DNA of 64,000 nucleotides from an uncultured Nitrosopumilaceae archaeon (GTDB lineage Archaea; Thermoproteota; Nitrososphaeria; Nitrososphaerales; Nitrosopumilaceae). The stretch spans positions 9,811-73,810 of the forward strand of contig CAZIHR010000018.1 of the NCBI GenBank assembly GCA_964538885.1, written 5' to 3'. The translations under genes were made by a program, and so were the position numbers. The notes beneath the pieces are model-generated. The model had not been told where the DNA came from. It ran no database searches and saw only the letters and a list, made by a program, of their open reading frames with translations. Below are positions 1 through 64,000 of the stretch, in pieces (the first letter of the stretch is position 1; each line of letters opens with the position of its first letter).

Positions 1-476
1 ATCATTGGTAGCGTAATCAATGTCCACCGATCCATTGGGAGTAGTTTTGGGATGACTGACAGCGCGTTCAAGTCAAATGTGAACAAGTGTGATACTGCCA
101 AGGAAACTACAGTCTGTGTATGTCTAGTGTCTGCATCAGTGAACAGTAGCAGGTCACCGGTGGCTCTTCTGACACCTTCCATACATGCCCAATTTTTACC
201 CATCCATCCAACAGGCTTTGGCCTTGCGGTGACTGAAATTATCTTGGAATCCATGGCTGCAAGCTCATTTATGATATCGCCTGTCTTATCTTCCGATGAA
301 TCATTGATTACAATGATCTCGTAGTTGTTATAGTCTTGACTTGATAGTGATTCTAAACATCTTTTGATGAACCTTTCTTCGTTTCTTGCAGGTACTATAA
401 TTGACACTTTAGGATTGGAGTGTACTTTTTTGTGGAACTTGTCCAGATATGGTGTATGTGCAAATGATTCCATCAT
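1..476 (-). CDS. glycosyltransferase family 2 (N-terminal part; 3' end lies beyond the left window edge)
   Basis: Hand translation of the minus strand gives MMESFAHTPYLDKFHKKVHSNPKVSIIVPARNEERFIKRCLESLSSQDYNNYEIIVINDSSEDKTGDIINELAAMDSKIISVTARPKPVGWMGKNWAC... This is the typical GT2 N-terminal signature (SIIVP-x-x-NEE, IIVINDxSxD). The ORF is open to position 1, so it is absent from the ORF track. The start (ATG 474-476) is uncertain. Confidence 0.7.
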   Translation of the reverse strand, partial: MMESFAHTPYLDKFHKKVHSNPKVSIIVPARNEERFIKRCLESLSSQDYNNYEIIVINDSSEDKTGDIINELAAMDSKIISVTARPKPVGWMGKNWACMEGVRRATGDLLLFTDADTRHTQTVVSLAVSHLFTFDLNALSVIPKLLPMDRWTLITLPM

Positions 477-566
477 TGACTTTATCAAATATATCCATGT
501 TCCTGCTACCCCCACCATGGTTGCTACTAGTGCGTAGTTGAGTACATCTATTGGTGACATCAGTCA

Positions 567-1007
567 TCACTCTAATTCTTTTTTGATGTTTTGTAATGCC
601 AGTTCGGTACCGCTTTTGACGTGTTTTTTTATCATACCTGTAAATATATTCATCATTCCAGTCAGTTTGATGTCCCATGTCACTTTCAGGTTAGTTTTTT
701 CGCCGTGCGGTACAAGAGTGATTATTTTACTACCGCCAATTATTCCTTTTGTAAATACTGCCTCAACTTTTTCTTCTGGAACCAAGCTTACCGTCTGAAT
801 GCATTTCTGGTCTCTAAATGCTATTGTGATCTCCCTCTCTACAGTGTTTCCATTTTTGGATATGTTTCTGATCTCCTTTGTGCCTTTCCAAAACTTGGTT
901 TCGTTGTCTATGTCTGAAATTACTTTCCAGACATTACTGGTAGTTGCGTTGATCTCTATACTGGACTCGATTTTTGCCATATCAAATCTATATGTTTTTG
1001 GTAGCAA
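567..1007 (-). CDS. SRPBCC/START-like (polyketide cyclase/dehydrase-type) small protein
   Basis: 146-aa ORF. The size and the N-terminal pattern I-x-I-x-A-x4-VW-x-V-x-D resemble SRPBCC ligand-binding proteins. Recognition is by eye only. Confidence 0.5.
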   Translation of the reverse strand: MLPKTYRFDMAKIESSIEINATTSNVWKVISDIDNETKFWKGTKEIRNISKNGNTVEREITIAFRDQKCIQTVSLVPEEKVEAVFTKGIIGGSKIITLVPHGEKTNLKVTWDIKLTGMMNIFTGMIKKHVKSGTELALQNIKKELE

Positions 1008-1313
1008 ATATATTAGATTCCTCTACAATTATGTGTTGGCTGTGATGGGCATTATACCTAAAATCCAGAACCGTAACTCCAGTTCTAATGGTAAATGCCA
1101 CTCTTCCGTCACAGTCTTTTGCTCTAAAATAATACTGACAAGATGTGAATTGTGGAATCAGAGCTGGTAACAATATGGTTTTTGAAAATTAGGCCAGTTA
1201 TTTGTACAAATTTACATCGTGACGATAAAAAATACTGTGAATTTATGTAGGATATTCATAGTGATGCAGACTAGAACCCATAATTCATTTAAGCATAGAT
1301 ATCAAGGAAATTC

Positions 1314-1640
1314 ATGGTAGACATAACTTATAGTGATTTTGCCAAACTGGATCTTCGAGTTGCCAAAATAGTCTCCGCAGAGCCAATTCTTGGCAAGACA
1401 AAGATCCTCAAGGGAACAATTGACTTGGGAACTGAGAAACGTGACGTGATAATTGGTGGTGCCCAGTATTATGTACCAAGTGATCTTGTTGGCAAAACAG
1501 TCATAGCTGTTGTTAATCTGGAACCAAAGACCTTGGTTGGTATACAGTCAAATGCAATGCTTCTGGCAGCCGATGTTGACGACAAACCCTTTTGGTTGAC
1601 GGTAAATGATGACGTGCCACTAGGAAGTCCAGTCAAGTAA
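1314..1640 (+). CDS. tRNA-binding OB-fold domain protein (Trbp111/CsaA/MetRS C-terminal-like)
   Basis: 108 aa. DFAKLDLRVAKIVSAEP...IDLGTEKRDVIIG...LVGKTVIAVVNLEPK matches the conserved tRNA-binding domain pattern. A TATA-like TTTAAG lies about 25 nt upstream of the ATG. Confidence 0.8.
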   Translation: MVDITYSDFAKLDLRVAKIVSAEPILGKTKILKGTIDLGTEKRDVIIGGAQYYVPSDLVGKTVIAVVNLEPKTLVGIQSNAMLLAADVDDKPFWLTVNDDVPLGSPVK

Positions 1641-1836
1641 TTTCATTTACAAATGGATTCATACGTCTGTATTGCATTCGAGCATGTCGTTTATCTGGCA
1701 TATGGCAAGTTGAAAGTTATACGTGGGAATACTCGGTAGATCTTTTCAATTTATCTTGAGTGATGCTCACAAATGATTTCATCTCTACCAATCATTTTCA
1801 TAGATATTGCAACGCAAATATTCTCTGATCGCCACT

Positions 1837-2295
1837 TTAGTATTTCGGTTTAGTGTGAAGCAGAAATCCCAATGTTATTATCATGACGATTCCAAATACA
1901 AGAACTAGATTCTCAAGATCAGCTTCACGATATAATTGGTTTGAAAATCCCTCTAGGATCATATTCAATAATTGAGCCGTAGATACTGATATCAATCCAA
2001 ACGAGATCGGCAAATATCTGCGAATTTTTCTTACCAGTAGGAATGGCAACATGGAAGCACCGCTAACTGCACCTCCCATGACATGAATTATCTGATTATC
2101 TGAATCTGAACATATCATGTAACTTGAAAGTAGGTTGAGCTCAATCACTTCAAAGCCTAACCACATGCATGCGATAACGTGTCCAACCTCATGCATAATT
2201 ACACTTGGGATAAGTATTGACATGCCAATAATTACATGTAACAATATTGTGTAAATTCTACATCTTGTGTATTGTTCCATGATGACTGTTAACAT
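1837..2295 (-). CDS. small polytopic membrane protein with an HExxH motif (putative membrane metalloprotease)
   Basis: 152 aa, about 4 hydrophobic segments, with MHEVGHV inside a TM segment. The family was not recognised further. Confidence 0.4.
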   Translation of the reverse strand: MLTVIMEQYTRCRIYTILLHVIIGMSILIPSVIMHEVGHVIACMWLGFEVIELNLLSSYMICSDSDNQIIHVMGGAVSGASMLPFLLVRKIRRYLPISFGLISVSTAQLLNMILEGFSNQLYREADLENLVLVFGIVMIITLGFLLHTKPKY

Positions 2296-2699
2296 ATCTA
2301 ATACCCTCTAAACGTATTTTGCAATCTCTTTGAGATGTCCTAGATTCTTCTGTATGGTGATACATGCAAATAAATTTGAACATGTTGGGCGGTGTCAATA
2401 ACTGTTAATGTTCTGCCTCATTTTCAGATGGTTTTTCTTGTCATATACTCAATCCATGCATAAAATTGACTAACTTTCAAAAACTATGTTAACAGTTACA
2501 CTAAAAACCTTGTGACTGACTCAAACACGTCCTCAAGTTGTGGAATCACGGCAAAATGTGTTGGAATCTATAGATTTTAGATGTTGTGCATGCATGATCT
2601 TGCATGTTGACATTAACAAGATGACATGCACAATTTAGGTCATGTTGCCTGTGCATACTTTTCTTGAATAATATTTCAAACAGATATTGGTGTGTCAAA

Positions 2700-3266
2700 T
2701 CAGTCATAGATCATAAGGTTCTTCTCTTCTAGAAGAGCATGTAGGTTGTTTACTGACCTGTATACGTCTGGTTCTTTCTTGGCTCCTGTGCATACAAGCT
2801 TCCCAGAGGAGAACAGCAGTATCACTGTCTTTGGGTCAAGCATTCTATGTATTAGTCCTGGAAACTGCTCTGGCTCGTACATGCTTCTGGGAAGAGTTCT
2901 TGCGGCCTGTTCAAGATGAATCTTTCCACCCAGATTGATTGACGCTACTATATTCTGTATCTCTACTACTGCATCCTTTTTTACTTTGATTCCACCTCTG
3001 CGCAGCTTTTGCACAACAGTCTTGACTGCTTTTTTTGCCATCTCTTCTGACTTTGAACCAGTACACACCATCTTGCCAGATGTAAAGATCAGGGTAGCGG
3101 TTTTTGGGTTCTTTAGTCTGAAAACCAGTCCGGGGAACTGGTCGGGATGATATTCTACATCGGGAAAGGTCTTCGTAATCTCATTCAGATCCATCTTCTG
3201 ATCAACCGATGCTGAGGCTACCACATTTTCTACGCTTACGATGGGCTTGGTCTGTGGCATATTCAT
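2700..3266 (-). CDS. tbp: TATA-box binding protein
   Basis: 188 aa with two internal repeats: ENVVASASVDQKMDL...FPGLVFRLKNPKTATLIFTSGKMVCTG and QNIVASINLGGKIHL...FPGLIHRMLDPKTVILLFSSGKLVCTG. Confidence 0.95.
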   Translation of the reverse strand: MNMPQTKPIVSVENVVASASVDQKMDLNEITKTFPDVEYHPDQFPGLVFRLKNPKTATLIFTSGKMVCTGSKSEEMAKKAVKTVVQKLRRGGIKVKKDAVVEIQNIVASINLGGKIHLEQAARTLPRSMYEPEQFPGLIHRMLDPKTVILLFSSGKLVCTGAKKEPDVYRSVNNLHALLEEKNLMIYD

Positions 3267-3401
3267 GTTTTTTCTATATTAACTATAATAAAAGCCCTCA
3301 CCATAGTATTTTCCTTTATTTTGGATTTTTTTCACTACTGCCTGAAATTATAGATGCCAAAATGACGAATGATTTAATTTGGCTACATTCAAGTCTGTCA
3401 C

Positions 3402-4523
3402 ATGGATTTTACAAATCTTGATTTTGATCAGTTATTCGGATTTGGCGATGACAGTAACCCCCTGATGATGTTAATATGGATTATACCAATAATTGTTTTT
3501 GTTTTCTATGGACAGAGAATACAGCTGCAGATAACTTCTGGGGAGATCAAAAAAGGAATTAAAAAACTGGATCTATACAGGACCGAATCTAGGAGGGATC
3601 TACTCGACTACATTCAAAAGACTGCCAGCCCGCAAAATGATCCGTCAGGCAAGATCGACAGATTTCTTGATTACTTTACAATTATGCCAGTTAACATGGA
3701 TCCACATGGAATAATGACAAAAATTCGACATGTGGTACGTTCTAGAGAGGATTACTCCAGAGAACATGTAAAGTCACTCTTTCCACATGTGGGCGATCTT
3801 GAGCTGACTCGTATTCAGACATTGCTTGAAATTGCAACCACACTACAAATGCTCCACAAGATCATCACACACATGTTCCTTACTGCCAAGAAACAGAATA
3901 ACTATCCGTTGATCCTACCACTGCAGATGATTCTTCCCTTCCTAATGGAAGAAGCTGAAGCTATGAAGAGTGCGATCCCTGCATTCAAAATGGGGCAACC
4001 CATAGGTGACGGGATCGGTCCTATGGTGGTGGGTAGTATGATGCTTGATACTAAAAAGGATCTAGTGTCCTTTCAGACTGTTCTTGGTATAACTGAATTT
4101 GATGGACGCAAGTTGTTCTTATTGAAAGCTGAGGGGCCAGGATCGACGGTGGGTCGACCTGGAGATGCTGTAGAATCCATCATCAAGAGAAATGACATAT
4201 CTGCTATAATTATGATTGATGCAGCACTGAAGATGGAGGGCGAGGACTCTGCTACCATTGCCCAAGGATTTGGTGCTGCTATAGGCGGCATTGGCACAGA
4301 AAGATATCAGATTGAGGAGATTGCGACAAAAAATGACATTCCGATATTTTCGCTTATCGTAAAACAGTCTGTCAAGGAAGCCATTACTCTGATGAGTAAA
4401 GAGATAGCATTTCAAGCAGATCATGTACGAGCTCGTGTATATGAAATGATCCATGATAATACGAAACAAGAACAGTCCGTGTTGGTGATAGGTGTAGGAA
4501 ACACAGTTGGAGTACCACAATGA
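3402..4523 (+). CDS. archaeal membrane-anchored protein of unknown function (resembles DUF1512 as I recall it)
   Basis: 373 aa with one N-terminal TM segment (LMMLIWIIPIIVFVFYG) and a C-terminal globular part with GFGAAIGGIG. The family name is from memory and is not verified. Confidence 0.45.
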   Translation: MDFTNLDFDQLFGFGDDSNPLMMLIWIIPIIVFVFYGQRIQLQITSGEIKKGIKKLDLYRTESRRDLLDYIQKTASPQNDPSGKIDRFLDYFTIMPVNMDPHGIMTKIRHVVRSREDYSREHVKSLFPHVGDLELTRIQTLLEIATTLQMLHKIITHMFLTAKKQNNYPLILPLQMILPFLMEEAEAMKSAIPAFKMGQPIGDGIGPMVVGSMMLDTKKDLVSFQTVLGITEFDGRKLFLLKAEGPGSTVGRPGDAVESIIKRNDISAIIMIDAALKMEGEDSATIAQGFGAAIGGIGTERYQIEEIATKNDIPIFSLIVKQSVKEAITLMSKEIAFQADHVRARVYEMIHDNTKQEQSVLVIGVGNTVGVPQ

Positions 4524-4699
4524 TATTCTCCAAGGAAAAAATCACTATTGCATATACTGTTGAAAAATGCTTTCAGTGCGGTACGGAAAGAAAGAGAGAG
4601 TTTGTGGAAGGTGATGTCCTATTCACCAAAACGATAAAGTGCAATTCTTGCGACAATATGGTTGTTATAGACAAAATTTTTGGTGAAATAATCGAGTAA
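4520..4699 (+). CDS. 59-aa zinc-ribbon protein (CxxC...CxxC), translationally coupled to the upstream gene
   Basis: Hand translation: MIFSKEKITIAYTVEKCFQCGTERKREFVEGDVLFTKTIKCNSCDNMVVIDKIFGEIIE. Its ATG overlaps the upstream TGA (ATGA at 4520-4523). It is below the size cutoff of the ORF track. Confidence 0.5.
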   Translation: MIFSKEKITIAYTVEKCFQCGTERKREFVEGDVLFTKTIKCNSCDNMVVIDKIFGEIIE

Positions 4700-4953
4700 A
4701 TGACCTACTAGATATTTCCTCTGCATTGCCTTTTAGTTACATACTGTGTGGTGACTGATATGGATATTAGACAATCTTAGGCACGTCGACCCAACCACAA
4801 CTTGGCATACTATACACAACTCTTCATCATACCAACTGCCTTATACAGCACGTTTGTCATCCTAATTTGTAGCATTTACCCCTCATAAATGGGTTGTACT
4901 CTATATGGTATTGTTTTGTAACTATACTAATTGACAAACTTTTGCTTTGATTT

Positions 4954-6582
4954 ATGGTAGCATGGGCTTTTCAACAAATCTATAAACTGCTATGGTGCTG
5001 TATAATTATGCATGATGTATTAAATTCCTACTTGCATGATATGGTTCGTGTATGTCGATCTCACAACTTGTTGCCGTTACTCTTGATTGCAATTTCTGTT
5101 ACTTTGCTTGTAGTCACCCTGCCAGATGACACGTTGGCTAGTTATTACAAGGCCCCAACCAAACCAACCAATCTTACTATAATACCTGCAAATGAGTCTG
5201 TCGAGTTATCTTGGAATGCCCCTACATATTCAGGAAGCTCCGACATCATTGACTATAAAATATTTTACAAAGAGGCCAGCATGAATATTGCCCAGTGGAT
5301 CAGAGTTAATGATGGAGTAAATACAAATACGACTGTAAAAATAGATGGTCTGAATAACGGTACATATTATTACTTTGCAGTATCAGCCATGAATGAAGTA
5401 CGTACCAGTGTTTCGGCTCGTACGTCAGGCACACCAGGAATCCCGGGTGCGCCTACTGAGTTGTTAACCATAAGCAGAGACTCACATGTGAGAGTATCTT
5501 GGAAACCTCATGATGTCACCGGTGGCTCTGCCCTATCTGATTTTATAATTCAATACAAGAAAAATACTGATAGTGAGTTCATTACTTTTGAAGATGGAAA
5601 AAGCACAAACGATTGGGCAGTTGTGACAGGTCTTACCAATGGCATCACCTATGATTTTCGAATTGCAGCAAGGAACCAAGCGAATCAGGGAACGTGGTCC
5701 GTCACGGTTGCTGCCACGCCAGGAACCGTACCTAGCGTCCCGACCGAATTGACAGCTATATCTGGTGATGGTTCTGTAAAGCTCTCATGGACGACACCCG
5801 TAGATATCGGCGGCTCCAGCATAACCGAGTATACTGTAACGCGTAGATACCATGAATCAGGTATCACTTCAGCATGGTATATTGTCTGGAACGGCAAGAA
5901 CACCACTGCTACAGTATCAGATCTAGTAAACGGTAGACACTACGAATTTAGTGTGGCCGCACTTAATTCCTACGGTATGGGGCCAAGTACTAGTGCGTCG
6001 GCCATCGCAGGGGCACCAGGCATCCCGACGGATCTGAAAGCCATCGCAGGATTTGAGCAGGTCACCCTCTCTTGGACGGTCCCTACAAACAACGGTGGCT
6101 CTGCCATAACTGATTATGTGGTGCAGTATAGAGTAGGCACTAATGAATTCCAAACGTTTGCCGATAAGAAGAATACATCCACTACAGTAACTATAACTGA
6201 CTTGGATCCGGGATTGGAATATTCATTCAGGGTCGCGGCAGTCAATGATTTAGCCACCGGATTCTGGTCATATACAGCATCTGCAACGCCTAAATCGAGC
6301 GTGCCTGGCTATGTGACTGGTGTATGGGCGGACACTAGTATTACCTTACAGACTACTCTACACTGGAAAGCTCCCACTTACACGGGTATCTCTGACATAA
6401 CTGATTATACAATACAGTACAAACAAGAGGATGCAAAAGTGTGGACCTCACTCAACGACGACATATCTACGAACACAACAGCTACTGTGACAGGCTTGAC
6501 TGAAAATGTGACGTACGAATACAGGATTGCAGCAGTAAACTCTGCAGGTGCGGGGCCCTGGTTTGTCATCCTTGTTTTGTAG
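4954..6582 (+). CDS. secreted/surface protein with five tandem fibronectin type III domains
   Basis: Five repeats of the pattern P-T-x-L-x6-V-x-L-S-W-x-x-P-x3-G-x-S-x-I-x-D-Y-x-I-x-Y, each followed by Y-x-F-x-V/I-A-A-x-N. There is an N-terminal hydrophobic anchor (LLPLLLIAISVTLLVV). The real start is probably an internal Met (MHDV or MVRV). Confidence 0.8.
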   Translation: MVAWAFQQIYKLLWCCIIMHDVLNSYLHDMVRVCRSHNLLPLLLIAISVTLLVVTLPDDTLASYYKAPTKPTNLTIIPANESVELSWNAPTYSGSSDIIDYKIFYKEASMNIAQWIRVNDGVNTNTTVKIDGLNNGTYYYFAVSAMNEVRTSVSARTSGTPGIPGAPTELLTISRDSHVRVSWKPHDVTGGSALSDFIIQYKKNTDSEFITFEDGKSTNDWAVVTGLTNGITYDFRIAARNQANQGTWSVTVAATPGTVPSVPTELTAISGDGSVKLSWTTPVDIGGSSITEYTVTRRYHESGITSAWYIVWNGKNTTATVSDLVNGRHYEFSVAALNSYGMGPSTSASAIAGAPGIPTDLKAIAGFEQVTLSWTVPTNNGGSAITDYVVQYRVGTNEFQTFADKKNTSTTVTITDLDPGLEYSFRVAAVNDLATGFWSYTASATPKSSVPGYVTGVWADTSITLQTTLHWKAPTYTGISDITDYTIQYKQEDAKVWTSLNDDISTNTTATVTGLTENVTYEYRIAAVNSAGAGPWFVILVL

Positions 6583-6711
6583 TGAATAAAAGCGGTTCTC
6601 AATTTTCTGTTTTTACAAGCTTTTGATTCAACCTTCAAAAGTATATCATTTACACTGCATACATTTTTTGCAGCTGGATATGTGATATTTATCATACAAC
6701 TTTAGATACAC

Positions 6712-7671
6712 TTAGGTATGTCTGCCTGTGGCGGGAACTTGGTATGTGGTAATCGTGACTCCGTTATCATTTGGAATAAAAGTGTGTTCTGCCTGCGCTA
6801 CATTCTGTCCGTTTATCTCGATCAGTATCGGATATGCTTGAATTGCTTTTTTCTTGACCAAGTAATTCAGCAACTCATTAGCTTTTCTGACATCCCATTT
6901 TTTTGTAAGCCATCTTAGTGCAAATGGCAACATGTTAAATTCTTTCCATATGTAATCCAAAAGTTCGTCTGCTTCTTTATCTTTCGTCTTCTTTCTTGTA
7001 TTCAACGCAAAGATATTTTTGATTTTTCCATTCCTTACAAATCCGCCTCCCTCTGCTGTGGTCACAAATGGCTCACACGCGTATGCTGAATCTCCAGACA
7101 ATAAAAAACCCCCAAATATATGCATGTTTGGAATTGTTTTGCCTGCGTGGATGGTGTATCTGTCCAATGAGTGTCCGCTGAGATTTGCAATTGGCTTAAA
7201 GCCCATTTTTTTGATGGATGTCTCTATCGTTCTACCTACATCACTTGCCTTGACCCCTGTTTTAATCATGGACATTGCTCTGCTTAACGCGTCCTCTGCA
7301 GCTTGTATAATCCTACTAAAGCTTATGTCGTTGCATATGGTCACCGCCGTATCTGCAATGTATCCGTTAATGTGTGCCCCTAGATCTATTTTTACAAGAT
7401 CTGTGTCCTTGATTACTATGGGATCGTCAGGTTCTGCAGTATAGTGGGCTGCAACTTCGTTGATACTTGCATTAACTGGAAACGCGCATTTTGCACCCCT
7501 TTTGATTATCTCGCCTTCGATCTCCTCACATATCTCGTAGACCGTTCTCCCAACAAGATTCTTCTTTCTTACATCTTCCCTGACTTCTCCTGCAATCCTT
7601 CCTGCTTTGAGATAATCTTCTGTCTGCACGACTCTGTTTGCCGACGTGCCTTTAAAATGGTTGTCTGTCAA
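6712..7671 (-). CDS. map: methionine aminopeptidase, type 2 (archaeal)
   Basis: 319 aa. Metal-ligand context VAAHYTAEPDD, KIDLGAHINGYIADTA, SGHSL, CEPF and AQAEHT is typical of type-2 MetAP. Confidence 0.9.
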   Translation of the reverse strand: MTDNHFKGTSANRVVQTEDYLKAGRIAGEVREDVRKKNLVGRTVYEICEEIEGEIIKRGAKCAFPVNASINEVAAHYTAEPDDPIVIKDTDLVKIDLGAHINGYIADTAVTICNDISFSRIIQAAEDALSRAMSMIKTGVKASDVGRTIETSIKKMGFKPIANLSGHSLDRYTIHAGKTIPNMHIFGGFLLSGDSAYACEPFVTTAEGGGFVRNGKIKNIFALNTRKKTKDKEADELLDYIWKEFNMLPFALRWLTKKWDVRKANELLNYLVKKKAIQAYPILIEINGQNVAQAEHTFIPNDNGVTITTYQVPATGRHT

Positions 7672-7672
7672 G

Positions 7673-7680
7673 CTTAAATT
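7673..7680 (+). promoter_or_regulatory. TATA-like box for tRNA-Pro
   Basis: CTTAAATT is centred about 25 nt upstream of the tRNA 5' end. Confidence 0.4.
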
Positions 7681-7701
7681 GGGTCATCCTTACGGGTTAC
7701 T

Positions 7702-7778
7702 GGGATCGTAGTCTAGCTTGGTATGATTCTGCGTTTGGGACGCAGAGGTCGCGCGTTCAAATCTCGCCGGTCCCACCA
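7702..7778 (+). tRNA. tRNA-Pro (anticodon UGG), CCA encoded
   Basis: Folded by hand. Acceptor is GGGATCG/CGGTCCC. The anticodon arm is CTGCG-TTTGGGA-CGCAG (anticodon TGG). The T arm is GCGCG-TTCAAAT-CTCGC (one C-U mismatch). Discriminator is A followed by CCA. Length 77 nt. Confidence 0.85.
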
Positions 7779-8067
7779 TGATCACTACCTTCTTATCGAG
7801 TAATATGTCCCAAGAGTCTGCCGGGCAATGAAGATGAGTTAGAGTTGCGATTTTTGATGAAATGATTTGTGAATACTGAGCCACGGCATGATTTGTAATT
7901 GTGCTAATCTGTACTTTGTAAATAGTGGTGACTGGCATGTTTGTGCCTATATCTACACATTTTTACGGTTGACTCCCACTAATCCGACGCTCTCATACAT
8001 ATGACTTTAACAACTAGCTCAACTTTTACTCAATTTCACTCTAAAATGACTCTGTTGCCACTGTTAG

Positions 8068-11000
8068 GTGAATCTTACCATGAATCCGAGTATAGCTGTT
8101 TTGTTTATTGTGCCTTTTTTGGCATATCTTCCAATATCCGTTGATGCTCAATTGTCAGCCGATCATGTAGTAATTAACGAACTTGATACAAACCCATCAC
8201 TTGACCTTTCGGGGCCTACCTTTGGATGGGTGGAATTGTACAATCCTACTAGTGGTATGATGGACATTGGTGACTGGGAGATTATATCTGCTACCACGGA
8301 GATATCTTTATCGGTGCCCACGGGAACGACGCTCAAACCAAATGAATTCATGATCTTCTCACACAATACTGCATGGTTTACCAACATTGATGAGACAGTA
8401 GAACTGCATGACAGTAATGGTGTGGTGATTGATGCAACCCCACAACTCACAGACTTGCACAACAATGCATTGTCTTGGCAAAGAATTCATGACGGCCACG
8501 ACCTTGACTCTGATGATGACTGGCGTTTTGCTCAATCTGTCCCCGGCGAATCCAACTCAAAGACATACCTGAAGGAAACCGGAGTCACTGTATCCATCGT
8601 ATCTGATAAGGACACTTATACAATGGGCGAGACTGCAAAACTTGAAGGACGTGTATCTGAGCAGATTTTTAAGATGTCGCCTTTTCTCTCTCCTGAACCG
8701 ATAATTCTGACAGTATCTGGCCCGGCTTATCATCACACAGAGCTGTTTTATCCGGATCGCAACAACAGCTTTGAAACTACAGTCAAAATACATAAGGTAC
8801 TTGGCATTGATGTGGGTAATTACAATGTCTTTGTATCGTACGCCGGAGCTACCTCTCAAACTACTTTTGTAATAAATACTATAGTTCCAATTATCCCTGA
8901 ATCACATAAAGATACACTTTTGCTGTCCACTGACAAGACAGAGTACGTCCCCGGTCAGACAGTCAAGATTGCAGGACAAGTCAGTACAGTGATTCCATTT
9001 GAAGGACTTGTATTTCGAGTATCTGATCCACTAGGCAATTTGGTAGCATCCGGCAATCTATTTCCTACGGGCAACAAGTTTTCCACAACCGTCTTTCTAA
9101 CTAGTCTTCAACCTGTATATGGCACATATGAGATATTTGGCATGTATTCTGAGCAGTCATACACTGCATCGTTTGATTTGGTTTCTAACACAAAGGATGA
9201 TGCCACAATCTCACTTCAGACGGACAGAAAAGTGTACGGGCTTGGTGACACTGTTAAGATCACTGGTAGCCTGAATACGCATTGGATTCAAGCACTAAAT
9301 CTTGAAATTTCACAGACAAAAAATATTGCCTTGGGAGTTAGTAGCATTCCTAGTGGTGGTACTGTCTTGAAAATACTTGATGCTGTCAGGTTAGATGGTG
9401 ATGGGAGCTTTAAATATGAATTTACTATACCTCGAGGAACTGACAGGCTTGGTGACTATATAATCAAGGTTTCAGGTGATATTGGTTCTATAATTAAGTC
9501 ATTTACGGTGTCAGAACATCCTGATACATATGTGTCTCCAAGTGGCTCCCTGATGCTGGTTACTGACAGTTTGTCTTATGAGCTGAATGACACGATGGTG
9601 ATTATCGGCAAAATCCCTGACTCTGCTCTACACTTTGGTACATCTGTGGTAAATCTTACAATCCGTGACGATGATGGATCTGCCATCGGAGTCAAATTCA
9701 CTGCCATTCCAGATCAGTCAGGCAGATTTTCATTTGAAATTCCTGTATCTAACTCACTTTATGATGCTGGAAGTCATACTGTTGAGGTCACCTACCAGAA
9801 CTTGTCACAGTCTGCCACAATAGAGTTCACTGATATCATTGGAGAAAGGGGATTCTTTATCACCACTGACAAGCAGATCTATGGACTGTCCGATACCGTT
9901 AGTCTTACTGGTGTACTACCTCACACTGGGGAGAACACAGTGGTGATCTCATTGACCAAACCTGGCGGAACTATAATAAATTCTGGGACGCGCGTTGACA
10001 ACCAGAAATTCACTTGGACATGGCCAACACCAACATTTGCAACACCTACCTCATTCAAGTCTACCAATGACAGATCCATCATTGCATCCAACTTGGGTGT
10101 GTACAAGATAACTGCAACAAATGGTGCCTTCTCTGATACTGTCTTCTTCACGGTATCCGCTAATCCTGATGCCGATGTTACACACAAACCACTAATTCTA
10201 AGTACTGCAAAGTCATCTTATATGGCAGGTGAAAAATTATTGGTAACCGGTTATGTCCTCCAAAAGGATCGAGGTGACCAAGGATTATCTATACCTCCTG
10301 CTGTCAAGATAACAATTCTGCCCGGCAAATTATATGGTGCACCTATTTTTGAAGCATCTGTGTATCCTGACCCTGGAGGTAATTTTAAGAGCCAATTTGA
10401 CCTGCCACCTGCCATCTTTGCGGAGGGACAATATATGGCAAGGGCCACTTATGCCAACATGTCAGCCGAATCCTCATTTGACGTGATAAATGAATTTGCT
10501 ATTGGGGTCGTCGGAGATGTCGATCTCATACTATCTACAGACAAGCAGACATATAATTTGGGTGATCTTGTAACTGTAACTGGCAAACTGAGCCGAATAA
10601 TTCATCTTGACAAGTTTGATGTCAGCGTAACCAAAAAATCTGAACATGAGATTACCTGCGGCTCTATCATATGTGGAAAGCATTTGGGTCCGGTAACTAA
10701 TATACCGCCATCCCCATCTGGTTCGTTTACCTATGAATATATGATAGGTGATACTCCATCTGATGCTGGATTCTATGAAATAATCGTAGATGCTGGTTTT
10801 GACACGAAATCCATCCTGTTTGAAGTGATCCCAAAACCTTCAATTGAGGTACCAGAATCTGAATCTTATACAGTTATAGAAAAATTCAATCGTATACCAG
10901 ATTCACATACAGTCATACAGGTTTCCACCAAAATCTCAGAAAATGGTGATGCCTTACACCCGCGAGTGCTGTCCGGCTCCGTAGTGACTCCCTCAGCGTC

Positions 11001-11304
11001 GGATCAGCCACACGTAAACCTTGCCGTATATACTGCATCTGGAAAATGCGTCATAGGACCAGATCCAGAATGTGCTGTAAGTGAATCCACCCGAACATCT
11101 GATGGTATTTACAGTACCGTTGAGGTTGACGGTACTATACTTAACGTGTTGTATACGGGGTCCGATGTGCGCTTGGAAAAATTTGATATAGCCTCTGTAA
11201 CTCCTGCTAAATACCTACCAGATTCTACTTGGCAGATTCAAATCCTCAAGGATGAGCAGATATCTCGATTGTATTACAAGCTCAACTATATGGCAATTCC
11301 ATAA
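8068..11304 (+). CDS. large secreted protein: signal peptide, lamin-tail-domain (LTD)-like module, seven ~100-115-aa beta-sandwich-like repeats and a C-terminal domain
   Basis: 1078 aa. The signal-like N-terminus is SIAVLFIVPFLAYLPISVDAQ. The LTD-like motif is HVVINELDTNP...GWVELYNPTSGMMDIGDWEI. There are seven repeats starting T/S-D-K-x-x-Y-x-x-G-x-T-V-x-I/L-x-G (SDKDTYTMGETAKLEG, TDKTEYVPGQTVKIAG, TDRKVYGLGDTVKITG, TDSLSYELNDTMVIIG, TDKQIYGLSDTVSLTG, TAKSSYMAGEKLLVTG, TDKQTYNLGDLVTVTG). The start is GTG 8068 or ATG 8080. Confidence 0.75.
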   Translation: MNLTMNPSIAVLFIVPFLAYLPISVDAQLSADHVVINELDTNPSLDLSGPTFGWVELYNPTSGMMDIGDWEIISATTEISLSVPTGTTLKPNEFMIFSHNTAWFTNIDETVELHDSNGVVIDATPQLTDLHNNALSWQRIHDGHDLDSDDDWRFAQSVPGESNSKTYLKETGVTVSIVSDKDTYTMGETAKLEGRVSEQIFKMSPFLSPEPIILTVSGPAYHHTELFYPDRNNSFETTVKIHKVLGIDVGNYNVFVSYAGATSQTTFVINTIVPIIPESHKDTLLLSTDKTEYVPGQTVKIAGQVSTVIPFEGLVFRVSDPLGNLVASGNLFPTGNKFSTTVFLTSLQPVYGTYEIFGMYSEQSYTASFDLVSNTKDDATISLQTDRKVYGLGDTVKITGSLNTHWIQALNLEISQTKNIALGVSSIPSGGTVLKILDAVRLDGDGSFKYEFTIPRGTDRLGDYIIKVSGDIGSIIKSFTVSEHPDTYVSPSGSLMLVTDSLSYELNDTMVIIGKIPDSALHFGTSVVNLTIRDDDGSAIGVKFTAIPDQSGRFSFEIPVSNSLYDAGSHTVEVTYQNLSQSATIEFTDIIGERGFFITTDKQIYGLSDTVSLTGVLPHTGENTVVISLTKPGGTIINSGTRVDNQKFTWTWPTPTFATPTSFKSTNDRSIIASNLGVYKITATNGAFSDTVFFTVSANPDADVTHKPLILSTAKSSYMAGEKLLVTGYVLQKDRGDQGLSIPPAVKITILPGKLYGAPIFEASVYPDPGGNFKSQFDLPPAIFAEGQYMARATYANMSAESSFDVINEFAIGVVGDVDLILSTDKQTYNLGDLVTVTGKLSRIIHLDKFDVSVTKKSEHEITCGSIICGKHLGPVTNIPPSPSGSFTYEYMIGDTPSDAGFYEIIVDAGFDTKSILFEVIPKPSIEVPESESYTVIEKFNRIPDSHTVIQVSTKISENGDALHPRVLSGSVVTPSASDQPHVNLAVYTASGKCVIGPDPECAVSESTRTSDGIYSTVEVDGTILNVLYTGSDVRLEKFDIASVTPAKYLPDSTWQIQILKDEQISRLYYKLNYMAIP

Positions 11305-11336
11305 GTTCAAAATACAACACAGACTTGAGAGGTGCT

Positions 11337-11831
11337 ATGAAACTACGGGTGCTAATGTTCCGTCAAGATGACCCGAAGAAATGCACTGCTGCTAAGATTG
11401 TAAGGCTAGGCTTAGCTAGCAGCGTCAGATCTTTGGTTGACAACAGTATAGTACTTGACCCCTTTGCAGAAACAACACTTCTGCCTAAAGATAAATCCGT
11501 GGCAAATTATATTGTGGGTGTAGATTGCTCATGGAATTTGGCGGAGGGGATCCTTCCAAAATGCTCTGGGGGGATAAAGCGAAGACTTCCTCCACTACTT
11601 GCTGGTAACCCTGTAAACTATTCCAAGCTCGGTAAATTGACTACCGTCGAGGCATTGTCTGCATCTCTGTTCATTATGGGGTTTACAGATAGAGCACTTG
11701 AGTTACTTGACAAGTTCAAGTGGGGACATACGTTTTATGACTTGAATCAGAATCTGTTTGAGGAATACTCAAAACTGGAATCTGTTGATAATATACCGTC
11801 AATTGTCCGGCAGTATGGTTTGACCATCTGA
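11337..11831 (+). CDS. tsr3: Tsr3-like 16S/18S rRNA aminocarboxypropyltransferase (DUF367 family)
   Basis: MKLRVLMFRQDDPKKCTAAKIVRLGLA ... VLDPFAE ... GVDCSWN ... LLAGNPVNY matches the Tsr3 pattern. The track ORF starts at TTG 11325, but the ATG at 11337 is more likely. Confidence 0.8.
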   Translation: MKLRVLMFRQDDPKKCTAAKIVRLGLASSVRSLVDNSIVLDPFAETTLLPKDKSVANYIVGVDCSWNLAEGILPKCSGGIKRRLPPLLAGNPVNYSKLGKLTTVEALSASLFIMGFTDRALELLDKFKWGHTFYDLNQNLFEEYSKLESVDNIPSIVRQYGLTI

Positions 11832-14297
11832 TTTCTTGTACCTCCAAATTGCGACTATTGCTACCACTACTATTACTACAAGTGGAACAACAACCCAGAG
11901 TTGCCCTTTATTCTCCTCAGACCCGTTTGTGATGCCGTCTTGTGTTGTATGGGGCAGAGTACCCAACCAATCTGACACAAGAAAACTTGAGGAATAAAAG
12001 TCTGGTCTCAACACTTCTTCAGATATGGCAAAAATTTTCATGTCTGCCGCACCTAGTTTCAACATACTGGTCTTTACATCTGAAACAGATATTTTTGTAG
12101 TGTCACCATTAACTTGGATCGTTTCAGAAGATACTAATGTACCGTCATTACCAGTCAAAAAGTACAATATTGCATCGGCGTGTTCTGTTTTGATTATAAT
12201 CTCAAGTCCTGCATTCCCTTGTATTATATCTGGAATCTGGACATCTTTTATTGTGGGGTGTTGAACTCTCTCAAAGTCAGACCAATGACCTGCTTCAAAC
12301 ACGTATGTGTCGTCTGTAAATGCATTAACTGTTATGGTTCTAGATTCTGGTGAGTACGAGTCAAGATAGAACGGACCGTTGCTGATCACTGCATGATCGT
12401 TACTTTCTATCCATCCTATTGCAGCATCATATCTGTCTTTGGCATATTCATATTCTACATTATTTGTCATTGAGGCTGGAATGTGCATCTCTCCCTTAAG
12501 ATCTTCTAGGTACTGCTGTATCAGGTGAGCATCATTTGGAATAATCAATGAGAGCCAATTTATGTTCTTACTTGTGGCTCCGGATCTGGAAAACGATACC
12601 TTTCCGTCCATCACCGCCCGCTCCATTGCAACAGAGATCTCCCACGGAATTACACTCCACTGTGATGCCCAGCTTCCAATTTCCCCCTCATCAAAATGCC
12701 AATAATCTACATACACCTCCAACGTATCTTCGTCCACTTGCCTGATTCCAGCATATGTGTCTACTATTTGTGATATCCTTGGAGTGAATTCAGTATCAAA
12801 TGTCTTGTCATTCTCATCTGTTTGTGTTCCCCACTCCATCGTAAAGTACAATGAATGTAGCACATCTCTCATGTCCATTCTCTGTCCATGATGCCAGTTG
12901 CCGAATTCAAAATCAAATGTCACCATACTTGTGACTTTTGTGTTCTCTGACACCCTTTCCCATGCCTGCAATTCTACATTCCATATTACTGCATCTTTGT
13001 GTACGTCGATCTCTCCAGATGGACCTCCAGTCTTGACAGTCCATGAGGAACGTACTGGAATAGTTTCTCCTGTGAATGGGTGCTTGAAGGTGGCAGGGTC
13101 AGCAATAATCCCCCATATGTGGTTGCTATAGGTATCACTTAGGCCCATTACAGGATTCCACGCGCCCTGATAGATCTGCTTTACTCCTATTACCAACTCA
13201 CCATCATCACTTCTGGAGTTGATTGGGGTGAATCTACTGGGAACCCCTGCTCCAAAATCATTAACTACTCCAGAAATACCGTCGTTTGTTACGTACTGAT
13301 CCCTTTTACTTGCTAGGAATATACGTACTGATTCATCAATTCCAAGTATGATGGCATCTCGAATCAATTCTGTCCGTTCCTCTCCCGAGTCGAAATCTCC
13401 AGCGTAGATCTTTTGCGTGATCGAGTCAAGCTCCTCATTTTTGTAGTTCCAGTAACTGGGATCGTTGAATCCGGGCATGTTTGAGAACCATGGGGCATAC
13501 ATCTGCCCCAATCCAACCGAGTCATACTTTACAAATGCCGATCTGCCCCATCCTTCTGTATATAGATTCCATCTCATCTCAGCTGGATCAGAGCCATAAA
13601 CTACCACAAACGCCTTGTTCAGATCCCCGAAATCCTTGTTTACAGTGAATCCTATGTCTTGCAGTTTGGATGATAGGATCTCGCCTATTGACTTTCTCAC
13701 AGGATCGTCACTTCTGATGAATACTGTGATCTCTACTGGACTTCCACCAAACACCCACACTCCTTCTTCCTTTGACGCGCCATTATTTATCATCGCTTCT
13801 GAAATCATCGCCTCTGCCAATCTTGGACTGTACTTGAAGTTGAATGACTCCAACTGTTCTATTATGGATAGATACTCTGGATCGTGTTGCCCATAGTATG
13901 AGATTGATGTGGAGCCAAAACCACCCATGAGTTCATTTACGATAAGCTTCCTGTCTACTAGATAGTTTAGCGCAAATCTTACCTGCTTTATGGAAAACGG
14001 ATTGAATTTTTCGGATTCGGCTGGATTTACAAGTATGCTGTACGAGCCTCCAGTCGAGTCGTATACCTTCAGACCATCCCTTGCCTCAGAGCCTTCCAAT
14101 CTGTCTGAGGGAATCCTATAATAGTAGATGTCTAGGTTTTCGTTTCTTACTTCTTCTAGTGCGGTGTTTTCATCAAGATACTGAATGAACTTTACTGTAT
14201 CTACAAATGTACCTTTTTCTGCAAATGCATAATCTGTTACTGCTACGACGACCAAAAAAACTATTGTCAACATTAACAGCCTTTTCATGTTGGTCAT
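11799..14297 (-). CDS. ABC-transporter family-5 (peptide/nickel, DppA/OppA-like) solute-binding protein with a C-terminal membrane anchor
   Basis: 832 aa. There is a signal peptide (MKRLLMLTIVFLVVVAVTDYAFA). SBP_bac_5-like core motifs are present (LVNPAES.KFNPF, VRFALNYLVDR, WNLYTEGWG). The C-terminal TM segment is LWVVVPLVVIVVVAIVAIW, followed by RYKK. Confidence 0.7.
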   Translation of the reverse strand: MTNMKRLLMLTIVFLVVVAVTDYAFAEKGTFVDTVKFIQYLDENTALEEVRNENLDIYYYRIPSDRLEGSEARDGLKVYDSTGGSYSILVNPAESEKFNPFSIKQVRFALNYLVDRKLIVNELMGGFGSTSISYYGQHDPEYLSIIEQLESFNFKYSPRLAEAMISEAMINNGASKEEGVWVFGGSPVEITVFIRSDDPVRKSIGEILSSKLQDIGFTVNKDFGDLNKAFVVVYGSDPAEMRWNLYTEGWGRSAFVKYDSVGLGQMYAPWFSNMPGFNDPSYWNYKNEELDSITQKIYAGDFDSGEERTELIRDAIILGIDESVRIFLASKRDQYVTNDGISGVVNDFGAGVPSRFTPINSRSDDGELVIGVKQIYQGAWNPVMGLSDTYSNHIWGIIADPATFKHPFTGETIPVRSSWTVKTGGPSGEIDVHKDAVIWNVELQAWERVSENTKVTSMVTFDFEFGNWHHGQRMDMRDVLHSLYFTMEWGTQTDENDKTFDTEFTPRISQIVDTYAGIRQVDEDTLEVYVDYWHFDEGEIGSWASQWSVIPWEISVAMERAVMDGKVSFSRSGATSKNINWLSLIIPNDAHLIQQYLEDLKGEMHIPASMTNNVEYEYAKDRYDAAIGWIESNDHAVISNGPFYLDSYSPESRTITVNAFTDDTYVFEAGHWSDFERVQHPTIKDVQIPDIIQGNAGLEIIIKTEHADAILYFLTGNDGTLVSSETIQVNGDTTKISVSDVKTSMLKLGAADMKIFAISEEVLRPDFYSSSFLVSDWLGTLPHTTQDGITNGSEENKGQLWVVVPLVVIVVVAIVAIWRYKKSDGQTILPDN

Positions 14298-14379
14298 CTG
14301 GCCATGGCGTAATAAAACCTATTTTTGCTAGATGGTTTGATGCTTCCCAAGACCTATAACGTCCTACATTTAAACAAGC

Positions 14380-15021
14380 TTGATGCGGTACAGGCATGAA
14401 ATTATTCGTGGTTTGCCGGGAATCGTCCCAGGTGGAATTTCCACCAAGGATTTTTCTGTTGTGACTGGATTTGATGAGGTACTCTCCCAAGATATTTTGG
14501 ATGACCTTGCATCTTCCGGAATTGGGGAAATACAGAATCAACAATATTTCTTTAGTGATGGCGACAGACTCAGAGCAGCAATTGAACTGCTAAAGAATGG
14601 TAGTCCGATAGATCGCATCTCAGAAACACTTGGCTGGAGGGACTTTGAGGGCCTAACTGCAGAAATCTTATCCTCGTGTGGATTTGCAGTTATGAGGAAT
14701 CTCATTCTTACACAACCTCGGATGGAGATTGATGTGGTGGGTATTAGGCTTGGTATTGCAATGCTTATTGATTGCAAGCACTGGAAGCGATATGGTCGCA
14801 GCGCACTTGCTACCTCTGTTGCCAAGCAGATAGAGAGAACCAAAAATTATGTCTCCAAGACACATGGTGCAATGGCGGTACCAGTAATTGTAACGCTGTA
14901 CCAGGATGAGTTAGCATTCATTGATAGGGTACCGATCGTACCAATATTCAAGTTCCACTCATTTGTGGATGAGTTTTATGGACATCTTGATGATCTTAAC
15001 ACTATAGGAACATCGACGTAA
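14380..15021 (+). CDS. predicted PD-(D/E)xK (Mrr-cat/restriction-endonuclease-like) nuclease with an N-terminal wHTH-like region
   Basis: 213 aa. WRDFEGLTAEILSSCGFAV...MEIDVVG...AMLIDCKHW fits the D...(D/E)-x-K core of restriction-endonuclease-fold proteins. Confidence 0.5.
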   Translation: MMRYRHEIIRGLPGIVPGGISTKDFSVVTGFDEVLSQDILDDLASSGIGEIQNQQYFFSDGDRLRAAIELLKNGSPIDRISETLGWRDFEGLTAEILSSCGFAVMRNLILTQPRMEIDVVGIRLGIAMLIDCKHWKRYGRSALATSVAKQIERTKNYVSKTHGAMAVPVIVTLYQDELAFIDRVPIVPIFKFHSFVDEFYGHLDDLNTIGTST

Positions 15022-16735
15022 TGAAGAGAACTATACTGCCTATGAGAAAGCTTTTTGTGATATCTAATGCTCTATCTAGTGCCTTCGAATAATCATCAAA
15101 TATGCGTTGGCCCATAATTCTCACATCTGTTCTGTTTTCCAGAATCTCAAATTTTGCAGCACTTGTCTTCTCTGCTACTTTTGCTATACTCATCAGCCAA
15201 CCTGCAAGCTTGTCTGTTTCAGTTATGAGGCCCAATTGATAATATCCATTCTTGTTTCTTGCTTTGACTGGTGCATAATGAGTATCTGATGTGCATATCT
15301 CTAACAGGCGGTATCCTCTAGCTGCAAATATTCCTACAATCTCTTCTCTGACTCCGTTTTCCATGTTGTTTGCGTCTGCCCATCCTACAAAGTACTTTTT
15401 GCCGTTGATCTTCAGACAAACCACACCAAGTCCCCCCATTCCGAGATCTTCTGCCCATACGTCCATGTTGTCTGAATTTGCATATCCGAACTCGATCGTA
15501 AAGTTATCTTTTGTGATCAGCGAGTCCAGACATGACTTTGCGGCCTTGAGCATATCTTGAGCATCATCACCTGTTATCTCTGGCCCCATGGCATTATGAC
15601 AGTCTACAATCATCGTGCTGGTGTAATTTCTATTTTTGGCATACTGCTCTATCTCTGTCTTGATATAGCTAGGTATGTCTTCCATCCCGTGTGGTGACAG
15701 TGAAAGTAGTAATAATGGACTGTTTCCAAACAATAATCCCGTCACGCGTGATTTGTTGATCTGTACCGTCACCGGCTCTGTACATGTGAGGCCTTCTTCC
15801 CTGATACTGCTGTTGTTCAGATTGTTCAGATAGTTTTCAACCTGATTTTTTGATGGTAGATTCAGGGCGTGATCTGAGATGCTGTGCATAACCATTGCAG
15901 AAGAATCCATGTTTCTGTAAATCAGGTATGGTATGTTGCTACCTCCTACTGGGTGAAATGGTCCTGGATGGATCTCTGGTAGCACCATTCTGAATTCGTG
16001 ATTGTCCTTCGTACGTAGCCTTATCTGTGATGTGGATACGGTGGTTTTGTCGGAACGTTGTTCAATGATCTTCTCGACTTCTGTGTAGTCGTTTCCTTGA
16101 GATGCAATGTATGCTTGGATTACTCTGTGCGTACTCTTCATTCCAGGTTTTCCCGCCCTGTCAGTAAGTATTGACCATGCACTGGCAATTACCAAAAACA
16201 TTATGCTATATCCTAGAGTCACGGGTTCTGCCAGAACTGTAATCCATAATTCGTTTGGTATCAATACCAAAAACATCGCCAAGGGCTGCACTAGACATAT
16301 TGCCCATGCTTTTTTGATGCTGACCCCTAACGTTGTTGTATATATTCCGATTCTGAAACTTGCAGCTAAAAACATTCCAAATCCTACGAAAAACAACGAC
16401 GGTTCTTTTGAGAGTATGATGCTTGCAGGCATCCCTGCTAGTAGCACTGCTACCCAAAGCATGTTTGCAAACAGTGACGAGTGTAAGGACTTGGAATATT
16501 CTTTTTTTTTGGTGAATTGCGTATCAATTAGTTGCGTTGTGGCCAAGACACCAACTACTATGGGTATTGTCACCCAGAAGCTGTCTGATCCCAAATACCA
16601 TAGGTGAGTAGCAATCACAATTGCAACGGATATGGCCAGTGATGCCACAAGTGAAAAATAATGTGATGACGGATTGATCAGTGTTAGGGAGAATCTATTA
16701 TGTATGTTTGATACTACGTCTATTTCATCAGACAT
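15002..16735 (-). CDS. large archaeal integral membrane protein of unknown function (resembles DUF2070 as I recall it)
   Basis: 577 aa. The N-terminal roughly 200 aa has about 6 TM segments, followed by a soluble domain and a C-terminal TM segment. The family name is from memory. Confidence 0.45.
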   Translation of the reverse strand: MSDEIDVVSNIHNRFSLTLINPSSHYFSLVASLAISVAIVIATHLWYLGSDSFWVTIPIVVGVLATTQLIDTQFTKKKEYSKSLHSSLFANMLWVAVLLAGMPASIILSKEPSLFFVGFGMFLAASFRIGIYTTTLGVSIKKAWAICLVQPLAMFLVLIPNELWITVLAEPVTLGYSIMFLVIASAWSILTDRAGKPGMKSTHRVIQAYIASQGNDYTEVEKIIEQRSDKTTVSTSQIRLRTKDNHEFRMVLPEIHPGPFHPVGGSNIPYLIYRNMDSSAMVMHSISDHALNLPSKNQVENYLNNLNNSSIREEGLTCTEPVTVQINKSRVTGLLFGNSPLLLLSLSPHGMEDIPSYIKTEIEQYAKNRNYTSTMIVDCHNAMGPEITGDDAQDMLKAAKSCLDSLITKDNFTIEFGYANSDNMDVWAEDLGMGGLGVVCLKINGKKYFVGWADANNMENGVREEIVGIFAARGYRLLEICTSDTHYAPVKARNKNGYYQLGLITETDKLAGWLMSIAKVAEKTSAAKFEILENRTDVRIMGQRIFDDYSKALDRALDITKSFLIGSIVLFITSMFL

Positions 16736-16745
16736 CGTTTACTCA

Positions 16746-16907
16746 CTAGGTCAATAGTAACTCGATTGCCCATGACACTACAATTAAGCTTATAGGCACC
16801 GTTATTACGATCTTTGGATCGACCTTTACTCCCTTTGTTTCGTCCTCAAAGAACCTCATAAGCCCACCACTTGATGCCGGAAGCGGTGCTGACTTTTTAC
16901 TACTCAT
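16746..16907 (-). CDS. secG: protein translocase subunit Sec61 beta (archaeal SecG)
   Basis: Hand translation gives 53 aa: MSSKKSAPLPASSGGLMRFFEDETKGVKVDPKIVITVPISLIVVSWAIELLLT. The GLMRFF-x-E motif plus a single C-terminal TM segment is diagnostic of Sec61beta. It is too short for the ORF track. Confidence 0.8.
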   Translation of the reverse strand: MSSKKSAPLPASSGGLMRFFEDETKGVKVDPKIVITVPISLIVVSWAIELLLT

Positions 16908-16945
16908 ATGTATTACAAATACAAAATTTTGCCATAAATACTTTA

Positions 16946-17266
16946 TTACTTGCTTAGCTTCTCCATAGCATCCAAGATCGCATTTACTGACTTTAGAATC
17001 TCCTGTTGCCTTGTGTGATCTGATTCTATCTCTAATTCTGCTGATAGTTGTGACAGCTTGTTTTCCAACATTGTCCTTAGATCCTGTCCCGTGATACCTT
17101 CTGCCTTAGGCACATTTCTTTCTCTTGGCTCACGCCCACAGCTTACACACAGAGCATAGCCATCCTTCATCACTCGAACTCCAGAACAATACGGACATGG
17201 TTGGCCAAGCAAGCTTGCACCCTGTAGTAGCATCTCTGCGGCCTTTTTAGTAAGTTCATTTGTCAC
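16946..17266 (-). CDS. UPF0148/autoantigen-p27-like zinc-ribbon protein
   Basis: 106 aa. AAEMLLQGASLLGQPCPYCSGVRVMKDGYALCVSCG is followed by a coiled-coil tail, as in archaeal UPF0148 proteins. Confidence 0.6.
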   Translation of the reverse strand: MTNELTKKAAEMLLQGASLLGQPCPYCSGVRVMKDGYALCVSCGREPRERNVPKAEGITGQDLRTMLENKLSQLSAELEIESDHTRQQEILKSVNAILDAMEKLSK

Positions 17267-17363
17267 GCGATTTCACGTCCTTTACTACAAAACATGTCAT
17301 TTTATTTATCTATACATCTCAAATAAGGCTTAATAGTGTGCATTATGAAACCAATTCGAACAT

Positions 17364-17672
17364 ATGGCAGTAATTTGTAGTATATGTGGTCTACCTGAAG
17401 ACCTGTGTGCCTGTGGTGAACTTGCTAAAGATAGCACTAAAATTATTATCCGCTTAGAGACACGTAGGTTTAAGAAAAAGGGTACTATGATAGAGGGCCT
17501 GGATCCCAAATTAAATAATCTGGAGACTGTCGCAAAAGAGCTCAAGAACAAATATGCGTGTGGGGGTACTGCCAAAGAAGGCTATATCTTTTTACAAGGT
17601 GACCACAGGGACACTATTAAAGATACTCTGATCAATTTGGGATTCCAAGAATCAAGCATCGAACTTCATTAG
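17364..17672 (+). CDS. sui1: translation initiation factor aIF1 (SUI1)
   Basis: 102 aa. CSICGLPEDLCAC is followed by IRLETRRFKKKGTMIEGL...AKELKNKYACGGTAKEG.I.LQGDHRD, the SUI1 domain. Confidence 0.9.
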   Translation: MAVICSICGLPEDLCACGELAKDSTKIIIRLETRRFKKKGTMIEGLDPKLNNLETVAKELKNKYACGGTAKEGYIFLQGDHRDTIKDTLINLGFQESSIELH

Positions 17673-17679
17673 ATGCACG

Positions 17680-18666
17680 TTGCAAAAACTAAATAGATTG
17701 CTCGATATTGTGACAATTTCACATTCTGCATTTTTGTGTGTAATTTTTGGAATGATGTTGTCGTCATTTCCAATTGGTATGCTCATAATGTTTCATAGTG
17801 ATATAGGTGAAGAGATCAACTTTGAGCTGCCTTTGGGCGCGTTAATCGAACTCGGTGATTTTGATCTGGGATTCTTTTCAAGTATTACAATAGGTGATGT
17901 GTTTGTAGTATTATGGTCTACTTATGTAATATTGTTTGTAGTTGCAATACTGGGTCCAAAGACAGGATTTGCCAGCACAATATCTAGTATGCTTTCTAGG
18001 ACTAGTACTGAACTTAGATCAAACTATATGGTTCATATCGTGAAATGGTTTTCAATAATTGTATTTGCTTCTGCTGTCATTCACCTTGTACAAGAGAGTG
18101 TCGGCATTACTACGGTGCCTCCACCAATAGAGAACGATCTTATCCTGTTTTTTTATACTAGTATGTCTCCATTGGTTGAGGAAGCTGGATTCAGAGTACT
18201 CTTAATTGGATTGCCACTATTTGCCTTTTATTCTCACAAGATGTCTATAAGACATTTTTTTAGAACTCTCTGGAATCCTACTCCAAATTTACACATTTAC
18301 AATGCTCGAAATGCATTGATTCTCATCATTCTGGCGGGTATACTATTTGGCCTTGCGCATGTAATGTTTGGCGGGTCTTGGACTGAAGGAAAACTTGCAC
18401 AGGCAACAGTTAGCGGCATCATACTTGGTTGGGTTTATTTTCGTTTTGGGTTTGTTGCTGCATTGCTTATTCATTGGGGGATTAACTATTTTGTTTTTGC
18501 ATATGTAATGCTTGTGGCCCAGATCAATAATATTACCACAAATGCGGCATTTTTACATTCCATGATTGTGACCATTGAGGCATTGCTTCTGATTTCTGGT
18601 GCACTTTCATTAGCAGTCATTGTGGGTGAATACTATTTTAGATTAAAGGTTCAGCGCAATTTTTAG
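17680..18666 (+). CDS. CPBP-family intramembrane glutamic endopeptidase (CAAX protease/Abi-like)
   Basis: 328 aa and polytopic. It carries the EEAGFRVLLIG (EExxxR) and FGLAHVMFG (FxxxH) motifs plus a later HW. The start codon is uncertain. Confidence 0.75.
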   Translation: MQKLNRLLDIVTISHSAFLCVIFGMMLSSFPIGMLIMFHSDIGEEINFELPLGALIELGDFDLGFFSSITIGDVFVVLWSTYVILFVVAILGPKTGFASTISSMLSRTSTELRSNYMVHIVKWFSIIVFASAVIHLVQESVGITTVPPPIENDLILFFYTSMSPLVEEAGFRVLLIGLPLFAFYSHKMSIRHFFRTLWNPTPNLHIYNARNALILIILAGILFGLAHVMFGGSWTEGKLAQATVSGIILGWVYFRFGFVAALLIHWGINYFVFAYVMLVAQINNITTNAAFLHSMIVTIEALLLISGALSLAVIVGEYYFRLKVQRNF

Positions 18667-19551
18667 TCCTTTGTATCTGTTTCTGATTGTGACTTCTGTT
18701 ACCCCTGCTGCTTCTGCAACATCTCGTTGGGTTTTGTTTTCACCGTTGGTGACACATGCAACATACAATGCAGCCGCTGCAAGACCCATGGGATCCTTAC
18801 CTGCGGAAATCTTGTTCTCTTCTGCTGTGTGGAGAATTTTTGTGGCTTTTCTTTTTGTCTTTTCTGATAGTCCTGCTTTGCTTGCAATTCTGGAAATGCA
18901 TTTTATGGGATCGACTACTGGCATCTTCAAATTCAACTCTCTCAATAGCAGTCTGTAGCATCTAGCAATGTCTTTTCTCTTGATATTACTTGCTTGACCT
19001 ATATCTTTAAGCGTTCTTGGAGTTTCAGTATCTCTACACGCTGCATAAAGTGCAGATGCTATGAGTGCCGAAATTGAACGCCCTCTGACCAGTCCCTTTT
19101 CTAATGCTTTTCTATAGATGTATGCAGCTTTTTCAATTACAGAGTCTCCTACTGCCAGCTTGTCCTTAAGTCTGTCCAGTTCGCTGAATGCTTGTCTGAA
19201 ATTTCTGTCTACTGGTTCGTGAACTTGACTCCTACTGTCCCATGTTCTGAGTCTTTCTATGGTGCTCTTCATTGATGCAGTGAGTGGTTTTCCTGTTGCA
19301 TCTCTGTTTTGTGGATTGATTACAGTGGCAAGTCCCATGTCGTGCATTGCCAAGGATGTGGGAACTCCTGCTCTGCTCTTGTTTTCTCCCTCATTTGAAA
19401 ATGATCTCCATTCGGGTCCAGACTCTTCAATTTTGTCAGTAATGACAAATCCACATTTGCCACAGAAATTCTCACCAGTGCTAGCATCAGTAACTAATGA
19501 GCCTTTCCCGCATCTGGGACATCTATCTTTTGGATTTATATTTTTTACCAA
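18643..19551 (-). CDS. tfb: transcription initiation factor TFB (TFIIB)
   Basis: 302 aa. There is an N-terminal zinc ribbon (CPRCGKGSLVTDASTGENFCGKCG), a B-finger region and two cyclin-fold repeats. Confidence 0.95.
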   Translation of the reverse strand: MVKNINPKDRCPRCGKGSLVTDASTGENFCGKCGFVITDKIEESGPEWRSFSNEGENKSRAGVPTSLAMHDMGLATVINPQNRDATGKPLTASMKSTIERLRTWDSRSQVHEPVDRNFRQAFSELDRLKDKLAVGDSVIEKAAYIYRKALEKGLVRGRSISALIASALYAACRDTETPRTLKDIGQASNIKRKDIARCYRLLLRELNLKMPVVDPIKCISRIASKAGLSEKTKRKATKILHTAEENKISAGKDPMGLAAAALYVACVTNGENKTQRDVAEAAGVTEVTIRNRYKGLKIALNL

Positions 19552-19662
19552 CCTTTAACCTCGCAAAACTAATTATAGTAATATTTAACATTTTCTAAAG
19601 TCTAATATATAAGCATATCGGAAAATTTAGCGTCTTGTGCAATCCCGAAATCAGTTCGCCCC

Positions 19663-20652
19663 CTACTCGACATCATACACCTCCCCTGATTGCGCATCTA
19701 TAACGCTGGTTCCCTTTGGTGGCATTTTACGTACAAATGCTTTGGCGGGTGTTTCCAGAGAGTCTCAGTCAAGCGACATATGGGGCCGGATGTGGTTCCA
19801 CCAATGGACAAGCTCATGAATATCTGAAAACCACTTTTGTTTGCGTTGTATCTCCCCATGGAATCGCTCCAGCTTGCCGTTTGTCTGGGGGTGGTTGACA
19901 CGTGCGAGTATGTGCCTTATCTCTAGTGATTTATTACTGTTTTCATCCTATCCCGTTCGCTGGTGGTTGACACGTGCAAGTATGTGCCTTATCTCTAGCC
20001 TGACTAGTTCCTGCTCAAACTCGGATGCCCCCTTTTTCTTATGCTCGGACTCACTGGCATAGAACTGACTGCCGCGGTCAGTCAGGATTGACGCCGGCCT
20101 GCCGTGCTTTTTTATGGCAGTGTGCAGTACCTCTATTGCGTGCCTACCCGTGGCATGTGCAAACACACCATATCCGGCTATGAACCGCGAGGCATCGTCC
20201 TGATACGCTATGAACCACCTGCCATCATCTAGGAGTTTATAGTCGGTGTGCCACAAAGAGTTGGAGTGCGTGCGTTCATATCGCACCCATTTAAGCCTGC
20301 GTGACTTTTTTGGCTGTTTTGTGGCCATCGCCCCATCCCTCATTATCCTGTGTATGGTATTATGAGGTATATGGATTCCGCGCAGGTCCAGCGCCTTCTC
20401 AATTCCCACGGTGCCTATTCGGTATTGTCCAAAGTATTCTGATACCCGCGTGCGCATCCTGTCGGCGATGACCGCCAACGGCCTGCCGGGCCTCCCAAGA
20501 GCCGGAATCTTTCCTGTGGCAAGATACCTAGCATACAACTTTTGGATCCATCGCCCACACACCTTCATTTCCAGTGCTATCTCGCCTGTACTCCTACCAA
20601 GTTCCTTCTGCCGTATGATGTATTTCACCTTGATGGGATCAAGCTTTGCCAT
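19663..20652 (-). pseudogene. IS481-like DDE (integrase-core) transposase, disrupted by an in-frame insertion carrying TAG (19948-19950) and by an in-frame TGA (19765-19767)
   Basis: The N-terminal HTH, WHTDYK (D) and LTDRGSQF (D) lie in the 234-aa ORF. Hand translation downstream continues in frame as LEIRHILARVNHPQTNGKLERFHGEIQRKQKWFSDIHELVHWWNHIRPHMSLD-TGA-DSLETPAKAFVRKMPPKGTSVIDAQSGEVYDVE, which contains the catalytic E motif (NGKLERFH). Confidence 0.75.
19890..19998. repeat. 37-bp direct repeat (36/37 identical) flanking a 35-bp spacer inside the transposase gene
   Basis: GGTGGTTGACACGTGC[G/A]AGTATGTGCCTTATCTCTAG occurs at 19890-19926 and 19962-19998, a period of 72 bp. Confidence 0.9.
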
Positions 20653-20758
20653 GATTCTGTGTTGCTTTCCCCTATTCCAAACGTATCGTTTGCCTAGCTT
20701 ACGTCTTAAATAGCGAACTGATTTCAGGACTATAGAACAGAGTTTCTCTTAAAATACA

Positions 20759-20766
20759 TTTTTAAA
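20759..20766 (+). promoter_or_regulatory. TATA-like box upstream of the Cys-rich micro-ORF
   Basis: TTTTTAAA is centred about 27 nt upstream of the ATG at 20789. Confidence 0.3.
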
Positions 20767-20788
20767 GTAGTGATGCCTCCTCATTACT

Positions 20789-20923
20789 ATGTCAGATGCA
20801 GCATGTGGTTGCGCAGCGCAGGCAGAAAATAATACTGACTGCGACTGTACAATGCAGAGTGAATGCTTCTGTGACTCTACATGTGATTGCAAATTAGAAG
20901 TTTGCGCAAACGCTGAGCACTAG
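20789..20923 (+). CDS. 44-aa cysteine-rich peptide with four CxC motifs (metallothionein-like)
   Basis: Hand translation: MSDAACGCAAQAENNTDCDCTMQSECFCDSTCDCKLEVCANAEH. It has 9 Cys in 44 aa (CGC, CDC, CFC, CDC plus one more), no aromatic or hydrophobic core, and a TATA-like box at the right distance. It is too short for the ORF track. Confidence 0.45.
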   Translation: MSDAACGCAAQAENNTDCDCTMQSECFCDSTCDCKLEVCANAEH

Positions 20924-20945
20924 CAGCTGTTCATTTTCCTTTTTT

Positions 20946-21203
20946 TTATTCGTCTTCATCTTCCTTGATGCCCCATGATTTTACTAGTTCGGCGGTGAAC
21001 TTTGTGGATTGTTTTTCATCTAGGGCAAAACCACAATTTTTATGTGTAGGAACTACAATCATGCCATCTAGCTTGAACTCGACTTCATACAAATGGATTT
21101 TGGTGCATTCACACATACTGAAAACTTGACAGCATTCCTCTATATTTGCGTATTTAGTGTGCAGAAACACCTTACTAACGAACATATGCGTCCACCCAGA
21201 CAC
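20946..21203 (-). CDS. hypothetical protein (85 aa, acidic C-terminus)
   Basis: ORF only. No recognisable motif. Confidence 0.3.
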   Translation of the reverse strand: MSGWTHMFVSKVFLHTKYANIEECCQVFSMCECTKIHLYEVEFKLDGMIVVPTHKNCGFALDEKQSTKFTAELVKSWGIKEDEDE

Positions 21204-21268
21204 GTTGTGTTTTTTCTATTTGCATTTGAATAACCTTTAACTAACCTACTACAGTACTTTTTCTTGAT

Positions 21269-22771
21269 TTGAAGTCACTGTTTTTCGTAATACCGTTGGC
21301 TACAATCTTGCTTATTAGTACAGTCGTGATGCCCACTTATGCGCAGTTTCAATCTGGTGGAGTGGACAAGGATGGTGAATGGTATGCGGGTGAAGGTCTC
21401 AAGCAAGGAGATTACTTTTCATATAGAATGTGTCATGTGGATTATAAGGAATGTGCATCTTTTACCATGAATATTTGGTTTAAGGGAGATGTCAAGATCG
21501 AAACGGAGGAGCAATGGGTTGCCGAAGTTGTGGTGTATGATGGGAGCAAGATAATTGTTGGTGAAATGAATCTGGGTAAGCTTGCACCAGAACCAACAGG
21601 TAGCAGTATCGAATTGGACACTTATGCAAGTGCATTCAAATCGTCGATTGTTTGGCTGTCTGCATTTGCAACAGAATATGGCGACTCGGGTGGCGAAGGA
21701 CCAAAAGCATTTCGTGATATATCATGGGGAAAGATTGCAAATATAGGAGGTGAACAAATCCTCCCCACCGCAATTGAGAATGTTACCGTTCCTGCAGGGA
21801 CATGGGAAACAGTAGTGATCACTTGGAAGACTGGTGGCTATGTAAGCAAAGTCTGGCTTGTGGATGACTTTCCTTTCCCGATAAAGGCTGCAACACTAAC
21901 TCATGTCTCAGAAGGAATCCCACCCCCAGAATATCAATTTGAGCTGTTAGATTACAAGGAAAATGTGCAGCAGAGTCCATTTGAAGGAATAGCATCTACA
22001 AAGAATGAACAAATTGCCAAAGGATGCCCACAAAGTTTTGAAAAGGTCAGCATAAAAAAACCTTCAAAGAATTTCCAATATCAAGTACATGTAATTTATG
22101 GTCCAGAATATCCCATACAGGGATGTGAAATGGAGTGGTTGATCAAGTTTATCAGCAAATATGATGACACAGAATTCCTAAATCAAGTACAATATGATTT
22201 GTTGGTAGTAGACGAGAATCAAGTTCCCATTCGCTCAATTGCACACGATGAAGGCCGACAATTCTTGTATTCTCCTTCGGGGCAGTCGATTATCGATATG
22301 ACGGTAAACGAGGAGCTTGGCACGGCCAAATATGTGATATGGATTTATGGACTTGCCCCAGAAAACCGCGTTCCTGCTACTATGGATGACTATGTTGAGA
22401 TCACCATTCCAATATCTGAGCATCGAACTGATGACCTGACTGGTACCGGCCAAAGTATTCCCTCTTGGGTAAAGAACAATGCGGGATGGTGGGCAGACGG
22501 ACAGATCGATGATAACTCATTCGTACAAGGCATACAATACCTCATCAAAGAAGGGATCATGAAGATTCCGCCCACTGCACCAAGTACAGGCACTGGAAAC
22601 AACCAGATCCCCTCTTGGGTAAAGAACAATGCGGGATGGTGGGCAGACGGACAGATCGATGATAACTCATTCGTACAAGGCATACAATACCTCATCAAAG
22701 AAGGAATAGTGAGAATTCCTACCCAGACAGAATCAGAAACAAGTGAGGCACCACCACTTTGGCTGGATTGA
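21269..22771 (+). CDS. secreted protein with two C-terminal copies of a ~35-aa W-rich module (IPSWVKNNAGWWADGQIDDNSFVQGIQYLIKEGI)
   Basis: 500 aa with a TTG start and a signal-like N-terminus (MKSLFFVIPLATILLISTVVMPTYAQ). The C-terminal module is duplicated. I do not recognise the N-terminal domain. Confidence 0.65.
   Translation: MKSLFFVIPLATILLISTVVMPTYAQFQSGGVDKDGEWYAGEGLKQGDYFSYRMCHVDYKECASFTMNIWFKGDVKIETEEQWVAEVVVYDGSKIIVGEMNLGKLAPEPTGSSIELDTYASAFKSSIVWLSAFATEYGDSGGEGPKAFRDISWGKIANIGGEQILPTAIENVTVPAGTWETVVITWKTGGYVSKVWLVDDFPFPIKAATLTHVSEGIPPPEYQFELLDYKENVQQSPFEGIASTKNEQIAKGCPQSFEKVSIKKPSKNFQYQVHVIYGPEYPIQGCEMEWLIKFISKYDDTEFLNQVQYDLLVVDENQVPIRSIAHDEGRQFLYSPSGQSIIDMTVNEELGTAKYVIWIYGLAPENRVPATMDDYVEITIPISEHRTDDLTGTGQSIPSWVKNNAGWWADGQIDDNSFVQGIQYLIKEGIMKIPPTAPSTGTGNNQIPSWVKNNAGWWADGQIDDNSFVQGIQYLIKEGIVRIPTQTESETSEAPPLWLD
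22460..22704 (+). repeat. 150-bp-period tandem duplication with a 95-bp stretch of 100% nucleotide identity
   Basis: 22460-22554 is identical to 22610-22704 by direct comparison. The flanks diverge. Confidence 0.9.
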
Positions 22772-22794
22772 TTTTTCCTAGATGTTGATTTACC

Positions 22795-23154
22795 ATGGTA
22801 AGTATCTTCAATTATCCAAAACGTCGTCTCAAGAAACTGGTTAGAGATGGTGAGTATGCTGATGCTCTAGAATTTGGCCACAAGATCGAATCTCAATATT
22901 CTGATGATTCAAATTTTATGTTCATTATGGGCAGCATCTACTTTATGGTTGAGGATCCTAAAAAGGCATTGCCGTACTTTGAAAGATCACTGTCCCTAAA
23001 ATCAGATGATGTTGAGGCACTTATGCTGAAAACTAATACACATCTGTCTTTGCATCAGAAAGATGAAGCAATAGATTGTTGTAGGAAGATAATAAAGTTA
23101 GAGCCTGAAAATTATGAGGCCCACGGCCTATTGGAAAAACTCAAAGTAAGTTAG
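22795..23154 (+). CDS. tetratricopeptide-repeat (TPR) protein
   Basis: 119 aa with about three 34-aa TPR-like units (YADALEFGHKI, ALPYFERSLSLKSDD, AIDCCRKIIKLEPENYEA). Confidence 0.65.
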   Translation: MVSIFNYPKRRLKKLVRDGEYADALEFGHKIESQYSDDSNFMFIMGSIYFMVEDPKKALPYFERSLSLKSDDVEALMLKTNTHLSLHQKDEAIDCCRKIIKLEPENYEAHGLLEKLKVS

Positions 23155-23636
23155 ATTTGCCTACTCCTCATTTCATATGCATGTTCCAACAGCCAGTCGC
23201 AAAATTTGGTCACCTCACAAGTGAACTCTGTCCAGATATGAACAGAATGGGGTAGTATGTCAATCTTCCAGTTATCGGTGTATACCCTTACCCCTTCCTT
23301 GTTTTCATACATGTACGCGTCTGAAACCTGAACATTACCAAGTGTCTCTTTGGCTTTTGTCTTGATGATGTTTCTGTCAATCGGAAATCTTTTACGATCA
23401 TAGTCTACAATCAAGCTCAAATCCCTTTTTCCATACATGTTGAATTCATCTATTCTGCCCTCCTTTGGAAAATTTACCACAAGCTTGATACCGTATTTTT
23501 TACCCACCTCTTTGCCTATCTCCACAATTCTTGCATATCCTAGGGCGGGGCTTTTTTTTAACAGAATACGTATCTGTGCAATATTCATCTTCAAATTGGT
23601 CTGAAGATCACCTGTTATCTCAGAAAACAACATCAT
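23151..23636 (-). CDS. hypothetical protein (161 aa)
   Basis: A long ORF with ordinary composition, divergent from 23704..24360. No motif recognised. Confidence 0.4.
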   Translation of the reverse strand: MMLFSEITGDLQTNLKMNIAQIRILLKKSPALGYARIVEIGKEVGKKYGIKLVVNFPKEGRIDEFNMYGKRDLSLIVDYDRKRFPIDRNIIKTKAKETLGNVQVSDAYMYENKEGVRVYTDNWKIDILPHSVHIWTEFTCEVTKFCDWLLEHAYEMRSRQI

Positions 23637-23703
23637 GTTACAAGCAGCCTCACAATTGTTCCTATTAATCAGTACCTGAGATTGATTTTTTAACTAATAG
23701 TAT

Positions 23704-24360
23704 GTGTCTTTTTTCATGGCCATGCCGATGGATTATGATGGAATGCGCACTGATGATGCATCAGAGAGAACCAATGACGTAAACGAATACAAAAGGACAT
23801 GTATGGACTTTATTGAAGATATTTCTCATGACTATGAGGCATGGGTGGACTATTACAAACTTCCTGACGTGGATGACAAAAGGCGGCGAGCAGAAATACG
23901 GGCCACAATTCAAAAGACAAATCACTGGATTGCCAAAGTGGGCCAGACCATCAAGGCAGTGGATGTCATCATGAATGATGGCATCCAGAAGATGGCAGAA
24001 TCTACAGCTGGTAAACCTCTGGAAATAGGTGTATTCGTGAATGGCAAGTCAAGTTACACCGAGGCACAACCTGGAGTTATTGATGTCAACGTCAAGGCAA
24101 GTGGTAGAAAAGGTAGAAAGATGAAGTTGGGATTACACTTTAAGGACTCTAGATTTCGGATAGAATCCACCTGCAACGCCTACTTGGAGGAGAACAATCT
24201 ACCAAACGAGGAATTTGACTTTATGGATATACACCTTCGTATGCATGCTGAGAATGCACATCAACGTGATGTTATATCATTTACGGTGACCGTTAGTGAA
24301 TTTGAAAATGATGTGGAGATTGATAGGAGGGGCCTGAGCACTATTGTTCATATAGTGTGA
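23704..24360 (+). CDS. hypothetical protein (about 214-218 aa)
   Basis: A long ORF. The likely start is ATG 23716 (MAMPMDYDG). No motif recognised. Confidence 0.4.
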   Translation: MSFFMAMPMDYDGMRTDDASERTNDVNEYKRTCMDFIEDISHDYEAWVDYYKLPDVDDKRRRAEIRATIQKTNHWIAKVGQTIKAVDVIMNDGIQKMAESTAGKPLEIGVFVNGKSSYTEAQPGVIDVNVKASGRKGRKMKLGLHFKDSRFRIESTCNAYLEENNLPNEEFDFMDIHLRMHAENAHQRDVISFTVTVSEFENDVEIDRRGLSTIVHIV

Positions 24361-24697
24361 CTTCAAGTACTACTCTTCTTTCATCTGCACGGGGTTCACC
24401 TGGGTATTTTAGTTTGGATATCTTTCTACATAGTTCCTCGTCGTCCACAGAGCTAGCCTTTCCGTGATATGTTGTGCCGTCATATTGTACGATGACTTTG
24501 GGATGCGCAAGTGCGTTTTTGAACCAGTCAGAGTCTGGTCTGTGCCTTGAAAAATATATCTTTCCATTATGTGATACTGCTAGTAACATTACTGAGTGTG
24601 CTTTCATAGTCTTCCTACCGATGGTTCTTAAGGTGGCCCTGAAAGAATCCACATTAGTCATATGCACACAAGTTCTTATCAAGTAATTTAATCTCAT
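24341..24697 (-). CDS. PNPOx-like split beta-barrel protein (possibly a deazaflavin/F420-dependent nitroreductase-family, DUF385-like)
   Basis: GRKTMKAHSVMLLAV...DSDWFKNALAHPKVIVQYDGTTYHGKA resembles the GRKSG...W(Y/F)xNLxAxPxVxV core as I recall it. The start is probably an internal Met. Confidence 0.4.
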   Translation of the reverse strand: MRLNYLIRTCVHMTNVDSFRATLRTIGRKTMKAHSVMLLAVSHNGKIYFSRHRPDSDWFKNALAHPKVIVQYDGTTYHGKASSVDDEELCRKISKLKYPGEPRADERRVVLEVTLYEQ

Positions 24698-24940
24698 TGA
24701 TAACTACCATTTTAATCATTTATCTGGTTTCGTGTTTAAAAACTGTGTTTCCTAATTGTGCCAGTAGACATGCCTAGCCTAGTATTTTTTTCATGTCAGT
24801 CAGGTATTTTTTACATTAGAAGTCAAGTGTGCAAGACATGTTATCCCACCAGTACTCAAAATGATGGGACAGAGATGTCAGGCACAATGTATACTTGCAG
24901 AATATGGATTTAAGAATGAAGCGGTGGCGCGGCCAGTCCG

Positions 24941-25243
24941 TTGGGGAGGAGACTGCCCGTGAGCCGGACACGTGGCACCGCGATAGCCAAAACAGATAAC
25001 GAAAAATACGTCAAACGCGGCGCGGATCTGATCATAGAGCATGATCCTAGGTGGGAAGACGACGTAAGGCGCGCAAACAAGGGCAAGGTCGGCGCCTCGT
25101 ACCAGTACGCAGACACGTTCATCATGTTGGCCGCTGGCATCAGAATATCGCTAGGGATCCAGTACAGGCAGCTCCAGGGAATGGTAGGCAAAATGTTACG
25201 CGGGTACGACACGCCCGTGTTCAGCCAGATGTACAGGAATTAA
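24941..25243 (+). pseudogene. N-terminal fragment of an IS5-like transposase within a GC-rich island
   Basis: KGKVGASYQYADTFIMLAAGIRISLGIQYRQLQGMVGKML fits the G-x-P-x-x-Y-S-D-x-FI-x-L...YR-x-L-E/Q-G pattern of IS5-type transposase N-termini. No DDE catalytic domain follows. GC content is conspicuously higher than the flanks, and all three overlapping frames are open. Confidence 0.4.
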
Positions 25244-25387
25244 TGTACATGAATTTACAAGCGTCGCTATATGTACTGTTTTTTGAATTGAAATTTAAGA
25301 CATTGGTTGGAAATAAAGTACTTTTTGACCTCATTAGTAGGAAATTGTGATATTAGTCATGATAAATAAATTCGTCTAACTGTATAC

Positions 25388-25840
25388 ATGTCAGTTAAGT
25401 TGGAAGGAATGCCAGCAAATTTGGTTACAGCAGATGACTTTGCAGGCAAAAAAGTCATAGATAGGGAAGGAATTGAGTATGGAAAGGTAAAACACATTCA
25501 CATAAACCGTGACACACTTGTGGTCTCTGGTGTAACCATTCATCAAGGATTTCATAAGGACTATTTTCTTCCAGAGGATTATATCGACAAGTTTTCTAAT
25601 GAGACACTACTTCTGAGCAGACCTCCTATACGAACCGGAATACAAGTGGTTGACATTGATGGCCACAAGACAGGCAAAATAAAACGGATTCACAGAAATC
25701 CAGACACAAATGAGATAGAGTCAGTTGAGGTGAGTGATGGACTGGTGCATTCTAAGATACTTTCTAAATCTGATATTTGGGGAGTAGGTGAGAAAGTGAT
25801 CTTGAGGATGACTCGAGACGAGTTTAAGGCTAGTGAATAG
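25388..25840 (+). CDS. PRC-barrel domain protein (two PRC-like halves)
   Basis: 150 aa. GKKVIDREGIEYGKVKHIHINRDTLVVSGVTI and VVDIDGHKTGKIKRIHRNPDTNEIESVEV match the PRC-barrel pattern. Confidence 0.65.
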   Translation: MSVKLEGMPANLVTADDFAGKKVIDREGIEYGKVKHIHINRDTLVVSGVTIHQGFHKDYFLPEDYIDKFSNETLLLSRPPIRTGIQVVDIDGHKTGKIKRIHRNPDTNEIESVEVSDGLVHSKILSKSDIWGVGEKVILRMTRDEFKASE

Positions 25841-26153
25841 ACCCTCATTATTTTGACTTGCTACACGTCTTGCAAATTGGAATGCCATCCACAATGATGA
25901 TGTCTACATTTGATGAAAAGCACTTCCGGCAGAGTCCTTTCATGCATGTGCATTTATGTAAAGCACTTTATCTTTTTTGTGTTACTGATAGTTTGATATG
26001 CCTGCTCATATACAGATCAAGTTATATTCTGTGGATGAGAATTTCTCTGTACGTCAACGAATAACTAAAATTTGTGTATGTTCTAATATTCTGTTTTCTA
26101 TTTTGATGATGTGACTTTGACAGTTTTATTGGAGCATGTATGTGGCCCGACAC

Positions 26154-27080
26154 CTATTCTGATGTGGAATGTAAAATATCTTGACTCATGTCTTGAATTA
26201 CATGTGCGTGCCTTAGTGTTGTGGTGGGATCTGCTTCTAGATCGAATGCTACTTTCAGCATGTGGATTAGATCTGGATTGGCAGAAATCGAATACCGTAT
26301 CTTGAGAAAGTTTGTCTTGTTAATATATCCTAGATAAAAATAACAGTCAGAAAGCATTGCGTTTTTCACAAAATTATTGTGTTTGTTCTTGATAGCTTGG
26401 GTGTGTTCACCATTTTTTGTAACGTCTGAAAAACCAATTGTAGATTTCAGCATCCGTTCTAGTAGCGAGGGTGTGGCCCTCTCAATTCCAAGCGTTTGGG
26501 TTATCTGTGACATCTTTTCATTTGTATCATTTTTCCACAACTTGCGTGTTGTTTCTAGCATGTGGGATGGACTGGGGGGTTTTTGATTTAGTGCAAACAC
26601 CGCGTCTGCTAGAAGATATGAAGCACATTTTTGCCAACATGCAGAAAACACATCCGAGTCCTGTAATCCTGTTATGCATTTCTGACAACAGAACATGGAT
26701 TCTATGAGACAGTTTCTTGCGTGATCCTTAAATATCTTGGAACGTCTCTCCTCTAATCTCGTTAGGAATCCGCCCAACTCCAACGAGCCATCTGACATTA
26801 TCTGCATTCCATACAAATGGATCAGCTTACTTGTTCGCGTCTCATTAATGGAATGGTGATGTACGTTCACAAATTGTCCCTCATATGGAAGAACCTGACA
26901 ATTCTGCTGACTTTCATCAAATACTGCAATATCATAGTCGCACGAATCAAATGGATTTCCATGCGCCCTGCATCCAGTCATTGCTATGGGAATTTCATGT
27001 AGGCCATTACTCGTCAAAAATTTTTCTAGTTCCATATACAACTCGTGTTTGTGTGTTTGTATAAAACACTGGACAGACAA
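26154..27080 (-). CDS. hypothetical protein, with a possible minimal nucleotidyltransferase fold at the N-terminus
   Basis: 308 aa. MTGCRAHGNPFDSCDYDIAVFDE loosely fits the G-x-x-x-x-G...D-x-D NTase signature. The remainder is predicted helical. The call is weak. Confidence 0.3.
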   Translation of the reverse strand: MSVQCFIQTHKHELYMELEKFLTSNGLHEIPIAMTGCRAHGNPFDSCDYDIAVFDESQQNCQVLPYEGQFVNVHHHSINETRTSKLIHLYGMQIMSDGSLELGGFLTRLEERRSKIFKDHARNCLIESMFCCQKCITGLQDSDVFSACWQKCASYLLADAVFALNQKPPSPSHMLETTRKLWKNDTNEKMSQITQTLGIERATPSLLERMLKSTIGFSDVTKNGEHTQAIKNKHNNFVKNAMLSDCYFYLGYINKTNFLKIRYSISANPDLIHMLKVAFDLEADPTTTLRHAHVIQDMSQDILHSTSE

Positions 27081-27113
27081 TTGTTTACAAACACATCAAG
27101 TCAAAACCCTTCC

Positions 27114-27121
27114 TTTAAATT
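27114..27121 (+). promoter_or_regulatory. TATA-like box for tRNA-Glu
   Basis: TTTAAATT is centred about 29 nt upstream of the tRNA 5' end. Confidence 0.45.
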
Positions 27122-27145
27122 GAGATTGGGGTTGTTTGTCATCAA

Positions 27146-27221
27146 GCTCCTGTGGTGTAGTCCGGCTAAGCATACTGCCCTCTCAAGGCAGTGATCTCGG
27201 GTTCAAATCCCGACGGGAGCA
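27146..27221 (+). tRNA. tRNA-Glu (anticodon CUC)
   Basis: Folded by hand. Acceptor is GCTCCTG/CGGGAGC. The D region GTGTAGTCCGGCTAAGCAT is typical of archaeal tRNA-Glu. The anticodon arm is CTGCC-CTCTCAA-GGCAG. The T arm is TCGGG-TTCAAAT-CCCGA. Discriminator is A and no CCA is encoded. Confidence 0.85.
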
Positions 27222-27708
27222 TGTAATTTTTGTAGATGCTCTCTGTCAATGCACTATAGCAACGCTCGTAAATTAACGTACATCTCAAATCTGTTAAAAG
27301 ATATACTCGTGAGAATTTTATCAATTTACCGTGAAGATATAATAGTAAATAATATTGATAATGGACGTAAATGAAAAAGATCTATTTTACGGGTCAATTA
27401 ACACATGGTGTGAAAATAAAATTTCAGCCAAACACAAGTATCGCGCGCATACAACGCTTGGAAAAAAAAGGAAACAGTTCCTAAAGCAATAATGAGGCTG
27501 CTTACATGCATACAAAGAAAACAAGGTTATAGGCAGAAACAAATCATTAAGAATCTAAACACACCGCAGAGAACAACACACAGGTGGCTGAAAAACATTC
27601 AAAGCTATGGACTCAGAAGAAGACATGACATGCAACTGTGAATCCCTTCTTTTATGATTCTCGATAATGTTGACCTGCTTTAAATAGAAGTTATTTCGGG
27701 TCTCTGTT

Positions 27709-28257
27709 ATGGAGTATCTTACCAAATACCCCAAGACCGTGTCCTTTCTTGATGGACTACGACACCGAATCAATATTGACTGCACGGGCGTGGAGCAACT
27801 TCATGTAGTGGTAAGAAAGAGCTTTGACGAACTTGTTGGGATCCTCGCATCTGAAGGATTTACAAAAGTCAAGTTTGAACACCGGCAACCAAACCAAATA
27901 GGACATGGTATGAACCTCAAACTGAAAAAACCATGGGAGATGCATGTACGAATGGTTGACCTCAAGAAAGGACTTGTTGGGATCCATGCAGAAGTGGAGG
28001 TATCGCGAGACTATCTACAACATCTCTTCTCACAAAGAACACCTGTGGTATATGAGATTGAAACAATACTCAAGAAATATCATGTAGATTATGATATATG
28101 GCATGGCAAGATCAAAAAGAACGTTAATGCAATAATTGACAATTATAGGGTCAAACTTACAACTCCGGCCCTTCCTGTCTTTGCGTGGAAACCAATGCTG
28201 TTTGTGATCTCTACAGTGGGAATCTTTTATGCTTGGAAGTACCTGACTACTATCTGA
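27709..28257 (+). CDS. hypothetical protein with a C-terminal TM anchor
   Basis: 182-aa ORF with a C-terminal hydrophobic segment (MLFVISTVGIFYAWKYL). No motif recognised. Confidence 0.4.
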   Translation: MEYLTKYPKTVSFLDGLRHRINIDCTGVEQLHVVVRKSFDELVGILASEGFTKVKFEHRQPNQIGHGMNLKLKKPWEMHVRMVDLKKGLVGIHAEVEVSRDYLQHLFSQRTPVVYEIETILKKYHVDYDIWHGKIKKNVNAIIDNYRVKLTTPALPVFAWKPMLFVISTVGIFYAWKYLTTI

Positions 28258-28258
28258 G

Positions 28259-28699
28259 TCACACACCAGTTGTTTCTTCCTTTGTCAGCTCAAGAAACAC
28301 TTTGTCACCCACACTTAGCCCCATGTTTTTGTATTCATGTATGTCTAGCTTGAGTTGGGTGATTCCTCCCTGCATTCCAGGCAATCCTCCTCCTGAGAAC
28401 ATCCTGTTGAGATCTTTCATCATGTCGTTCATGTTGGTAAACCCCATGACCTTTGGACTGTCAAACATTGAGGGTGGAATATTGGTATTCTCTTTTAGGT
28501 CCTTGATCGATGACAGTGATACCACCACATATGGCAGGCCGTCTGGCGCGGCATCAATACTTCGTACGACAAACTCTTTTTTCATTACTTTTTGTCTAAT
28601 ATCTTCACTTATAATTTTAATTTCTGGACATTTTACACCTGCTAGAGACGGTTTTAGTACTCTAGGTGGGATTCTGTGACTCGGATTCTGCGATTCCAA
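28259..28699 (-). CDS. hypothetical protein (146 aa) downstream of and overlapping cofE
   Basis: ORF with ordinary composition, co-directional with cofE. It overlaps the cofE 3' end by 38 nt if the first ATG is used. Confidence 0.4.
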   Translation of the reverse strand: MESQNPSHRIPPRVLKPSLAGVKCPEIKIISEDIRQKVMKKEFVVRSIDAAPDGLPYVVVSLSSIKDLKENTNIPPSMFDSPKVMGFTNMNDMMKDLNRMFSGGGLPGMQGGITQLKLDIHEYKNMGLSVGDKVFLELTKEETTGV

Positions 28700-29510
28700 T
28701 GGTTTGTAATTCCATCTTCTGGCCGATTTGATCTTTTGCTTGTTCTTGCTCTGAGAGACTCCTTACGTATACGCACCGTTCTGGTGTGATTGCAGTCTCA
28801 TTTCTATTGATCTTCCTGCTAGTCAACATCGCCCCTGAATTACTCACTATTGCAAAGGGTCTTGACTCAGAACCCTCACCCATCATGAGATTGGCAATGG
28901 TTGCTATACTGTCTGCCACAGCCTGAGATGTCACCTTGAGCATATTCCCGTCAAGATCTCTTTCTGCCCTCATATCTCGTACTGGCTCAATTCCCGCACA
29001 CGCCACGGCGACCCCTGATGTCCCTGTCCTTGCTGGCATCAATCTGCTGTCTACAAGCACCACCCCAACGTGTATTTTGAATTCCAGAAAGACTTTTCTG
29101 TGTATTTGTTCTGCTACTAGGTGAGGATCCTCAGGATAAAGTATCATCGCGTCTCTTTTTGCATTTGACTTGTCTATGCCTGCATTTGGTGCCATGATGC
29201 CTCCTGTTGACGCCATGACAAATCCTGCAATACCTCCAAAGATGTGATCAGATTCTCTTAGTATAATTTCTGCAACTTTGGCATCTAGTTGAAATTTTTT
29301 TGATAGTATGTTGCTTTGAGTGGTTGTTTTTACATCTGTCATCCTGATTATTCTTCCTTGAGAGTTTGACACAAATTTTGTTGAAATTACTAGTATGTCG
29401 CCGTCATTGAGCACTGTGTGATTATTTTGCAGTGTATCCAAAAGCGTCTTGAAGAGATCAAATCTGCCCTCTTTTTTTTCAATGTGTAGTGGATTTACTG
29501 TCAAATACAT
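28662..29510 (-). CDS. cofE: coenzyme F420:L-glutamate ligase
   Basis: 282 aa. DGDILVISTKFVSNSQGR, APNAGIDKSNA, VVLVDSRLMPARTGTSGVAVACAGI and ADSIATIANLMMGEGSESRPFAIV match CofE. Confidence 0.85.
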   Translation of the reverse strand: MYLTVNPLHIEKKEGRFDLFKTLLDTLQNNHTVLNDGDILVISTKFVSNSQGRIIRMTDVKTTTQSNILSKKFQLDAKVAEIILRESDHIFGGIAGFVMASTGGIMAPNAGIDKSNAKRDAMILYPEDPHLVAEQIHRKVFLEFKIHVGVVLVDSRLMPARTGTSGVAVACAGIEPVRDMRAERDLDGNMLKVTSQAVADSIATIANLMMGEGSESRPFAIVSNSGAMLTSRKINRNETAITPERCVYVRSLSEQEQAKDQIGQKMELQTIGIAESESQNPT

Positions 29511-29583
29511 GATTATATTGGCTTGGTCTTTCTTTTTTATTGTTCTGAAAAGATTTTAATCTACAATACTGGTTTTGTCGATC

Positions 29584-30855
29584 ATGAATATAGTAGAAAA
29601 GATTCTTGCGCGGGCATCCAACAAAAATCGAGTTTCCCCCGGAGACGTAATATTTGCAAACGTAGATAAGGTAATGGTTCATGATGTGTCGGGCCCTGGC
29701 GTCATCAAAGTATTTGACAAGTTAAAGAAACGGGGCATAAATGTAGACAGATTGTGGGATCCTACTAAGGTGTGGGTTGCCGAAGATCATTTTGTACCTT
29801 CTGCTGAAAAGATCTCGGCTGAGAATATAGTAAAACTACAAAACTTTACCAAAAACTATGGAATCGAAAAGCACTTCAAGTATGGCATGGGCCAGTATGG
29901 GATATGTCATACACTCTCACATGAGGAAGCTATGGTAATGCCTGGTGATGTCTATGTGGGTGGTGACTCTCATACAAACACCACTGGTGCACTTGGGGCA
30001 TTTGCGTGTGGTCTTGGACATACGGATATAGCATATGTACTGCTCAATGGTAATATCTGGTTCAGAGTTCCAGAGACTCTATATTTTCAGCTTAACGGGA
30101 AACTACCTAATCATGTAATGGCAAAGGATCTCATATTGAAGATCATAGGAGATATAGGGACAGACGGTGCTGCATACAAGACTATGCAATTTGGAGGAAC
30201 TGGAATCCGTGATATGTCGGTGGAAGGGCGGCTGACCTTGTGTAACATGACTACGGAGGCAGGTGCTAAAAATGGTATAGTTGAGCCCGACCAGAAAGTG
30301 ATTGACTATTTGTCATATCGTGGTGCCAAGTACATGTGTGTCGTAACAGGAGATGATGATGCTGATTACTCCAAAGTGTTTGAGTATGAGGGTGATGAAA
30401 TGGAACCTATGGTGGCAAAACCATTCTCACCAGAAAATACCACTGTTGCAAGAGAAGCACCGCTAGTTGAGCTGGACAAGTCTTACATAGGCTCATGTAC
30501 TGGTGCTAAATACGAAGATCTGGAAGCTGCGGCCCGCATCCTCAAAGGAAGAAGAGTACGAATCAGAACAGAGATACTTCCTGCAGCAGTTTCAATTTAT
30601 CGACGAGCAATGGAGGATGGTCTACTGCGGATCTTTTTAGATGCAGGAGCTACGGTGGGCCCTCCTACGTGTGGAGCGTGTTGTGGTGCACATATGGGTG
30701 TACTTGCTGAAGGTGAAGTATGTATCAGTACCACCAACAGAAACTTTCCTGGACGAATGGGACATATTGACTCGCAGACGTATCTCTCATCCCCCTTAGT
30801 TGCTGCAGCATCTGCTGTCACTGGCAAAATTACAGACCCGAGGGATCTTGATTGA
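29584..30855 (+). CDS. aconitase-family dehydratase large subunit, archaeal short type (3-isopropylmalate dehydratase/homoaconitase, LeuC/HacA-like)
   Basis: About 423 aa from ATG 29584 (MNIVEKILARAS). Motifs include VHDVSGP, GGDSHTNTTGALGAFACGLG, CNMTTEAGAK, IGSCTGAKYEDL, PPTCGACCG and STTNRNFPGRMG. Confidence 0.85.
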   Translation: MNIVEKILARASNKNRVSPGDVIFANVDKVMVHDVSGPGVIKVFDKLKKRGINVDRLWDPTKVWVAEDHFVPSAEKISAENIVKLQNFTKNYGIEKHFKYGMGQYGICHTLSHEEAMVMPGDVYVGGDSHTNTTGALGAFACGLGHTDIAYVLLNGNIWFRVPETLYFQLNGKLPNHVMAKDLILKIIGDIGTDGAAYKTMQFGGTGIRDMSVEGRLTLCNMTTEAGAKNGIVEPDQKVIDYLSYRGAKYMCVVTGDDDADYSKVFEYEGDEMEPMVAKPFSPENTTVAREAPLVELDKSYIGSCTGAKYEDLEAAARILKGRRVRIRTEILPAAVSIYRRAMEDGLLRIFLDAGATVGPPTCGACCGAHMGVLAEGEVCISTTNRNFPGRMGHIDSQTYLSSPLVAAASAVTGKITDPRDLD

Positions 30856-31343
30856 AAGGACGCGCCATAAAATATGAAAGGGATAACATCGACACAGATG
30901 TCATAATTCCAGGTCAGTATCTTAAGGTTCATGATTATGCTGAACTTGCAGAGCATGCTATGGAAGGACTCGATCCAAATTTTCACTCCAAAGTACGGGA
31001 GGGTGATTTTGTGGTAGCTGGCAGGAACTTTGGGTGTGGCTCATCACGAGAGCATGCACCCATTGCATTGTCGCATTCTGGAATAAAGGCAGTACTTGCG
31101 CTGTCTTTTGCAAGAATATTCTACAGAAATGCAGTGGACGGTGCATTTCTACTTCCAATTGAGATTGATCAGAATGGATACTCTGCAATATCTGATGGTG
31201 ATGATCTTGAACTTGATCTTGCTTCAAATATAGTACTCAACATTACCAAAAATCAGACTTACAAAATCAAACCATTCCCAGATATAATTGGCAAGATAAT
31301 CGCCGCAGGCGGACTATTTGAATACAAGCCAGACGGGGATTGA
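30852..31343 (+). CDS. aconitase-family dehydratase small subunit, archaeal short type (LeuD/HacB-like)
   Basis: 163 aa. [16 protein letters not shown] and [17 protein letters not shown] are present. The TTG start overlaps the upstream TGA. Confidence 0.85.
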
Positions 31344-31344
31344 G

Positions 31345-32760
31345 ATGGGAAAGACCCTTTTTGAGAAGATTTGGGATGCACATGTGGTGGTTGGTAAGCA
31401 GGATGGCCCCTCCCTAATTTACATCGACAGGCACCTAATTCACGAGGTGACATCCCCCCAAGCATTTGATGGACTACGTATGAATGACAGACAAGTGAGG
31501 CGGCCAGATCTGACTATTGCAACAGTAGATCACAACGTACCCACATCAAATCGCAAACTCCCCATATTGGATCAGATATCTGCTGTACAGATTCAGACCT
31601 TGAAAAAAAACTGTGAGGACTTTGGCATTCAATTGTTTGATGTACATAGTCCTAATCAGGGAATCGTACATGTTATTGGGCCTCAGCTCGGAATCACACT
31701 GCCCGGTACTACAATAGTGTGTGGTGACAGCCACACATCAACTCATGGTGCCTTTGGTGCACTTGCGTTTGGAATAGGTACCAGCGAGGTAGAACATGTG
31801 CTTGCATTACAGACATTGTGGTTGGAAAAACCAAAATCCTTTGAGATCCGAATGGAAGGAAAACGCAGGAATCCACATGCAGTGACTGCAAAGGACATGA
31901 TACTGTCACTTATCAGGAAGATTGGCACGGCGGGAGGTACAGGCTCTGTTTTTGAGTATCGGGGTCAAGCAATATCTGATCTTTCCATGGAACAACGCAT
32001 GACAATATGTAATATGTCGATTGAGGCCGGTGCTCGTGCGGGTTTGGTGGCTCCTGATGAAAAAACATTTGCATATCTACGTGGGCAGAAATATACTCCA
32101 AAGAACTATGAATCTCTGGTGGATTGTTGGAAGGAGACACTTGTAACTGATGGGAGCGCACATTATGATAAGAGTTACATGATGAATGTGGATGAGATTG
32201 CGCCTCAAGTAAGCTGGGGGACGAGTCCTAGTATGACCTGCGACGTGACAGATTACATTCCTACACCTGAAGACTTTTCTGGCGGTGATGATGGCCAAAA
32301 GAAAAGCGCACAAAGGGCACTTGAATATATGGAACTTGAATCGGGTATGGCAATAACTGATATCTTTATTGATAGGGTATTCATAGGCTCTTGCACCAAC
32401 GCACGCCTTGAGGATTTGGTTGAGGCATCGCTGGCGATAAAGGGTAGAAAAGTTGCTCATGATGTGAGGGCTATGGTGGTACCAGGTTCTCAGATGGTAA
32501 AAAGGCAGGCCGAAGAGATGCATCTTGATAAGATCTTTATCGATGCTGGCTTTGAGTGGAGAGAGTCTGGATGTAGTATGTGTCTTGGAATGAATCCAGA
32601 TATACTTACATCCGGAGAGAGATGTGCAAGCACCTCAAACAGGAATTTTGAGGGCAGGCAGGGCACCGGTGGTAGAACTCATTTGGTGAGTCCGGTGATG
32701 GCTGCCGCGGCTGCAATTGAGGGACATTTTGTGGATGTAAGATCCATGGATCTGAACTGA
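31345..32760 (+). CDS. leuC: 3-isopropylmalate dehydratase large subunit, bacterial long type
   Basis: About 471 aa from ATG 31345. [82 protein letters not shown] and [12 protein letters not shown] match LeuC. Confidence 0.9.
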
Positions 32761-32761
32761 C

Positions 32762-33346
32762 ATGAAGCCGTTTACGAAAATCAAGAGTATAGTTACCCCG
32801 CTTGGCAAGACAAATGTGGATACTGATCAGATAGTTCCAAAACAGTTCCTCAAACTTGTCCAAAAATCTGGATTTGGCAAGTATCTATTTTATGACTGGC
32901 GGTATGATGACAGAGAGCATCCAAAGCCAGATTTTATACTAAATGATCCGCGATACAAAAACTCGAAGATACTTGTTGCAGGTGATAACTTTGGGTGCGG
33001 CTCTAGTCGCGAACATGCTGTGTGGGCACTTGCCGACCATGGTTTTTCCGTGGTTATTGCTCCTTCTTTTGCGGACATATTTTACAGCAACTGTTTCAAG
33101 AATGGGGTACTGCCAGTGCGTCTGAATCGGGAATCCGTAGGCATGCTACTCTCCGAACATGAAGAGGTGGAGGTGGATCTGTCTACTCAAACAATTAGAA
33201 CTAGTTCAGGACGGATCCAGTTTGAGCTAGACTATCATAGGAAGAAGATCCTACTAGAAGGACTAGACGACATAGCCCAAACACTACAGTTTGAGGCGCA
33301 GATCACAGAGTTTGAGCAACAGTCCGACGTTCCATCTGTCTTGTGA
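32762..33346 (+). CDS. leuD: 3-isopropylmalate dehydratase small subunit, bacterial long type
   Basis: 194 aa. NVDTDQIVPKQFLKLVQKSGFGKYLFYDWRY and [17 protein letters not shown] match LeuD. Confidence 0.9.
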   Translation: MKPFTKIKSIVTPLGKTNVDTDQIVPKQFLKLVQKSGFGKYLFYDWRYDDREHPKPDFILNDPRYKNSKILVAGDNFGCGSSREHAVWALADHGFSVVIAPSFADIFYSNCFKNGVLPVRLNRESVGMLLSEHEEVEVDLSTQTIRTSSGRIQFELDYHRKKILLEGLDDIAQTLQFEAQITEFEQQSDVPSVL

Positions 33347-34043
33347 TTTTTTGGACAATTCTTTTGTTCCGTTCCAGTATTACAGGTGACTCGGCATCTA
33401 TCCAATCTGTATTGCCTATATCAAAGGCACAGACTTTACCTTCATCTGCAAGTGGCTCTAGAATGTCATATGACAGGTTAACTGCATCAACTCTTTTTTC
33501 CTTAATTCTATCTAGTATCTTTTTTTGTAGCATGTATATGCCGAGGCATTCGGACATTTGAAGATTAATCTTGGGTTTTTCTTTGAATTGTCTGATCATG
33601 CCGTCTTTTACCACTGCAAATCCTGTCTCTTCCTTTCTTCTTGTTCGTGTGGCGATGCAAGCTATGCTCTTTTTTTGTCTAAAATAATTCCTCATTGCAC
33701 TCAGATCTATAGCACACAGATTGTCTACAAACCACAACACGAATCCTGTCTCTCCTACCAGTTTTTTCTCAGCGCAAAGTATGTCTCTACCAGTACCGCG
33801 CCCAGTATCTTGAACAAATACAATCTTTTCTGTGCGGTTTTTGTAATAGTTTTTAATCTGCCCTCCCATTCCCCCAAAGTTTGCTACTATAACAATCTCA
33901 CTGACAAAGTTGAATGTATTGATGTATTTTGTGATGTGATCTATTAGTGGTCTTCCGTTTATGGGGATCATTGCTTTTGGGAAATAATCCGTATATGGTC
34001 TTCCACGGGTTCCTATGCCGCCTGCTAAGATTACTACCTTCAC
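33303..34043 (-). CDS. sugar-phosphate nucleotidyltransferase (NTP_transferase family)
   Basis: 246 aa with a GTG start. (M)KVVILAGGIGTRGRPYTDYFPKAMIPINGRPLIDH is the canonical G-x-G-T-R signature. Confidence 0.8.
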   Translation of the reverse strand: MKVVILAGGIGTRGRPYTDYFPKAMIPINGRPLIDHITKYINTFNFVSEIVIVANFGGMGGQIKNYYKNRTEKIVFVQDTGRGTGRDILCAEKKLVGETGFVLWFVDNLCAIDLSAMRNYFRQKKSIACIATRTRRKEETGFAVVKDGMIRQFKEKPKINLQMSECLGIYMLQKKILDRIKEKRVDAVNLSYDILEPLADEGKVCAFDIGNTDWIDAESPVILERNKRIVQKITRQMERRTVAQTL

Positions 34044-34046
34044 GAC

Positions 34047-34496
34047 CTAACGATATGATTTTTGCTTTCTTCTTCTTGCGCCGGGTCCGCCAAACTTCTT
34101 TGGTTCCTTTCTTCTTGCGTCCCCACTTATCAGATATTTGTCAAACTCTGAAATTCTGTTTCGCAGATCACGTCTAGATGCCTTTGGCAACGGGTGATCT
34201 TTTGGTTCTTTTTTTGATTTTGTCCACCCTGTAAGTGCCCTTGCAATGCCTGTAGCTGCAGCACTGGCTTGTCCCATGTATCCGCCACCTCTTACCCTCA
34301 CTGATATGTCTATTTTGTCTCTAATTTCTCCTACAATCTCAAGTGGTGCCAACATCACTTCTCTCGCGGTTTCTTGTGGAATCATCTCTACTGGAATGTT
34401 GTTTATTCTTACCTTTCCCTTACCTTTTGTGATGTAGACATGTGCACTGGCAGTCTTTCGTGTTGCAAAGTAAATCTCAGTCTTTGGTGTAGTCAT
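34047..34496 (-). CDS. rps9: 30S ribosomal protein S9 (uS9)
   Basis: 149 aa. VRVRGGGYMGQASAAATGIARAL and the C-terminal ...RRRKQKSYR match uS9. Confidence 0.95.
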   Translation of the reverse strand: MTTPKTEIYFATRKTASAHVYITKGKGKVRINNIPVEMIPQETAREVMLAPLEIVGEIRDKIDISVRVRGGGYMGQASAAATGIARALTGWTKSKKEPKDHPLPKASRRDLRNRISEFDKYLISGDARRKEPKKFGGPGARRRKQKSYR

Positions 34497-35056
34497 TCAG
34501 TCCACCCAACAGTCCTGCTTAGATCCGCCATTGTGGTATAATTTGCGGATGCTCTGGTAATCTTTGCCTTTTCAAATTGAATCTTCTTAAATGCGTGTAA
34601 TTCCTTAGGGGAGCCAATGTATGTTCTGAGTCTCTTGTGGGCTGCCATGCCTGATGGCTTTTTTCTTGGCAGCATACCGCGGATCATCCTCTTCATGATT
34701 GTATCTGGTCTTCTGGGATGAAAGGGTCCGTGTTTTGGATTTAGAATACTTGCAATCTCCAAAAAATCTCTATATTCTTTGATTATTGCTGAGCGTGTTC
34801 CACTGATCATAATTTTCTCACAGTTGACAATTGAGACTCTGTTATCCTGTAGTAGCAATTTTGCAACGTGTGTAGCAAGTCTTCCTGCAATATGATTTGT
34901 GGCATCAACTACTATGGGACTGTTGACTTTCATCGGGGGTATGTCTTCTGATTGTTTGGTATGTTCTATGACATCATTTGTATCTTGACTGTAGGTCATG
35001 GTGACACTTTGATTATCCAAGTAGTATGACCTCCTTTCCTGTGGGATTTCGCTCAA
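34493..35056 (-). CDS. rpl13: 50S ribosomal protein L13 (uL13)
   Basis: VVDATNHIAGRLATHVAKLLLQDNRVSIVNCEKIMISG matches uL13. The longest ORF overlaps rpl18e by 44 nt, so the true start may be an internal Met (34999 or 34933). Confidence 0.9.
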   Translation of the reverse strand: MSEIPQERRSYYLDNQSVTMTYSQDTNDVIEHTKQSEDIPPMKVNSPIVVDATNHIAGRLATHVAKLLLQDNRVSIVNCEKIMISGTRSAIIKEYRDFLEIASILNPKHGPFHPRRPDTIMKRMIRGMLPRKKPSGMAAHKRLRTYIGSPKELHAFKKIQFEKAKITRASANYTTMADLSRTVGWTE

Positions 35057-35360
35057 TCATCTCAGAATGATCTATAACTGTGCCTCCCCTTTCAAGTATC
35101 TTTGATGCGGCAGTGTTTGAGATTGAAAATGAGTAAAGTGTAATTTTGTGTGACATGTTACCTGTGCCCAAAACCTTACCTGGAAAAACTACTGTGTCGT
35201 TATCCTTTGTTAGTTTGTCGATCTTGTACAAGTTGATGTTACGTCTTGCAATGGATGGTTTTTGTGCATATTCTGCAAGCTTTGACCATATTGGGGCTTT
35301 GTTTGTAATTGATGCTTTTTTGAGATCCTTTACAATGCGTAAAACTATCTGGTTGGCCAT
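35013..35360 (-). CDS. rpl18e: 50S ribosomal protein L18e (eL18)
   Basis: 115 aa. APIWSKLAEYAQKPSIARRNINLYKIDKLTKDNDTVVFPGKVLGTG matches eL18. Confidence 0.85.
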   Translation of the reverse strand: MANQIVLRIVKDLKKASITNKAPIWSKLAEYAQKPSIARRNINLYKIDKLTKDNDTVVFPGKVLGTGNMSHKITLYSFSISNTAASKILERGGTVIDHSEMIERNPTGKEVILLG

Positions 35361-35394
35361 GTGATTATTGCGATTTAAAACCCAAATATAATGT

Positions 35395-36033
35395 CTATGC
35401 TTGAATGGCCTCTATGGTGTCTTTGAATTCTGCAATTCTGTCACTGAGCTCGGCAATTCCTGCTTGAATGATCTGTTCTGGATCAAGTGCCCCTGTAGAT
35501 TCCACTGTGAGTATCCGTTCGTCATCGTTGTCTGTCTCTGTCAGGGTTGCTATATTCGACGAGTTCCATTTGGCATGTTCAGTGCCCCTTCCAAGTCTTG
35601 CATAGCATTCTGCCTTAACTCTTTGACCTGGTGCCATCTGTACAATCGGAATTCTGTCTGAAACGGGTTTTACTGTGTCGTCTTCTGATGTTAGATCGCT
35701 TGACATGACGGTCTTTACAACGTCAGACTCTCCTGAATCCAAGACTAGCATTATTTTACAGTTGGAGCAACCTGCCTTGCTTTGGCATTGGCATTTTACC
35801 TGCTCATTGTATTCACCTGGCATTGTTTTTAGGGGAATCAATCCAAGTCTATGTGCTAGTCCTTCATCGGGAAATATTGATGTGTTTTCAATAATATCTA
35901 CGGTGTCAATTGCAAAGATGGGAATGCCGTTGAGGCATACGCGCCTGAGAGCATTTGCATATTGTAGTGGAATGTCTTTGATCTTTACAGAGATCTTTTT
36001 GTTGTCTTTATTGATAACTTCTAGAGAAGGCAA
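35395..36033 (-). CDS. rpoD: DNA-directed RNA polymerase subunit D (Rpo3)
   Basis: 212 aa with a TTG start. ANALRRVCLNGIPIFAIDTVDIIENTSIFPDEGLAHRLGLIPL is present, along with a Cys cluster (CQCQSKAGCSNC). Confidence 0.9.
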   Translation of the reverse strand: MPSLEVINKDNKKISVKIKDIPLQYANALRRVCLNGIPIFAIDTVDIIENTSIFPDEGLAHRLGLIPLKTMPGEYNEQVKCQCQSKAGCSNCKIMLVLDSGESDVVKTVMSSDLTSEDDTVKPVSDRIPIVQMAPGQRVKAECYARLGRGTEHAKWNSSNIATLTETDNDDERILTVESTGALDPEQIIQAGIAELSDRIAEFKDTIEAIQA

Positions 36034-36110
36034 ATTATGAACAAATTTTTTCTAGTCCCAATAAAAATCTTGATGATGACTCTGAAAGTACAGATATGTG
36101 TTTTTTTAGG

Positions 36111-36118
36111 TATAAATA
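36111..36118 (+). promoter_or_regulatory. TATA box of the SBDS/exosome superoperon
   Basis: TATAAATA is centred about 30 nt upstream of ATG 36144, which fits a leaderless transcript. Confidence 0.5.
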
Positions 36119-36143
36119 ACAAATAATATCAATTATTCCATCT

Positions 36144-36830
36144 ATGGCCGAAGTTACAGTGGTGAGATACTCATTTGAGGGTGAAAAATTTGAAATTTTG
36201 GTAAAGCCTGACCCTGCACTTGATTATAAGCTTGGAAAGATAAAGGATCTGTACCGGGTGATGGTCTCTGATGAGATTTACACCGATTCTGGCAAGGGCA
36301 CCAAGCCCCCACTAGAAAAGCTCATCAAGGCATTCAAGACGGATGATCCAGCAGAAATTGCTAGGCAGATCCTCAAAAAAGGTGATCTAAATCTGACTAC
36401 TGACCAAAGACGGAAGATGACTGATGAAAAGAGAAGGCAGATTGTGGAGCTCATTGTACGTACGTATGTGGATCCTAAAACACACCTACCACATCCTCCT
36501 ATTAGGATAGAGCAGGCAATGAAGGATGCACGAGTTTCGATCGAACCACAAAAGGGTGCAGATGAACAAGTACAGGGAATCGTGGACAATCTACGTTCTA
36601 TAATCCCGCTCAAGTCTGAGAACATTCAACTTGAGATCACTGTACCTGCACAGCATGTGTCTCGATCTTATTCTGTACTAAAGTCAGTAGGAACACTTGC
36701 AAAGGAGGAGTGGCAGAACAACGGCTCTCTAAAAGCAATACTTGAAATACCGGCTGCGGCAAGGCCAAACGTGATAGATAGATTGGGTTCTGTTACAAAA
36801 GGCTCGGCTACTGTGGATGTGGTAGAATAA
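36144..36830 (+). CDS. sdo1: SBDS-family ribosome maturation protein (Sdo1)
   Basis: 228 aa. VVRYSFEGEKFEILVKPDPALDYKLGK is the SBDS N-terminal (FYSH) signature. Confidence 0.9.
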   Translation: MAEVTVVRYSFEGEKFEILVKPDPALDYKLGKIKDLYRVMVSDEIYTDSGKGTKPPLEKLIKAFKTDDPAEIARQILKKGDLNLTTDQRRKMTDEKRRQIVELIVRTYVDPKTHLPHPPIRIEQAMKDARVSIEPQKGADEQVQGIVDNLRSIIPLKSENIQLEITVPAQHVSRSYSVLKSVGTLAKEEWQNNGSLKAILEIPAAARPNVIDRLGSVTKGSATVDVVE

Positions 36831-37510
36831 TGGATGCAAGACGTAAATATGTAATTCCGGGTGATATCATAACCACAGGACCATTCAGGCCAGAACAAAA
36901 TGTCATTCTTAATGGAAACAAGATGGTCTCCACTACTACTGGCATATCTGAAATTTACAATGATTCTGTCAAGGTAATATCTCTGACAGGGAAATATATT
37001 CCAAAGATCAACGATCTTGTAATTGGCAAGGTCATATCTCACAATTCACTTTCTTGGGAATTAGATATCAATTCTTGCTATGTGGGATTTCTGCCCGCAC
37101 AAGATGTGTTTGGTAGGAACTTTGCGACACATGCAGATGATTTAACTTCAAAGCTCAAATCTGGAGATCTGGTGGCTGCACGTATTGCCAACTTTGACAG
37201 AACCCGTGACCCACTTGTTACTGTATCTGACAGGGATCTTGGTAAAATTGATTCGGGCGATTTAGTGAAAATATCTCCAAGCAAGATCCCACGACTGATT
37301 GGAAAGCGAGGTACAATGATTCAGGCAATTGAGATGGCCACTGGTGCTGTAATCACCATTGGACAAAACGGATGGGTTGTGGTGGCATGTGAGTCTTCAG
37401 AGGGACTCGTAAAAGCAAAAAAGGCTATTCATCTCATCAACGAGAATGCACATGTTACAAATTTGACTGATAGAGTAAAAGATATGTTGGGATCACGAGG
37501 TGAATTATAA
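36830..37510 (+). CDS. rrp4: exosome complex RNA-binding subunit Rrp4 (S1 + KH)
   Basis: 226 aa. VIPGDIIT is followed by the S1 region GKYIPKINDLVIGKV and the KH region IPRLIGKRGTMIQAIEMATGAVITIGQNGWV. Confidence 0.9.
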   Translation: MDARRKYVIPGDIITTGPFRPEQNVILNGNKMVSTTTGISEIYNDSVKVISLTGKYIPKINDLVIGKVISHNSLSWELDINSCYVGFLPAQDVFGRNFATHADDLTSKLKSGDLVAARIANFDRTRDPLVTVSDRDLGKIDSGDLVKISPSKIPRLIGKRGTMIQAIEMATGAVITIGQNGWVVVACESSEGLVKAKKAIHLINENAHVTNLTDRVKDMLGSRGEL

Positions 37511-38251
37511 ATGGGCGGACGCGAATCTGAGATGGTTTTATTAGATGAGAACGGGATCCGTTGCGACGGTCGAAGAGTTGATGAGACCCGAAGAATCATG
37601 ATAAAGGCAGGTGGGCTGAAAAATGCCGATGGCTCTGCATATATTGAGTTTGGTGACAACAAGATAATTGCGGGTGTATTTGGACCACGAGATGTGCATC
37701 CAAAGCACATGTCTGATACGGATACCGGAATACTGCGTGTCAGATATCATATGGAGCCATTCTCCGTTACAGAACGAAAGAACCCTGCACCGTCAAGAAG
37801 GGAGATTGAGATATCTAAAGTGATCAAAGAAGCTCTGGAACCTGCAGTAATGCTTGAAAAATTCCCACGCACTGCTGTAGATGTCTTCATAGAGATTATA
37901 CAGGCTGATGGTGGTACTAGATGTGCTGCACTATCTGCTGCTTCAGTGGCACTTGCAGATGCAGGGATACCTATGAGAGATATGGTAGCAGCATGCGCGG
38001 CGGGTAAAGTGGCAGATACAATCGTACTTGATGTTAACAATGAGGAGGATCAGGCCGGCCAAGCAGATATGCCTATAGGTTACATGCCGAGTTTGGAGAA
38101 GATTACATTGTTACAGCTTGATGGGGTACTGTCTCCTGATGAATATAAAAAATGTATTCAGACCGGAATTCATGGATGTAAGATCGTCTATGATCTTCAA
38201 AAGAAAGCACTAAGTGACAAGTATTTCCGAGCTGGGAGTGATGAAGATTGA
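37511..38251 (+). CDS. rrp41: exosome complex exonuclease Rrp41 (RNase PH domain)
   Basis: 246 aa. DGRRVDETRRIMIKAGGLKNADGSAYIEFGDNKIIAGVFGPRD and QADGGTRCAALSAASVALADAGIPMRD match Rrp41. Confidence 0.9.
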   Translation: MGGRESEMVLLDENGIRCDGRRVDETRRIMIKAGGLKNADGSAYIEFGDNKIIAGVFGPRDVHPKHMSDTDTGILRVRYHMEPFSVTERKNPAPSRREIEISKVIKEALEPAVMLEKFPRTAVDVFIEIIQADGGTRCAALSAASVALADAGIPMRDMVAACAAGKVADTIVLDVNNEEDQAGQADMPIGYMPSLEKITLLQLDGVLSPDEYKKCIQTGIHGCKIVYDLQKKALSDKYFRAGSDED

Positions 38252-39051
38252 CTTCTATTTTGGATGATCTCAAAAGGTCACAGATATACGAGCTACTTGA
38301 GCAGGGAAAGCGCATAGATGGTAGAGCACTAGACGAGCAACGAAATATTGTCATTGACACCAATATTGTCCCTAAAGCTAACGGCTCAGCAAAGGTTCGA
38401 CTGGGAGATAGTGAAGTCATTTGTGGCGTAAAGATTCAGCCTGATAGACCGTTTCCAGACACGGGTGATAGAGGTATATTCATCTGCACTGCTGAATTAT
38501 TGCCGTTGTCACACCCGAGCGTGGAGACAGGTCCCCCAGGACCTGATGTTATCGAGTTGGCCCGCGTGGTAGATAGAGGAATTCGAGAAAGTCACATGAT
38601 AGATCTGAGTCAGCTGGTAATTGAGAAGGACAAGTCGGTGGTGGGTATATTTGCAGATAATGTCGTGGTGGATTACGGCGGCAACCTGTTTGACGCGTGC
38701 TCATATGCAGCTACAGCTGCACTATTGACATCAAAGTCACCTAAATGGGTGATGCAAGATGATGTGCCAACTCTTGTGGAGGGAGAATATGATATTCCTG
38801 TAACTACGGTTCCAGTGTCTGTAACTATGGCCAAGATTGGGAATCACATATTAGTTGATCCAGATGCAGAAGAATGGTCGTGTATGGATGCACGTATTAC
38901 GATAACGACTGATTCTGATAGGAACATCTGCGCGTTACAGAAGGGCGGTTCAGGTGGCTTTACGTTTGATGAGGTTGCAAAGTGTGGTGACATTTCTGTT
39001 CGCGTGGGTGCCAAAATACGAGAGATTCTCAAACAGGCTGGAGGCTTGTAA
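38248..39051 (+). CDS. rrp42: exosome complex subunit Rrp42 (RNase PH-like, non-catalytic)
   Basis: 267 aa. RIDGRALDEQRNIVIDTNIVPKANGSAKVRLGDSEVICGVK matches Rrp42. There is a 4-nt overlap with rrp41. Confidence 0.9.
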   Translation: MTSILDDLKRSQIYELLEQGKRIDGRALDEQRNIVIDTNIVPKANGSAKVRLGDSEVICGVKIQPDRPFPDTGDRGIFICTAELLPLSHPSVETGPPGPDVIELARVVDRGIRESHMIDLSQLVIEKDKSVVGIFADNVVVDYGGNLFDACSYAATAALLTSKSPKWVMQDDVPTLVEGEYDIPVTTVPVSVTMAKIGNHILVDPDAEEWSCMDARITITTDSDRNICALQKGGSGGFTFDEVAKCGDISVRVGAKIREILKQAGGL

Positions 39052-39052
39052 T

Positions 39053-39265
39053 ATGGCCAAGAAGAAAAAGTCACTCAAAGGTTTGGGTGCCAGATATGGA
39101 ATCAAATTAAGAAAACAGTACACAAAGATCCATCTGTTGCTCAAGCAGAAGAGAACGTGTCCAGAGTGTGGCTCTGGGAGGTTTGGCCGCGATGCTGTGG
39201 GGATATGGTCCTGCAAAAAGTGTGGCTTTAAGATCGCCGGGACTGCATACGATGTCAAAATTTAA
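39053..39265 (+). CDS. rpl37ae: 50S ribosomal protein L37Ae (eL43)
   Basis: 70 aa from ATG 39053: MAKKKKSLKGLGARYGIKLRKQYTKIHLLLKQKRTCPECGSGRFGRDAVGIWSCKKCGFKIAGTAY. The track ORF starts further upstream inside rrp42. Confidence 0.9.
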   Translation: MAKKKKSLKGLGARYGIKLRKQYTKIHLLLKQKRTCPECGSGRFGRDAVGIWSCKKCGFKIAGTAYDVKI

Positions 39266-39497
39266 TGCCACAATAATGGTGGATGCTGGAGACAGCACCA
39301 AAGCAATCTTTGACTCGATAAATACTGATAACGAGTTTTATCCAGAAAACCCCACTAGAACCAGAATGAGCCTAGGCAGAACCATCAAAATTTTGGTAGA
39401 GTCTGATAGCCTACCACACCTACGTGCCAATCTCAACTCGACACTACGACTTGTTCATGCAAGTTATGACTCGATCGAGTCGACAAAAAAGAGTTGA
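39252..39497 (+). CDS. Pcc1/CTAG-family KEOPS subunit-like protein
   Basis: 81 aa from ATG 39252 (MSKFNATIMVD...). AKAIFDSINTDN...ILVESDSLPHLRANLNSTLRLVHASYDSIE resembles Pcc1. Its position after L37Ae is typical of the archaeal superoperon. Confidence 0.6.
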   Translation: MSKFNATIMVDAGDSTKAIFDSINTDNEFYPENPTRTRMSLGRTIKILVESDSLPHLRANLNSTLRLVHASYDSIESTKKS

Positions 39498-39606
39498 CAA
39501 GTAGATTCCTCCTAAATGACTCGCTTTTGTACATATGATCCATATATACCGAGTCCGTTTTTGTGCATTTGGGAAGAATTATAATGCAACGTGTTGAATT
39601 TAATAC

Positions 39607-40014
39607 ATGTCATCAAATCAGATTCCTCCATGGCTTCAGGAACAAATGTTGAAGCTACAACAATCTCAACAAAATCTCCAGTCTATAATGACACAAAAGC
39701 AGCAGCTGGAGATGGATCAGGCAGAGACAGAGAAGGCACTTGACGAGCTGAAAAAAGCAGATGACTCTGATTTAGTATACAAATTTGTGGGTTCAGTCCT
39801 GTTAAGATCTACAAAGCAGGAACTGACAGCAGAACTAGAAGAGAGAAAGGACATGTCCAAGACACGTTCTATAGTATTAGCAAAACAGGAGACGAAGGTA
39901 AAAGAGACACTCAAAGAGCAAGAGACCAAGATCAATGAAATGATGAGGGGGAAGCAACCAAGCGAGACATCTACACCTGGAGACATGTCAGCCGATGACA
40001 ACCCTAGAAGATAG
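39607..40014 (+). CDS. pfdB: prefoldin beta subunit
   Basis: 135 aa. It has a coiled-coil/beta-hairpin/coiled-coil layout, with LQQSQQNLQSIMTQKQQLE...VYKFVGSVLLRSTKQEL... Confidence 0.85.
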   Translation: MSSNQIPPWLQEQMLKLQQSQQNLQSIMTQKQQLEMDQAETEKALDELKKADDSDLVYKFVGSVLLRSTKQELTAELEERKDMSKTRSIVLAKQETKVKETLKEQETKINEMMRGKQPSETSTPGDMSADDNPRR

Positions 40015-40063
40015 CACATATCTTTCCACACAAAATATTAACAAAGGTTTCTAGATCTAGTTA

Positions 40064-40756
40064 TTGACACTGGCAAAACTTAGGATTGTCATAGATGAAA
40101 GAGAAAGGAAGAGTGGTATTCCGGATCTGCTCAAGGCAGTAGGGATGAACACAGAAGTAAAGACGTTGGAGGTGGGTGACTATATTGTGGCGCCAGAGAC
40201 TGTGGTGGAGAGAAAGAGTATACGTGATTTAATGTCATCTGTATTTGATGGGAGGTTGTTTGATCAATGTACTAGGCTCAAGGAACATTTTCAATCTCCT
40301 GTGTTGCTCATGGAGGGGAACGTGGATGAGATTGAGGATATTACAGACAATCCGTTGATCTTTTATGGTGCCATATCGGCAGTAGTGCTTGACTTTGGAA
40401 TTCCGGTGATACCTACACCTAGTGCCACACATACAGCTAAGCTGCTTGTCTCTATGTGTTCCCGGAAAGGGAATAAAAGTGGGCCTTTTCTAAAGAAGAT
40501 AAAAAAATCAACTGACTTGCATAAGCAACAGCTCACATTACTGTGTAGCTTGCCGGGAATAGGAGACAAACTTGCATCGAGAATGCTTGAAAGATTTGGC
40601 ACCCCTATTGACACGTTCAATGCTGCAACAGCAGAGCTTGCCAAGGTGGAAGGACTTGGAACTGCTAGAGCTAAGCGGATAAGAAAAATGCTCAAGTCAA
40701 AGGGTACACATTCGCCGAAATCTGGTCAGCAGACGTTACATGTTCCTATCTCTTGA
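40064..40756 (+). CDS. xpf: ERCC4-type nuclease (short archaeal XPF/Hef-like) with a C-terminal (HhH)2
   Basis: 230 aa. VIDERERKSGI, LEVGDYIV, VVERKSIRDLMSSVFDGRLFDQ and LLMEGN form the ERCC4 domain. The HhH region is LPGIGDKLASRMLERFG...VEGLGTARAKRI. Confidence 0.85.
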   Translation: MTLAKLRIVIDERERKSGIPDLLKAVGMNTEVKTLEVGDYIVAPETVVERKSIRDLMSSVFDGRLFDQCTRLKEHFQSPVLLMEGNVDEIEDITDNPLIFYGAISAVVLDFGIPVIPTPSATHTAKLLVSMCSRKGNKSGPFLKKIKKSTDLHKQQLTLLCSLPGIGDKLASRMLERFGTPIDTFNAATAELAKVEGLGTARAKRIRKMLKSKGTHSPKSGQQTLHVPIS

Positions 40757-41225
40757 ACAGCTTTCTCTTGAGACGTGTCCCACATCTGTCACATTTCTCT
40801 CCGGTCTTTTGGGAGATTTTACATGCTGGGCAATAGTGAATCCATTTGCCTGCATCACGTATGCCTGTGGTCATCACAGGTAATGCACACATGTTCAGTT
40901 TATCTGCTACATTGGATACTGCAAAATCGTCGGTGATGATCTCCCCCCCAATTTCCAATCCTAGTGCGATAATAGAGATGTCTTGTATTGACATCTGTCT
41001 GAAATCTCCACTCTCTCTTGCTGCTCTTACTGCAGCTCTCGTGGATTCAGCTTTAGGTTCCACTATCTTGAGCCTTCCTATCTCGCAGAGCATATCTAGG
41101 ATGCCTTGATTTTTTTTGATATGTCGGATTTCTTCGTATACTCCGGGTGTAGTATAGTATTCTGCTAGTGACTTGAAGGGCACACCTGCATAAAACGCAC
41201 TTGCATCAAGTATCTTAGAACCCAA
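40746..41225 (-). CDS. nob1: Nob1-like endonuclease (PIN domain + zinc ribbon)
   Basis: 159 aa. ILDASAFYAG...YTTPGVYEEI...QDISIIALGLEIGGEIITDDFAVSNVA (PIN) is followed by CPACK...CDRCG. Confidence 0.75.
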   Translation of the reverse strand: MGSKILDASAFYAGVPFKSLAEYYTTPGVYEEIRHIKKNQGILDMLCEIGRLKIVEPKAESTRAAVRAARESGDFRQMSIQDISIIALGLEIGGEIITDDFAVSNVADKLNMCALPVMTTGIRDAGKWIHYCPACKISQKTGEKCDRCGTRLKRKLFKR

Positions 41226-42030
41226 GCTTACTCATCTGCCTCAGACCGCGTTTTTTGAGTCGGACAAAGACGGCGGGCTTTTTGAATTTTTTGATGGTGA
41301 TTGTCTCCTCATATCCGGCCGACTTTATGACTTGTGCATCCATAACTATATTACAGTCATGTGATGAGATGATCTCGATCTTTTCGTCTGGTACCACTAT
41401 TGATTCTAGTCTGTAGACGGGTGCTACTGGAGTTATTATCAGTACATCCAAACTTTCGTGTAGGATCGGACCGCCAAGCGAAAATGAGTGTCCGGTGGAA
41501 CCACTTGGCGTTGCTATGATGACTCCGTCCATTTTTTGTTTGACTGTGTCATTTTGAAATCTTATCTCGATCTCTGATGTCTTTGTCATGTTTGTCCTGC
41601 TGATGTAAATCTCATTCAATGCTGGTGGGAAATCTTTGCCATTGCATGACGCGATCACTCTTGTTCTCTTGTCTAGAAAGAATTTTCCTTTCAGGATTTG
41701 GTCTATTGCATTATCTATTTGGTCGATTGTTATCTCCGATAGGATTCCTCTATTGCCGCCCACATTGATTGTGAGTATTGGCGTGTTGTTCTCTAGATGC
41801 CTGAAGACGCGTAGTGTGGTGCCATCGCCACCCAGCGTAACTGCAAGATCAAGCTTTTGTCTTTTCAGATCTTCTAGTGATTCGATCCCTATTGCTCCTT
41901 CCACCTTGACAGGGGATATTGTAAATACGTTGGATTTTATATTAAGAAATTTTTTTGTAACTAGTCTGGCGGCATCCTCTGACTCTTTTGAGCCTACCTT
42001 GCTTACAACTGCCACATTTCTGAGCTTCAC
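41215..42030 (-). CDS. nadK: NAD kinase
   Basis: 271 aa. LAVTLGGDGTTLR, INVGGNRGIL and IATPSGSTGHSFSLGGPI match NAD kinase. Confidence 0.9.
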   Translation of the reverse strand: MKLRNVAVVSKVGSKESEDAARLVTKKFLNIKSNVFTISPVKVEGAIGIESLEDLKRQKLDLAVTLGGDGTTLRVFRHLENNTPILTINVGGNRGILSEITIDQIDNAIDQILKGKFFLDKRTRVIASCNGKDFPPALNEIYISRTNMTKTSEIEIRFQNDTVKQKMDGVIIATPSGSTGHSFSLGGPILHESLDVLIITPVAPVYRLESIVVPDEKIEIISSHDCNIVMDAQVIKSAGYEETITIKKFKKPAVFVRLKKRGLRQMSKLGF

Positions 42031-42709
42031 TCTGTTTTCTCTGAATCGTTTTCCTTAAAAATTATATCTAAGTGGGGGTTCAAAAAAGTGACAATGGCCT
42101 CATCAGATAACCATTTTGTCGTATAACATACAAAAATATGATGATTCTATTGCCGTCCAATGCTGGGTCTTAATTTGTCAAATTCATCTGAAATAATACA
42201 TACCAAAATATTGAACATTAAGTTATGGGTTAGAGTTGTATCATTTGATTTTAGACGAATTACATATCCTAATGATTCTATATGATAATTGTCTGGTGAT
42301 GTTGCGCCATTTGTGGTATTGGTTAGCTAGGACAATCAAACGTATAGTATTTGGTGCAGTCTGAATTGACGAGAGAAAATGGCATATTATCTTCTCTATT
42401 GAAGATGTCCCAGTTGGAATTCAGCATAAATTCAAGAGTTGCTCTGGCAATCTACATGTCTTGCTTGCGGGCAGTCAATCTGAATAATTTGGGCATGTCT
42501 TATTATACTAATCATGTGTGCTTGGCAGAATTTGAAATAGAATTTTGCTGTTGATCTCAATGTTTTGCTGTCTGAGTGTGTATTTGTGATTTGACAAGTT
42601 GTATAGTTGTCAGTTATTGCTATTCTCTATATTGATTTTTATATTGTGAATTCATTAGGATTAGCTAAATTTCGTGGGCATTATATTGTAGAACGTAACA
42701 AGACGCATT

Positions 42710-43480
42710 ATGGCAGTACTGGAGATCAGAGACTTGCATGTTGCGCGGGATGGTAAAGAAATTCTCAAGGGTGTAAACATGAAAACTGGACCGGGTCAGG
42801 TGCATGCCATAATGGGTCCAAACGGTTCTGGAAAGAGTACCTTAGCATACACGTTGCTTGCACATCCAAAATACGAGGTCACTGGTGGTGATATTTTGTT
42901 GGATGGTCAAAGCATACTTGATCTTACTGCAGACGAACGTGCAAAGAGAGGGCTGTTTTTGGGGTTCCAGTACCCGACTGAGGTTGCAGGTGTTGGCTTT
43001 TCACACTTTTTGAGAACCGCGTACAACTCTCTTAGTAAGGCACTTCAAGGGGAAGATAGGGAGGTCTTTATCACTGTGAGAGAATTTCAAAAATATCTCA
43101 AGGAGAATCTTAACAAGGTTGGACTGAAAGAGGAGTTTCTCTCTAGGTATCTCAATGAAGGCTTTTCTGGGGGAGAAAAAAAGCGTGCCGAAGTACTACA
43201 GATGGCAGTACTCAAGCCCACAATCTCCATTCTTGACGAGCCTGACTCTGGTCTGGATATTGACTCTGTACAGGCTGTGGCAAAGTCCATCAGCCAAGTG
43301 TCTGGAAATGACTCTACTGTTATAGTAATTACTCACTATGCGCGAATACTCAAATTCCTAGATAGGTTGGACTTTGTTCATGTATTTGCACAGGGCCAGA
43401 TACTAAAGACTGGTGATGCGTCCCTTGCAGACAAGCTTGAAAATGAGGGATACGATTGGGTTCTAGAACAAGCAGCCTGA
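42710..43480 (+). CDS. sufC: Fe-S cluster assembly ATPase SufC
   Basis: 256 aa. LEIRDLHV, GPNGSGKSTLAYTLLAHPKYEVTGGDILLDG, NEGFSGGEKKRAEVLQ and ILDEPDSGLDIDS match SufC. Confidence 0.9.
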   Translation: MAVLEIRDLHVARDGKEILKGVNMKTGPGQVHAIMGPNGSGKSTLAYTLLAHPKYEVTGGDILLDGQSILDLTADERAKRGLFLGFQYPTEVAGVGFSHFLRTAYNSLSKALQGEDREVFITVREFQKYLKENLNKVGLKEEFLSRYLNEGFSGGEKKRAEVLQMAVLKPTISILDEPDSGLDIDSVQAVAKSISQVSGNDSTVIVITHYARILKFLDRLDFVHVFAQGQILKTGDASLADKLENEGYDWVLEQAA

Positions 43481-43787
43481 CGATAGTTTTACACTTGTAT
43501 ATCTAGTACAACATATGCGGTTACCGCATAATTCCAATATTATCTCATCAGCTATAACTAGTATCTTACATGAATCGGATTTTTACCATAAAAATTGATC
43601 CTAGCAGTGCTTTTTTGCATCTTGAGATGTTCTTGAATCATACTTAATGTCGTGCGTAAATTTTGTCTTTTTACATAAAGCGAATTATTACACCTTGCAA
43701 TAAAATGGTGGGATGGTTACATGTGTGTTTGGTATGGTTGGACCCATTCACGTTTTTTTTAAATAGGGTCAGCGGAGCCAAGACATC

Positions 43788-44459
43788 ATGGTACACAGCG
43801 ACGAATATTACTTTAATTTTTCATTCTTCAAAGTAGATCCCAAGTGGCGATGGATGGCAGATCTTGCAAAGGAGGAATCTGCCAAGGAAGTAGAAAATGT
43901 GATTAAAAACTCGGGTATACGATTTAGGGCATACTCGAATCTGGGCCTACGAGATGATGCAGATTTTATGTTTTGGTTTGTAGCACACACTGTTGATGAG
44001 ATCCAAGATGCCGTGGGAAAGCTTTACTCTACAGTATTTGGAAAATACATCTCTCCGTCAAGGACATATTTGTCGTGTACGCGACCGTCAATTTATGTCG
44101 CAGAAGGCAAGCCATTAGGATTCCTTTCAGGAGATGTGGGGAAAAAATACGTCATAGTGTACCCCTTTACCAAGACCCGTGAGTGGTATCTGCTCCCTCG
44201 GAACGAGAGGCAGGATATAATGGATGAACACATCAAGGTCAGTCAGAGATATCCTCAGGTTGTGTTGAATACCACCTATGCATTTGGTATTCATGATGAG
44301 GACTTTATGCTAGCATTTGAAGTGGATGATGTGCGGGATTTTCAAGATCTCATCATGGACTTGAGAGAGACCCGTGTCTCACGATTCGTCAAGAATGATA
44401 TTCCGATGATTGTGTGTGTTAAAAAGGATATAGTTCCACTAATTGGAAGTTTTGGATGA
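43788..44459 (+). CDS. chlorite dismutase-family protein (Cld-like/HemQ(ChdC)-like)
   Basis: 223 aa. YFNFSFFKVDPKWRWM...FRAYSNLGLRDDADFMFW...YVIVYPFTKTREWYLL...R..IM.EH matches the Cld/HemQ fold pattern. Confidence 0.7.
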   Translation: MVHSDEYYFNFSFFKVDPKWRWMADLAKEESAKEVENVIKNSGIRFRAYSNLGLRDDADFMFWFVAHTVDEIQDAVGKLYSTVFGKYISPSRTYLSCTRPSIYVAEGKPLGFLSGDVGKKYVIVYPFTKTREWYLLPRNERQDIMDEHIKVSQRYPQVVLNTTYAFGIHDEDFMLAFEVDDVRDFQDLIMDLRETRVSRFVKNDIPMIVCVKKDIVPLIGSFG

Positions 44460-45004
44460 TGAAGTCGCTTAAGGAGTGGGCTACAATTATACGTGCTTTA
44501 GAATGTGGGGAGCAGACCGTCCTACTGCGTAAGGGTGGTATACTGGAGGCTTCCTCGGGTTTTATAGTTGAATCGGACAAGTTCCTGTTGTTTCCGACTG
44601 TAGAACACCAGGGCTACTCTAACATCAAGGAACAGTTCCATGGCCTTCTTGATCGTATACAGGCAGAACAGCGACAAGAAGATGGCATCATGTTAACATC
44701 ATATGCTAGGGTCCTTGCAGATGCAGACCTTCATTCTGTGAAAATAATTGAGGAACTCTCCAAATTTCATATATGGAGCAAGTCATATGTCGACGAGAGG
44801 ATAAAGTGGAAAGCAGAAAAGCCCATCAAGGCATTGTTCCTACAGGTGTACAATATTCCGCCTCTCACTGTAGATATGAATCCAGAGTATCGTGGCTGCA
44901 AGTCGTGGATAGATGTGGACACACAGATTCCTGATGGAAAGTCAGTTTTGAGCAAGACAGAAATTGAGTCACGTTTAGAAGAGTTCAGGAAGTTGGTGCA
45001 TTGA
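44456..45004 (+). CDS. conserved protein of unknown function (resembles DUF1802 as I recall it)
   Basis: 182 aa. LKEWATIIRALECGEQTVLLRKGGILE...FLLFPTVEHQ is present. There is an ATGA overlap with the upstream Cld-like gene. Confidence 0.45.
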   Translation: MMKSLKEWATIIRALECGEQTVLLRKGGILEASSGFIVESDKFLLFPTVEHQGYSNIKEQFHGLLDRIQAEQRQEDGIMLTSYARVLADADLHSVKIIEELSKFHIWSKSYVDERIKWKAEKPIKALFLQVYNIPPLTVDMNPEYRGCKSWIDVDTQIPDGKSVLSKTEIESRLEEFRKLVH

Positions 45005-46026
45005 GGTATAATCGACTGGGCAAGACTGACATCCAGGTCTCCGAGATTGGATTTGGTGCATGGGCCATAGCTCTGAATTGGTGGGGCAAGGAAATCCAAG
45101 AGGATGAAGCCAAGCGGATGCTGAAAAAGGCATACGACGTGGGGATCAACTTCTTTGAGACTGCCGACATGTATGGGAAGGGCAAGAGTGAGAAGTTGAT
45201 AGGTGAAGTCTTTAAGGATATGAGAGATGAGGTGATCATCTCGACTAAATATGGATATGATTTTGAGGGTGCAGAGCAGATAGGTCATGGAGAGCTACCG
45301 CAAAAGTTTGACGAGAAATTTACCCTCAAGGCCCTACAAAAGAGCATGGAGAGGCTACGTACGGACCATCTTGACATGTATGGATTACACAATCCAAAAT
45401 TATACCACATAAGAGATGACAAGATCTTTGATATTCTAAATGGCCTTGTATCTCAGGGAAAAGTAAAGACATGCCAAGCTGCACTGGGACCAGCAATAGG
45501 CTGGCTACAGGAAGGTCTGGAAGCAATGAATAGGAACAACATCAGCGCGGTTCAGACGGTCTACAACATTTTGGAGCAGACTCCTGGCAACGAGCTTATG
45601 GAGGCTGCACTAGAAAATCAGGTTGGAATATTGGTCAGAGTCCCAGAGGCATCTGGTGTGCTTACAGGTAAAGTTACTGCCGACACAAAGATTGACGAAA
45701 AGGATCATAGGTCAGTCAGAAAGGGTGAATGGATAAAGTCATCTCTTGAGAAAGTCGAACAGTTAAGACCTATCGCTGACAGAAACGAATTAACTATAAC
45801 CGAACTTGCAGTCAAGTTTATTCTGTCAAAGAAAGGATTCACATCTGTGTTTCCTACAATGATAGACGAGGAAGAGATTTTATCTTATGCTGCTATGGCA
45901 GATGGCAGATATATTTCAGCATCTGACATGGATGAAATTCAACATCTATATGAGATGTGGCCCACATACGAGCTCAAGGCAACTGTACCTTCTCCACATT
46001 TTAATAATACATCTGGTACCGTGTAG
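45001..46026 (+). CDS. aldo/keto reductase
   Basis: 341 aa with a TTG start. (M)RYNRLGKTDIQVSEIGFGAW, INFFETADMYGKGKSE and HLDMYGLHNP match the AKR family. Confidence 0.85.
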   Translation: MRYNRLGKTDIQVSEIGFGAWAIALNWWGKEIQEDEAKRMLKKAYDVGINFFETADMYGKGKSEKLIGEVFKDMRDEVIISTKYGYDFEGAEQIGHGELPQKFDEKFTLKALQKSMERLRTDHLDMYGLHNPKLYHIRDDKIFDILNGLVSQGKVKTCQAALGPAIGWLQEGLEAMNRNNISAVQTVYNILEQTPGNELMEAALENQVGILVRVPEASGVLTGKVTADTKIDEKDHRSVRKGEWIKSSLEKVEQLRPIADRNELTITELAVKFILSKKGFTSVFPTMIDEEEILSYAAMADGRYISASDMDEIQHLYEMWPTYELKATVPSPHFNNTSGTV

Positions 46027-46084
46027 GTTCCTAGTAAGATAACCGTAGATGATATGCGTTTTCAATTGATTGATACAGTTACTT

Positions 46085-47101
46085 TTAATTCATTTTCATC
46101 TTGAATCTGTCTTCCACAAAATATTCCACTCGCGTCTTCTTGAACTCCCTAGCACTGAACAGTATCTTATAGTCTTCAACGTGTATCTGAGTTTGTATAT
46201 CTTTTGCCATATTTGCAGCATCTTCGCGTGTCTTGCAGTGTATCATGGAGAATACGTTGTAGGGCCAGTCTGGATAGGTGGGCCTCTGGTAACAGTGACT
46301 AACTTGGGGGAAGGCACCAAGTTTCTGACCTACTTTTGTAATTCTGTCTTCTGGTACATTCCAGACAATCATTCCGTTTGCGGCAAATCCAGCTTGTCTG
46401 TGCCGCAGAATGGCCGCAAACCTCCGCATCACACCGATCTCTTCATAGTGTCGGAGATTTTCAAATACTTGCTCTTCACTGATTCCAAGCATTTTAGAAC
46501 ATCTGAGAAATGGACGATCAACAATCTCCAGATCCATTTGTAACTGGCGTACAAATTCTTTGTCTTTCTCGGTTGGCACAAACTCTACATCTCTAGTTTG
46601 TTTCTTTTCCTCGGACGGCGCGACCGGATGTTTTTTTCCGTCAACCATTTCCAGCTTTACGCCAATCTTGAATAGCTTGAGTGTTGGCAGCATTCTGATT
46701 TTCTTCACTCCTTCCAGTCCAGAGAATTTGTCTACCTCGCCATCTAGATCAGAATCTGGTGGGACGGCAAGCGTGAACCATAGATTAAATTGATGATCCC
46801 GTTCGTAGTTGTGGCTCACTCCTGGATGCCTGTTTATCTTTTCTGCTACATCTACTAGTTTGTCTGGCTCTACCTCCATGGCAACAAGTGAGCTGGTGTA
46901 TCCGAGCCGTCTCGTATCGAATATTGCGCTCAACTGTCTGAGGATACCTGCCTCTTTTAGACGTAGCAGACGTTCCTTGACTTCTTGTGGAGTGGTGTCG
47001 AACTTTTTAGCTATCGCGTCAAATGGTCTTGGAATTAGAGGAAACGTCCACTGGATCTCGTTGAGTAATTCCTTATCTAAATCATCCATCATTTGACTCA
47101 A
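46085..47101 (-). CDS. ahbAB: siroheme decarboxylase, fused AhbA/AhbB (NirD/L/G/H-like, two Lrp/AsnC-type halves)
   Basis: 338 aa. LDKELLNEIQWTFPLIPRPFDAIAKKF...LKEAGILRQLSAIFDTRRLGYTSSLVAMEV, and a second half with ...GVMRRFAAILRHRQAGFAANGMIVWNV...VSHCYQRP. Confidence 0.75.
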   Translation of the reverse strand: MSQMMDDLDKELLNEIQWTFPLIPRPFDAIAKKFDTTPQEVKERLLRLKEAGILRQLSAIFDTRRLGYTSSLVAMEVEPDKLVDVAEKINRHPGVSHNYERDHQFNLWFTLAVPPDSDLDGEVDKFSGLEGVKKIRMLPTLKLFKIGVKLEMVDGKKHPVAPSEEKKQTRDVEFVPTEKDKEFVRQLQMDLEIVDRPFLRCSKMLGISEEQVFENLRHYEEIGVMRRFAAILRHRQAGFAANGMIVWNVPEDRITKVGQKLGAFPQVSHCYQRPTYPDWPYNVFSMIHCKTREDAANMAKDIQTQIHVEDYKILFSAREFKKTRVEYFVEDRFKMKMN

Positions 47102-47267
47102 TATTCCAATACCCTGTTACATTTAATTAAAAATGTAGCTGACATCTGAGTTTGTTCTATACTTTCTTGGTTGAAATGCAATGTATACAAAAATTGGCCA
47201 TCTGTTATTATACGGTTCAATATTTCCAATTTAATACATAAATAGAAATCCTGAATTTTTTTGATCG

Positions 47268-47933
47268 TTGATAGTCAACTTGAATCTTCGGGGAAAGAAT
47301 GTTCTAGTAATAGGTGGCGGCGGCGAGGCACTTAAAAGAATCAATTCTCTTCTTGATGAGGGCTGCGCCATAACTGTGATCAGTGGTATAGTGACTCCCA
47401 AAGTATGTGCACTGATACAAGACATGAAGATCAAGTTTCATCAAGAAGATGTGGTGGATGTCAAGATCCTTGATAGATATGAACCCAATTTGATCATGGT
47501 CACTACCAACGATCATAAACTCAACCAAAAGATTGTGGCATATGCTCAGAAAAATGGAATAATGGTGTATAGTTCAGACGATCCTGATTCCAGTGATTTT
47601 GCACACGCGGCTGTAGTTGACGCCGCAGATCCCATACGAATTGCCATATTTACTGGTGGTGCAAGCCCAGCTGTAGCAAAGCGAATCGGAGCTAGGCTTG
47701 GTGAGAATATTAGACGTGTAGTCACCAAAGAGGATGTTGGACAAGCGCAAATTCAAATGATTGTGCGTGGACTAGCTAGAGAGAAGATCCCTTCTCAGAG
47801 GGACAGGAAAGCGTTTCTTGTAAACCTTATGGATGACGTGCAGGTTAAACAATTAATAAAAGATGGTTCTCTCAAAAAAGCAGAGGACCGAGCTGTCGCA
47901 ATGTTGGGTGATTGGATACGAACCAGAAAATAA
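47268..47933 (+). CDS. sirC: precorrin-2 dehydrogenase/sirohydrochlorin ferrochelatase (SirC/Met8/CysG-N-like)
   Basis: 221 aa with a TTG start. LRGKNVLVIGGGGEALKRINSLLDEGCAITVIS is the Rossmann signature of this family. Confidence 0.8.
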   Translation: MIVNLNLRGKNVLVIGGGGEALKRINSLLDEGCAITVISGIVTPKVCALIQDMKIKFHQEDVVDVKILDRYEPNLIMVTTNDHKLNQKIVAYAQKNGIMVYSSDDPDSSDFAHAAVVDAADPIRIAIFTGGASPAVAKRIGARLGENIRRVVTKEDVGQAQIQMIVRGLAREKIPSQRDRKAFLVNLMDDVQVKQLIKDGSLKKAEDRAVAMLGDWIRTRK

Positions 47934-49210
47934 TAAATGCACGCGTCACATTCAGAAACTCCCCCATTCACATTTTGGAGCGCTTTACCATTAGAGATGT
48001 CAACAACGCATACGAGCAGTTCAAGAGGTATTCTGGATTAGATGAATGCGTGATTGTACAGACATGCAATCGTATTGAACTGTTTGCAAAGTCGGGTTAC
48101 TGTGACCCTGAGAAGATCCAACGCACTTGGGCTTCTATAACTGGTCTTGAAGAGGCCGCGTTTGAGGATAACTTGGAGCTTGCAGAGAACAGGGACGCAT
48201 TACATCATTTGCTCAAGCTTACCGCTGGCTTAGATTCTATGGTGCTGGGTGAAGAGCAGATATTGGGCCAAATAAAGAACTCGATTACGTCTGCAAGGAT
48301 GGCTAGAGCATCTGGACGGCATCTCAACACGTTGTTTGACAAGGCAATCAGAATTGGAACTCGAATAAGGAATTCCAGCGGCATAAGTAGGGGGGGAATC
48401 TCGGTGGGTTCGATGGCAGTAAAACTTGCCGAAGAGAACATAGATGACATGAAGACAAAAAAAATTCTACTTATCGGAACCGGAGAAGTCTCTACATTGG
48501 TGGCAAAGTCATTGCGGCGCAGAGGCTATTATTTTGCTGTGAGTAGCAGGACACTGAACAGATCCAGAGCGTTCTGCGAGACGTTAGGGGGTGAACCTGT
48601 ACGCTTTGAGGATGTGCTTGCCAGATTTGAGGAGTATGATGTGGTGTTTGTGGCCACAACAGCACCGTATTTTTTGGTAACTTTTGACAGAATTGCGGGT
48701 GCAATGAAGAAGCGCGGACATGGTATGATGATTATGGATTTATCCAATCCCAGAACTGTAGATGAGAAGGTTGCTACCTTGAGAGGGATCAAGCTGATGA
48801 ATCTCGACCAAATTGCCGAGATGGTTGAAAAGAACATGAAAGCACGACTAAACAAGGTCAAGGAGATTGAAAATATAATTAATGAGGAGGTGTACATATT
48901 GGAAGCCTCTATGAAAAGATTGGATGCCGAACCATTGGTTAGGGATGTGTTCAAGAACGTTGACTTGCTACGGGAGCGAGAGCTACAAAAGGCATTACAG
49001 ATGCTTGAGGAGACGGATATGGACAAGATCAGGATAATTGAGAATCTTACAAAGGCGGTAGTCGAGAGCATCGTCTCTACTCCTATGAACAATCTCCGCA
49101 AGGCATCTGAACAGGGCAAGCCGGATGTGGTGGACGCGGCAAGCAAACTATTTGATTATATGAGGGATGATGAGTCAAAGTCCCCGCCTGTAGATGCCTC
49201 CAATTCATGA
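47912..49210 (+). CDS. hemA: glutamyl-tRNA reductase
   Basis: 432 aa. ECVIVQTCNRIELF, LDSMVLGEEQILGQIK and ILLIGTGEVSTLVAKSL match HemA. It overlaps sirC by 22 nt. Confidence 0.9.
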   Translation: MDTNQKIINARVTFRNSPIHILERFTIRDVNNAYEQFKRYSGLDECVIVQTCNRIELFAKSGYCDPEKIQRTWASITGLEEAAFEDNLELAENRDALHHLLKLTAGLDSMVLGEEQILGQIKNSITSARMARASGRHLNTLFDKAIRIGTRIRNSSGISRGGISVGSMAVKLAEENIDDMKTKKILLIGTGEVSTLVAKSLRRRGYYFAVSSRTLNRSRAFCETLGGEPVRFEDVLARFEEYDVVFVATTAPYFLVTFDRIAGAMKKRGHGMMIMDLSNPRTVDEKVATLRGIKLMNLDQIAEMVEKNMKARLNKVKEIENIINEEVYILEASMKRLDAEPLVRDVFKNVDLLRERELQKALQMLEETDMDKIRIIENLTKAVVESIVSTPMNNLRKASEQGKPDVVDAASKLFDYMRDDESKSPPVDASNS

Positions 49211-49293
49211 GACTGACTGTACGAGTCCTTTATTGCACAAGGTGTACATGGTAGCAACACGACACATATTTTGCAGTCCGTGGTATAGTTTCT

Positions 49294-49611
49294 TTGTACA
49301 TGAGGGATGATGAGCGTTTTGAGATTGAGAGGGCACTTGATTTATTGCCTCATGTTGTCGGTTCGAGCTGGGCCGTGGTTTGGTTTCGACTAAACGGAAT
49401 AAAGCATCCCACGCGTCAAGAATATCGGGCAAAGACACTAGAGTATATGGGGGTGCTTGATCCTTTATTTGAGATGTGGTCCGGTGATCAGCGTTTTGCA
49501 GATCTGCAAAAATACATCACGGCAAGAAAAAAGGTAGAACGTGACAGAATACTTTCTGGAGGAAACAAGGAAGTCGAGAGAAGATACGACAGATATGTTG
49601 ACTATGGTTAA
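49294..49611 (+). CDS. hypothetical protein (about 103-105 aa)
   Basis: ORF only. The start is TTG 49294 or ATG 49300. No motif recognised. Confidence 0.35.
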   Translation: MYMRDDERFEIERALDLLPHVVGSSWAVVWFRLNGIKHPTRQEYRAKTLEYMGVLDPLFEMWSGDQRFADLQKYITARKKVERDRILSGGNKEVERRYDRYVDYG

Positions 49612-50228
49612 ATTTCTTTTTTGAACTGTACTAGAAATTTTCTCAACACTTTGGTTCTTTTCTTGGCTTCAATTCTTCCAGATTTCGTGTTCATGAGAGA
49701 TTCAAGCACTAGAAGCTTTTTGTAAAAATGGTCCAGCGTCCATAATTTATCATCTGGAATTCTGTTAGTGCAGAATGGATCATCTTCATTGTATAATGGT
49801 CTATGTTCTGAACCGCTTACAACAAATACACGTGCTATGCCTATTGCACCCATGGCATCAAGTCTGTCTGCATCTTGAAGAATCTTGCCTACTTTACTTT
49901 CTGGAATTTTGTGTGCTGAAAAACTGTGATCACGAATAGCATCGTGTACTATCTGTATCTCTTCAAGAGAAAAACCGTACTTTTTCAGTATTTTTCTTGA
50001 TTTCAGGGCACTTTTGACTGCAGCCATCTTTGATCGTCTGTCTGATTTTGGAAATATTACAATGTCGTGTAATAGTGCCGCACTCAATACAAGTTTTTTA
50101 CTTGCATGTTCTGCTCTACATATCTTTTCTGCATTTCTGTACACGCGCATTGTATGAGAGTAGTCATGTGCTGGATCGTTGGCTGTGGATGATCTTATCT
50201 CATTCTTTATTGCCTTGAGCACGTCCAT
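49608..50228 (-). CDS. HD-domain metal-dependent phosphohydrolase
   Basis: 206 aa. HDYSHTMRVYRNAEKI...AALLHDI...DADRLDAMGAIG matches the HD domain. Confidence 0.8.
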   Translation of the reverse strand: MDVLKAIKNEIRSSTANDPAHDYSHTMRVYRNAEKICRAEHASKKLVLSAALLHDIVIFPKSDRRSKMAAVKSALKSRKILKKYGFSLEEIQIVHDAIRDHSFSAHKIPESKVGKILQDADRLDAMGAIGIARVFVVSGSEHRPLYNEDDPFCTNRIPDDKLWTLDHFYKKLLVLESLMNTKSGRIEAKKRTKVLRKFLVQFKKEI

Positions 50229-50229
50229 G

Positions 50230-50850
50230 CTAGAGTCTCCAGAGTTTAGGTTTTACAAATTTTATCTTTTTTTGAGTTATTAGAGTGGTCCAGTCGATTG
50301 ATGCAAATAGTATAACTGCTGCGACTCCTATGCCATCTGCAAGTATGATTCCCACATGGCGCTCCTCGAATATTTGGATAAAGGGTGTGAGTACAATATT
50401 GCTTATCGTTATCATGATATAGTATGATAGGACCCTGCCAGCCCAAAATCCAATGTATAGGCCAACACTTTTTGCACGCATTAGACCATATGCGACAAAT
50501 AACATGTTGCTTGGTAGAGGCGTAGCTGCAAAGAGAAATGATGCTATAACGTATCCATATCGTTTACCGTTCAAAAAGTCACCGATCGTATCAAGGCTGG
50601 ATTTTTGTTCCGTTGTAACAAATTTTCTAAACGCACCGCTGACTCTCTTTAGGATGAGTCGGCCAATAGTGGCCCCCGTTGCACCCACTAGTGCAAGTGT
50701 GAATGGTTCCAATGCTGGGTCTATTGCGTAAAATGACGCAAGGATAATCCATGTGGGTGGCATCAGGATAGGGGCTGCATTGATTGTAATCAAAACGAAA
50801 AATATTCCTAGATACGAATATTCTACAAAGATTTCAAAAAAGTCGGTCAT
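50230..50850 (-). CDS. DedA/VTT (SNARE-associated)-like membrane protein
   Basis: 206 aa and polytopic. YLGIFFVLITINAAPILMPPTWIILASF resembles the VTT-domain N-terminus. Confidence 0.55.
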   Translation of the reverse strand: MTDFFEIFVEYSYLGIFFVLITINAAPILMPPTWIILASFYAIDPALEPFTLALVGATGATIGRLILKRVSGAFRKFVTTEQKSSLDTIGDFLNGKRYGYVIASFLFAATPLPSNMLFVAYGLMRAKSVGLYIGFWAGRVLSYYIMITISNIVLTPFIQIFEERHVGIILADGIGVAAVILFASIDWTTLITQKKIKFVKPKLWRL

Positions 50851-51030
50851 GCCCTTGTGATGTTGCGGTTTTTTCCATCTAAACCCTTGTATTCGAGAAT
50901 ATAGGAAGAAAGAACTATTAAAAATATTTAAAATTGTAGAATAATTTCAACATTTCTAAAACAATATTCGTGTATTGGAAAAAATTGGATCATTTGTCCA
51001 ATATATTTATAAACAAATTATGCAATACAC

Positions 51031-51156
51031 ATGAATATGTCGGTCGTCTGGAAGTGTTTTAGATGTAATCTGTACTTTAGGGATGAGCATCTAGCAAATA
51101 TACACAAACAGATCGAAGGGCATTCTGTGAGAAAAGTCAAGGCACTGACTGCATAA
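51031..51156 (+). CDS. 41-aa C2H2-like zinc-finger micro-protein
   Basis: Hand translation: MNMSVVWKCFRCNLYFRDEHLANIHKQIEGHSVRKVKALTA. It fits C-x2-C-x12-H-x5-H, with the Phe three residues after the second Cys. It is too short for the ORF track. Confidence 0.45.
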   Translation: MNMSVVWKCFRCNLYFRDEHLANIHKQIEGHSVRKVKALTA

Positions 51157-51271
51157 TGGGTATAGTTTGGGTAATGGTTTAGTTTGTCCCATTAGTGACG
51201 TGACACGTTTTTTATGTGCCAAAAAAGGCACACCATAGTATATTGTGTCCTGTTTTTGGATAGTATATGAA

Positions 51272-51375
51272 TGGTGCAGAGGGTGGGATTTGAACCCACG
51301 AACTCCTAAGAGAAAGGATGTCTTATGTGTATGATCTTGAGTCCTTCTCGGTTGACCGGGCTTCGATACCTCTGC
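51272..51375 (-). tRNA. tRNA-Leu (anticodon CAA) with a 16-nt intron at the canonical 37/38 position; CCA encoded
   Basis: Minus strand: GCAGAGG-TA-TCG..CGA-G-AAGGA-CTCAAG[ATCATACACATAAGAC]A-TCCTT-long variable arm (CTC..GAG)-GTGGG-TTCAAAT-CCCAC-CCTCTGC-A-CCA. It is 104 nt with the intron and 88 nt without. Confidence 0.8.
51320..51335 (-). other. tRNA-Leu intron (boundaries ambiguous by 1 nt because an A flanks both sides)
   Basis: Removing this segment restores the 5-bp anticodon stem AAGGA/TCCTT and the 7-nt loop CTCAAGA. Confidence 0.7.
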
Positions 51376-51502
51376 AAGATGGATTGGAAATGTCCATTAT
51401 TTTTCAATTACTGTTTTTACATATTTGCATGTTTTATGATGTGGTAGTGATTCTATGCTTTATGTTGGATGGCTTGGAGTGCCACTGACCAATCAAATAA
51501 AG

Positions 51503-51510
51503 CTTTAATT
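51503..51510 (+). promoter_or_regulatory. TATA-like box of the OB-fold protein gene
   Basis: CTTTAATT is centred about 27 nt upstream of ATG 51533. Confidence 0.4.
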
Positions 51511-51532
51511 GTGTGAATTTGGGGCAAAACTT

Positions 51533-51850
51533 ATGGCAGAACATTTACCTATTTCACAAGCCAAAAAAACACGAAGTGGAATCAATATAAAAGCCACAGT
51601 AAAGAGCAAGGGAGATTCACGAACGGTGAATCTGAAAAATGGTGGAACCATCAATGTATGTGATGCAGTAATTAAAGATGGTGAAACTGACGACGATCAA
51701 ATGAAACTTACCCTTTGGGGTGATGACATCAATGCGATAAATGTGGGTGATACTGTGGTGATCACAAATGGTTACACAAACGAGTTTCGTGGAGAAGTAT
51801 CTCTGACTAAAGGCAAGTTTGGCCAAATGGAAGTTAATCCAGAATCCTAA
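51533..51850 (+). CDS. single OB-fold nucleic-acid-binding protein (short SSB/RPA-like)
   Basis: 105 aa from ATG 51533. INIKATVKSKGDSRTVNLKNGGTINVCDAVIKDGETDDDQMKLTLWGDDI...GDTVVITNGYTNEFRGEVSLT is a typical OB-fold (tRNA_anti-like) pattern. Confidence 0.6.
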   Translation: MAEHLPISQAKKTRSGINIKATVKSKGDSRTVNLKNGGTINVCDAVIKDGETDDDQMKLTLWGDDINAINVGDTVVITNGYTNEFRGEVSLTKGKFGQMEVNPES

Positions 51851-51864
51851 ACGGGCCTACTTTT

Positions 51865-52617
51865 TTACTTTCTGGGCTTTTTTGTAGCTACTTTCTTTCC
51901 CTTACTTGCCGCCTTCTTTACTGGTCTTGCCACTATCTTCTTTCCCTTACTTGCCGCCTTCCTCTTTTTGGCAGCAATTTCTCGTAGTTTCATACTGGCC
52001 TCATTAAATGCCTTCTTTGCAGCTTCTTCCTTCTCGGTTGTCTCTTTCCATTTTACTGTAAACCCTTCTATGGATTTCTGGCTTGACTTTAATGTATCAC
52101 GTAGGGCTGGCTTGTTTTTTACTTGTTGCTGAATTTTCAAATTGATTTTTGATTTTAGCTTTGAGTATTTTGTCACTTCCCCAGTAATTTCCTTGGCTTT
52201 CTCTTCTTTTTGACTTATTTCAAATTCCATCTCGTCAATCTGTTTGTTGATGGCCTGTAGTTTGGCTTTTGCATCTTGCATCTCAACGTCATTTTTAGCT
52301 GACCTAATCTCTTGTTCTGCCTTGGATGCGTTGCTCTTTTCCCTAGCCACACGCTCCCGTGTTACCTCAATTAAGCGATTGATGCTTTCTAATTGAGATG
52401 TCTTTTGGGTTAAAATACTGGATACTTCTGTATTCTCTTCTTTGCTAGATTCTATTCTTCTTTCAATGGATCTCAGACCAGAAGCTGAACGTCTATGCAT
52501 AGCTTTGGCTGTGTCAAGTTGTTTTCTCGTATTTTTCTGAAGTCTACTTGCTTCCTGTTTTGACTGACGTAACCTGTCTGCAATCTTTTGGAGTGTCTGC
52601 ACGATTAAAACACACAT
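51865..52617 (-). CDS. coiled-coil protein with a lysine/alanine-rich basic C-terminal tail
   Basis: 250 aa with long heptad-like K/E/Q-rich helices. The tail ...AAKKRKAASKGKKIVARPVKKAASKGKKVATKKPRK includes a 15-aa (45-bp) duplicated unit (23-nt identical cores at 51894-51916 and 51939-51961). Confidence 0.5.
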   Translation of the reverse strand: MCVLIVQTLQKIADRLRQSKQEASRLQKNTRKQLDTAKAMHRRSASGLRSIERRIESSKEENTEVSSILTQKTSQLESINRLIEVTRERVAREKSNASKAEQEIRSAKNDVEMQDAKAKLQAINKQIDEMEFEISQKEEKAKEITGEVTKYSKLKSKINLKIQQQVKNKPALRDTLKSSQKSIEGFTVKWKETTEKEEAAKKAFNEASMKLREIAAKKRKAASKGKKIVARPVKKAASKGKKVATKKPRK

Positions 52618-52826
52618 TGTATATCGGTTAAATTGTAAACATGATCAGGAATTGACTTACCTGTTAAGAAAATTAACATTAGAATCATCCTGATCTATTT
52701 TATACGCCTAAAATCTGGGCATTATTGTCACATTTTGGACTCAATTTTTGTTTGATTTTCTAACTTTGACCATCCACTATTGTTTATACTCTGTTTATTT
52801 TACAAAAAACCCTCTATTTTTCTAGA

Positions 52827-53174
52827 ATGTATAAAAACTACATCTTGAATCTACGTAGTGGGATGGATTTTCATCCAAGAGATTTGCCTGTCTCAAAAAC
52901 ATACGATCTTGAAGACGAAAAAGATGCCGTCAATGCAGCAAATGACATTGTATCTGCTGGCTTTTCAAACAGAAAGGATGGCTTTAGAGTATTGATGCCA
53001 AAGGATGCTAAACTGGCAAAGAGAATAGGGTATACTGTAACCACTGGTGTAACCTCTGGACTTGGGGCAAAAAATGAGATTCGAGATGTTCGATATTGGA
53101 CATATCATCACGACAAGGATCACTATGCAATAGTCCTGATCAGTAGCAAAGCACTGGCTGAACTAGGTTACTGA
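52827..53174 (+). CDS. hypothetical protein (115 aa)
   Basis: ORF only. No motif recognised. Confidence 0.35.
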   Translation: MYKNYILNLRSGMDFHPRDLPVSKTYDLEDEKDAVNAANDIVSAGFSNRKDGFRVLMPKDAKLAKRIGYTVTTGVTSGLGAKNEIRDVRYWTYHHDKDHYAIVLISSKALAELGY

Positions 53175-53837
53175 CCTAAAAATCCTGTAAAGCTTTGTCT
53201 TTTTGGCCAAAACACCGGACAACATGACTCCTATGATCAGTCCGCCTATGATGTCCATGGGGTAGTGTTCCAGTACATATATTCTGCTAATAGATACCAG
53301 CCCTGGATACAGAAACATCAAGTAGGCACCGCGTGGGAATCTTTCTGACAGTGCATACCCTAGAATTATAGCAAATATCATAGTACGTGCTGCATGTCCA
53401 GAAGGATACGATGCCCCAAACCCTCCCTCACAAAATAGTGCAAATGTGTCACGACTCATTGCTACGGGAAATGATACACCATCATATTCCATATCTGGTC
53501 TGTCTCTGTCCACTCCACACTTTACGTATCCTGCCAGCAATGTTGACAATACAATTAATATCATTAGTGTAATGCCAATTCTTCTAGTCTTTTTTATGAT
53601 CAGCATCAGTATACTAAACCCAAGCATGTAAAACGTATCACCGCTTTCCGTAATGGATTGCATGATTGTATCTATCATTATATTGCCAATTCCTGCATAT
53701 ACAAGTGACGCAACACTATGATCAAACGCATCGGTCACACCAAAATATACCAGAGCAGTAACCACAAGAAATGTTACAACTAACAAGACGAACGGCTTAG
53801 ATCTCAAATCAAAAATCCAGTTTTGCAATTGATCCAA
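53163..53837 (-). CDS. PAP2-family (type 2 phosphatidic acid phosphatase-like) membrane phosphatase
   Basis: 224 aa. KCGVDRDRP, SYPSGHAA and SRIYVLEHYPMDIIGG are the three PAP2 motifs. Confidence 0.8.
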   Translation of the reverse strand: MDQLQNWIFDLRSKPFVLLVVTFLVVTALVYFGVTDAFDHSVASLVYAGIGNIMIDTIMQSITESGDTFYMLGFSILMLIIKKTRRIGITLMILIVLSTLLAGYVKCGVDRDRPDMEYDGVSFPVAMSRDTFALFCEGGFGASYPSGHAARTMIFAIILGYALSERFPRGAYLMFLYPGLVSISRIYVLEHYPMDIIGGLIIGVMLSGVLAKKTKLYRIFRSVT

Positions 53838-54019
53838 TCTTTTGTATGCTATTTTTAATTTTTCGTAGTCTGTTTACTATTTGAAGGATTAGCATTTAGC
53901 ACGGGTTGTTTAGAATAACTGCATCCGTATATTCTCTCATCTATATACTCAGTCCCCTGTCTGAATGAGTGTGAACTGATCGACTCAAAGCATTTAACAG
54001 GGAATATAATAGGAATGCC

Positions 54020-55234
54020 GTGAAGGTTCTCACACTAGATGATTTTGATCTTCAGAGCAAGACGGTTTTTCTACGTGTGGATATGAACTGTCCAATAGAT
54101 CCGGTGACCTTAGAAATTTCTGGAATCAAGAGGATTGAGGAAGCTACACAAACCATAAAATCCCTTGGCGACTCTAAGCTTGTTGTTGCCACTCATCAGG
54201 GAAGAGTGGGAAACACTGACTATACTGGAATGGACAAGCATGCTAAGGTACTAAATGATCTACTTGGAAAAGATATTCTGTACGCTGAGGACGTGATAGG
54301 AGCATCAGCACAAAAACAGATACAAAATCTGAAGGATGGGGAGATCTTACTACTAGATAATTTGAGACTTTGTGCAGAAGAAAATTATGAATTCTCGCCA
54401 GAAGATGCTGTACGAACCGTCATGGTGAACCGACTCTCCAAATACTTTGATCTTTGTGTCCTTGACTCGTTTCCAAGTGCCCACAGGTCTCATCCTTCTA
54501 TAGTAGGTTTCCCACAGGTCATGCCTGCATGTGCAGGAAGAATAGTTGAACGCGAAATGAGAAACCTAGATGAGATAATGACTGTGGCAAAAGCACCTCA
54601 TGTTATAGTTCTTGGTGGCTCAAAGGTCGCTGATCGACTTGAGGCAATAAAACTTCTTATCCAGAATGGACGTGCAGATCACATTCTGTTGACAGGCCTT
54701 ATAGGTAACGTATTCATGAGGGCCCAAGCTAGGATCAAATACCCGTTGGGAATACAACGGGAAAATGAAGTGGTCGCAAAGGCACATAGTCTGATCGGAG
54801 AATACCCAGATGTCTTTTCTACACCAGCTGATGTGGCAATCGATAAGGATGGTGAGAGAGTGGAGGTAAATGTCAGGGATCTGGTTACAGGTGACAAGAT
54901 TTATGACCTTGGCCAAAAAACTCTGGAACACTATTCTAAAATAATTGCTGGTGCTGGAACCGTATTTATCAGTGGACCTGCAGGATTCTTTGAAAAGGAG
55001 AACTTTGCTATGGGGACGGAGAGACTATTACATGCAGTTGCAAACTCGATGGCCACAACTATAGTTAGTGGGGGACACCTATCATATGCGCTCAAAATGT
55101 ACGGTCTGGCTGAAAAGATTAACCATGTCAGTACAGCGGGTGGAGCACTAGTTATGTATCTGACCGGCAAGACACTACCAATGATAAGGGTACTACAAGA
55201 TGCTGCACGCCGCCATCGTGATTCAAGCAAGTGA
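54020..55234 (+). CDS. pgk: phosphoglycerate kinase
   Basis: 404 aa with a GTG start. VFLRVDMNCP, ATHQGR, LLDNLR, VLGGSKVADRL and STAGGALV match PGK. Confidence 0.95.
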   Translation: MKVLTLDDFDLQSKTVFLRVDMNCPIDPVTLEISGIKRIEEATQTIKSLGDSKLVVATHQGRVGNTDYTGMDKHAKVLNDLLGKDILYAEDVIGASAQKQIQNLKDGEILLLDNLRLCAEENYEFSPEDAVRTVMVNRLSKYFDLCVLDSFPSAHRSHPSIVGFPQVMPACAGRIVEREMRNLDEIMTVAKAPHVIVLGGSKVADRLEAIKLLIQNGRADHILLTGLIGNVFMRAQARIKYPLGIQRENEVVAKAHSLIGEYPDVFSTPADVAIDKDGERVEVNVRDLVTGDKIYDLGQKTLEHYSKIIAGAGTVFISGPAGFFEKENFAMGTERLLHAVANSMATTIVSGGHLSYALKMYGLAEKINHVSTAGGALVMYLTGKTLPMIRVLQDAARRHRDSSK

Positions 55235-55267
55235 TGCCTAGCAATCTTACACGCTAATACACTACAG

Positions 55268-55615
55268 TTAGATGCTTGCACTACATGGCTGATTTGGACA
55301 TTTTCTCTCTTCCATCCTACCCAAAAATATCTCAAGCCCACATGAGTTGCAGTGATACTTTTCCAACACATCAAACAGCTTTAACCATATTGTGGTGAGA
55401 TTTTGTGCAATATCTCTAAACATTCCTGCATTACAGAGCTGCCTTATATGTGGCTCAATGTCGTTGACAGTCCAATCTGACTTGACAACCCCTCTGCATC
55501 GAAGTTCTTCTACGATATCGTTGTTTGTAAAATGCCTTTCAGTATCATTATACTTTTCAAAGACAATCTTCCTGATGTGTAGTGGGATGGACATGTTTGG
55601 CATAAAGTTGGCCAT
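55268..55615 (-). CDS. 115-aa protein with a C-terminal zinc ribbon, last gene of the suf operon
   Basis: The start is taken at the internal ATG 55613-55615, which overlaps the sufU TGA by 1 nt (TGATG). The sequence is MANFMPNMSIPLHIRKIVFEKY...HCNSCG...KCPNQPC. The longer track ORF would run antisense-free but would overlap sufU. Confidence 0.5.
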   Translation of the reverse strand: MANFMPNMSIPLHIRKIVFEKYNDTERHFTNNDIVEELRCRGVVKSDWTVNDIEPHIRQLCNAGMFRDIAQNLTTIWLKLFDVLEKYHCNSCGLEIFLGRMEERKCPNQPCSASI

Positions 55616-56058
55616 CAGTACAGGTTTGCCGCCTCTTCCTTTAGTTTGTCTGTACTCTCTGCATCCTTGGTATGGGAGCCCAGATATGAGTAAAGGGCAT
55701 ACTTGAATACCTTGAGCGGCAGTAGTGCGCACTTTATTCTTACTGCCTGAAGGTTTTCAAGTCCTAATTCACTCAGTATGTCTGTTTTATCGATCAATTT
55801 TACTTCATCTAGATTTTTCCCTTTTGCCATCTCGGTAAGTACTGATGAACATGCCATGCATATTGCACATCCCTTTCCATGGAACTTTATGTCTGATATT
55901 GCGTCATTGTCAATCTTCATGTCTATGTCGATACTGTCTCCGCACAACGGATTGGAGTCATGATATGTTACATCATGATTTTCAATCTTGCCATAGTTGG
56001 AAGGATTTCTTGAATAATCTACTATCATCTCGTGGTAAATGTCTGCGTTGCTGTTCAC
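55615..56058 (-). CDS. sufU: SufU/IscU-like Fe-S cluster scaffold/sulfur acceptor
   Basis: 147 aa. YSRNPSNYGKIENHD, NPLCGDSIDIDMKI, FHGKGCAICMACSS and RIKCALL match SufU/IscU. Confidence 0.85.
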   Translation of the reverse strand: MNSNADIYHEMIVDYSRNPSNYGKIENHDVTYHDSNPLCGDSIDIDMKIDNDAISDIKFHGKGCAICMACSSVLTEMAKGKNLDEVKLIDKTDILSELGLENLQAVRIKCALLPLKVFKYALYSYLGSHTKDAESTDKLKEEAANLY

Positions 56059-57299
56059 AGCTTGAACACTCCTGCCACCTTGTTTAGTGATGCCACTAGT
56101 GCATCAACATCTTCTTTGGTGTTGTAAATGTAAAAACTTGCTCTTGATGTGGCAGCAACATTTAGTCGCTCCATCAGTACTTGGGCACAGTGGTGACCAG
56201 AACGGATGGCGATGCCCTCACCATCAATAATGTGTGCCACATCATGTGGGTGTACATTACCAAAGTTAAATGAGATCACCCCGCCTCTTTTCGAGATGTC
56301 TTTCGTTCCGTATATGTGAATGCCTCTCACCTTGGACATCTTATCTAACGCGTATTTTGTCAATTCGATTTCATGCTCGCGTATTTTGTCCATTCCTATT
56401 TTAGTTAGATAGTCTATTGCGGCACCAAGCCCAACGACATCTGCAATGTTTGGTGTACCTGCCTCAAATTTGTATGGTAGGTCATTCCAAGTTGTCTCAT
56501 ATTTGTGTACTTCACGTATCATGTCGCCACCACCATGAAACGGCTCCATAGTTTCCAGTATAGATCTTTTTACCCACAGTACACCTATTCCTGTGGGACC
56601 GAGCATCTTGTGCCCTGAAAATGCGAAAAAGTCACATCCCATGCCTTCAATATCCACTTTCATATGTGGCACTGCCTGTGCACCATCAACTAGGGTCATA
56701 ACTCCTGCCTGCTTGCATTTTGAAATGATGCTTTGAGCATCAGTAATCGTTCCAAGTACATTGGACATCAGGCTGAATGCAACAATCTTCACGCGGCCAG
56801 TAGCAAGTAACTCATCTAGATCCTCTAGTATTAGTTCCCCATAATCATCAGTTCTAATATATTCTAGTTTTGCATCTTTTTCCTTGGCAAGCAGCTGCCA
56901 AGGAACTATATTACTGTGATGTTCATACTCTGTAGTTACTATGATGTCTTCTTTCTCAACATGTGTCCTGCCCCACGAGTATGCAACCAGATTTATTGCC
57001 TCTGTGGTACCACGAACAAAAATTACTTCTCTTCTATCCTTAATGTTGACAAAGTCTGCAACTTTATCCCTTGTCATCTCATATGATTCGGTTGCTTCTT
57101 CTGCTAGGGCGTATACTGCTCTGTGTATATTTGCGTTGTAATTTCTGTAATAGTCGTTTATGGCATCAATAACTTGATTCGGCTTTTGTGCCGTGGATGC
57201 ATTGTCTAGATATACAAGCTGTTTATTCTCGCGTATCTTTCTTTTCAGTATTGGAAAGTCTTCACGCAAGCTTTCAAATAATGTCTGTGTATTTTGCAT
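56055..57299 (-). CDS. sufS: cysteine desulfurase SufS (class V aminotransferase)
   Basis: 414 aa. YLDNASTAQKP, RGTTEAINLVA, FSGHKMLGPTGIGVLW, RSGHHCAQ and SFYIYNTKEDVD match SufS. Confidence 0.95.
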   Translation of the reverse strand: MQNTQTLFESLREDFPILKRKIRENKQLVYLDNASTAQKPNQVIDAINDYYRNYNANIHRAVYALAEEATESYEMTRDKVADFVNIKDRREVIFVRGTTEAINLVAYSWGRTHVEKEDIIVTTEYEHHSNIVPWQLLAKEKDAKLEYIRTDDYGELILEDLDELLATGRVKIVAFSLMSNVLGTITDAQSIISKCKQAGVMTLVDGAQAVPHMKVDIEGMGCDFFAFSGHKMLGPTGIGVLWVKRSILETMEPFHGGGDMIREVHKYETTWNDLPYKFEAGTPNIADVVGLGAAIDYLTKIGMDKIREHEIELTKYALDKMSKVRGIHIYGTKDISKRGGVISFNFGNVHPHDVAHIIDGEGIAIRSGHHCAQVLMERLNVAATSRASFYIYNTKEDVDALVASLNKVAGVFKL

Positions 57300-57304
57300 G
57301 TACC

Positions 57305-57586
57305 TTAAACCTCCACATAAATCCAGCCGTCGTCTATTTTAACATTATACACACAAAGTGGCACTTCTGCAGGTAGGTTCTGCGGATGACCATTCTCTAA
57401 ATTGAATACAGATAGATGGAGAGGACATCTTATACCTTCATCATTTAGAAATCCAGATGACAAGTCTGCTTCTGCATGTGTACAAATGAGATCTACGGCG
57501 CGAATCTTTCCTCCGTGATTTACTAGTAAAATTTTTCTCTCTCCGTGAATGAAACTGAACAACTGGTTATTTCCAACGTCATCCAC
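57305..57586 (-). CDS. Rieske [2Fe-2S] ferredoxin-like protein
   Basis: 93 aa. CTHAEADLS (C-x-H) and CPLHLSVF (C-x-x-H) are the Rieske ligands. Confidence 0.8.
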   Translation of the reverse strand: MDDVGNNQLFSFIHGERKILLVNHGGKIRAVDLICTHAEADLSSGFLNDEGIRCPLHLSVFNLENGHPQNLPAEVPLCVYNVKIDDGWIYVEV

Positions 57587-57618
57587 ATTGCAGGCTTTGA
57601 TCCATTGGGCCAGTTTAA

Positions 57619-59016
57619 TTACCTGTATTTGTAGTGTTGCTCCATCTCAGCATCTTCGTTGTATCTGGTCTCCTCGACCTCGACAAACTTTGCAAGCTCC
57701 TCGTCTGTATTGATGGACAGTTCACGCCCTTCCCACTTTGATTCAATTAGATATGCTATCCATGCTCTTATCTGGAATGACATTTTTCTTGATAGAGGCT
57801 CGAGGAATCCTTCTATGATAGTCCTTTCTGCTTCTTCGTGGTTCAGACATCTAGTCTTCAGGTAGAATATCTGCTCCTCATCTATTTGCGCTACTGATGC
57901 GGAGTGTGTAGCCTTGACATCATTGGTGAAGATCTCCAGTCCTGGTATTGCATCTGACTTTGCGTCTTTGTCAAGCAGTATGGAGCGACCTGACAGGAAC
58001 GAGTTGGACTTTGTGGCATTCTCTTTTATTCTGATCATTCCTTTAAAGAGTGACTTGGATCTGTTACGGAGGATCGACTTTTCTACAACACGTCCTTCAG
58101 TGGACGGACTTTGATGGTTTACATTTGTTTGTATGTCAAAGTTCTGCTCGTTGTTTCCAAAGATTACTTCCGAGTCATTTGCAGATGCACCTGTCCCATT
58201 CAGGTAATAATCCGTCTTGTATCTGGAAAGTAGTGCGCCAAATAGCCCTGAGTACCAATTGACCTTGGCATCCTGTGCCATGTCAATCCTTCTAGTTGAA
58301 AAATTGATTGACGACTGATCCATCATTTGTAGTGTGGTGATATCTATGTGGGAATTTGCCTGTATGTTGGCATTTAGCAGCTCCATGTATGCCTGCTGCA
58401 CATGTGATGTGGGTGAATACAACTCTTGTACGATTGTGGCTCTACTGCCCTCACCAGCTTGAATTATGTTTCGTGATATGGTGGAGATTCCATCCTCCGA
58501 TAGACATGACAACATGTGGATTGGCTCCTCAACTGTAATCCCCTTGGGAATAAGCATAAACACTCCTGAATTGAATGCCGCGTTGTTCAACGCAGTGAAT
58601 TTATCATCTTGCGAATTCGAAGACTCTAGGGCCTGCCTTACTGCATCTGGATTGTTTGTTACTGCATCCTCTATGGAGCTTATTATGATGCCATTTGATT
58701 TCATGGCATCAGGCAGACTGATTCTTGGTATGTTTGTGCCTATCTGTACTATGTTTGCCTTGCCCTTTAATTCATCAAGTCTTTTTTGCAGGAATGTGGG
58801 AACAGAGTCTGTTGTGTCTGGTGCTAGGGCCACTTGATTTGGGTCCATTTTTTGCACATCGGTGTACTTGTTGTATAGAGGAGATGTCTCAGTTGGTAGT
58901 TTGCCATATGTGGTGAGGGAATCTTTTCTGTATTGACTAAGCCAATTGGGCTCATTTCTGTATGATGAAATCTTTTCTACATGATTTAGATTCAGTTCCG
59001 AGAGTGTCTGAGACAT
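57619..59016 (-). CDS. sufD: Fe-S cluster assembly protein SufD
   Basis: 465 aa. It is a paralog of SufB that lacks the SufB N-terminal signature, with a C-terminal beta-helix region ...DAKSDAIPGLEIFTNDVKATHSASVAQIDEEQIFYLKTRCL. Confidence 0.85.
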   Translation of the reverse strand: MSQTLSELNLNHVEKISSYRNEPNWLSQYRKDSLTTYGKLPTETSPLYNKYTDVQKMDPNQVALAPDTTDSVPTFLQKRLDELKGKANIVQIGTNIPRISLPDAMKSNGIIISSIEDAVTNNPDAVRQALESSNSQDDKFTALNNAAFNSGVFMLIPKGITVEEPIHMLSCLSEDGISTISRNIIQAGEGSRATIVQELYSPTSHVQQAYMELLNANIQANSHIDITTLQMMDQSSINFSTRRIDMAQDAKVNWYSGLFGALLSRYKTDYYLNGTGASANDSEVIFGNNEQNFDIQTNVNHQSPSTEGRVVEKSILRNRSKSLFKGMIRIKENATKSNSFLSGRSILLDKDAKSDAIPGLEIFTNDVKATHSASVAQIDEEQIFYLKTRCLNHEEAERTIIEGFLEPLSRKMSFQIRAWIAYLIESKWEGRELSINTDEELAKFVEVEETRYNEDAEMEQHYKYR

Positions 59017-59036
59017 GGTAGTTCGTCGTATGGTTG

Positions 59037-60437
59037 CTAGCCCACAGAGTCATCCATTTCTAGCTTGATGAGTCTGTTTAACTCCACCGCATATTCCATG
59101 GGAAGTTCTTTTGTGAACGGTTCCATAAATCCGTTGACAATCAGTGAGAGTGCTTCCTCTTCGGTGAATCCCCTGCTCATGAGATAGAATATTTGCTCGT
59201 CACCTATCTTGCCTACTGTTGCCTCATGGGTGATTGTTGCATCTTCTTGATTGATCTCCATGTATGGATAGGTATCGGTCTTTGATGTGTCATCTAACAA
59301 CAACGCATCACACCTTACCGTAGATTTGACACCTGTAGCTCCCTTTGCAACATTAAGTAGTCCTCTGTAGGTTGAACGACCGTCTAGCCTACTGACTGAT
59401 TTTGAGGTGATCTTTGATGTGGTGTTTGGTGCTAGATGTACCATCTTTGCACCTGTATCTTGATGCTGACCTTTACCTGCAAACGCGATAGACAGAGTCT
59501 CACCATATGCACGTTCCCCTAGAAGATAGACGCCTGGATATTTCATGGTCAGCTTACTCCCTATGTTCCCATCAATCCATTCAACTGTAGCTCCGTCATA
59601 TGCATATGCCCTCTTTGTGACTAGATTGTAGACATCGTTGCTCCAATTTTGTATGGTGGTGTAGCGCAGCTTTGCATCTTTGTGGGCTACTAGTTCTACC
59701 ACTGCTGAATGTAATGATTCTGAAGAGTATACTGGTGCCGTACATCCTTCAATGTAATGTACCTCTGCACCTTCATCAACGATGATCAACGTCCTTTCAA
59801 ATTGGCCTATATTTTCTGCATTGATCCTAAAGTATGCCTGTAATGGCATGTCTATCTTGACTCCTGGTGGGACATAGATGAAGGAGCCTCCACTCCAGAC
59901 CGCACTGTTTAGTGCTGCAAACTTGTTGTCTTCGGGTGGTATGACCTTACCGAAGTATTTTTTGAATATTTCAGGTTGCTCTTTGAGTGCTGAATCCGTA
60001 TCTAGAAACAACACTCCTTGTTTTTTCAGATCCTCTCTGAGGTTGTGATATACCACCTCGGATTCATATTGAGCCCCGACACCTGCAAGGAATTTTTTCT
60101 CAGCTTCGGGAATGCCCAGCTTGTCAAATGTATTTTTTACATCTTCTGGTACATCGTCCCAGCTCTTTTCGGTCTTTTCGGATGCCTTTGCATAATAGTA
60201 GATATTTTGAAAGTCAATCATACTCAGATCCCCTCCCCATGTGGGCATTGGTTTTTTCATGAATGTCTCATAGGAACGTAGTCTAAAGTCAAGCATCCAC
60301 CGTGGCTCATCTTTCATCTTACTAATTCCTAATACGGTATCCTTTGAGAGCCCTTTCTTGCTCAGATGGACATACATCTCAGTAGAGTCTTTAAAGTCAT
60401 ATTTTGAATAATCCATGTCTAGGTTTTTGGTGGACAT
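59037..60437 (-). CDS. sufB: Fe-S cluster assembly protein SufB
   Basis: 466 aa. [40 protein letters not shown] and [36 protein letters not shown] match SufB. Confidence 0.95.
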
Positions 60438-60698
60438 GGTAGAAATAACTCTGTTATATTATAAATACATGTGGAAAAATAGGCATAGCTAAATAGATTC
60501 ATATTATATATTGTAACAAATGGTCGTTTTACTGTTTCAATATGTGCGATCAAATTATGAGGCAAAATTTTGATTGTAAATGACAATAACTGGACATATT
60601 TACTACATATTCCTATACTCTGATTGACGTTTCAAGTATGATGACATAGATAATCCTAGTGATCTTTTAAGATATTTTATTATGATTATAACGTACAG

Positions 60699-61451
60699 CT
60701 AAAGCCTTTCTAGTGCCTGCATCATCTTCTTGTGGGCTGAGTCGCGAACATCTTTTTCAAAATTTAGAATTTCATGCACATTAGGCACTACTTTGCTATG
60801 CTTTTTCATATATTTGATAAATACACCACAGTCACGTATGTCTCCGAGTATATCTTGCAGGGATTTCAAGATGGCAACCATCTTATCATATCTGTCATCC
60901 GTATTCATCTCCATGACATATCTGAGCTTTTTTGTAGTCTTTCTCATGGCGTGCAACTCATTCATGTTGCTCTTGCCGTTCAATACCGTGTTGATACTAT
61001 CATTATAGTTATCAATGAGTACAAGTAGTCTTTTTTGAAATTTATCGTATGTGGCCTTTGACTTTTTGATTTTTGGTTTTTTCATCTGAGCGATCTCTTC
61101 GGCAAGATCCAGCGCCTTAGACAATCTCTTAAGCTTCTTTTTTGTAATGAGCAATAAAATTCTTGATTCTTGGTCAAAGCCATATGCCTTTAGCTTCTTC
61201 AATATTATGTCGTGATCCCGAATAGTACTGTTTGCTGAGAAAAGCTTTCCGTATGCTAAAATTAATCTGCTTAATCTCTTTGTCCTACTGGATTTGGGAA
61301 GCACCGAGTATGCGGCCTCCAGCCTCCTACTGGTGACTCTCACATCATGAATTGTCTCTTCTGTTGGTTCCATGAGATATGTATCTAGCGTCTTGTATGC
61401 CTTGTCTAGTCTGACTAGAAATAAATCAAAAAATGATTCTTGTGTAGTCAT
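60699..61451 (-). CDS. CHAD-domain protein (polyphosphate-binding module)
   Basis: 250 aa and all-helical. It carries the CHAD hallmark repeats IHDVRVTSRRLEAAY and LHAMRKTTKKLRYVMEM, plus LQDILGDIRDCGV. Its ATG overlaps the upstream TGA (ATGA, 61448-61451). Confidence 0.85.
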   Translation of the reverse strand: MTTQESFFDLFLVRLDKAYKTLDTYLMEPTEETIHDVRVTSRRLEAAYSVLPKSSRTKRLSRLILAYGKLFSANSTIRDHDIILKKLKAYGFDQESRILLLITKKKLKRLSKALDLAEEIAQMKKPKIKKSKATYDKFQKRLLVLIDNYNDSINTVLNGKSNMNELHAMRKTTKKLRYVMEMNTDDRYDKMVAILKSLQDILGDIRDCGVFIKYMKKHSKVVPNVHEILNFEKDVRDSAHKKMMQALERL

Positions 61452-62185
61452 TCTGCCTTTGCCAGAAATCTACCAATCTGTTTTTGTAGTGTGACGTTTA
61501 CCTGTTCTTGTGTTCTGTTTCCATCTACTGATGTGAGGTCATATTTCTGTTTCAAATATTCAAATTCTCTTGCAAGCTTTCGTTGATAAATTATAAATGA
61601 CTCAAACATATCTTCGGATAGTCCCATATCTGCGCCTGACTCGTGATAGTCAAGAGACTGTCTTTTTGCAAATACTCTGTGAACCAGCTTGAATGGATCT
61701 ACATCTAAGTAGAATATCAGGTCTGGTACCAGTGCAAAGCTGTACAAGTTGGAGGACCACTGTCTTTTGATTCCACGTACTGTATTCCTTGCCATCAGTG
61801 TGTAGATGTATCTGTCTGCCAGTACCATATAGCCTGCTTGTAGTGCAGGAATTATTTTGTGCTCCATCTGATCGGCAAAGTCTGCCGCATAAAACATGGC
61901 ACTTGTTCTCTTCCCTAGTGAGATGTTCCTCTTTGCTTCCAGTATTCCCTCACCTATGAGCTCCGAACGTTTGAGGCCTGTGTTGAGTACAGCAAACCCG
62001 TCTGCTTCCAACTTGGATGTGAGCATCTCAATTTGTGTACTGCGACCAGACGCGTCCGGCCCCTCTATCACAATCAATCTTCCACTGATCTCAAGATCCT
62101 GCAAGTATGTTATGCCACCAGATCTATCGTTTCCATACCAGACTGGTTTGCGCCTCTTTTTGGTGTGTGCAAGGTTGGATCTCAT
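61448..62185 (-). CDS. thymidylate-kinase-fold P-loop protein, paralog 2 (degenerate Walker A GPDASGRST; basic N-terminal extension)
   Basis: 245 aa. RLIVIEGPDASGRSTQIEMLTSKLEADGFAV, FYAADFADQ and LADRYIYT give a Tmk-like architecture. Its ATG overlaps the TAA of paralog 1 by 1 nt (TAATG). Confidence 0.8.
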   Translation of the reverse strand: MRSNLAHTKKRRKPVWYGNDRSGGITYLQDLEISGRLIVIEGPDASGRSTQIEMLTSKLEADGFAVLNTGLKRSELIGEGILEAKRNISLGKRTSAMFYAADFADQMEHKIIPALQAGYMVLADRYIYTLMARNTVRGIKRQWSSNLYSFALVPDLIFYLDVDPFKLVHRVFAKRQSLDYHESGADMGLSEDMFESFIIYQRKLAREFEYLKQKYDLTSVDGNRTQEQVNVTLQKQIGRFLAKAE

Positions 62186-62886
62186 TATGGTACCTCTAGT
62201 ATCGACTTTTTGACTCTTGTTGGGAACAGTCGCATGACACTATCTCTCATGATCTTTTGTTGCTCTTTGATATCTAGTGTGGCATCTATAATTGTAAAGC
62301 GTTCACGTCTTGCCATGGATTCGTATTGTTCAATGATTCTACTTTGGAATATTCTGTAACTCTCGTATACATCCTTACTCAGATTCATGTCCATTCCAGC
62401 CTCGTAATATTTTAGCTTCGGCCTGCCAGCTAGAATGCGATCCATTGAAATGTCTATTGGTACTCTGAAATAAAACGCTAGGTCTGGTTTTAACGCAAAA
62501 TTATACATTTTTTTTACCCATGACTGATTACATCCTCTCGTAACATCTCTTGCATATGCAGTGTAGATGTACCTATCTGCTAACACAAAGTATCCTGCAC
62601 GTAGCAATGGCAGTATGTTCCGCTCGAATCTGTCTGCAAAGTCGGTTGCATGTAACAGACTAAATGTGATAGGGGTGAGGTTGGTCTTTTTCTTTCCTTT
62701 GGATGTTATTGACTTTACCATATCTGATGAGTTCCATTCTGTGCGGAATACTTCCAAGCCATTGTACTGAAGCCATTTTTCCAGCAGGCGTAACTGTGTA
62801 GACTTGCCCGAACCGTCGATTCCTTCTACAACAACTAGTTTTCCTGGCACACCATATTTTTTCAGAGAACGTCTTGAATAATTCAA
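62185..62886 (-). CDS. thymidylate-kinase-fold P-loop protein, paralog 1 (canonical Walker A GIDGSGKST)
   Basis: 233 aa with a TTG start. KLVVVEGIDGSGKSTQLRLLEKWLQYNGLEV, LLHATDFADR and LADRYIYTAYA give a Tmk-like architecture. Confidence 0.8.
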   Translation of the reverse strand: MNYSRRSLKKYGVPGKLVVVEGIDGSGKSTQLRLLEKWLQYNGLEVFRTEWNSSDMVKSITSKGKKKTNLTPITFSLLHATDFADRFERNILPLLRAGYFVLADRYIYTAYARDVTRGCNQSWVKKMYNFALKPDLAFYFRVPIDISMDRILAGRPKLKYYEAGMDMNLSKDVYESYRIFQSRIIEQYESMARRERFTIIDATLDIKEQQKIMRDSVMRLFPTRVKKSILEVP

Positions 62887-62911
62887 GTGTATATATTGTT
62901 CATGGATTCGC

Positions 62912-62917
62912 TATAAA
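62912..62917 (-). promoter_or_regulatory. TATA-like box of the Tmk-like/Tmk-like/CHAD operon
   Basis: The minus-strand TTTATA is centred about 28 nt upstream of the TTG start at 62886. Confidence 0.35.
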
Positions 62918-63043
62918 CTTTGCATTTTACTTGTGCGTGAAAAAACATTGTCAGAGCCGATAAACTGTATCTTTTCTTCAATTGTGGTACCTGTGGGAGC
63001 ATTATTACATATTAGCTACATTCCGGCATGCCTGATCTTTATT

Positions 63044-64000
63044 CTATTTGTAGTATATTTCTGGTTTGATGGGAATGCCCAACACGTTTGCCATTTTTGA
63101 GCATACTTGTAGCATGAGAACTTTGGGAAATTTATTCGTCGACGGATATATGTCTAGGACAAGTGTAGATGTAGTATCGGTTCTTGGTTTTACATGTGTT
63201 CTTGTTTTGTGAAAGATGTCGCATAGTGATACAACTACTGCTATCTTTTTGATAATTTTCTTGTCGTCTCCATTTAGAATATCTTTGAATTTGTCCATCA
63301 ACATCTCTGCTTTTTTCTTCTTTTGTGAATAGATCAGTGACAGTGCGACAATCAACTGTTCCCTGTGTGACAGCTCACTATCTTCATCTAGCATCGTGTA
63401 TAGTATATTGTTTACATCTCTAAACGCGGAGAGCCTGTTAATCTGTAGTATTGCTTCTGCCAGTAAAATTCTCTCTTTATTAGTTAACAGGTTCATTGTA
63501 AAAAGCAGTTGTACCAGATCCTCGACATACTCTGAAACGATACTAGACTGGCATGACATGTGAATCAGATCACGTACATGATCCACATCTATAGTGTGGG
63601 TGGCAAAGTCATCTGGGAATTGGAGTGAAAGGGACAATGTGCCCTCGCGCAGACCTTGTGCACTGATTACGAGCGACGTAAATCCCAACTTTCTTACAAT
63701 CTCTGAAATTATCAATGCCCCCACCTGAATAATGTGAGTGTTGCCTCCTACAATCGATTCAATCCTCGATATGTCTTTGGATGTACCTGACAGCAATTCA
63801 TCTGAGATTGATTTTAGTGATTCGTATGACATGGAATAGTTGTGTACCTTTGAGAGTGGATAGTGTATCATCTGTTGGTGGTACTTTGCTATCTTTCGTA
63901 ACGTGCCTCCAACACCTACTAGCACATGATCAATACCATCAGAAATTCCCAGAGCCTCTCTTGTAGGCAGGCTCTCATTTATGTGAGACTGCATCATTGA
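63044..64000 (-). CDS. ppx: Ppx/GppA-family exopolyphosphatase (C-terminal ~318 aa; 5' end beyond the right window edge)
   Basis: The ORF is open to position 64000. HVLVGVGGTLRKIAK, GGNTHIIQVGALIISEIVRKLGFTSLVISAQGLREGTL (the end of the actin-like ATPase domain) is followed by a helical HD-like domain. Confidence 0.8.
   Translation of the reverse strand, partial: SMMQSHINESLPTREALGISDGIDHVLVGVGGTLRKIAKYHQQMIHYPLSKVHNYSMSYESLKSISDELLSGTSKDISRIESIVGGNTHIIQVGALIISEIVRKLGFTSLVISAQGLREGTLSLSLQFPDDFATHTIDVDHVRDLIHMSCQSSIVSEYVEDLVQLLFTMNLLTNKERILLAEAILQINRLSAFRDVNNILYTMLDEDSELSHREQLIVALSLIYSQKKKKAEMLMDKFKDILNGDDKKIIKKIAVVVSLCDIFHKTRTHVKPRTDTTSTLVLDIYPSTNKFPKVLMLQVCSKMANVLGIPIKPEIYYK

Follow-up and report, generated by a model that had tools for sequence, protein, structure and literature searches.

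Does a 44-codon open frame in which one residue in five is Cys encode a protein, and if so, what would such a peptide do in its host? The question arises from a 64,000-nt stretch of a contig of an uncultured Nitrosopumilaceae archaeon, the whole of which is hereafter called the window. Members of the Nitrosopumilaceae carry out much of the marine and freshwater ammonia oxidation, are among the most abundant archaea of the ocean, and have a metabolism that relies on copper enzymes. The arrangement of the Cys residues in the predicted product recalls the metallothioneins, which are stated to be absent from Archaea (reviews PMC4187156 and PMC8836122). Here, we describe the frame, its conservation and its genomic setting, and weigh the functions that it may have.

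Anatomy of the nine-Cys reading frame

The coding sequence and the signals that flank it are located as follows:

20789-20923, + strand: nine-Cys coding sequence (ATG at 20789, TAG at 20921-20923)
20759-20766, + strand: TATA box TTTTTAAA, with its 3' end 22 nt and its centre ~26 nt from the ATG
20934-20947, + strand: oligo-T tracts, first TTTT and then T8, 11-24 nt past the stop codon

The product of the frame is a 44-aa peptide, MSDAACGCAAQAENNTDCDCTMQSECFCDSTCDCKLEVCANAEH, in which Cys residues occupy positions 6, 8, 18, 20, 26, 28, 32, 34, and 39. They are arranged as four C-x-C pairs (6/8, 18/20, 26/28, and 32/34) plus the single C39, and the chain ends with a His residue. Re-reading of the frame agreed with the first-pass annotation, which had described 44 residues with nine Cys in four C-x-C pairs and one extra Cys. 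The terminal His that it had also listed is present here, but it is confined to the closest clade, and the family alignment contains no conserved His.

With a mass of 4.6 kDa (44-48 aa in 91 distinct orthologues), the peptide falls below the limit of ~10 kDa for metallothioneins, and its Cys content of 20% (9/44), deployed in a C-x-C array, is also that of a metallothionein. Exactly nine Cys with spacings of 1, 9 or 10, 1, 5, 1, 3, 1, and 4 residues are found in 89 of the 91 orthologues. Their mean hydrophobic fraction is only 0.11, each has 0-2 aromatic residues, and a residue between C26 and C28 is conserved as aromatic or hydrophobic. All are strongly acidic, with net charges ranging from -2 to -11, and the interior of the peptide has little or no Lys and Arg. 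Every pair in the orthologue set is C-x-C and the peptide contains no C-x-x-C, which leaves it without the two or more C-x-x-C knuckles that define the archaeal C(P)xCG zinc fingers and zinc ribbons.

An AF2 prediction for the 44-aa peptide gave a pLDDT of 60.6 and almost no secondary structure, too poor for a fold search, and the low pLDDT may merely reflect the combination of a short protein and a shallow alignment. Metallothioneins fold only upon metal binding (PMC7558416). The lack of a predicted fold would be expected of such a metal-dependent folder and is compatible with one, although it is not diagnostic.

Conservation and selection

The Cys composition by itself is not decisive. When all six frames of the 1.77-Mb genome were examined, 17 of the 8265 ATG-initiated ORFs of 30-80 aa carried nine or more Cys. 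Random frames are Cys-rich in this genome, which has a GC content of 42%, and ORFs of at least 150 aa average 1.2% Cys. Four or more C-x-C pairs were found among the 8265 ORFs only in the nine-Cys ORF and in one repetitive junk frame. It is conservation that lifts the ORF above chance.

A translated search of 60 relatives recovered the peptide in all 36 Nitrosopumilaceae genomes, always as a stand-alone open frame of 45-65 codons, and gave only noise-level matches (E > 0.1) in the 24 genomes from other families of the order. A profile built from 25 sequences detected it in 178 of 180 sampled Nitrosopumilaceae genomes, whereas the 120 genomes searched from 14 further families in the class yielded no match. 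Orthologues lie on contigs named as Nitrosopumilus, Cenarchaeum, Nitrosarchaeum, Nitrosotalea, and Nitrosopelagicus, by which the family was recognised as the Nitrosopumilaceae, and the closest relatives are from sponge-associated MAGs. Close homologues appear in public gene calls as 44-aa proteins that are labelled "hypothetical protein" and lack a Pfam domain, and the earlier description of the ORF as unannotated is wrong for the family.

The coding frame is open in 95 of 95 distinct orthologous DNAs, compared with at most 31 of 95 for any other frame. In the eight orthologues of 44 codons that align without gaps, the third codon position varies in 42 of the 44 codons, the first in 20, and the second in 16, and all nine Cys codon columns switch between TGT and TGC. 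Pairwise pS values range from 0.48 to >1 (saturated) and pN values from 0.02 to 0.34, with a dN/dS of 0.02-0.13 where dS could be computed. Retention of the frame in relatives and purifying selection, two of the checks that the first-pass annotation had proposed, were thus both borne out. At the protein level, C6, G7, C8, C18, D19, C20, C26, C28, C32, C34, and C39 are invariant in the stand-alone copies and in the fused copies described below, and Q23 is conserved in at least 90%. The tightly conserved non-Cys positions comprise D3, A4, G7, D19, M22, Q23, and D29.

These data bear on the possibility that the ORF is a chance open frame, or that the DNA is conserved for another frame or for an RNA. 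The frequency of Cys-rich random ORFs in this genome would favor a chance origin, but neither the exclusive openness of the one frame nor the codon-periodic substitutions with a dN/dS of at most 0.13 would be expected from it; moreover, the region has no Rfam match and a conserved promoter stands at a fixed distance from the ATG (see below). A chance ORF is excluded by the codon-level evidence, and the probability left to this group of explanations as a whole is negligible. Because of the frame openness, the codon-periodic substitutions, the low dN/dS, and the family-wide presence, we conclude that the nine-Cys ORF is a real protein-coding gene under strong purifying selection and a core gene of the Nitrosopumilaceae.

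Promoter and probable terminator

In 24 of 24 orthologous loci, a box with the consensus aaCYTTTAAAA precedes the ATG by the same distance. Throughout the genome, TATA-like hexamers before the starts of long ORFs are sharply concentrated at spacers of 21-25 nt (112 matches), whereas the controls gave a background of ~3 per position and ~1 inside ORFs. The TATA-like element had been placed about 27 nt upstream of the ATG, which is a fair estimate for a box with its centre at ~26 nt, and the claim that this is the spacing of bona fide genes is upheld by the genome-wide peak. Archaeal promoters have the centre of the TATA box ~26-27 nt before the start site. Because the spacer is 22 nt, this geometry predicts a leaderless or near-leaderless mRNA for the nine-Cys gene, with a putative transcription start set by the position of the box. 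A T-rich tract lies downstream of the stop codon in all 24 loci, and the oligo-T tracts that follow the nine-Cys gene likely function as an archaeal transcription terminator.

Genomic neighbourhood and rearrangement

The genes on either side of the nine-Cys gene are as follows:

19948-20652, - strand: IS481-type transposase fragment, the left neighbour (rve, E = 3.7e-11; NF033577, E = 3.8e-37, below the cut-off)
20946-21116, - strand: gene for a 56-aa Cys/His protein (MCECTKIHLYEVEFKLDGMIVVPTHKNCG...SWGIKEDEDE), convergent with the nine-Cys gene, the two stop codons being 22 nt apart

In relatives, the gene order is a ~293-aa gene (+), the 44-aa gene (+), the 56-aa gene (-), a gene for a secreted protein of ~430-490 aa (+), a 119-aa TPR gene (+), a 157-aa gene (-), and a 214-aa gene (+). 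In the window, the 44-aa gene and everything to its right are retained in this order. The ~293-aa gene, which is located 52 nt upstream of the nine-Cys gene in relatives, is found here at ~26172-27035 on the opposite strand. One junction is marked by an IS481 remnant (19641-20731), and an IS5-like stub (24917-25243) is located near the other. Because the ~293-aa gene has moved to the opposite strand and IS remnants lie at both junctions, the block at ~20730-27035 appears to be inverted compared with relatives, with a breakpoint that lies immediately before the TATA box and left it intact.

The first-pass annotation had set the ORF next to an IS remnant. The IS481-type fragment does adjoin the gene, but this is an accident of the present genome: a functional link was rejected, as relatives have a different upstream neighbour and no IS. 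The conserved neighbourhood contains no modification enzyme, transporter, or protease and no Fe-S assembly genes, and no SmtB/ArsR-type regulator was seen adjacent to the nine-Cys gene.

At least 81 of 106 loci have the 56-aa gene together with the nine-Cys gene, and the two also occur together in public gene calls. The 56-aa product has conserved Cys2, Cys4, His8, (His/Cys)25, and Cys28 residues and ends with KSWG and an acidic tail. It belongs to no Pfam family, and family libraries and solved structures returned nothing. The protein was detected in 177 of 180 Nitrosopumilaceae genomes and in three further families within the order (9/9, 34/39, and 4/4 genomes), whereas the remaining ten families searched (68 genomes) gave no match; the protein is possibly a small metal-binding protein common to the ammonia-oxidizing archaea (AOA). 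Because the 56-aa gene is more widely distributed than the nine-Cys gene, we regard it as a neighbour, and a partnership between the two products as unproven. In other AOA families, a search next to the 56-aa gene revealed no metallothionein-like or divergent Cys-rich micro-ORF, and the nine-Cys gene is therefore a lineage-specific addition in the Nitrosopumilaceae.

Two further features of this neighbourhood were observed. The 56-aa gene is usually divergent from the secreted-protein gene, whose product has a W-Y-x-G-x-G motif. In one other AOA family (f15; loci L117 and L119, 828-1067, - strand), the 56-aa gene is followed, on its own strand, by the gene for a basic 79-aa protein. This protein has seven Cys in C-x-x-C pairs, is zinc-ribbon-like, and is unrelated to the nine-Cys module.

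Fused copies of the module

The same ~40 residues form the end of a 456-aa protein encoded elsewhere in the genome (contig C130, 35190-35309, - strand; locus L002, 1480-2994, - strand). The C-terminus of this protein is the sole other genomic site with the same Cys pattern. The fused form occurs in about 14 of 36 related genomes, alongside the free form. Six fused paralogues have a common plan that consists of a signal peptide, an ectodomain of ~300 aa, one TM helix, an R/K flank, and a tail of 114-121 aa. The tail has the motif GYQTSxSxGGYQTNRGEAQL, followed by a variable linker and then by the Cys module at the extreme C-terminus. With the positive-inside rule applied to the R/K flank, the predicted topology puts the nine-Cys module on the cytoplasmic, and hence reducing, side. 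A third architecture, a 129-aa polytopic membrane protein from a metagenome (P0016), also has the module at its C-terminus. Such portability across three architectures is as expected of an autonomous metal-binding unit.

Public data contain over 2800 relatives of the 456-aa protein, all of them "hypothetical" and without Pfam domains, and the ectodomain of the 456-aa protein carries an invariant NWHFLFDPTGINVDA. Sequence searches of Pfam, NCBIfam, and the PDB with the fused protein returned nothing. Its AF2 model is confident only at residues ~40-200, with pLDDT values of 25-39 in the module, and a Foldseek comparison of the model with the PDB gave no match (best E = 0.078, TM ≤ 0.12).

Outside the window, the genome contains two more small Cys-rich ORFs (contigs C29 at 16623 and C43 at 16417, both on the - strand). 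One product has 49 aa, MLPVDVIGEEEFAICVECGNSIEKCVCVCPYCGERDKCDCALFDSATGG, with eight Cys and three C-x-C pairs, and the other is a zinc-ribbon-like protein of 59 aa with ten Cys.

Relation to known families

The peptide has no Pfam family at E ≤ 1 and no NCBIfam family, and neither the peptide nor its profile has relatives in the PDB at E ≤ 10. When 1.84 billion representative proteins were searched exhaustively with HMMER, 26 matches were obtained, all of which belong to the nine-Cys family or its fused forms. No viral contig with the peptide was found, and the literature searched contains no mention of the gene, a locus tag, or its expression.

In an hhalign comparison of the profile with human MT-2A, residues C18-C39 were aligned on the beta-domain with a probability of 47.6%. 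This resemblance appears to be one of pattern and composition, and homology is unsupported: there was no match to the known metallothionein families (PF00131, PF01439, PF02069, and the rest) or to their PDB chains. The term metallothionein-like, as applied to the ORF at the outset, therefore holds for its size, Cys content, C-x-C array, and hydrophobic content of 11%, but the peptide stands outside every known metallothionein family. We propose that it represents a new, sequence-unrelated family of metallothionein make-up, for which metal binding is predicted.

Copper context of the organism

The genome encodes AmoA (E = 5e-118), which bears out the earlier supposition of an ammonia-oxidising host. 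A search of the genome, which is 99.98% complete, for the HMA domain (PF00403) gave no match. Among 37 genomes of the family, HMA was detected in nine, always in open frames of P1B-ATPase size (~810-830 aa), and was not found in 28. Elsewhere, it was present in sister families (8/8, 23/37, and 14/20 genomes), often in small CopZ-like proteins, and in 13 of 14 controls; this contrast rests on related genomes, which amount effectively to one evolutionary event, and on a copper-chaperone survey that covered HMA only. With HMA so scarce, a cytosolic carrier of another type could handle soft metals. The lack of HMA/CopZ-type domains in this genome and the predicted cytoplasmic location of the fused module both fit such a role for the nine-Cys peptide.

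Proposed function and alternatives

We consider that the nine-Cys peptide is a cytoplasmic metal-thiolate peptide with a metallothionein-like buffering or chaperone role and the founder of a new archaeal family, and we assign to this reading a probability of roughly 0.55. An independently transcribed core gene would give rise to a small acidic peptide that presumably resides in the cytoplasm. Its nine Cys residues (C-G-C, x9-10, C-D-C, x5, C-x-C, x3, C-x-C, x4, C) would most likely wrap a polynuclear metal-thiolate cluster, which by analogy with other nine-Cys modules may be an M(II)3Cys9-type cluster of Zn or Cd or a Cu(I)4-6 thiolate. In a copper-dependent ammonia oxidiser without HMA/CopZ-type domains, the peptide would then serve to buffer, store, or pass along soft metal ions within the cytoplasm. 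Further copies of the module would be anchored at the cytoplasmic face of the membrane, as the C-terminal part of the ~456-aa single-pass protein and of the small polytopic protein. A cytoplasmic metal-thiolate cluster is suggested by the invariant C-x-C thiols, the absence of a hydrophobic core and of a signal peptide, the odd number of Cys, and the cytoplasmic location predicted for the fused forms. The type of metal and the choice between buffering and delivery are conjectural.

Several observations weigh against parts of this proposal. The acidic charge counts against a metallothionein-like role, in that vertebrate metallothioneins are Lys-rich. The constraint on the non-Cys positions seems tighter than simple sponging of metal would require, which hints at a specific partner. 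A role tied to copper-dependent ammonia oxidation would lead us to expect the peptide in other AOA families, and the failure to find it in any of the 120 genomes searched outside the Nitrosopumilaceae counts against such a role. More specifically, the peptide could be the founding member of a family-specific archaeal metallothionein that serves as a cytosolic Cu(I) (or Zn) buffer or chaperone in place of CopZ/HMA proteins, with the membrane-tethered copy exchanging metal with a partner in the membrane or the ectodomain. We put this elaboration forward only tentatively. If it is true, it would open a molecular route to understanding copper management in marine ammonia oxidisers and would contradict the textbook view that Archaea are devoid of metallothioneins. 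A universal, selected, and promoter-bearing gene with a metallothionein-type register and membrane-tethered copies is a concrete candidate that is cheap to test. Cultured relatives exist.

The main competing explanation is a structural interaction module, in which a fixed zinc cluster of the Zn3Cys9 type would present an acidic surface to a protein or nucleic-acid partner, and the free peptide could regulate or compete with the membrane-tethered copy. Zn3Cys9 clusters occur in the pre-SET and MSL2/tesmin CXC domains. The fixed register of exactly nine invariant Cys would suit this function, as would the invariance of G7 and D19, the near-invariance of D3, A4, Q23, and D29 at a dN/dS of 0.02-0.13, and the strongly acidic surface (net charge of -2 to -11). 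The coexistence of free and tethered forms in about 14 of 36 related genomes points in the same direction, and the conserved motif of the fused tail suggests a signalling or docking segment. However, the module has no sequence match to such domains, AF2 shows no defined surface, and no partner was found, the one conserved neighbour being convergent and more widely distributed. A structural module would still have to bind metal, so that it overlaps with metal buffering in mechanism and differs in purpose; overall, we consider it doubtful, although it deserves to be taken seriously. An Fe-S mini-protein with one or two clusters, or a thiol redox switch, is unlikely. The dense Cys residues of a cytoplasmic peptide, and the invariant Asp19 and acidity that resemble ferredoxin-like surfaces, are in its favor, and the N-terminal domain of Archaeoglobus fulgidus CopZ is a case in which nine Cys hold a [2Fe-2S] cluster and Zn. 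Nevertheless, the nine-Cys peptide has neither CxxC nor a CxxCxxC...CP motif, and its C-x-C pairs are instead typical of metal-thiolate clusters. Moreover, no Fe-S family was matched in Pfam, NCBIfam, or the PDB, and Fe-S assembly genes are missing from the conserved neighbourhood.

Finally, a small stand-alone gene with its own promoter, whose product is rich in Cys, Ser, Thr, and Asp, could encode the precursor of a Cys-rich peptide that is either modified after its ribosomal synthesis, as in a RiPP, or secreted as a disulfide-rich toxin or signal. Such a precursor is highly improbable. The first Cys is residue 6, with neither a leader nor a signal peptide before it, and the lack of a signal peptide together with the odd number of Cys disfavors a disulfide-bonded secreted peptide. 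The enzymes, transporter, and protease that would accompany a RiPP are not present in the conserved neighbourhood, and the same sequence forms the predicted cytoplasmic end of the 456-aa membrane protein. Furthermore, the gene is universal and single-copy in the whole family, whereas RiPP clusters are patchy.

Comparison with known systems

The pre-SET and MSL2/tesmin CXC domains offer a tentative parallel to the nine-Cys module in having nine Cys with many C-x-C pairs, and the module could form a triangular three-zinc cluster of the same kind. They are domains of eukaryotic chromatin proteins, whereas the module is found as a stand-alone peptide or at the predicted cytoplasmic end of membrane proteins.

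The cyanobacterial SmtA/BmtA proteins (PF02069, PDB 1JJD) are likewise prokaryotic with nine Cys, and are cytosolic, as is predicted of the nine-Cys peptide; SmtA is a prokaryotic metallothionein that binds multiple Zn with nine Cys (PMC7558416). Unlike the nine-Cys peptide, in which no His is conserved, SmtA uses two His ligands, contains aromatic residues, and adopts a zinc-finger-like fold. There is also no sequence match between the two, and no regulator of the SmtB/ArsR type was seen adjacent to the nine-Cys gene.

The Cu-MT of Neurospora crassa (25 aa, seven Cys) and MymT of Mycobacterium tuberculosis (4.9 kDa) are, like the nine-Cys peptide, short C-x-C peptides, and they share the cytosolic location that is predicted for it. 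The fungal Cu-MT also starts with a C-G-C motif. MymT, likewise the product of a small ORF that had not been annotated, has a predicted capacity of up to six Cu(I) ions (PMC7558416). Neither has a sequence relationship with the nine-Cys peptide, and the number and spacing of the Cys differ. In addition, MymT and the fungal metallothioneins are metal-induced resistance factors of patchy occurrence, in contrast to a universal core gene of one family.

In comparison with the vertebrate beta-domain, represented by residues 1-30 of human MT-2A (PF00131), the nine-Cys peptide is acidic instead of Lys-rich, has a longer first spacer (9-10 residues), and consists of a single domain. It also has the invariant Gly7 and Asp19 and membrane-tethered copies, and has no Pfam match. 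The mammalian beta-domain binds three Zn or Cd ions as M3Cys9, or up to six Cu(I) ions. The two are alike in their small size and near lack of a hydrophobic core, and the nine-Cys peptide may, like the beta-domain, have no fold without metal. Both have nine Cys arranged as four C-x-C pairs plus a single Cys, and the register C-x-C-x5-C-x-C-x3-C-x-C is identical in the two.

Follow-up and report, generated by a model that had tools for sequence, protein, structure and literature searches.

The right end of the window, the 64-kb stretch of DNA analysed here, very probably holds the 3' portion of a polyphosphate (polyP) operon whose five genes run in the order sixA-ppx-cPPK3-rPPK3-CHAD. Two adjacent thymidylate-kinase-like (Tmk-like) genes of this operon, A and B, in all likelihood encode the catalytic (c) and the regulatory (r) subunit of a family-3 polyphosphate kinase (PPK3). 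The system has already been described: biochemical work on Sulfolobus acidocaldarius showed that Saci_2019 (cPPK3) and Saci_2020 (rPPK3) together form SaPPK3, a polyphosphate kinase that is heteromeric and whose reaction is reversible (Hofmann et al., J Biol Chem 2026, PMC12995831; bioRxiv 10.1101/2024.08.28.610084). The window adds one more orthologous system, from a Nitrosopumilaceae archaeon of marine type. A previous sequence-only reading of the locus had correctly named the S. acidocaldarius precedent (PMC12995831).

Gene order and extent of the operon

The listing of open reading frames (ORFs) shows four genes on the minus strand at the right window end. The 3' part of ppx (63044..>64000; 317 codons) is followed by a spacer of 157 bp (62887..63043), cPPK3 (Tmk-like A; 62185..62886; TTG start, 233 aa), rPPK3 (Tmk-like B; 61448..62185; 245 aa) and a gene for a CHAD-domain protein (60699..61451; 250 aa). 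A TAATG overlap of 1 nt joins cPPK3 to rPPK3, and an ATGA overlap of 4 nt couples CHAD translationally to rPPK3; the same 1-nt and 4-nt overlaps occur in the gene calls of four relatives (L083-L086). ORFs and sequence bear out the genes, coordinates and overlaps given by the sequence-only reading. The full ppx gene encodes 510 aa and runs beyond the window end. Contig L001, which is identical to the window and extends past its end, contains the full sixA-ppx-cPPK3-rPPK3-CHAD operon, with a gene for a sixA-like histidine phosphatase (163 aa; His_Phos_1 protein) upstream of ppx.

The domain assignments proposed earlier also stand, as the Ppx-GppA, Thymidylate_kin (twice) and CHAD profile matches all lie above their curated cut-offs. 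The ppx fragment scores 33 bits with Pfam Ppx-GppA and also matches TIGR03706, while the full-length protein from contig L001 covers the full domain (153 bits), and the PDB sequences that it matches, 3hi0 and 1t6c among them, are exopolyphosphatases. Thymidylate_kin scores are 90.7 bits for cPPK3 and 75.3 bits for rPPK3. The CHAD protein reaches 66.6 bits against a gathering cut-off of 25.6; its sequence also matches the CHAD chains 6qv7/6qva and 3e0s, though weakly. Neither PPK1 nor PPK2, whose absence had been pointed out before, nor a third Tmk was found among the ORFs of at least 200 aa in the window, and an Rfam scan found no RNA elements in the locus.

The S. acidocaldarius operon saci_2017-2021 comprises five genes on one transcript, including sixA and CHAD (saci_2021) (PMC12995831); the five genes are those of the window contig, in the same numerical order. 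In addition, PPK3 has been listed in Nitrososphaeraceae and 'some Nitrososphaerales' (PMC12995831; bioRxiv 10.1101/2024.08.28.610084). Because both the CHAD partner and PPK3 of Nitrososphaerales are already in these papers, the earlier suggestion that the CHAD gene and the lineage extend the Sulfolobus finding fails. CHAD also follows rPPK3 directly in the relatives L083-L086 and in L013 and L043. The ORF after rPPK3 at a Metallosphaera locus (L002) carries an HDxRV motif and has no Pfam match at E <= 1e-4, so that a CHAD assignment in Metallosphaera rests on the published statement for Sulfolobus.

Conservation of the neighbourhood, proposed earlier as a check, was examined in 80 GTDB loci fetched from archaea and bacteria. 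In nearly all of them c and r lie side by side, in that order, and in most ppx, sixA or CHAD is close by, a linkage that spans archaeal and bacterial phyla. The relatives L083-L086 generally keep the gene order of the window, and in L086 the operon lies directly after pstCAB-phoU.

An internal promoter of archaeal type probably lies in the spacer between ppx and cPPK3. The TATA-like box noticed before in this 157-bp spacer is real; it reads TTTATAG (62917..62911) and lies 24 nt upstream of the TTG at 62886. All six close Nitrosopumilaceae loci (L001, L083, L084, L085, L086 and L007) have such a box, placed 24-26 nt before the start codon, with the consensus AAAnT(T/C)TATA(G/C) and spacers of 54 to 157 nt, and L084 keeps it despite the absence of ppx and sixA. 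The cPPK3 start is TTG in five of the six, counting L085 from our reading of the alignment, where the gene caller picked an upstream ATG. For the window gene itself, a gene caller picked a GTG at 62850, which would shorten the protein to 221 aa; the long form starting at TTG is favoured by the homologues, which were called at 233-238 aa. The conserved box and the conserved TTG start together suggest that c, r and CHAD may form a separate transcript with its own promoter in this lineage, in contrast to the single operon transcript of Sulfolobus.

Relationship of the two Tmk-like proteins to PPK3

Both window proteins find their best sequence and structure match in STK_15430 (ST1543) of Sulfurisphaera tokodaii (PDB 2plr, 4nzy, 4rzx, 5h70), a protein that was deposited as a dTMP kinase and crystallised alone, and that represents the catalytic subunit only. 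The cPPK3 protein is 50% identical to STK_15430 (PDB 2plr/5h70) and aligns to it with 212 bits, compared with no more than 64 bits for the best canonical Tmk; the corresponding values for rPPK3 are 124 bits and at most 49 bits. An AF2 model of rPPK3 (pLDDT 79.9) matched 5h70 best, with a TM score of 0.88-0.89.

Like the catalytic subunit of SaPPK3, with which it shares the dTMPK fold, window cPPK3 has an intact P-loop (Walker-A GIDGSGKS, K28) and an intact DRX motif (DRY, R105). It also has every c-clade-specific residue defined on a sample of 87 sequences, namely E50-W-N-S-S54, T71-P72, H79, R86, D114, R155 and K159, and thus all of the conserved basic positions (R86, R155, K159). Judged by its sequence, gene A is an orthologue of the catalytic subunit of PPK3.

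In a neighbour-joining tree, the Tmk proteins of E. coli, S. aureus and P. falciparum, the only three outgroup sequences, fall outside the PPK3 group (bootstrap 83); the sequence-only reading had proposed such a comparison with bona fide Tmk. The c clade has a bootstrap of 78, monophyly of the r clade is weakly supported (33%), and both window proteins are nested within Nitrososphaerales groups. Together with the names of homologues, the tree places the window in the family Nitrosopumilaceae.

The PPK2 domain model gave no match at E <= 0.01 for either Tmk-like protein. Class II (two-domain) PPK2 enzymes such as P. aeruginosa PA3455 nevertheless resemble PPK3 in using polyP and nucleotides and, by the analogy drawn for SaPPK3, in combining a P-loop kinase module that is active with a paralogous one that is inactive and aids oligomerisation (PMC12995831). 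They differ in belonging to another P-loop kinase family and in carrying both modules on a single polypeptide, where PPK3 has a gene for each; moreover, the ADP and polyP sites are swapped between PPK2 and PPK3 (PMC12995831).

The regulatory subunit and its presumed inactivation

The Walker-A motif of window rPPK3 reads GPDASGRS, with lysine replaced by arginine at residue 48. R48 is present in all 68 r-type sequences, and the window protein also has G70, R73, Y99 and A114 of the r clade. Its identity to S. acidocaldarius rPPK3 is only 28%, against 36% to its own c-subunit, values that could indicate an origin separate from that of the Sulfolobaceae r-subunit. We rejected a separate origin because r-only residues (G70, R93, Y99, Q106, L130 and others) are common to window rPPK3, S. 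acidocaldarius P0162 (rPPK3) and nine other Sulfolobaceae r-subunits. By these shared residues, gene B is an orthologue of the regulatory subunit of PPK3.

The inactivity of rPPK3 has been attributed to loss of the DRX arginine (PMC12995831). This arginine is kept in the window protein (ADRY, R125), as it is in 67 of the 68 r-type sequences. Its replacement by glycine (ADGY) occurs in Sulfolobaceae only, in all 10 Sulfolobaceae r-subunits read. P0162 thus shows the opposite of window rPPK3, with the Walker-A lysine kept and the DRX arginine lost. Within this sample, the published explanation fits the Sulfolobaceae and not the rest of the family; retention of the arginine touches the mechanism of inactivation, not orthology. 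In P-loop NTPases, exchange of the Walker-A lysine for arginine normally abolishes phosphoryl transfer. Since loss of the DRX arginine fails as an explanation for window rPPK3, we infer that this r-subunit is inactive through its Walker-A substitution. A further difference from the Sulfolobaceae is an N-terminal extension of ~34 residues with a conserved aromatic-Tyr-Gly motif (WYG in the window), which they lack. The kept DRX arginine, the invariant Walker-A arginine and this conserved extension lead us to speculate that, outside Sulfolobaceae, the 'regulatory' subunit could bind nucleotides as a pseudokinase, or provide a second, weak active site, rather than being a dead scaffold of the Saci_2020 type, although we consider this unlikely.

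Predicted activity, alternatives and implications

SaPPK3 is an alpha2beta2 heteromer in which one subunit is catalytic and is activated by the other, regulatory one (PMC12995831). We infer that the chemistry and assembly found in Sulfolobus also hold in the window host, a mesophilic Nitrosopumilaceae archaeon. By homology, the products of genes A and B would assemble, probably into a c2r2 heterotetramer whose core is an r-dimer, and would reversibly catalyse ATP + polyP(n) <-> ADP + polyP(n+1). Regeneration of ATP from polyP would be favoured, with net polyP synthesis only at high ATP/ADP; Ppx would hydrolyse the polymer to phosphate. Binding of the polymer or granule is the presumed task of CHAD, which might also tether the enzyme to polyP, as the sequence-only reading proposed. 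The sequence-only reading had taken the Tmk-like pair as a heteromeric NTP:polyP phosphotransferase instead of a dTMP kinase. Orthology to SaPPK3 upholds this in its main part, with the correction that only one subunit of SaPPK3 is catalytic and that ATP formation is preferred.

That both genes code for ordinary dTMP kinases engaged in nucleotide salvage, in a coincidental ppx/CHAD neighbourhood, we regard as extremely improbable. The window proteins do share fold, P-loop, DRX motif and LID architecture with canonical Tmk (TIGR00041 / PF02223) and pass the HMM cut-offs. With 92.4 and 88.7 bits, both exceed the NCBIfam TIGR00041 equivalog cut-off for dTMP kinase (83.25), which leads to a routine 'dTMP kinase' annotation, and homologues bear this name in public records. 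The TIGR00041 result conflicts with the residue and clade evidence. In the alignment, cPPK3 has TEWNSSD and H.TDF, and rPPK3 has TGLKRSE and Y.ADF, in place of the canonical motifs TREPGGT and F..AAR, which we take to be those that bind dTMP. Canonical Tmk sequences lie outside the PPK3 clade, and the window genes form an adjacent pair amid polyP genes whose linkage is conserved across phyla. Furthermore, the Sulfolobus PPK3 proteins are without dTMP kinase activity, which is supplied by a separate canonical enzyme, Saci_0893, and PPK3-bearing genomes in general have a separate canonical tmk (PMC12995831).

Other alternatives accept the PPK3 assignment and concern what the complex does. It might act in vivo only as a polyP-dependent ADP kinase, that is, as an energy buffer, with the polymer made by another, yet undiscovered enzyme. 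Consistent with this, SaPPK3 has a strong preference for making ATP out of ADP and polyP, and it synthesised polyP only when ATP was recycled and ATP/ADP was high (PMC12995831). PolyP granules also occur in Nitrosopumilus maritimus SCM1, although no polyP genes are recognised in it, suggesting more undiscovered enzymes in ammonia-oxidising archaea (PMC11082331). However, the reaction is reversible in vitro, PPK3-bearing genomes are mostly without PPK1 and PPK2, and the ppx-containing operon context resembles ppk1-ppx operons (PMC12995831), so that we assign this possibility a minor share. Still more doubtful is a heteromer in which both paralogues are catalytically competent, or in which the phosphate acceptor of the r-subunit is another one. 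Besides the DRX arginine, the r-subunit retains the LID as well as most of the residues that bind nucleotides, and the only characterised inactive r-subunit, P0162, shows the reverse pattern; yet the Walker-A arginine is invariant among r-type sequences, and the basic residues R86, R155 and K159 of the c clade are not conserved in the r clade.

PPK3 closed a long-standing gap, the missing polyphosphate kinase of Crenarchaeota. Because both genes pass the dTMP-kinase cut-off and carry the dTMP kinase name, surveys of ammonia-oxidiser genomes that rely on the KEGG numbers of PPK1 and PPK2 alone will miss this polyP kinase. Among such surveys is one of 2024 on ammonia-oxidising archaea, which found ppx and often no kinase (PMC11082331). 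The family is also present in many bacterial species, which account for 64 of the 80 loci kept. If the r-subunit outside Sulfolobaceae were indeed a pseudokinase or a weak second active site, control of the direction of PPK3, polyP synthesis versus ATP regeneration, would be mechanistically unlike the published model in ammonia-oxidising archaea and in many soil bacteria.

The PPK3 operon and its two Tmk-like subunits

Four genes read in the same direction from the minus strand occupy the right end of the window: the 3' portion of ppx (from 63044 up to the last position of the window), two Tmk-like genes, gene A (62185..62886, TTG start, 233 aa) and gene B (61448..62185, 245 aa), and a CHAD gene (60699..61451, 250 aa). 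All matched their Pfam models above the curated cut-off (Ppx-GppA; Thymidylate_kin with 90.7 bits for gene A and 75.3 bits for gene B; CHAD with 66.6 bits). At the junctions, genes A and B have one nucleotide in common (TAATG) and gene B and the CHAD gene have four (ATGA). ORFs, sequence and Pfam thus bear out the arrangement, coordinates, overlaps and domains described in the sequence-only reading. L001, a Logan contig of identical DNA that extends beyond the window end, contains the full-length ppx of 510 aa and, preceding it, a 163-aa His_Phos_1 gene (SixA-like, RHG motif); therefore, the complete unit is sixA-ppx-TmkA-TmkB-CHAD. The other ORFs of at least 200 aa in the window are ordinary archaeal housekeeping genes, and no PPK1, PPK2 or third Tmk was found among them. 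An integrase core (rve) ORF (19951..20652, minus strand) lies amid these genes, adjoining a TFB gene, and may be a remnant of an IS or integrated element. A 101-nt tRNA match (Rfam, 41.5 bits; 51275..51375, minus strand), which is missing from the ARAGORN output, is probably an archaeal tRNA gene with an intron.

The same five genes, in identical numerical order, form the Sulfolobus acidocaldarius operon of sixA (saci_2017), ppx (saci_2018), two genes annotated as thymidylate kinases (saci_2019 and saci_2020) and CHAD (saci_2021) (Hofmann et al., J Biol Chem 2026, PMC12995831; preprint bioRxiv 10.1101/2024.08.28.610084). The precedent that the sequence-only reading named for this organism is correct according to that study, in which Saci_2019 is the catalytic cPPK3 and Saci_2020 the regulatory, inactive rPPK3 of a heteromeric α2β2 polyphosphate kinase. 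SaPPK3 is reversible but favours the direction in which ADP and polyP yield ATP; dTMP kinase activity is absent from both proteins, and the real Tmk is encoded by a third gene, saci_0893 (PMC12995831).

Several lines of evidence assign the two window genes to these subunits. In a search against PDB sequences, gene A matched STK_15430, the S. tokodaii cPPK3 homologue (PDB 2plr/5h70), with 212 bits and 50% identity versus 64 bits for the best canonical Tmk; the corresponding scores of gene B were 124 and 49 bits. In a 158-sequence NJ tree, the three Tmk included (E. coli, S. aureus and P. falciparum) fell outside the other 155 sequences, which divided into a c clade of 87 tips, including STK_15430 and gene A, and an r clade of 68 tips, which holds gene B and the Metallosphaera r-subunit. 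Both genes nested within Nitrososphaerales groups, adjoining Nitrosopumilus. Bootstrap values, obtained for a 44-taxon subset, were 83 for the ingroup, 78 for the c clade and 33 for the r clade; the Nitrososphaerales groups reached 77 and 56. Column-by-column comparison revealed that gene A carries all c-specific conserved residues (K28, E50-W-N-S-S54, T71-P72, H79, R86, D114, R155 and K159) and gene B all r-specific ones (R48, G70, R73, Y99 and A114), and that both have other residues in place of the dTMP-site motifs of canonical Tmk, TREPGGT and F..AAR. The best match of the AF2 model of gene B (pLDDT 79.9) was 5h70, with a TM score of 0.88-0.89. These results identify gene A as cPPK3 and gene B as rPPK3. 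The proposal that the pair is a polyP kinase rather than a nucleotide-salvage enzyme is therefore supported by orthology to the biochemically characterised PPK3.

Lineage-specific features of the regulatory subunit

The inactivity of rPPK3 has been explained by loss of the DRX arginine (PMC12995831). We aligned gene B with ten Sulfolobaceae r-subunits, including that of S. acidocaldarius. All ten contain ADGY, in which the DRX arginine is replaced by glycine; the Walker-A lysine is retained in the r-subunits of S. acidocaldarius, Sulfolobus sp. A20, S. tengchongensis and Aramenus, and is an arginine in those of Metallosphaera, Acidianus and Sulfurisphaera. In gene B the situation is reversed, with DRX Arg125 retained and an arginine at Walker-A position 48. 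Across the r-type sequences of our sample, the Walker-A arginine is present in 68 of 68 and the DRX arginine in 67, the lone exception being Metallosphaera. The disabling substitutions of r-type subunits thus appear to differ between lineages: DRX Arg to Gly in Sulfolobaceae, combined with a Walker-A Lys or Arg, versus Walker-A Lys to Arg with a retained DRX arginine in Nitrososphaerales and bacteria. The published explanation fits the Sulfolobaceae pattern only. If gene B is inactive, the change in its P-loop, not DRX loss, is the likely explanation, and the protein may still bind nucleotide. Although gene B is only 28% identical to S. acidocaldarius rPPK3, it has the r-only residues G70, R93, Y99, Q106 and L130 in common with the Sulfolobaceae r-subunits, which, as judged from the alignment, favours one common origin of r-type subunits.

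A different pair was seen in four loci of Candidatus Gastranaerophilales (L022, L035, L042 and L050), where the second paralogue carries the Walker-A lysine motif GTDGSGKS; in L022, the sole member aligned, the DRX arginine is retained as well. The placement of this paralogue was unstable, in the c clade of the 158-sequence tree and in the r clade of the 44-taxon tree. Both subunits of this pair may be active, or the pair may represent an early stage of r-type divergence.

Alignment of the r-type ORFs of loci L003-L081 revealed an N-terminal extension common to Nitrososphaerales and bacterial r-subunits and absent from Sulfolobaceae r-subunits and c-type subunits. Its motif consists of aromatic-Tyr/Phe-Gly with a less strictly conserved G-[LI]-P after it, some 20 residues ahead of the P-loop. 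In gene B, the extension comprises residues 1-34 (62084..62185, minus strand) and the motif takes the form VWYGNDRSGGITYL, with Thr where Pro is expected; the AF2 model has low confidence in this region.

A candidate promoter and TTG start upstream of cPPK3

The spacer between ppx and cPPK3 contains TTTATAG at 62917..62911, 24 nt upstream of the TTG at 62886. We compared this region in six close Nitrosopumilaceae loci (L001, L083, L084, L085, L086 and L007), all of which have an AAAnT(T/C)TATA(G/C) box 24-26 nt upstream of the start, in spacers ranging from 54 to 157 nt; L084 retains the TATA-like box though sixA and ppx are missing. The start codon is TTG in five loci and ATG in one, the TTG of L085 being our reading from the N-terminal alignment where the gene caller chose an upstream ATG. 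Because the relatives' gene calls give 233-238 aa for cPPK3, the comparison supports the long TTG start of gene A over the GTG at 62850 that the gene caller chose for L001. Together, box and start suggest a promoter inside the operon, from which c-r-CHAD would be transcribed as an mRNA with little or no leader and an unusual non-AUG start. Whereas the five Sulfolobus genes were reported as a single operon, the window would thus contain a candidate separate c-r-CHAD transcript.

Distribution and annotation of PPK3

PPK3 has been reported from Sulfolobaceae, 'Nitrososphaeraceae' (or 'some Nitrososphaerales') and some bacteria, with PPX, SixA, CHAD and Pst genes in its neighbourhoods (PMC12995831; bioRxiv 10.1101/2024.08.28.610084); the abstract of Hofmann et al. 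speaks of 'a few bacteria', and their main text terms the branch predominantly bacterial (PMC12995831). Motifs common to gene A and STK_15430 served to scan one genome per GTDB species. This confirmed at least 525 loci, of which we retained the best 80. Of these, 16 are archaeal (one Metallosphaera, 15 Nitrososphaerales and related) and 64 come from bacteria, namely Acidobacteriota (including Bryobacterales), Nitrospira, Planctomycetota, Binatia, Desulfobacterota-like bacteria, Chloroflexota, Verrucomicrobiota and Bacteroidota. Phmmer maps showed that in nearly all 80 loci a first gene with Walker-A GIDGSGKS is directly followed by a paralogue with G.DG.GR[ST], and that in most of them the pair is flanked by ppx, sixA and/or CHAD. 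Linkage to ppx, sixA or CHAD is conserved across archaeal and bacterial phyla.

Among the close relatives, L083 and L085 share with the window the suf genes that come after the operon. In L086 (Nitrosarchaeum sp., 1..7490), pstC-pstA-pstB-phoU directly precede the PPK3 operon on the same strand, which ties it to the phosphate-uptake regulon by gene context. In L084 (ENA ERZ25084387, a 2.3-Mb contig; 3698..8950), IS66-type and DDE_3 transposase genes flank a cPPK3-rPPK3-CHAD trio that lacks both sixA and ppx; insertion sequences appear to have split the module off or moved it. Directly after CHAD, an opposite-strand gene of 112-127 aa with no Pfam match is found in L083 (7496..7834), L085 (7483..7866) and L086 (7507..7848), sitting between CHAD and sufB in the first two; it is absent from the window, where the gap after CHAD (60438..60698) is only 261 bp.

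Earlier publications already cover PPK3, the CHAD and SixA proteins that accompany it and its occurrence in Nitrososphaerales, so that the CHAD partner and the lineage do not extend the idea as the sequence-only reading had supposed. New are the residue pattern and N-terminal motif of the r-subunit, the conserved TATA box and TTG start, and the number of bacterial genomes with the pair, details that refine a known family and define no new kind of system. Both window genes exceed the cut-off of TIGR00041, the NCBIfam dTMP-kinase equivalog (92.4 bits for gene A and 88.7 for gene B versus 83.25), and their homologues are named dTMP or thymidylate kinase in public records; pipelines using this model would be expected to label both as dTMP kinase. 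In a 2024 study, polyP granules were seen in N. maritimus SCM1, which had no recognised polyP genes; a search restricted to the KEGG numbers of PPK1, PPK2 and PPX recovered ppx or ppk2 from some of the ammonia-oxidising archaea (PMC11082331). PPK3 would escape surveys limited to these numbers.

Follow-up and report, generated by a model that had tools for sequence, protein, structure and literature searches.

Introduction

[quoted passage not shown] Activity and activation were measured for the Sulfolobus orthologues (PMC12995831). Saci_2020 showed only trace ADP formation, yet it activates Saci_2019, and both ADP and an excess of ATP inhibit SaPPK3 (PMC12995831). The inactivity of the regulatory subunit, rPPK3, was attributed to loss of the DRX arginine (PMC12995831; bioRxiv 10.1101/2024.08.28.610084). 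The same authors drew an analogy with the two modules of PPK2, in which, compared with PPK3, the ADP and polyphosphate (polyP) sites have changed places (PMC12995831). STK_15430 from Sulfurisphaera tokodaii, crystallised as a single subunit without a partner (PDB IDs: 2plr, 4nzy, 4rzx, 5h70), was deposited as a dTMP kinase. An earlier survey found the exopolyphosphatase gene ppx in only two of 23 thaumarchaeal genomes.

Here we describe two adjacent thymidylate kinase (Tmk)-like genes, P1 and P2, which very probably encode the two subunits, catalytic (cPPK3) and regulatory (rPPK3), of a family-3 polyphosphate kinase and lie in a polyphosphate operon. Because PPK3 was already described in Sulfolobus in 2024–2026, we regard the locus as an additional member of an established family, not as a novel system.

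Results

The locus lies in a 64-kb window, the whole stretch of DNA analysed, from a Nitrosopumilaceae ammonia-oxidising archaeon (Table 1). An overlapping contig is 100% identical to window positions 60532–64000 and continues for 1359 bp past the window end. On this contig, ppx, which is truncated in the window, is full-length (510 aa), and a His_Phos_1 (SixA-like) gene of 163 aa precedes it, just beyond the window. The operon order is SixA-like phosphatase, exopolyphosphatase, P1, P2, and CHAD protein. P1 and P2 have 1 nt in common, at the stop of the former and the start of the latter, and the P2 stop overlaps the CHAD gene start by 4 nt (ATGA); both overlaps are compatible with co-translation. 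The spacer between ppx and P1 contains TTTATA at 62912–62917, a possible archaeal TATA box and internal promoter that lies approximately 26–31 nt upstream from the P1 start codon (TTG). The N-terminus of P1 is conserved among homologues with a similar start position. A tblastn search revealed no third Tmk-like gene within the 64-kb window; a genome with a PPK3 is expected to carry a separate canonical dTMP kinase and, as a rule, neither PPK1 nor PPK2.

Table 1. Features of the polyphosphate locus, with positions in the window.
Feature	Position	Strand	Evidence
ppx (exopolyphosphatase, Ppx/GppA family), 3' part	63044..64000	-	Pfam Ppx-GppA and TIGR03706 matches; frame open to window end
ppx–P1 spacer, 157 nt	62887..63043	-	Read from sequence
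P1, predicted catalytic subunit cPPK3, 233 aa, TTG start	62185..62886	-	STK_15430 likeness, c clade, class-specific residues
P2, predicted regulatory subunit rPPK3, 245 aa, ATG start	61448..62185	-	r clade with Saci_2020, invariant R48/DRY/E-S-G-x-D, AF2 model
CHAD-domain protein, 250 aa, polyP-granule-associated family	60699..61451	-	Pfam CHAD, E = 4e-18

Over 196 aa, P1 and P2 show 39% identity (E = 1e-52), a likeness that is not due to chance. An earlier note on this DNA had described them as paralogs with one canonical and one Lys-to-Arg P-loop, and this was confirmed. The Walker A motif of P1 is GIDGSGKST (residues 22–30, with the lysine at K28), whereas that of P2 is GPDASGRST (residues 42–50), in which the lysine is replaced by Arg48. 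A sequencing error was rejected, since Arg48 is encoded by CGC, which differs from any Lys codon in two bases or more, and the arginine is invariant in homologues. R48, the DRY motif, and E-S-G-x-D are all invariant in 88 close homologues of P2. The LADRYIYT motif was found, as the note had it, in both proteins (P1 102–109 and P2 122–129), with the DRY residues at D104-R105-Y106 and D124-R125-Y126, respectively. The basic N-terminal extension of P2, put at about 20 aa before, is exactly 20 residues long (P2 G35 aligns with P1 G15). It contains the string KKRRKPVWYG..., with KKRRK at residues 9–13 of P2, and is conserved in the lineage to which the window belongs.

The LID regions of the two proteins (P1 residues 155–176, RPKLKYYEAGMDMNLSKDVYES; P2 residues 175–196, RQSLDYHESGADMGLSEDMFES) share the motif that the note did not recognise from canonical Tmk. 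The strings are as written there, and in our alignments the motif is absent from the canonical thymidylate kinases compared and likewise from PfTMPK and S. aureus TMK. A phmmer search of PDB sequences with the 39-residue LID segment of P1 gave no match, not even to 2plr, the query being too short. The LID of P1 carries R150, R155, K159, and E162-A-G-M-D166, and the protein also has a TEWNSS motif and a K65–K67 basic cluster. P2 has R170 and E182-S-G-A-D186 in its LID, with Asp179 where the catalytic (c) class has lysine, and the regulatory (r) class residues G70, R73, and Y99. In the single-chain AF2 model of P2 (pLDDT 86), residues 11–30 are ordered and residues 1–8 are not.

STK_15430, the cPPK3 homologue, is the closest solved structure both to P1 and to the P2 model. 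It is 48% identical to P1 (2plr/5h70, E = 1e-61; the next Tmk is at 1e-16), is the best solved relative of P2 by sequence (E = 7e-35), and has the fold nearest to the P2 model (target-normalised TM-score 0.89–0.92). STK_15430 and P1 both have TEWNSS, HATDF, DRYIYTAYARD, and E-A-G-x-D; the LID reads KIKPQEAGAD in the former and KLKYYEAGMD in the latter. In a tree built by a distance method only (neighbor joining, 100 bootstraps), P1 groups with Saci_2019 and STK_15430, and P2 with Saci_2020. The c clade, including P1, was recovered in 87/100 bootstraps, and the r clade, including P2, Saci_2020, and the S. tokodaii r protein, in 91/100. PPK3 as a whole was split from canonical Tmk in 89/100. A separate duplication within the Sulfolobaceae was rejected, as their c and r proteins grouped together in just 1/100 bootstraps.

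We surveyed genome contigs for the pair. Sulfolobaceae were absent among the matches listed; we retrieved Saci_2019/Saci_2020 and their S. tokodaii counterparts by searching with the 2plr sequence and tracing the contigs that encode them. Of the 80 best genome loci, 67 had c and r next to each other, in this order and on the same strand, and the pair was found in many bacterial phyla. Ppx, CHAD, or SixA-like genes lie within 6 kb in 48 of the 71 tabulated pair loci. Among the matches listed, every c subunit has GK[ST]T and retains DR[YF] (DRY in 67, DRF in one). The r partners listed, from archaea and bacteria, have a GR[ST]x Walker A in 65/68 cases and keep DR[YF] in 65/68. The GRST P-loop and the LID motif, whose occurrence in ordinary Tmk the earlier note had raised against its own reading, are not common there. 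Within the PPK3 family, however, they are the rule and thus represent a family signature rather than a peculiarity of this genome.

We compared residues in 70 c and 64 r sequences. K58, K65–67, R86, R155, K159, R178, R183, and R214 are conserved in the 70 c sequences and not in the 64 r sequences, in agreement with the polyP cleft described for PPK3 (PMC12995831). In the 64 r sequences the Walker A arginine is 100% conserved, and the other phosphate-contacting positions of the Tmk fold are 94–100% conserved across many phyla. R73 is 98% conserved in r, where c has serine, and aligns with the FPxR arginine of PfTMPK.

P2 keeps the DRX arginine, whose loss is a stated feature of the PPK3 regulatory subunit. 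Among the r sequences examined, the arginine is lost in the Sulfolobaceae pair of r proteins (ADGY) and in three Vicinamibacterales partners (APY). Judged from these alignments, the published account of inactivity holds for the two Sulfolobaceae proteins examined, and loss of the arginine looks like a lineage feature that does not define the family. The DRY of P2 is therefore not counted against its membership of PPK3. As far as the aligned sequences indicate, what is constant in the second subunit is the Lys-to-Arg change in Walker A, the site being otherwise kept. Since the published reason for inactivity is not applicable to P2, its function could differ, and the account of regulatory-subunit inactivity may need revision.

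Public annotation would make P1 and P2 ordinary thymidylate kinases that arose by tandem duplication. Close homologues of both genes, wherever named, are called dTMP kinase in public records, as STK_15430 is in its deposition. Both proteins exceed the cut-offs of PF02223 (P1 90.7 and P2 75.3 bits; cut-off 27) and of TIGR00041, the NCBI dTMP kinase equivalog (92.4 and 88.7 bits; cut-off 83.25), so sequence models alone call them Tmk. The residues of the dTMP site, however, are replaced. In the alignments, which included PfTMPK and four bacterial Tmk of the canonical type, the canonical REPGGT gives way to TEWNSS (c) or TGLKRS (r), and the thymine-stacking Phe of LLFxAxR to an invariant aspartate (Asp82 in P1, Asp102 in P2). 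These replacements support the changed acceptor site that the earlier note had proposed. With the bootstrap separation from canonical Tmk and the linkage of the pair to ppx, CHAD, and SixA-like genes across phyla, they make ordinary thymidylate kinases a most unlikely reading.

Two further readings concern P2 within a PPK3. Its DRY, LID arginine, and other catalytic-site residues are kept, and purifying selection on the r class is strong, as would be expected of a second active kinase in which Arg stands in for Lys. Such a complex would contain active sites of two types, such as a polyP/ADP site and a site for a different nucleotide, much as in certain two-domain PPK2 enzymes. The Walker A lysine, however, is replaced in all 64 aligned r sequences, the basic residues of the polyP cleft are missing from r (the Lys159 equivalent being Asp), and the characterised orthologue is inactive (PMC12995831). 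We consider a second active kinase improbable. The same conserved residues could instead belong to a ligand-binding regulatory module, a reading that we hold possible but doubtful. In P2, the Arg48 P-loop together with DRY, R73, R133, R137, R170, and E182-x-G-x-D186 would form a site for ATP/ADP or for a polyP end and tune the direction or activity of the complex by energy charge or polyP supply. In P-loop NTPases, Lys-to-Arg usually abolishes phosphoryl transfer and often spares nucleotide binding, which would suit such a module. The conservation of its phosphate-contacting positions, of the replacing arginine (also invariant among the close homologues of P2), and of R73 also favors it, as does the inhibition of SaPPK3 by ADP and excess ATP (PMC12995831). 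On the other hand, the conservation could reflect structural roles at the subunit interface. Moreover, Saci_2020 activates Saci_2019 despite its lost DRX arginine and only trace ADP formation, so activation in Sulfolobus needs no ligand binding.

Discussion

P1 and P2 are very probably a PPK3 pair. A catalytic plus regulatory or scaffold heteromer, proposed in the earlier note, is supported by homology to Saci_2019/Saci_2020, by the c and r clades, and by the same operon. The proposed link to polyP gains support from homology to SaPPK3 and from the basic residues conserved in the class of P1 and not in that of P2. The idea of a heteromer with an altered acceptor site acting on polyP is thus supported by these comparisons but already published.

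By homology with the Sulfolobus enzyme, cPPK3 would bind ATP/ADP at its P-loop, and the end of the polyP chain would be held in a basic cleft that replaces the dTMP site. Phosphate would move reversibly between ATP and polyP, with ADP + polyP → ATP favored. rPPK3 would itself have little or no activity; it would oligomerise with cPPK3 (α2β2 in Sulfolobus) and boost the activity of cPPK3 about ten-fold. For the present pair, we infer polyP activity and subunit stoichiometry, as well as the effect that the P2 arginine has on function. The regulatory subunit of most PPK3, including P2, could tentatively be regarded as a conserved sensor, in contrast to the inactivated scaffold described for Sulfolobus. 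It would bind ATP/ADP or polyP through its Arg P-loop, the DRY and LID arginines, the r-specific Arg73, and the ordered N-terminal extension, and would set direction or processivity. If this sensor exists, SaPPK3 would be an outlier through degeneration, and the way in which PPK3 enzymes are generally regulated would still have to be described.

As a PPK3, the pair would give an ammonia-oxidising archaeon a predicted enzyme for making and using polyphosphate beside its exopolyphosphatase, which is relevant to how an abundant nitrifier group stores phosphorus and buffers its energy. Two points may matter for PPK3 itself: the bacterial spread of the pair, and Walker A Lys-to-Arg, rather than DRX loss, as the constant feature.

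Canonical Tmk acts as a homodimer on dTMP. Such enzymes, for example those from E. coli, A. aeolicus, human, and P. falciparum, have the same fold, P-loop, DRY/DRF, and LID arginine as P1 and P2. They differ in having REPGGT/FPxR, LLFxADR with the stacking Phe, DRYxDSxxAYQG, and a short LID (NRMD) without the 8-residue LSxDxxES stretch present in P1 and P2. Two-domain class II PPK2 (e.g. P. aeruginosa PA3455/PPK2C) combines an active P-loop module with an inactive, paralogous, oligomerising module, like PPK3. PPK2, however, is a different P-loop kinase family, its two modules are fused in one chain, unlike P1 and P2, and no PPK2 family was among the Pfam or NCBIfam matches of P1 and P2 at E ≤ 0.01.

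The closest described system is SaPPK3. Its operon (saci_2017–2021) has the same content and order as the present one (His_Phos_1/SixA, Ppx, c, r, CHAD), also with overlapping genes. Saci_2019 is 48% identical to P1, and the two have Walker A, DRY, and LID features in common. Saci_2020 belongs to the clade of P2 and shares G70, Y99, and the ADQ motif with it, but the identity is only 24%. Saci_2020 keeps the Walker A lysine (SSGKTT) where P2 has arginine, has DGY and a degraded LID (LSESVD) where P2 has DRY and an intact ESGAD, and is without the 20-aa N-terminal extension of P2. The host of SaPPK3 is a thermoacidophile, whereas the host here is a mesophilic ammonia oxidiser.

The gene pair and its operon

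Two adjacent open reading frames encode thymidylate kinase (Tmk)-like paralogs, called P1 and P2 here. The two proteins share 39% identity over 196 residues (E = 1e-52), and both score above threshold with the Pfam Thymidylate_kin and NCBI dTMP kinase equivalog models. The features that an earlier note had read from the sequence were all located. The Walker A motif is GIDGSGKST in P1 and GPDASGRST in P2, LADRYIYT occurs in both and the quoted LID-region strings in the respective proteins, and the N-terminus of P2, described as longer and basic, has exactly 20 extra residues with KKRRK. The Walker A arginine of P2 is encoded by CGC and is thus not a single-base slip from lysine. The stop codon of P1 overlaps the start codon of P2 by one base, and that of P2 overlaps the start codon of the following gene by four (ATGA).

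Features of the P1/P2 region and of the window
Feature	Position	Strand	Remarks
P1	62185..62886	minus	ORF, 233 aa, TTG start
P2	61448..62185	minus	ORF, 245 aa
CHAD-domain gene	60699..61451	minus	downstream of P2
Two SufBD-family genes	57619-60437	minus	466 and 465 aa; directly downstream on the same strand, 261-nt gap after the CHAD gene
Ppx/GppA gene, 3′ part			upstream of P1 past a 157-nt spacer; runs beyond the window end
TTTATA	62912-62917		in the ppx/P1 spacer
Rfam tRNA match	51275-51375	minus	101 nt, 41.5 bits; no ARAGORN call

Window positions 60532–64000 match a public contig (L001) at 100% identity, and this contig reaches 1359 bp further. It contains the complete Ppx (510 aa), preceded by a gene for a 163-aa His_Phos_1 (SixA-like) protein. 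Together, the two sequences give the operon order SixA-like, ppx, P1, P2, CHAD. The operons retrieved from Sulfolobus acidocaldarius and Sulfurisphaera tokodaii have a gene order identical to that of the window. No third Tmk-like gene was found within the 64-kb window. Close homologues of P1 and P2 (72–88% identity) are in Nitrosopumilaceae, Nitrosarchaeum and Nitrosopumilus assemblies, which identifies the source as an ammonia-oxidising archaeon of the Nitrosopumilaceae. The TTTATA sequence, approximately 26–31 nt upstream of the P1 start codon, may be an archaeal TATA box and hence an internal promoter for a leaderless P1-P2-CHAD transcript. Elsewhere in the window, the length of the tRNA match suggests an intron-containing archaeal tRNA.

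Probable membership of the PPK3 family

A "thymidylate kinase" pair of S. acidocaldarius, coded between ppx and a CHAD gene, is the heteromeric family-3 polyphosphate kinase PPK3 (Höfmann et al., bioRxiv 2024; JBC 2026, PMC12995831). Its catalytic subunit cPPK3 (Saci_2019) makes polyphosphate (polyP) from ATP and, more readily, ATP from ADP and polyP; the regulatory subunit rPPK3 (Saci_2020) has no activity alone and increases activity approximately ten-fold. Gel filtration indicated an α2β2 complex. Saci_0893 phosphorylates dTMP, and neither Saci_2019 nor Saci_2020 does (PMC12995831).

The best solved relative of both proteins is STK_15430 (PDB ID: 2plr/5h70), the cPPK3 homologue of S. tokodaii, with E-values of 1e-61 (P1) and 7e-35 (P2); the thymidylate kinases that follow have approximately 1e-16 and 1e-12, respectively. 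The AlphaFold2 model of P2 (pLDDT 86, pTM 0.84) also matches STK_15430 best, with a target-normalised TM-score of 0.89–0.92. A neighbour-joining tree of 71 sequences (33 catalytic-type, 33 regulatory-type and, as outgroup, canonical-type Tmk from loci L076–L081; 100 bootstraps) placed P1 in a catalytic clade with Saci_2019 and STK_15430 (87/100), and P2 in a regulatory clade that also holds Saci_2020 and its counterpart from S. tokodaii (91/100). Canonical Tmk was split from the two classes at 89/100.

The motifs differ as well. REPGGT of canonical Tmk is TEWNSS in the catalytic and TGLKRS in the regulatory class, and the thymine-stacking Phe of LLFxADR is replaced by an invariant Asp. In the PPK3 LID, E-[AS]-G-x-D precedes an eight-residue stretch that canonical Tmk lacks, and the E, G and D are 100% conserved in 70 catalytic and 64 regulatory sequences. 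The LID motif, which the earlier note did not recognise from canonical Tmk, is thus a PPK3 family signature. The note's reading of a catalytic plus regulatory heteromer gains support from homology to the characterised PPK3. On these comparisons, the P1/P2 locus is a new, uncharacterised, predicted PPK3 family member; the main idea of this interpretation was already published in 2024–2026.

Distribution of the pairs and of the Lys-to-Arg asymmetry

At least 560 relatives emerged from a scan in which each species was represented by a single genome, and pairs were examined among the best 80 loci. An adjacent catalytic-regulatory pair on one strand was present in 67 of these 80. The archaeal taxa include Nitrosopumilaceae, Thermoplasmata, Marine Group II and Methanoliparum; the bacterial ones include Verrucomicrobiota, Acidobacteriota, Nitrospirota, Chloroflexota, Planctomycetota and Bacteroidota. 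Most PPK3 homologues noted in the preprint belong to Sulfolobales and some Nitrososphaerales, and few are bacterial (bioRxiv 2024); the later version names Sulfolobaceae, Nitrososphaeraceae and a few bacteria (PMC12995831). The range observed here (loci L002–L075) is wider. For 48 of 71 tabulated pair loci, Ppx, CHAD or SixA-like genes lie no more than 6 kb away.

Every catalytic subunit of the 68 pairs analysed carries GK[ST]T, and its DR[YF] is intact (DRY in 67, DRF in one). Of the partners, 65 have GR[ST]x and 65 retain DR[YF]. Across 88 close P2 homologues, R48, D124-R125-Y126 and E182-S-G-x-D186 are invariant. The Lys-to-Arg replacement is thus the rule for the regulatory subunit and not peculiar to this genome.

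Some loci depart from this arrangement. In three loci of Vicinamibacterales/Acidobacteriota (L071, L073, L074), degeneration of the partner is much stronger, with loss of the P-loop (for example, DGVNGAAVET) and of DRY (APY). Both adjacent paralogues of a Gastranaerophilales locus (L065) have GKST. In a Planctomycetota locus (L043), the regulatory gene lies approximately 3 kb upstream of the catalytic one, and the single long ORF between them matches Ppx and CHAD. Fused architectures also occur (P0241, P0246, P0276, P0279, P0356, P0361, P0375, P0381). P0241 (460 aa, Alicyclobacillaceae) joins a catalytic domain to a degenerate partner domain (EGSDYSGHYQ); a catalytic domain comes first in three fused proteins of 650–700 aa, and a catalytic-type domain starts at residue 460 to 620 in four of more than 1000 aa.

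The regulatory subunit and the proposed mechanism

By analogy with the Sulfolobus enzyme, the P-loop of P1 would bind ATP or ADP, a basic cleft in place of the dTMP site would hold the polyP end, and phosphate would be transferred reversibly; P2 would oligomerise with P1 and activate it. In P-loop NTPases, replacement of the Walker A lysine by arginine generally abolishes phosphate transfer, and P2 is therefore probably incapable of catalysing it.

Class-specific conservation was computed on the 70 catalytic and 64 regulatory sequences. Conserved only in the catalytic class are K28, E50-W-N-S-S54, K58, K65–67, H79, R86, R155, K159, R178, R183 and R214, positions that appear to fit the published basic polyP cleft (PMC12995831). 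The regulatory class alone conserves R48 (100%), G70, R73 (98%), Y99 (100%) and W181, and has Asp in place of the LID Lys159. Conserved at 94–100% in both are DRY, R113/133, R117/137, R150/170, D82/102 and Q181/201 (P1/P2 numbering). R73 corresponds in the alignment to the arginine of FPxR in PfTMPK; the catalytic class has Ser at this position. By this pattern, the regulatory site has been modified and maintained, and has not decayed. From the same conservation, P2 may still bind nucleotide or polyP; that such binding has a regulatory role is a tentative and rather doubtful proposal.

The 20-residue N-terminal extension of P2 is also conserved in its own lineage, where the consensus is KKRKPxWYGxxxxGGIPYL with the Trp invariant in Nitrosopumilaceae, and residues 11–30 are modelled at a pLDDT of approximately 80. 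Many bacterial partners have a related [FWY]YGxG[LI]P motif. The Sulfolobaceae partners lack the extension.

Both versions of the PPK3 paper describe rPPK3s as lacking the DRX arginine and give this as the reason for their inactivity (bioRxiv 2024; PMC12995831). In the alignment, ADGY stands at this site in Saci_2020 and in its S. tokodaii counterpart, so the loss holds for both Sulfolobaceae proteins examined; DRY is retained in P2 and in nearly every other partner. The Walker A motif varies within the Sulfolobaceae: it is SSGKTT, with Lys, in Saci_2020 (L082:5621-6253) and GSGRTA, with Arg, in the S. tokodaii partner (L083:5626-6243). The lysine of the characterised Saci_2020 may be a reversion. 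What remains of interest is the wide occurrence of the pair in bacteria and a general regulatory-subunit signature that differs from the reported one.
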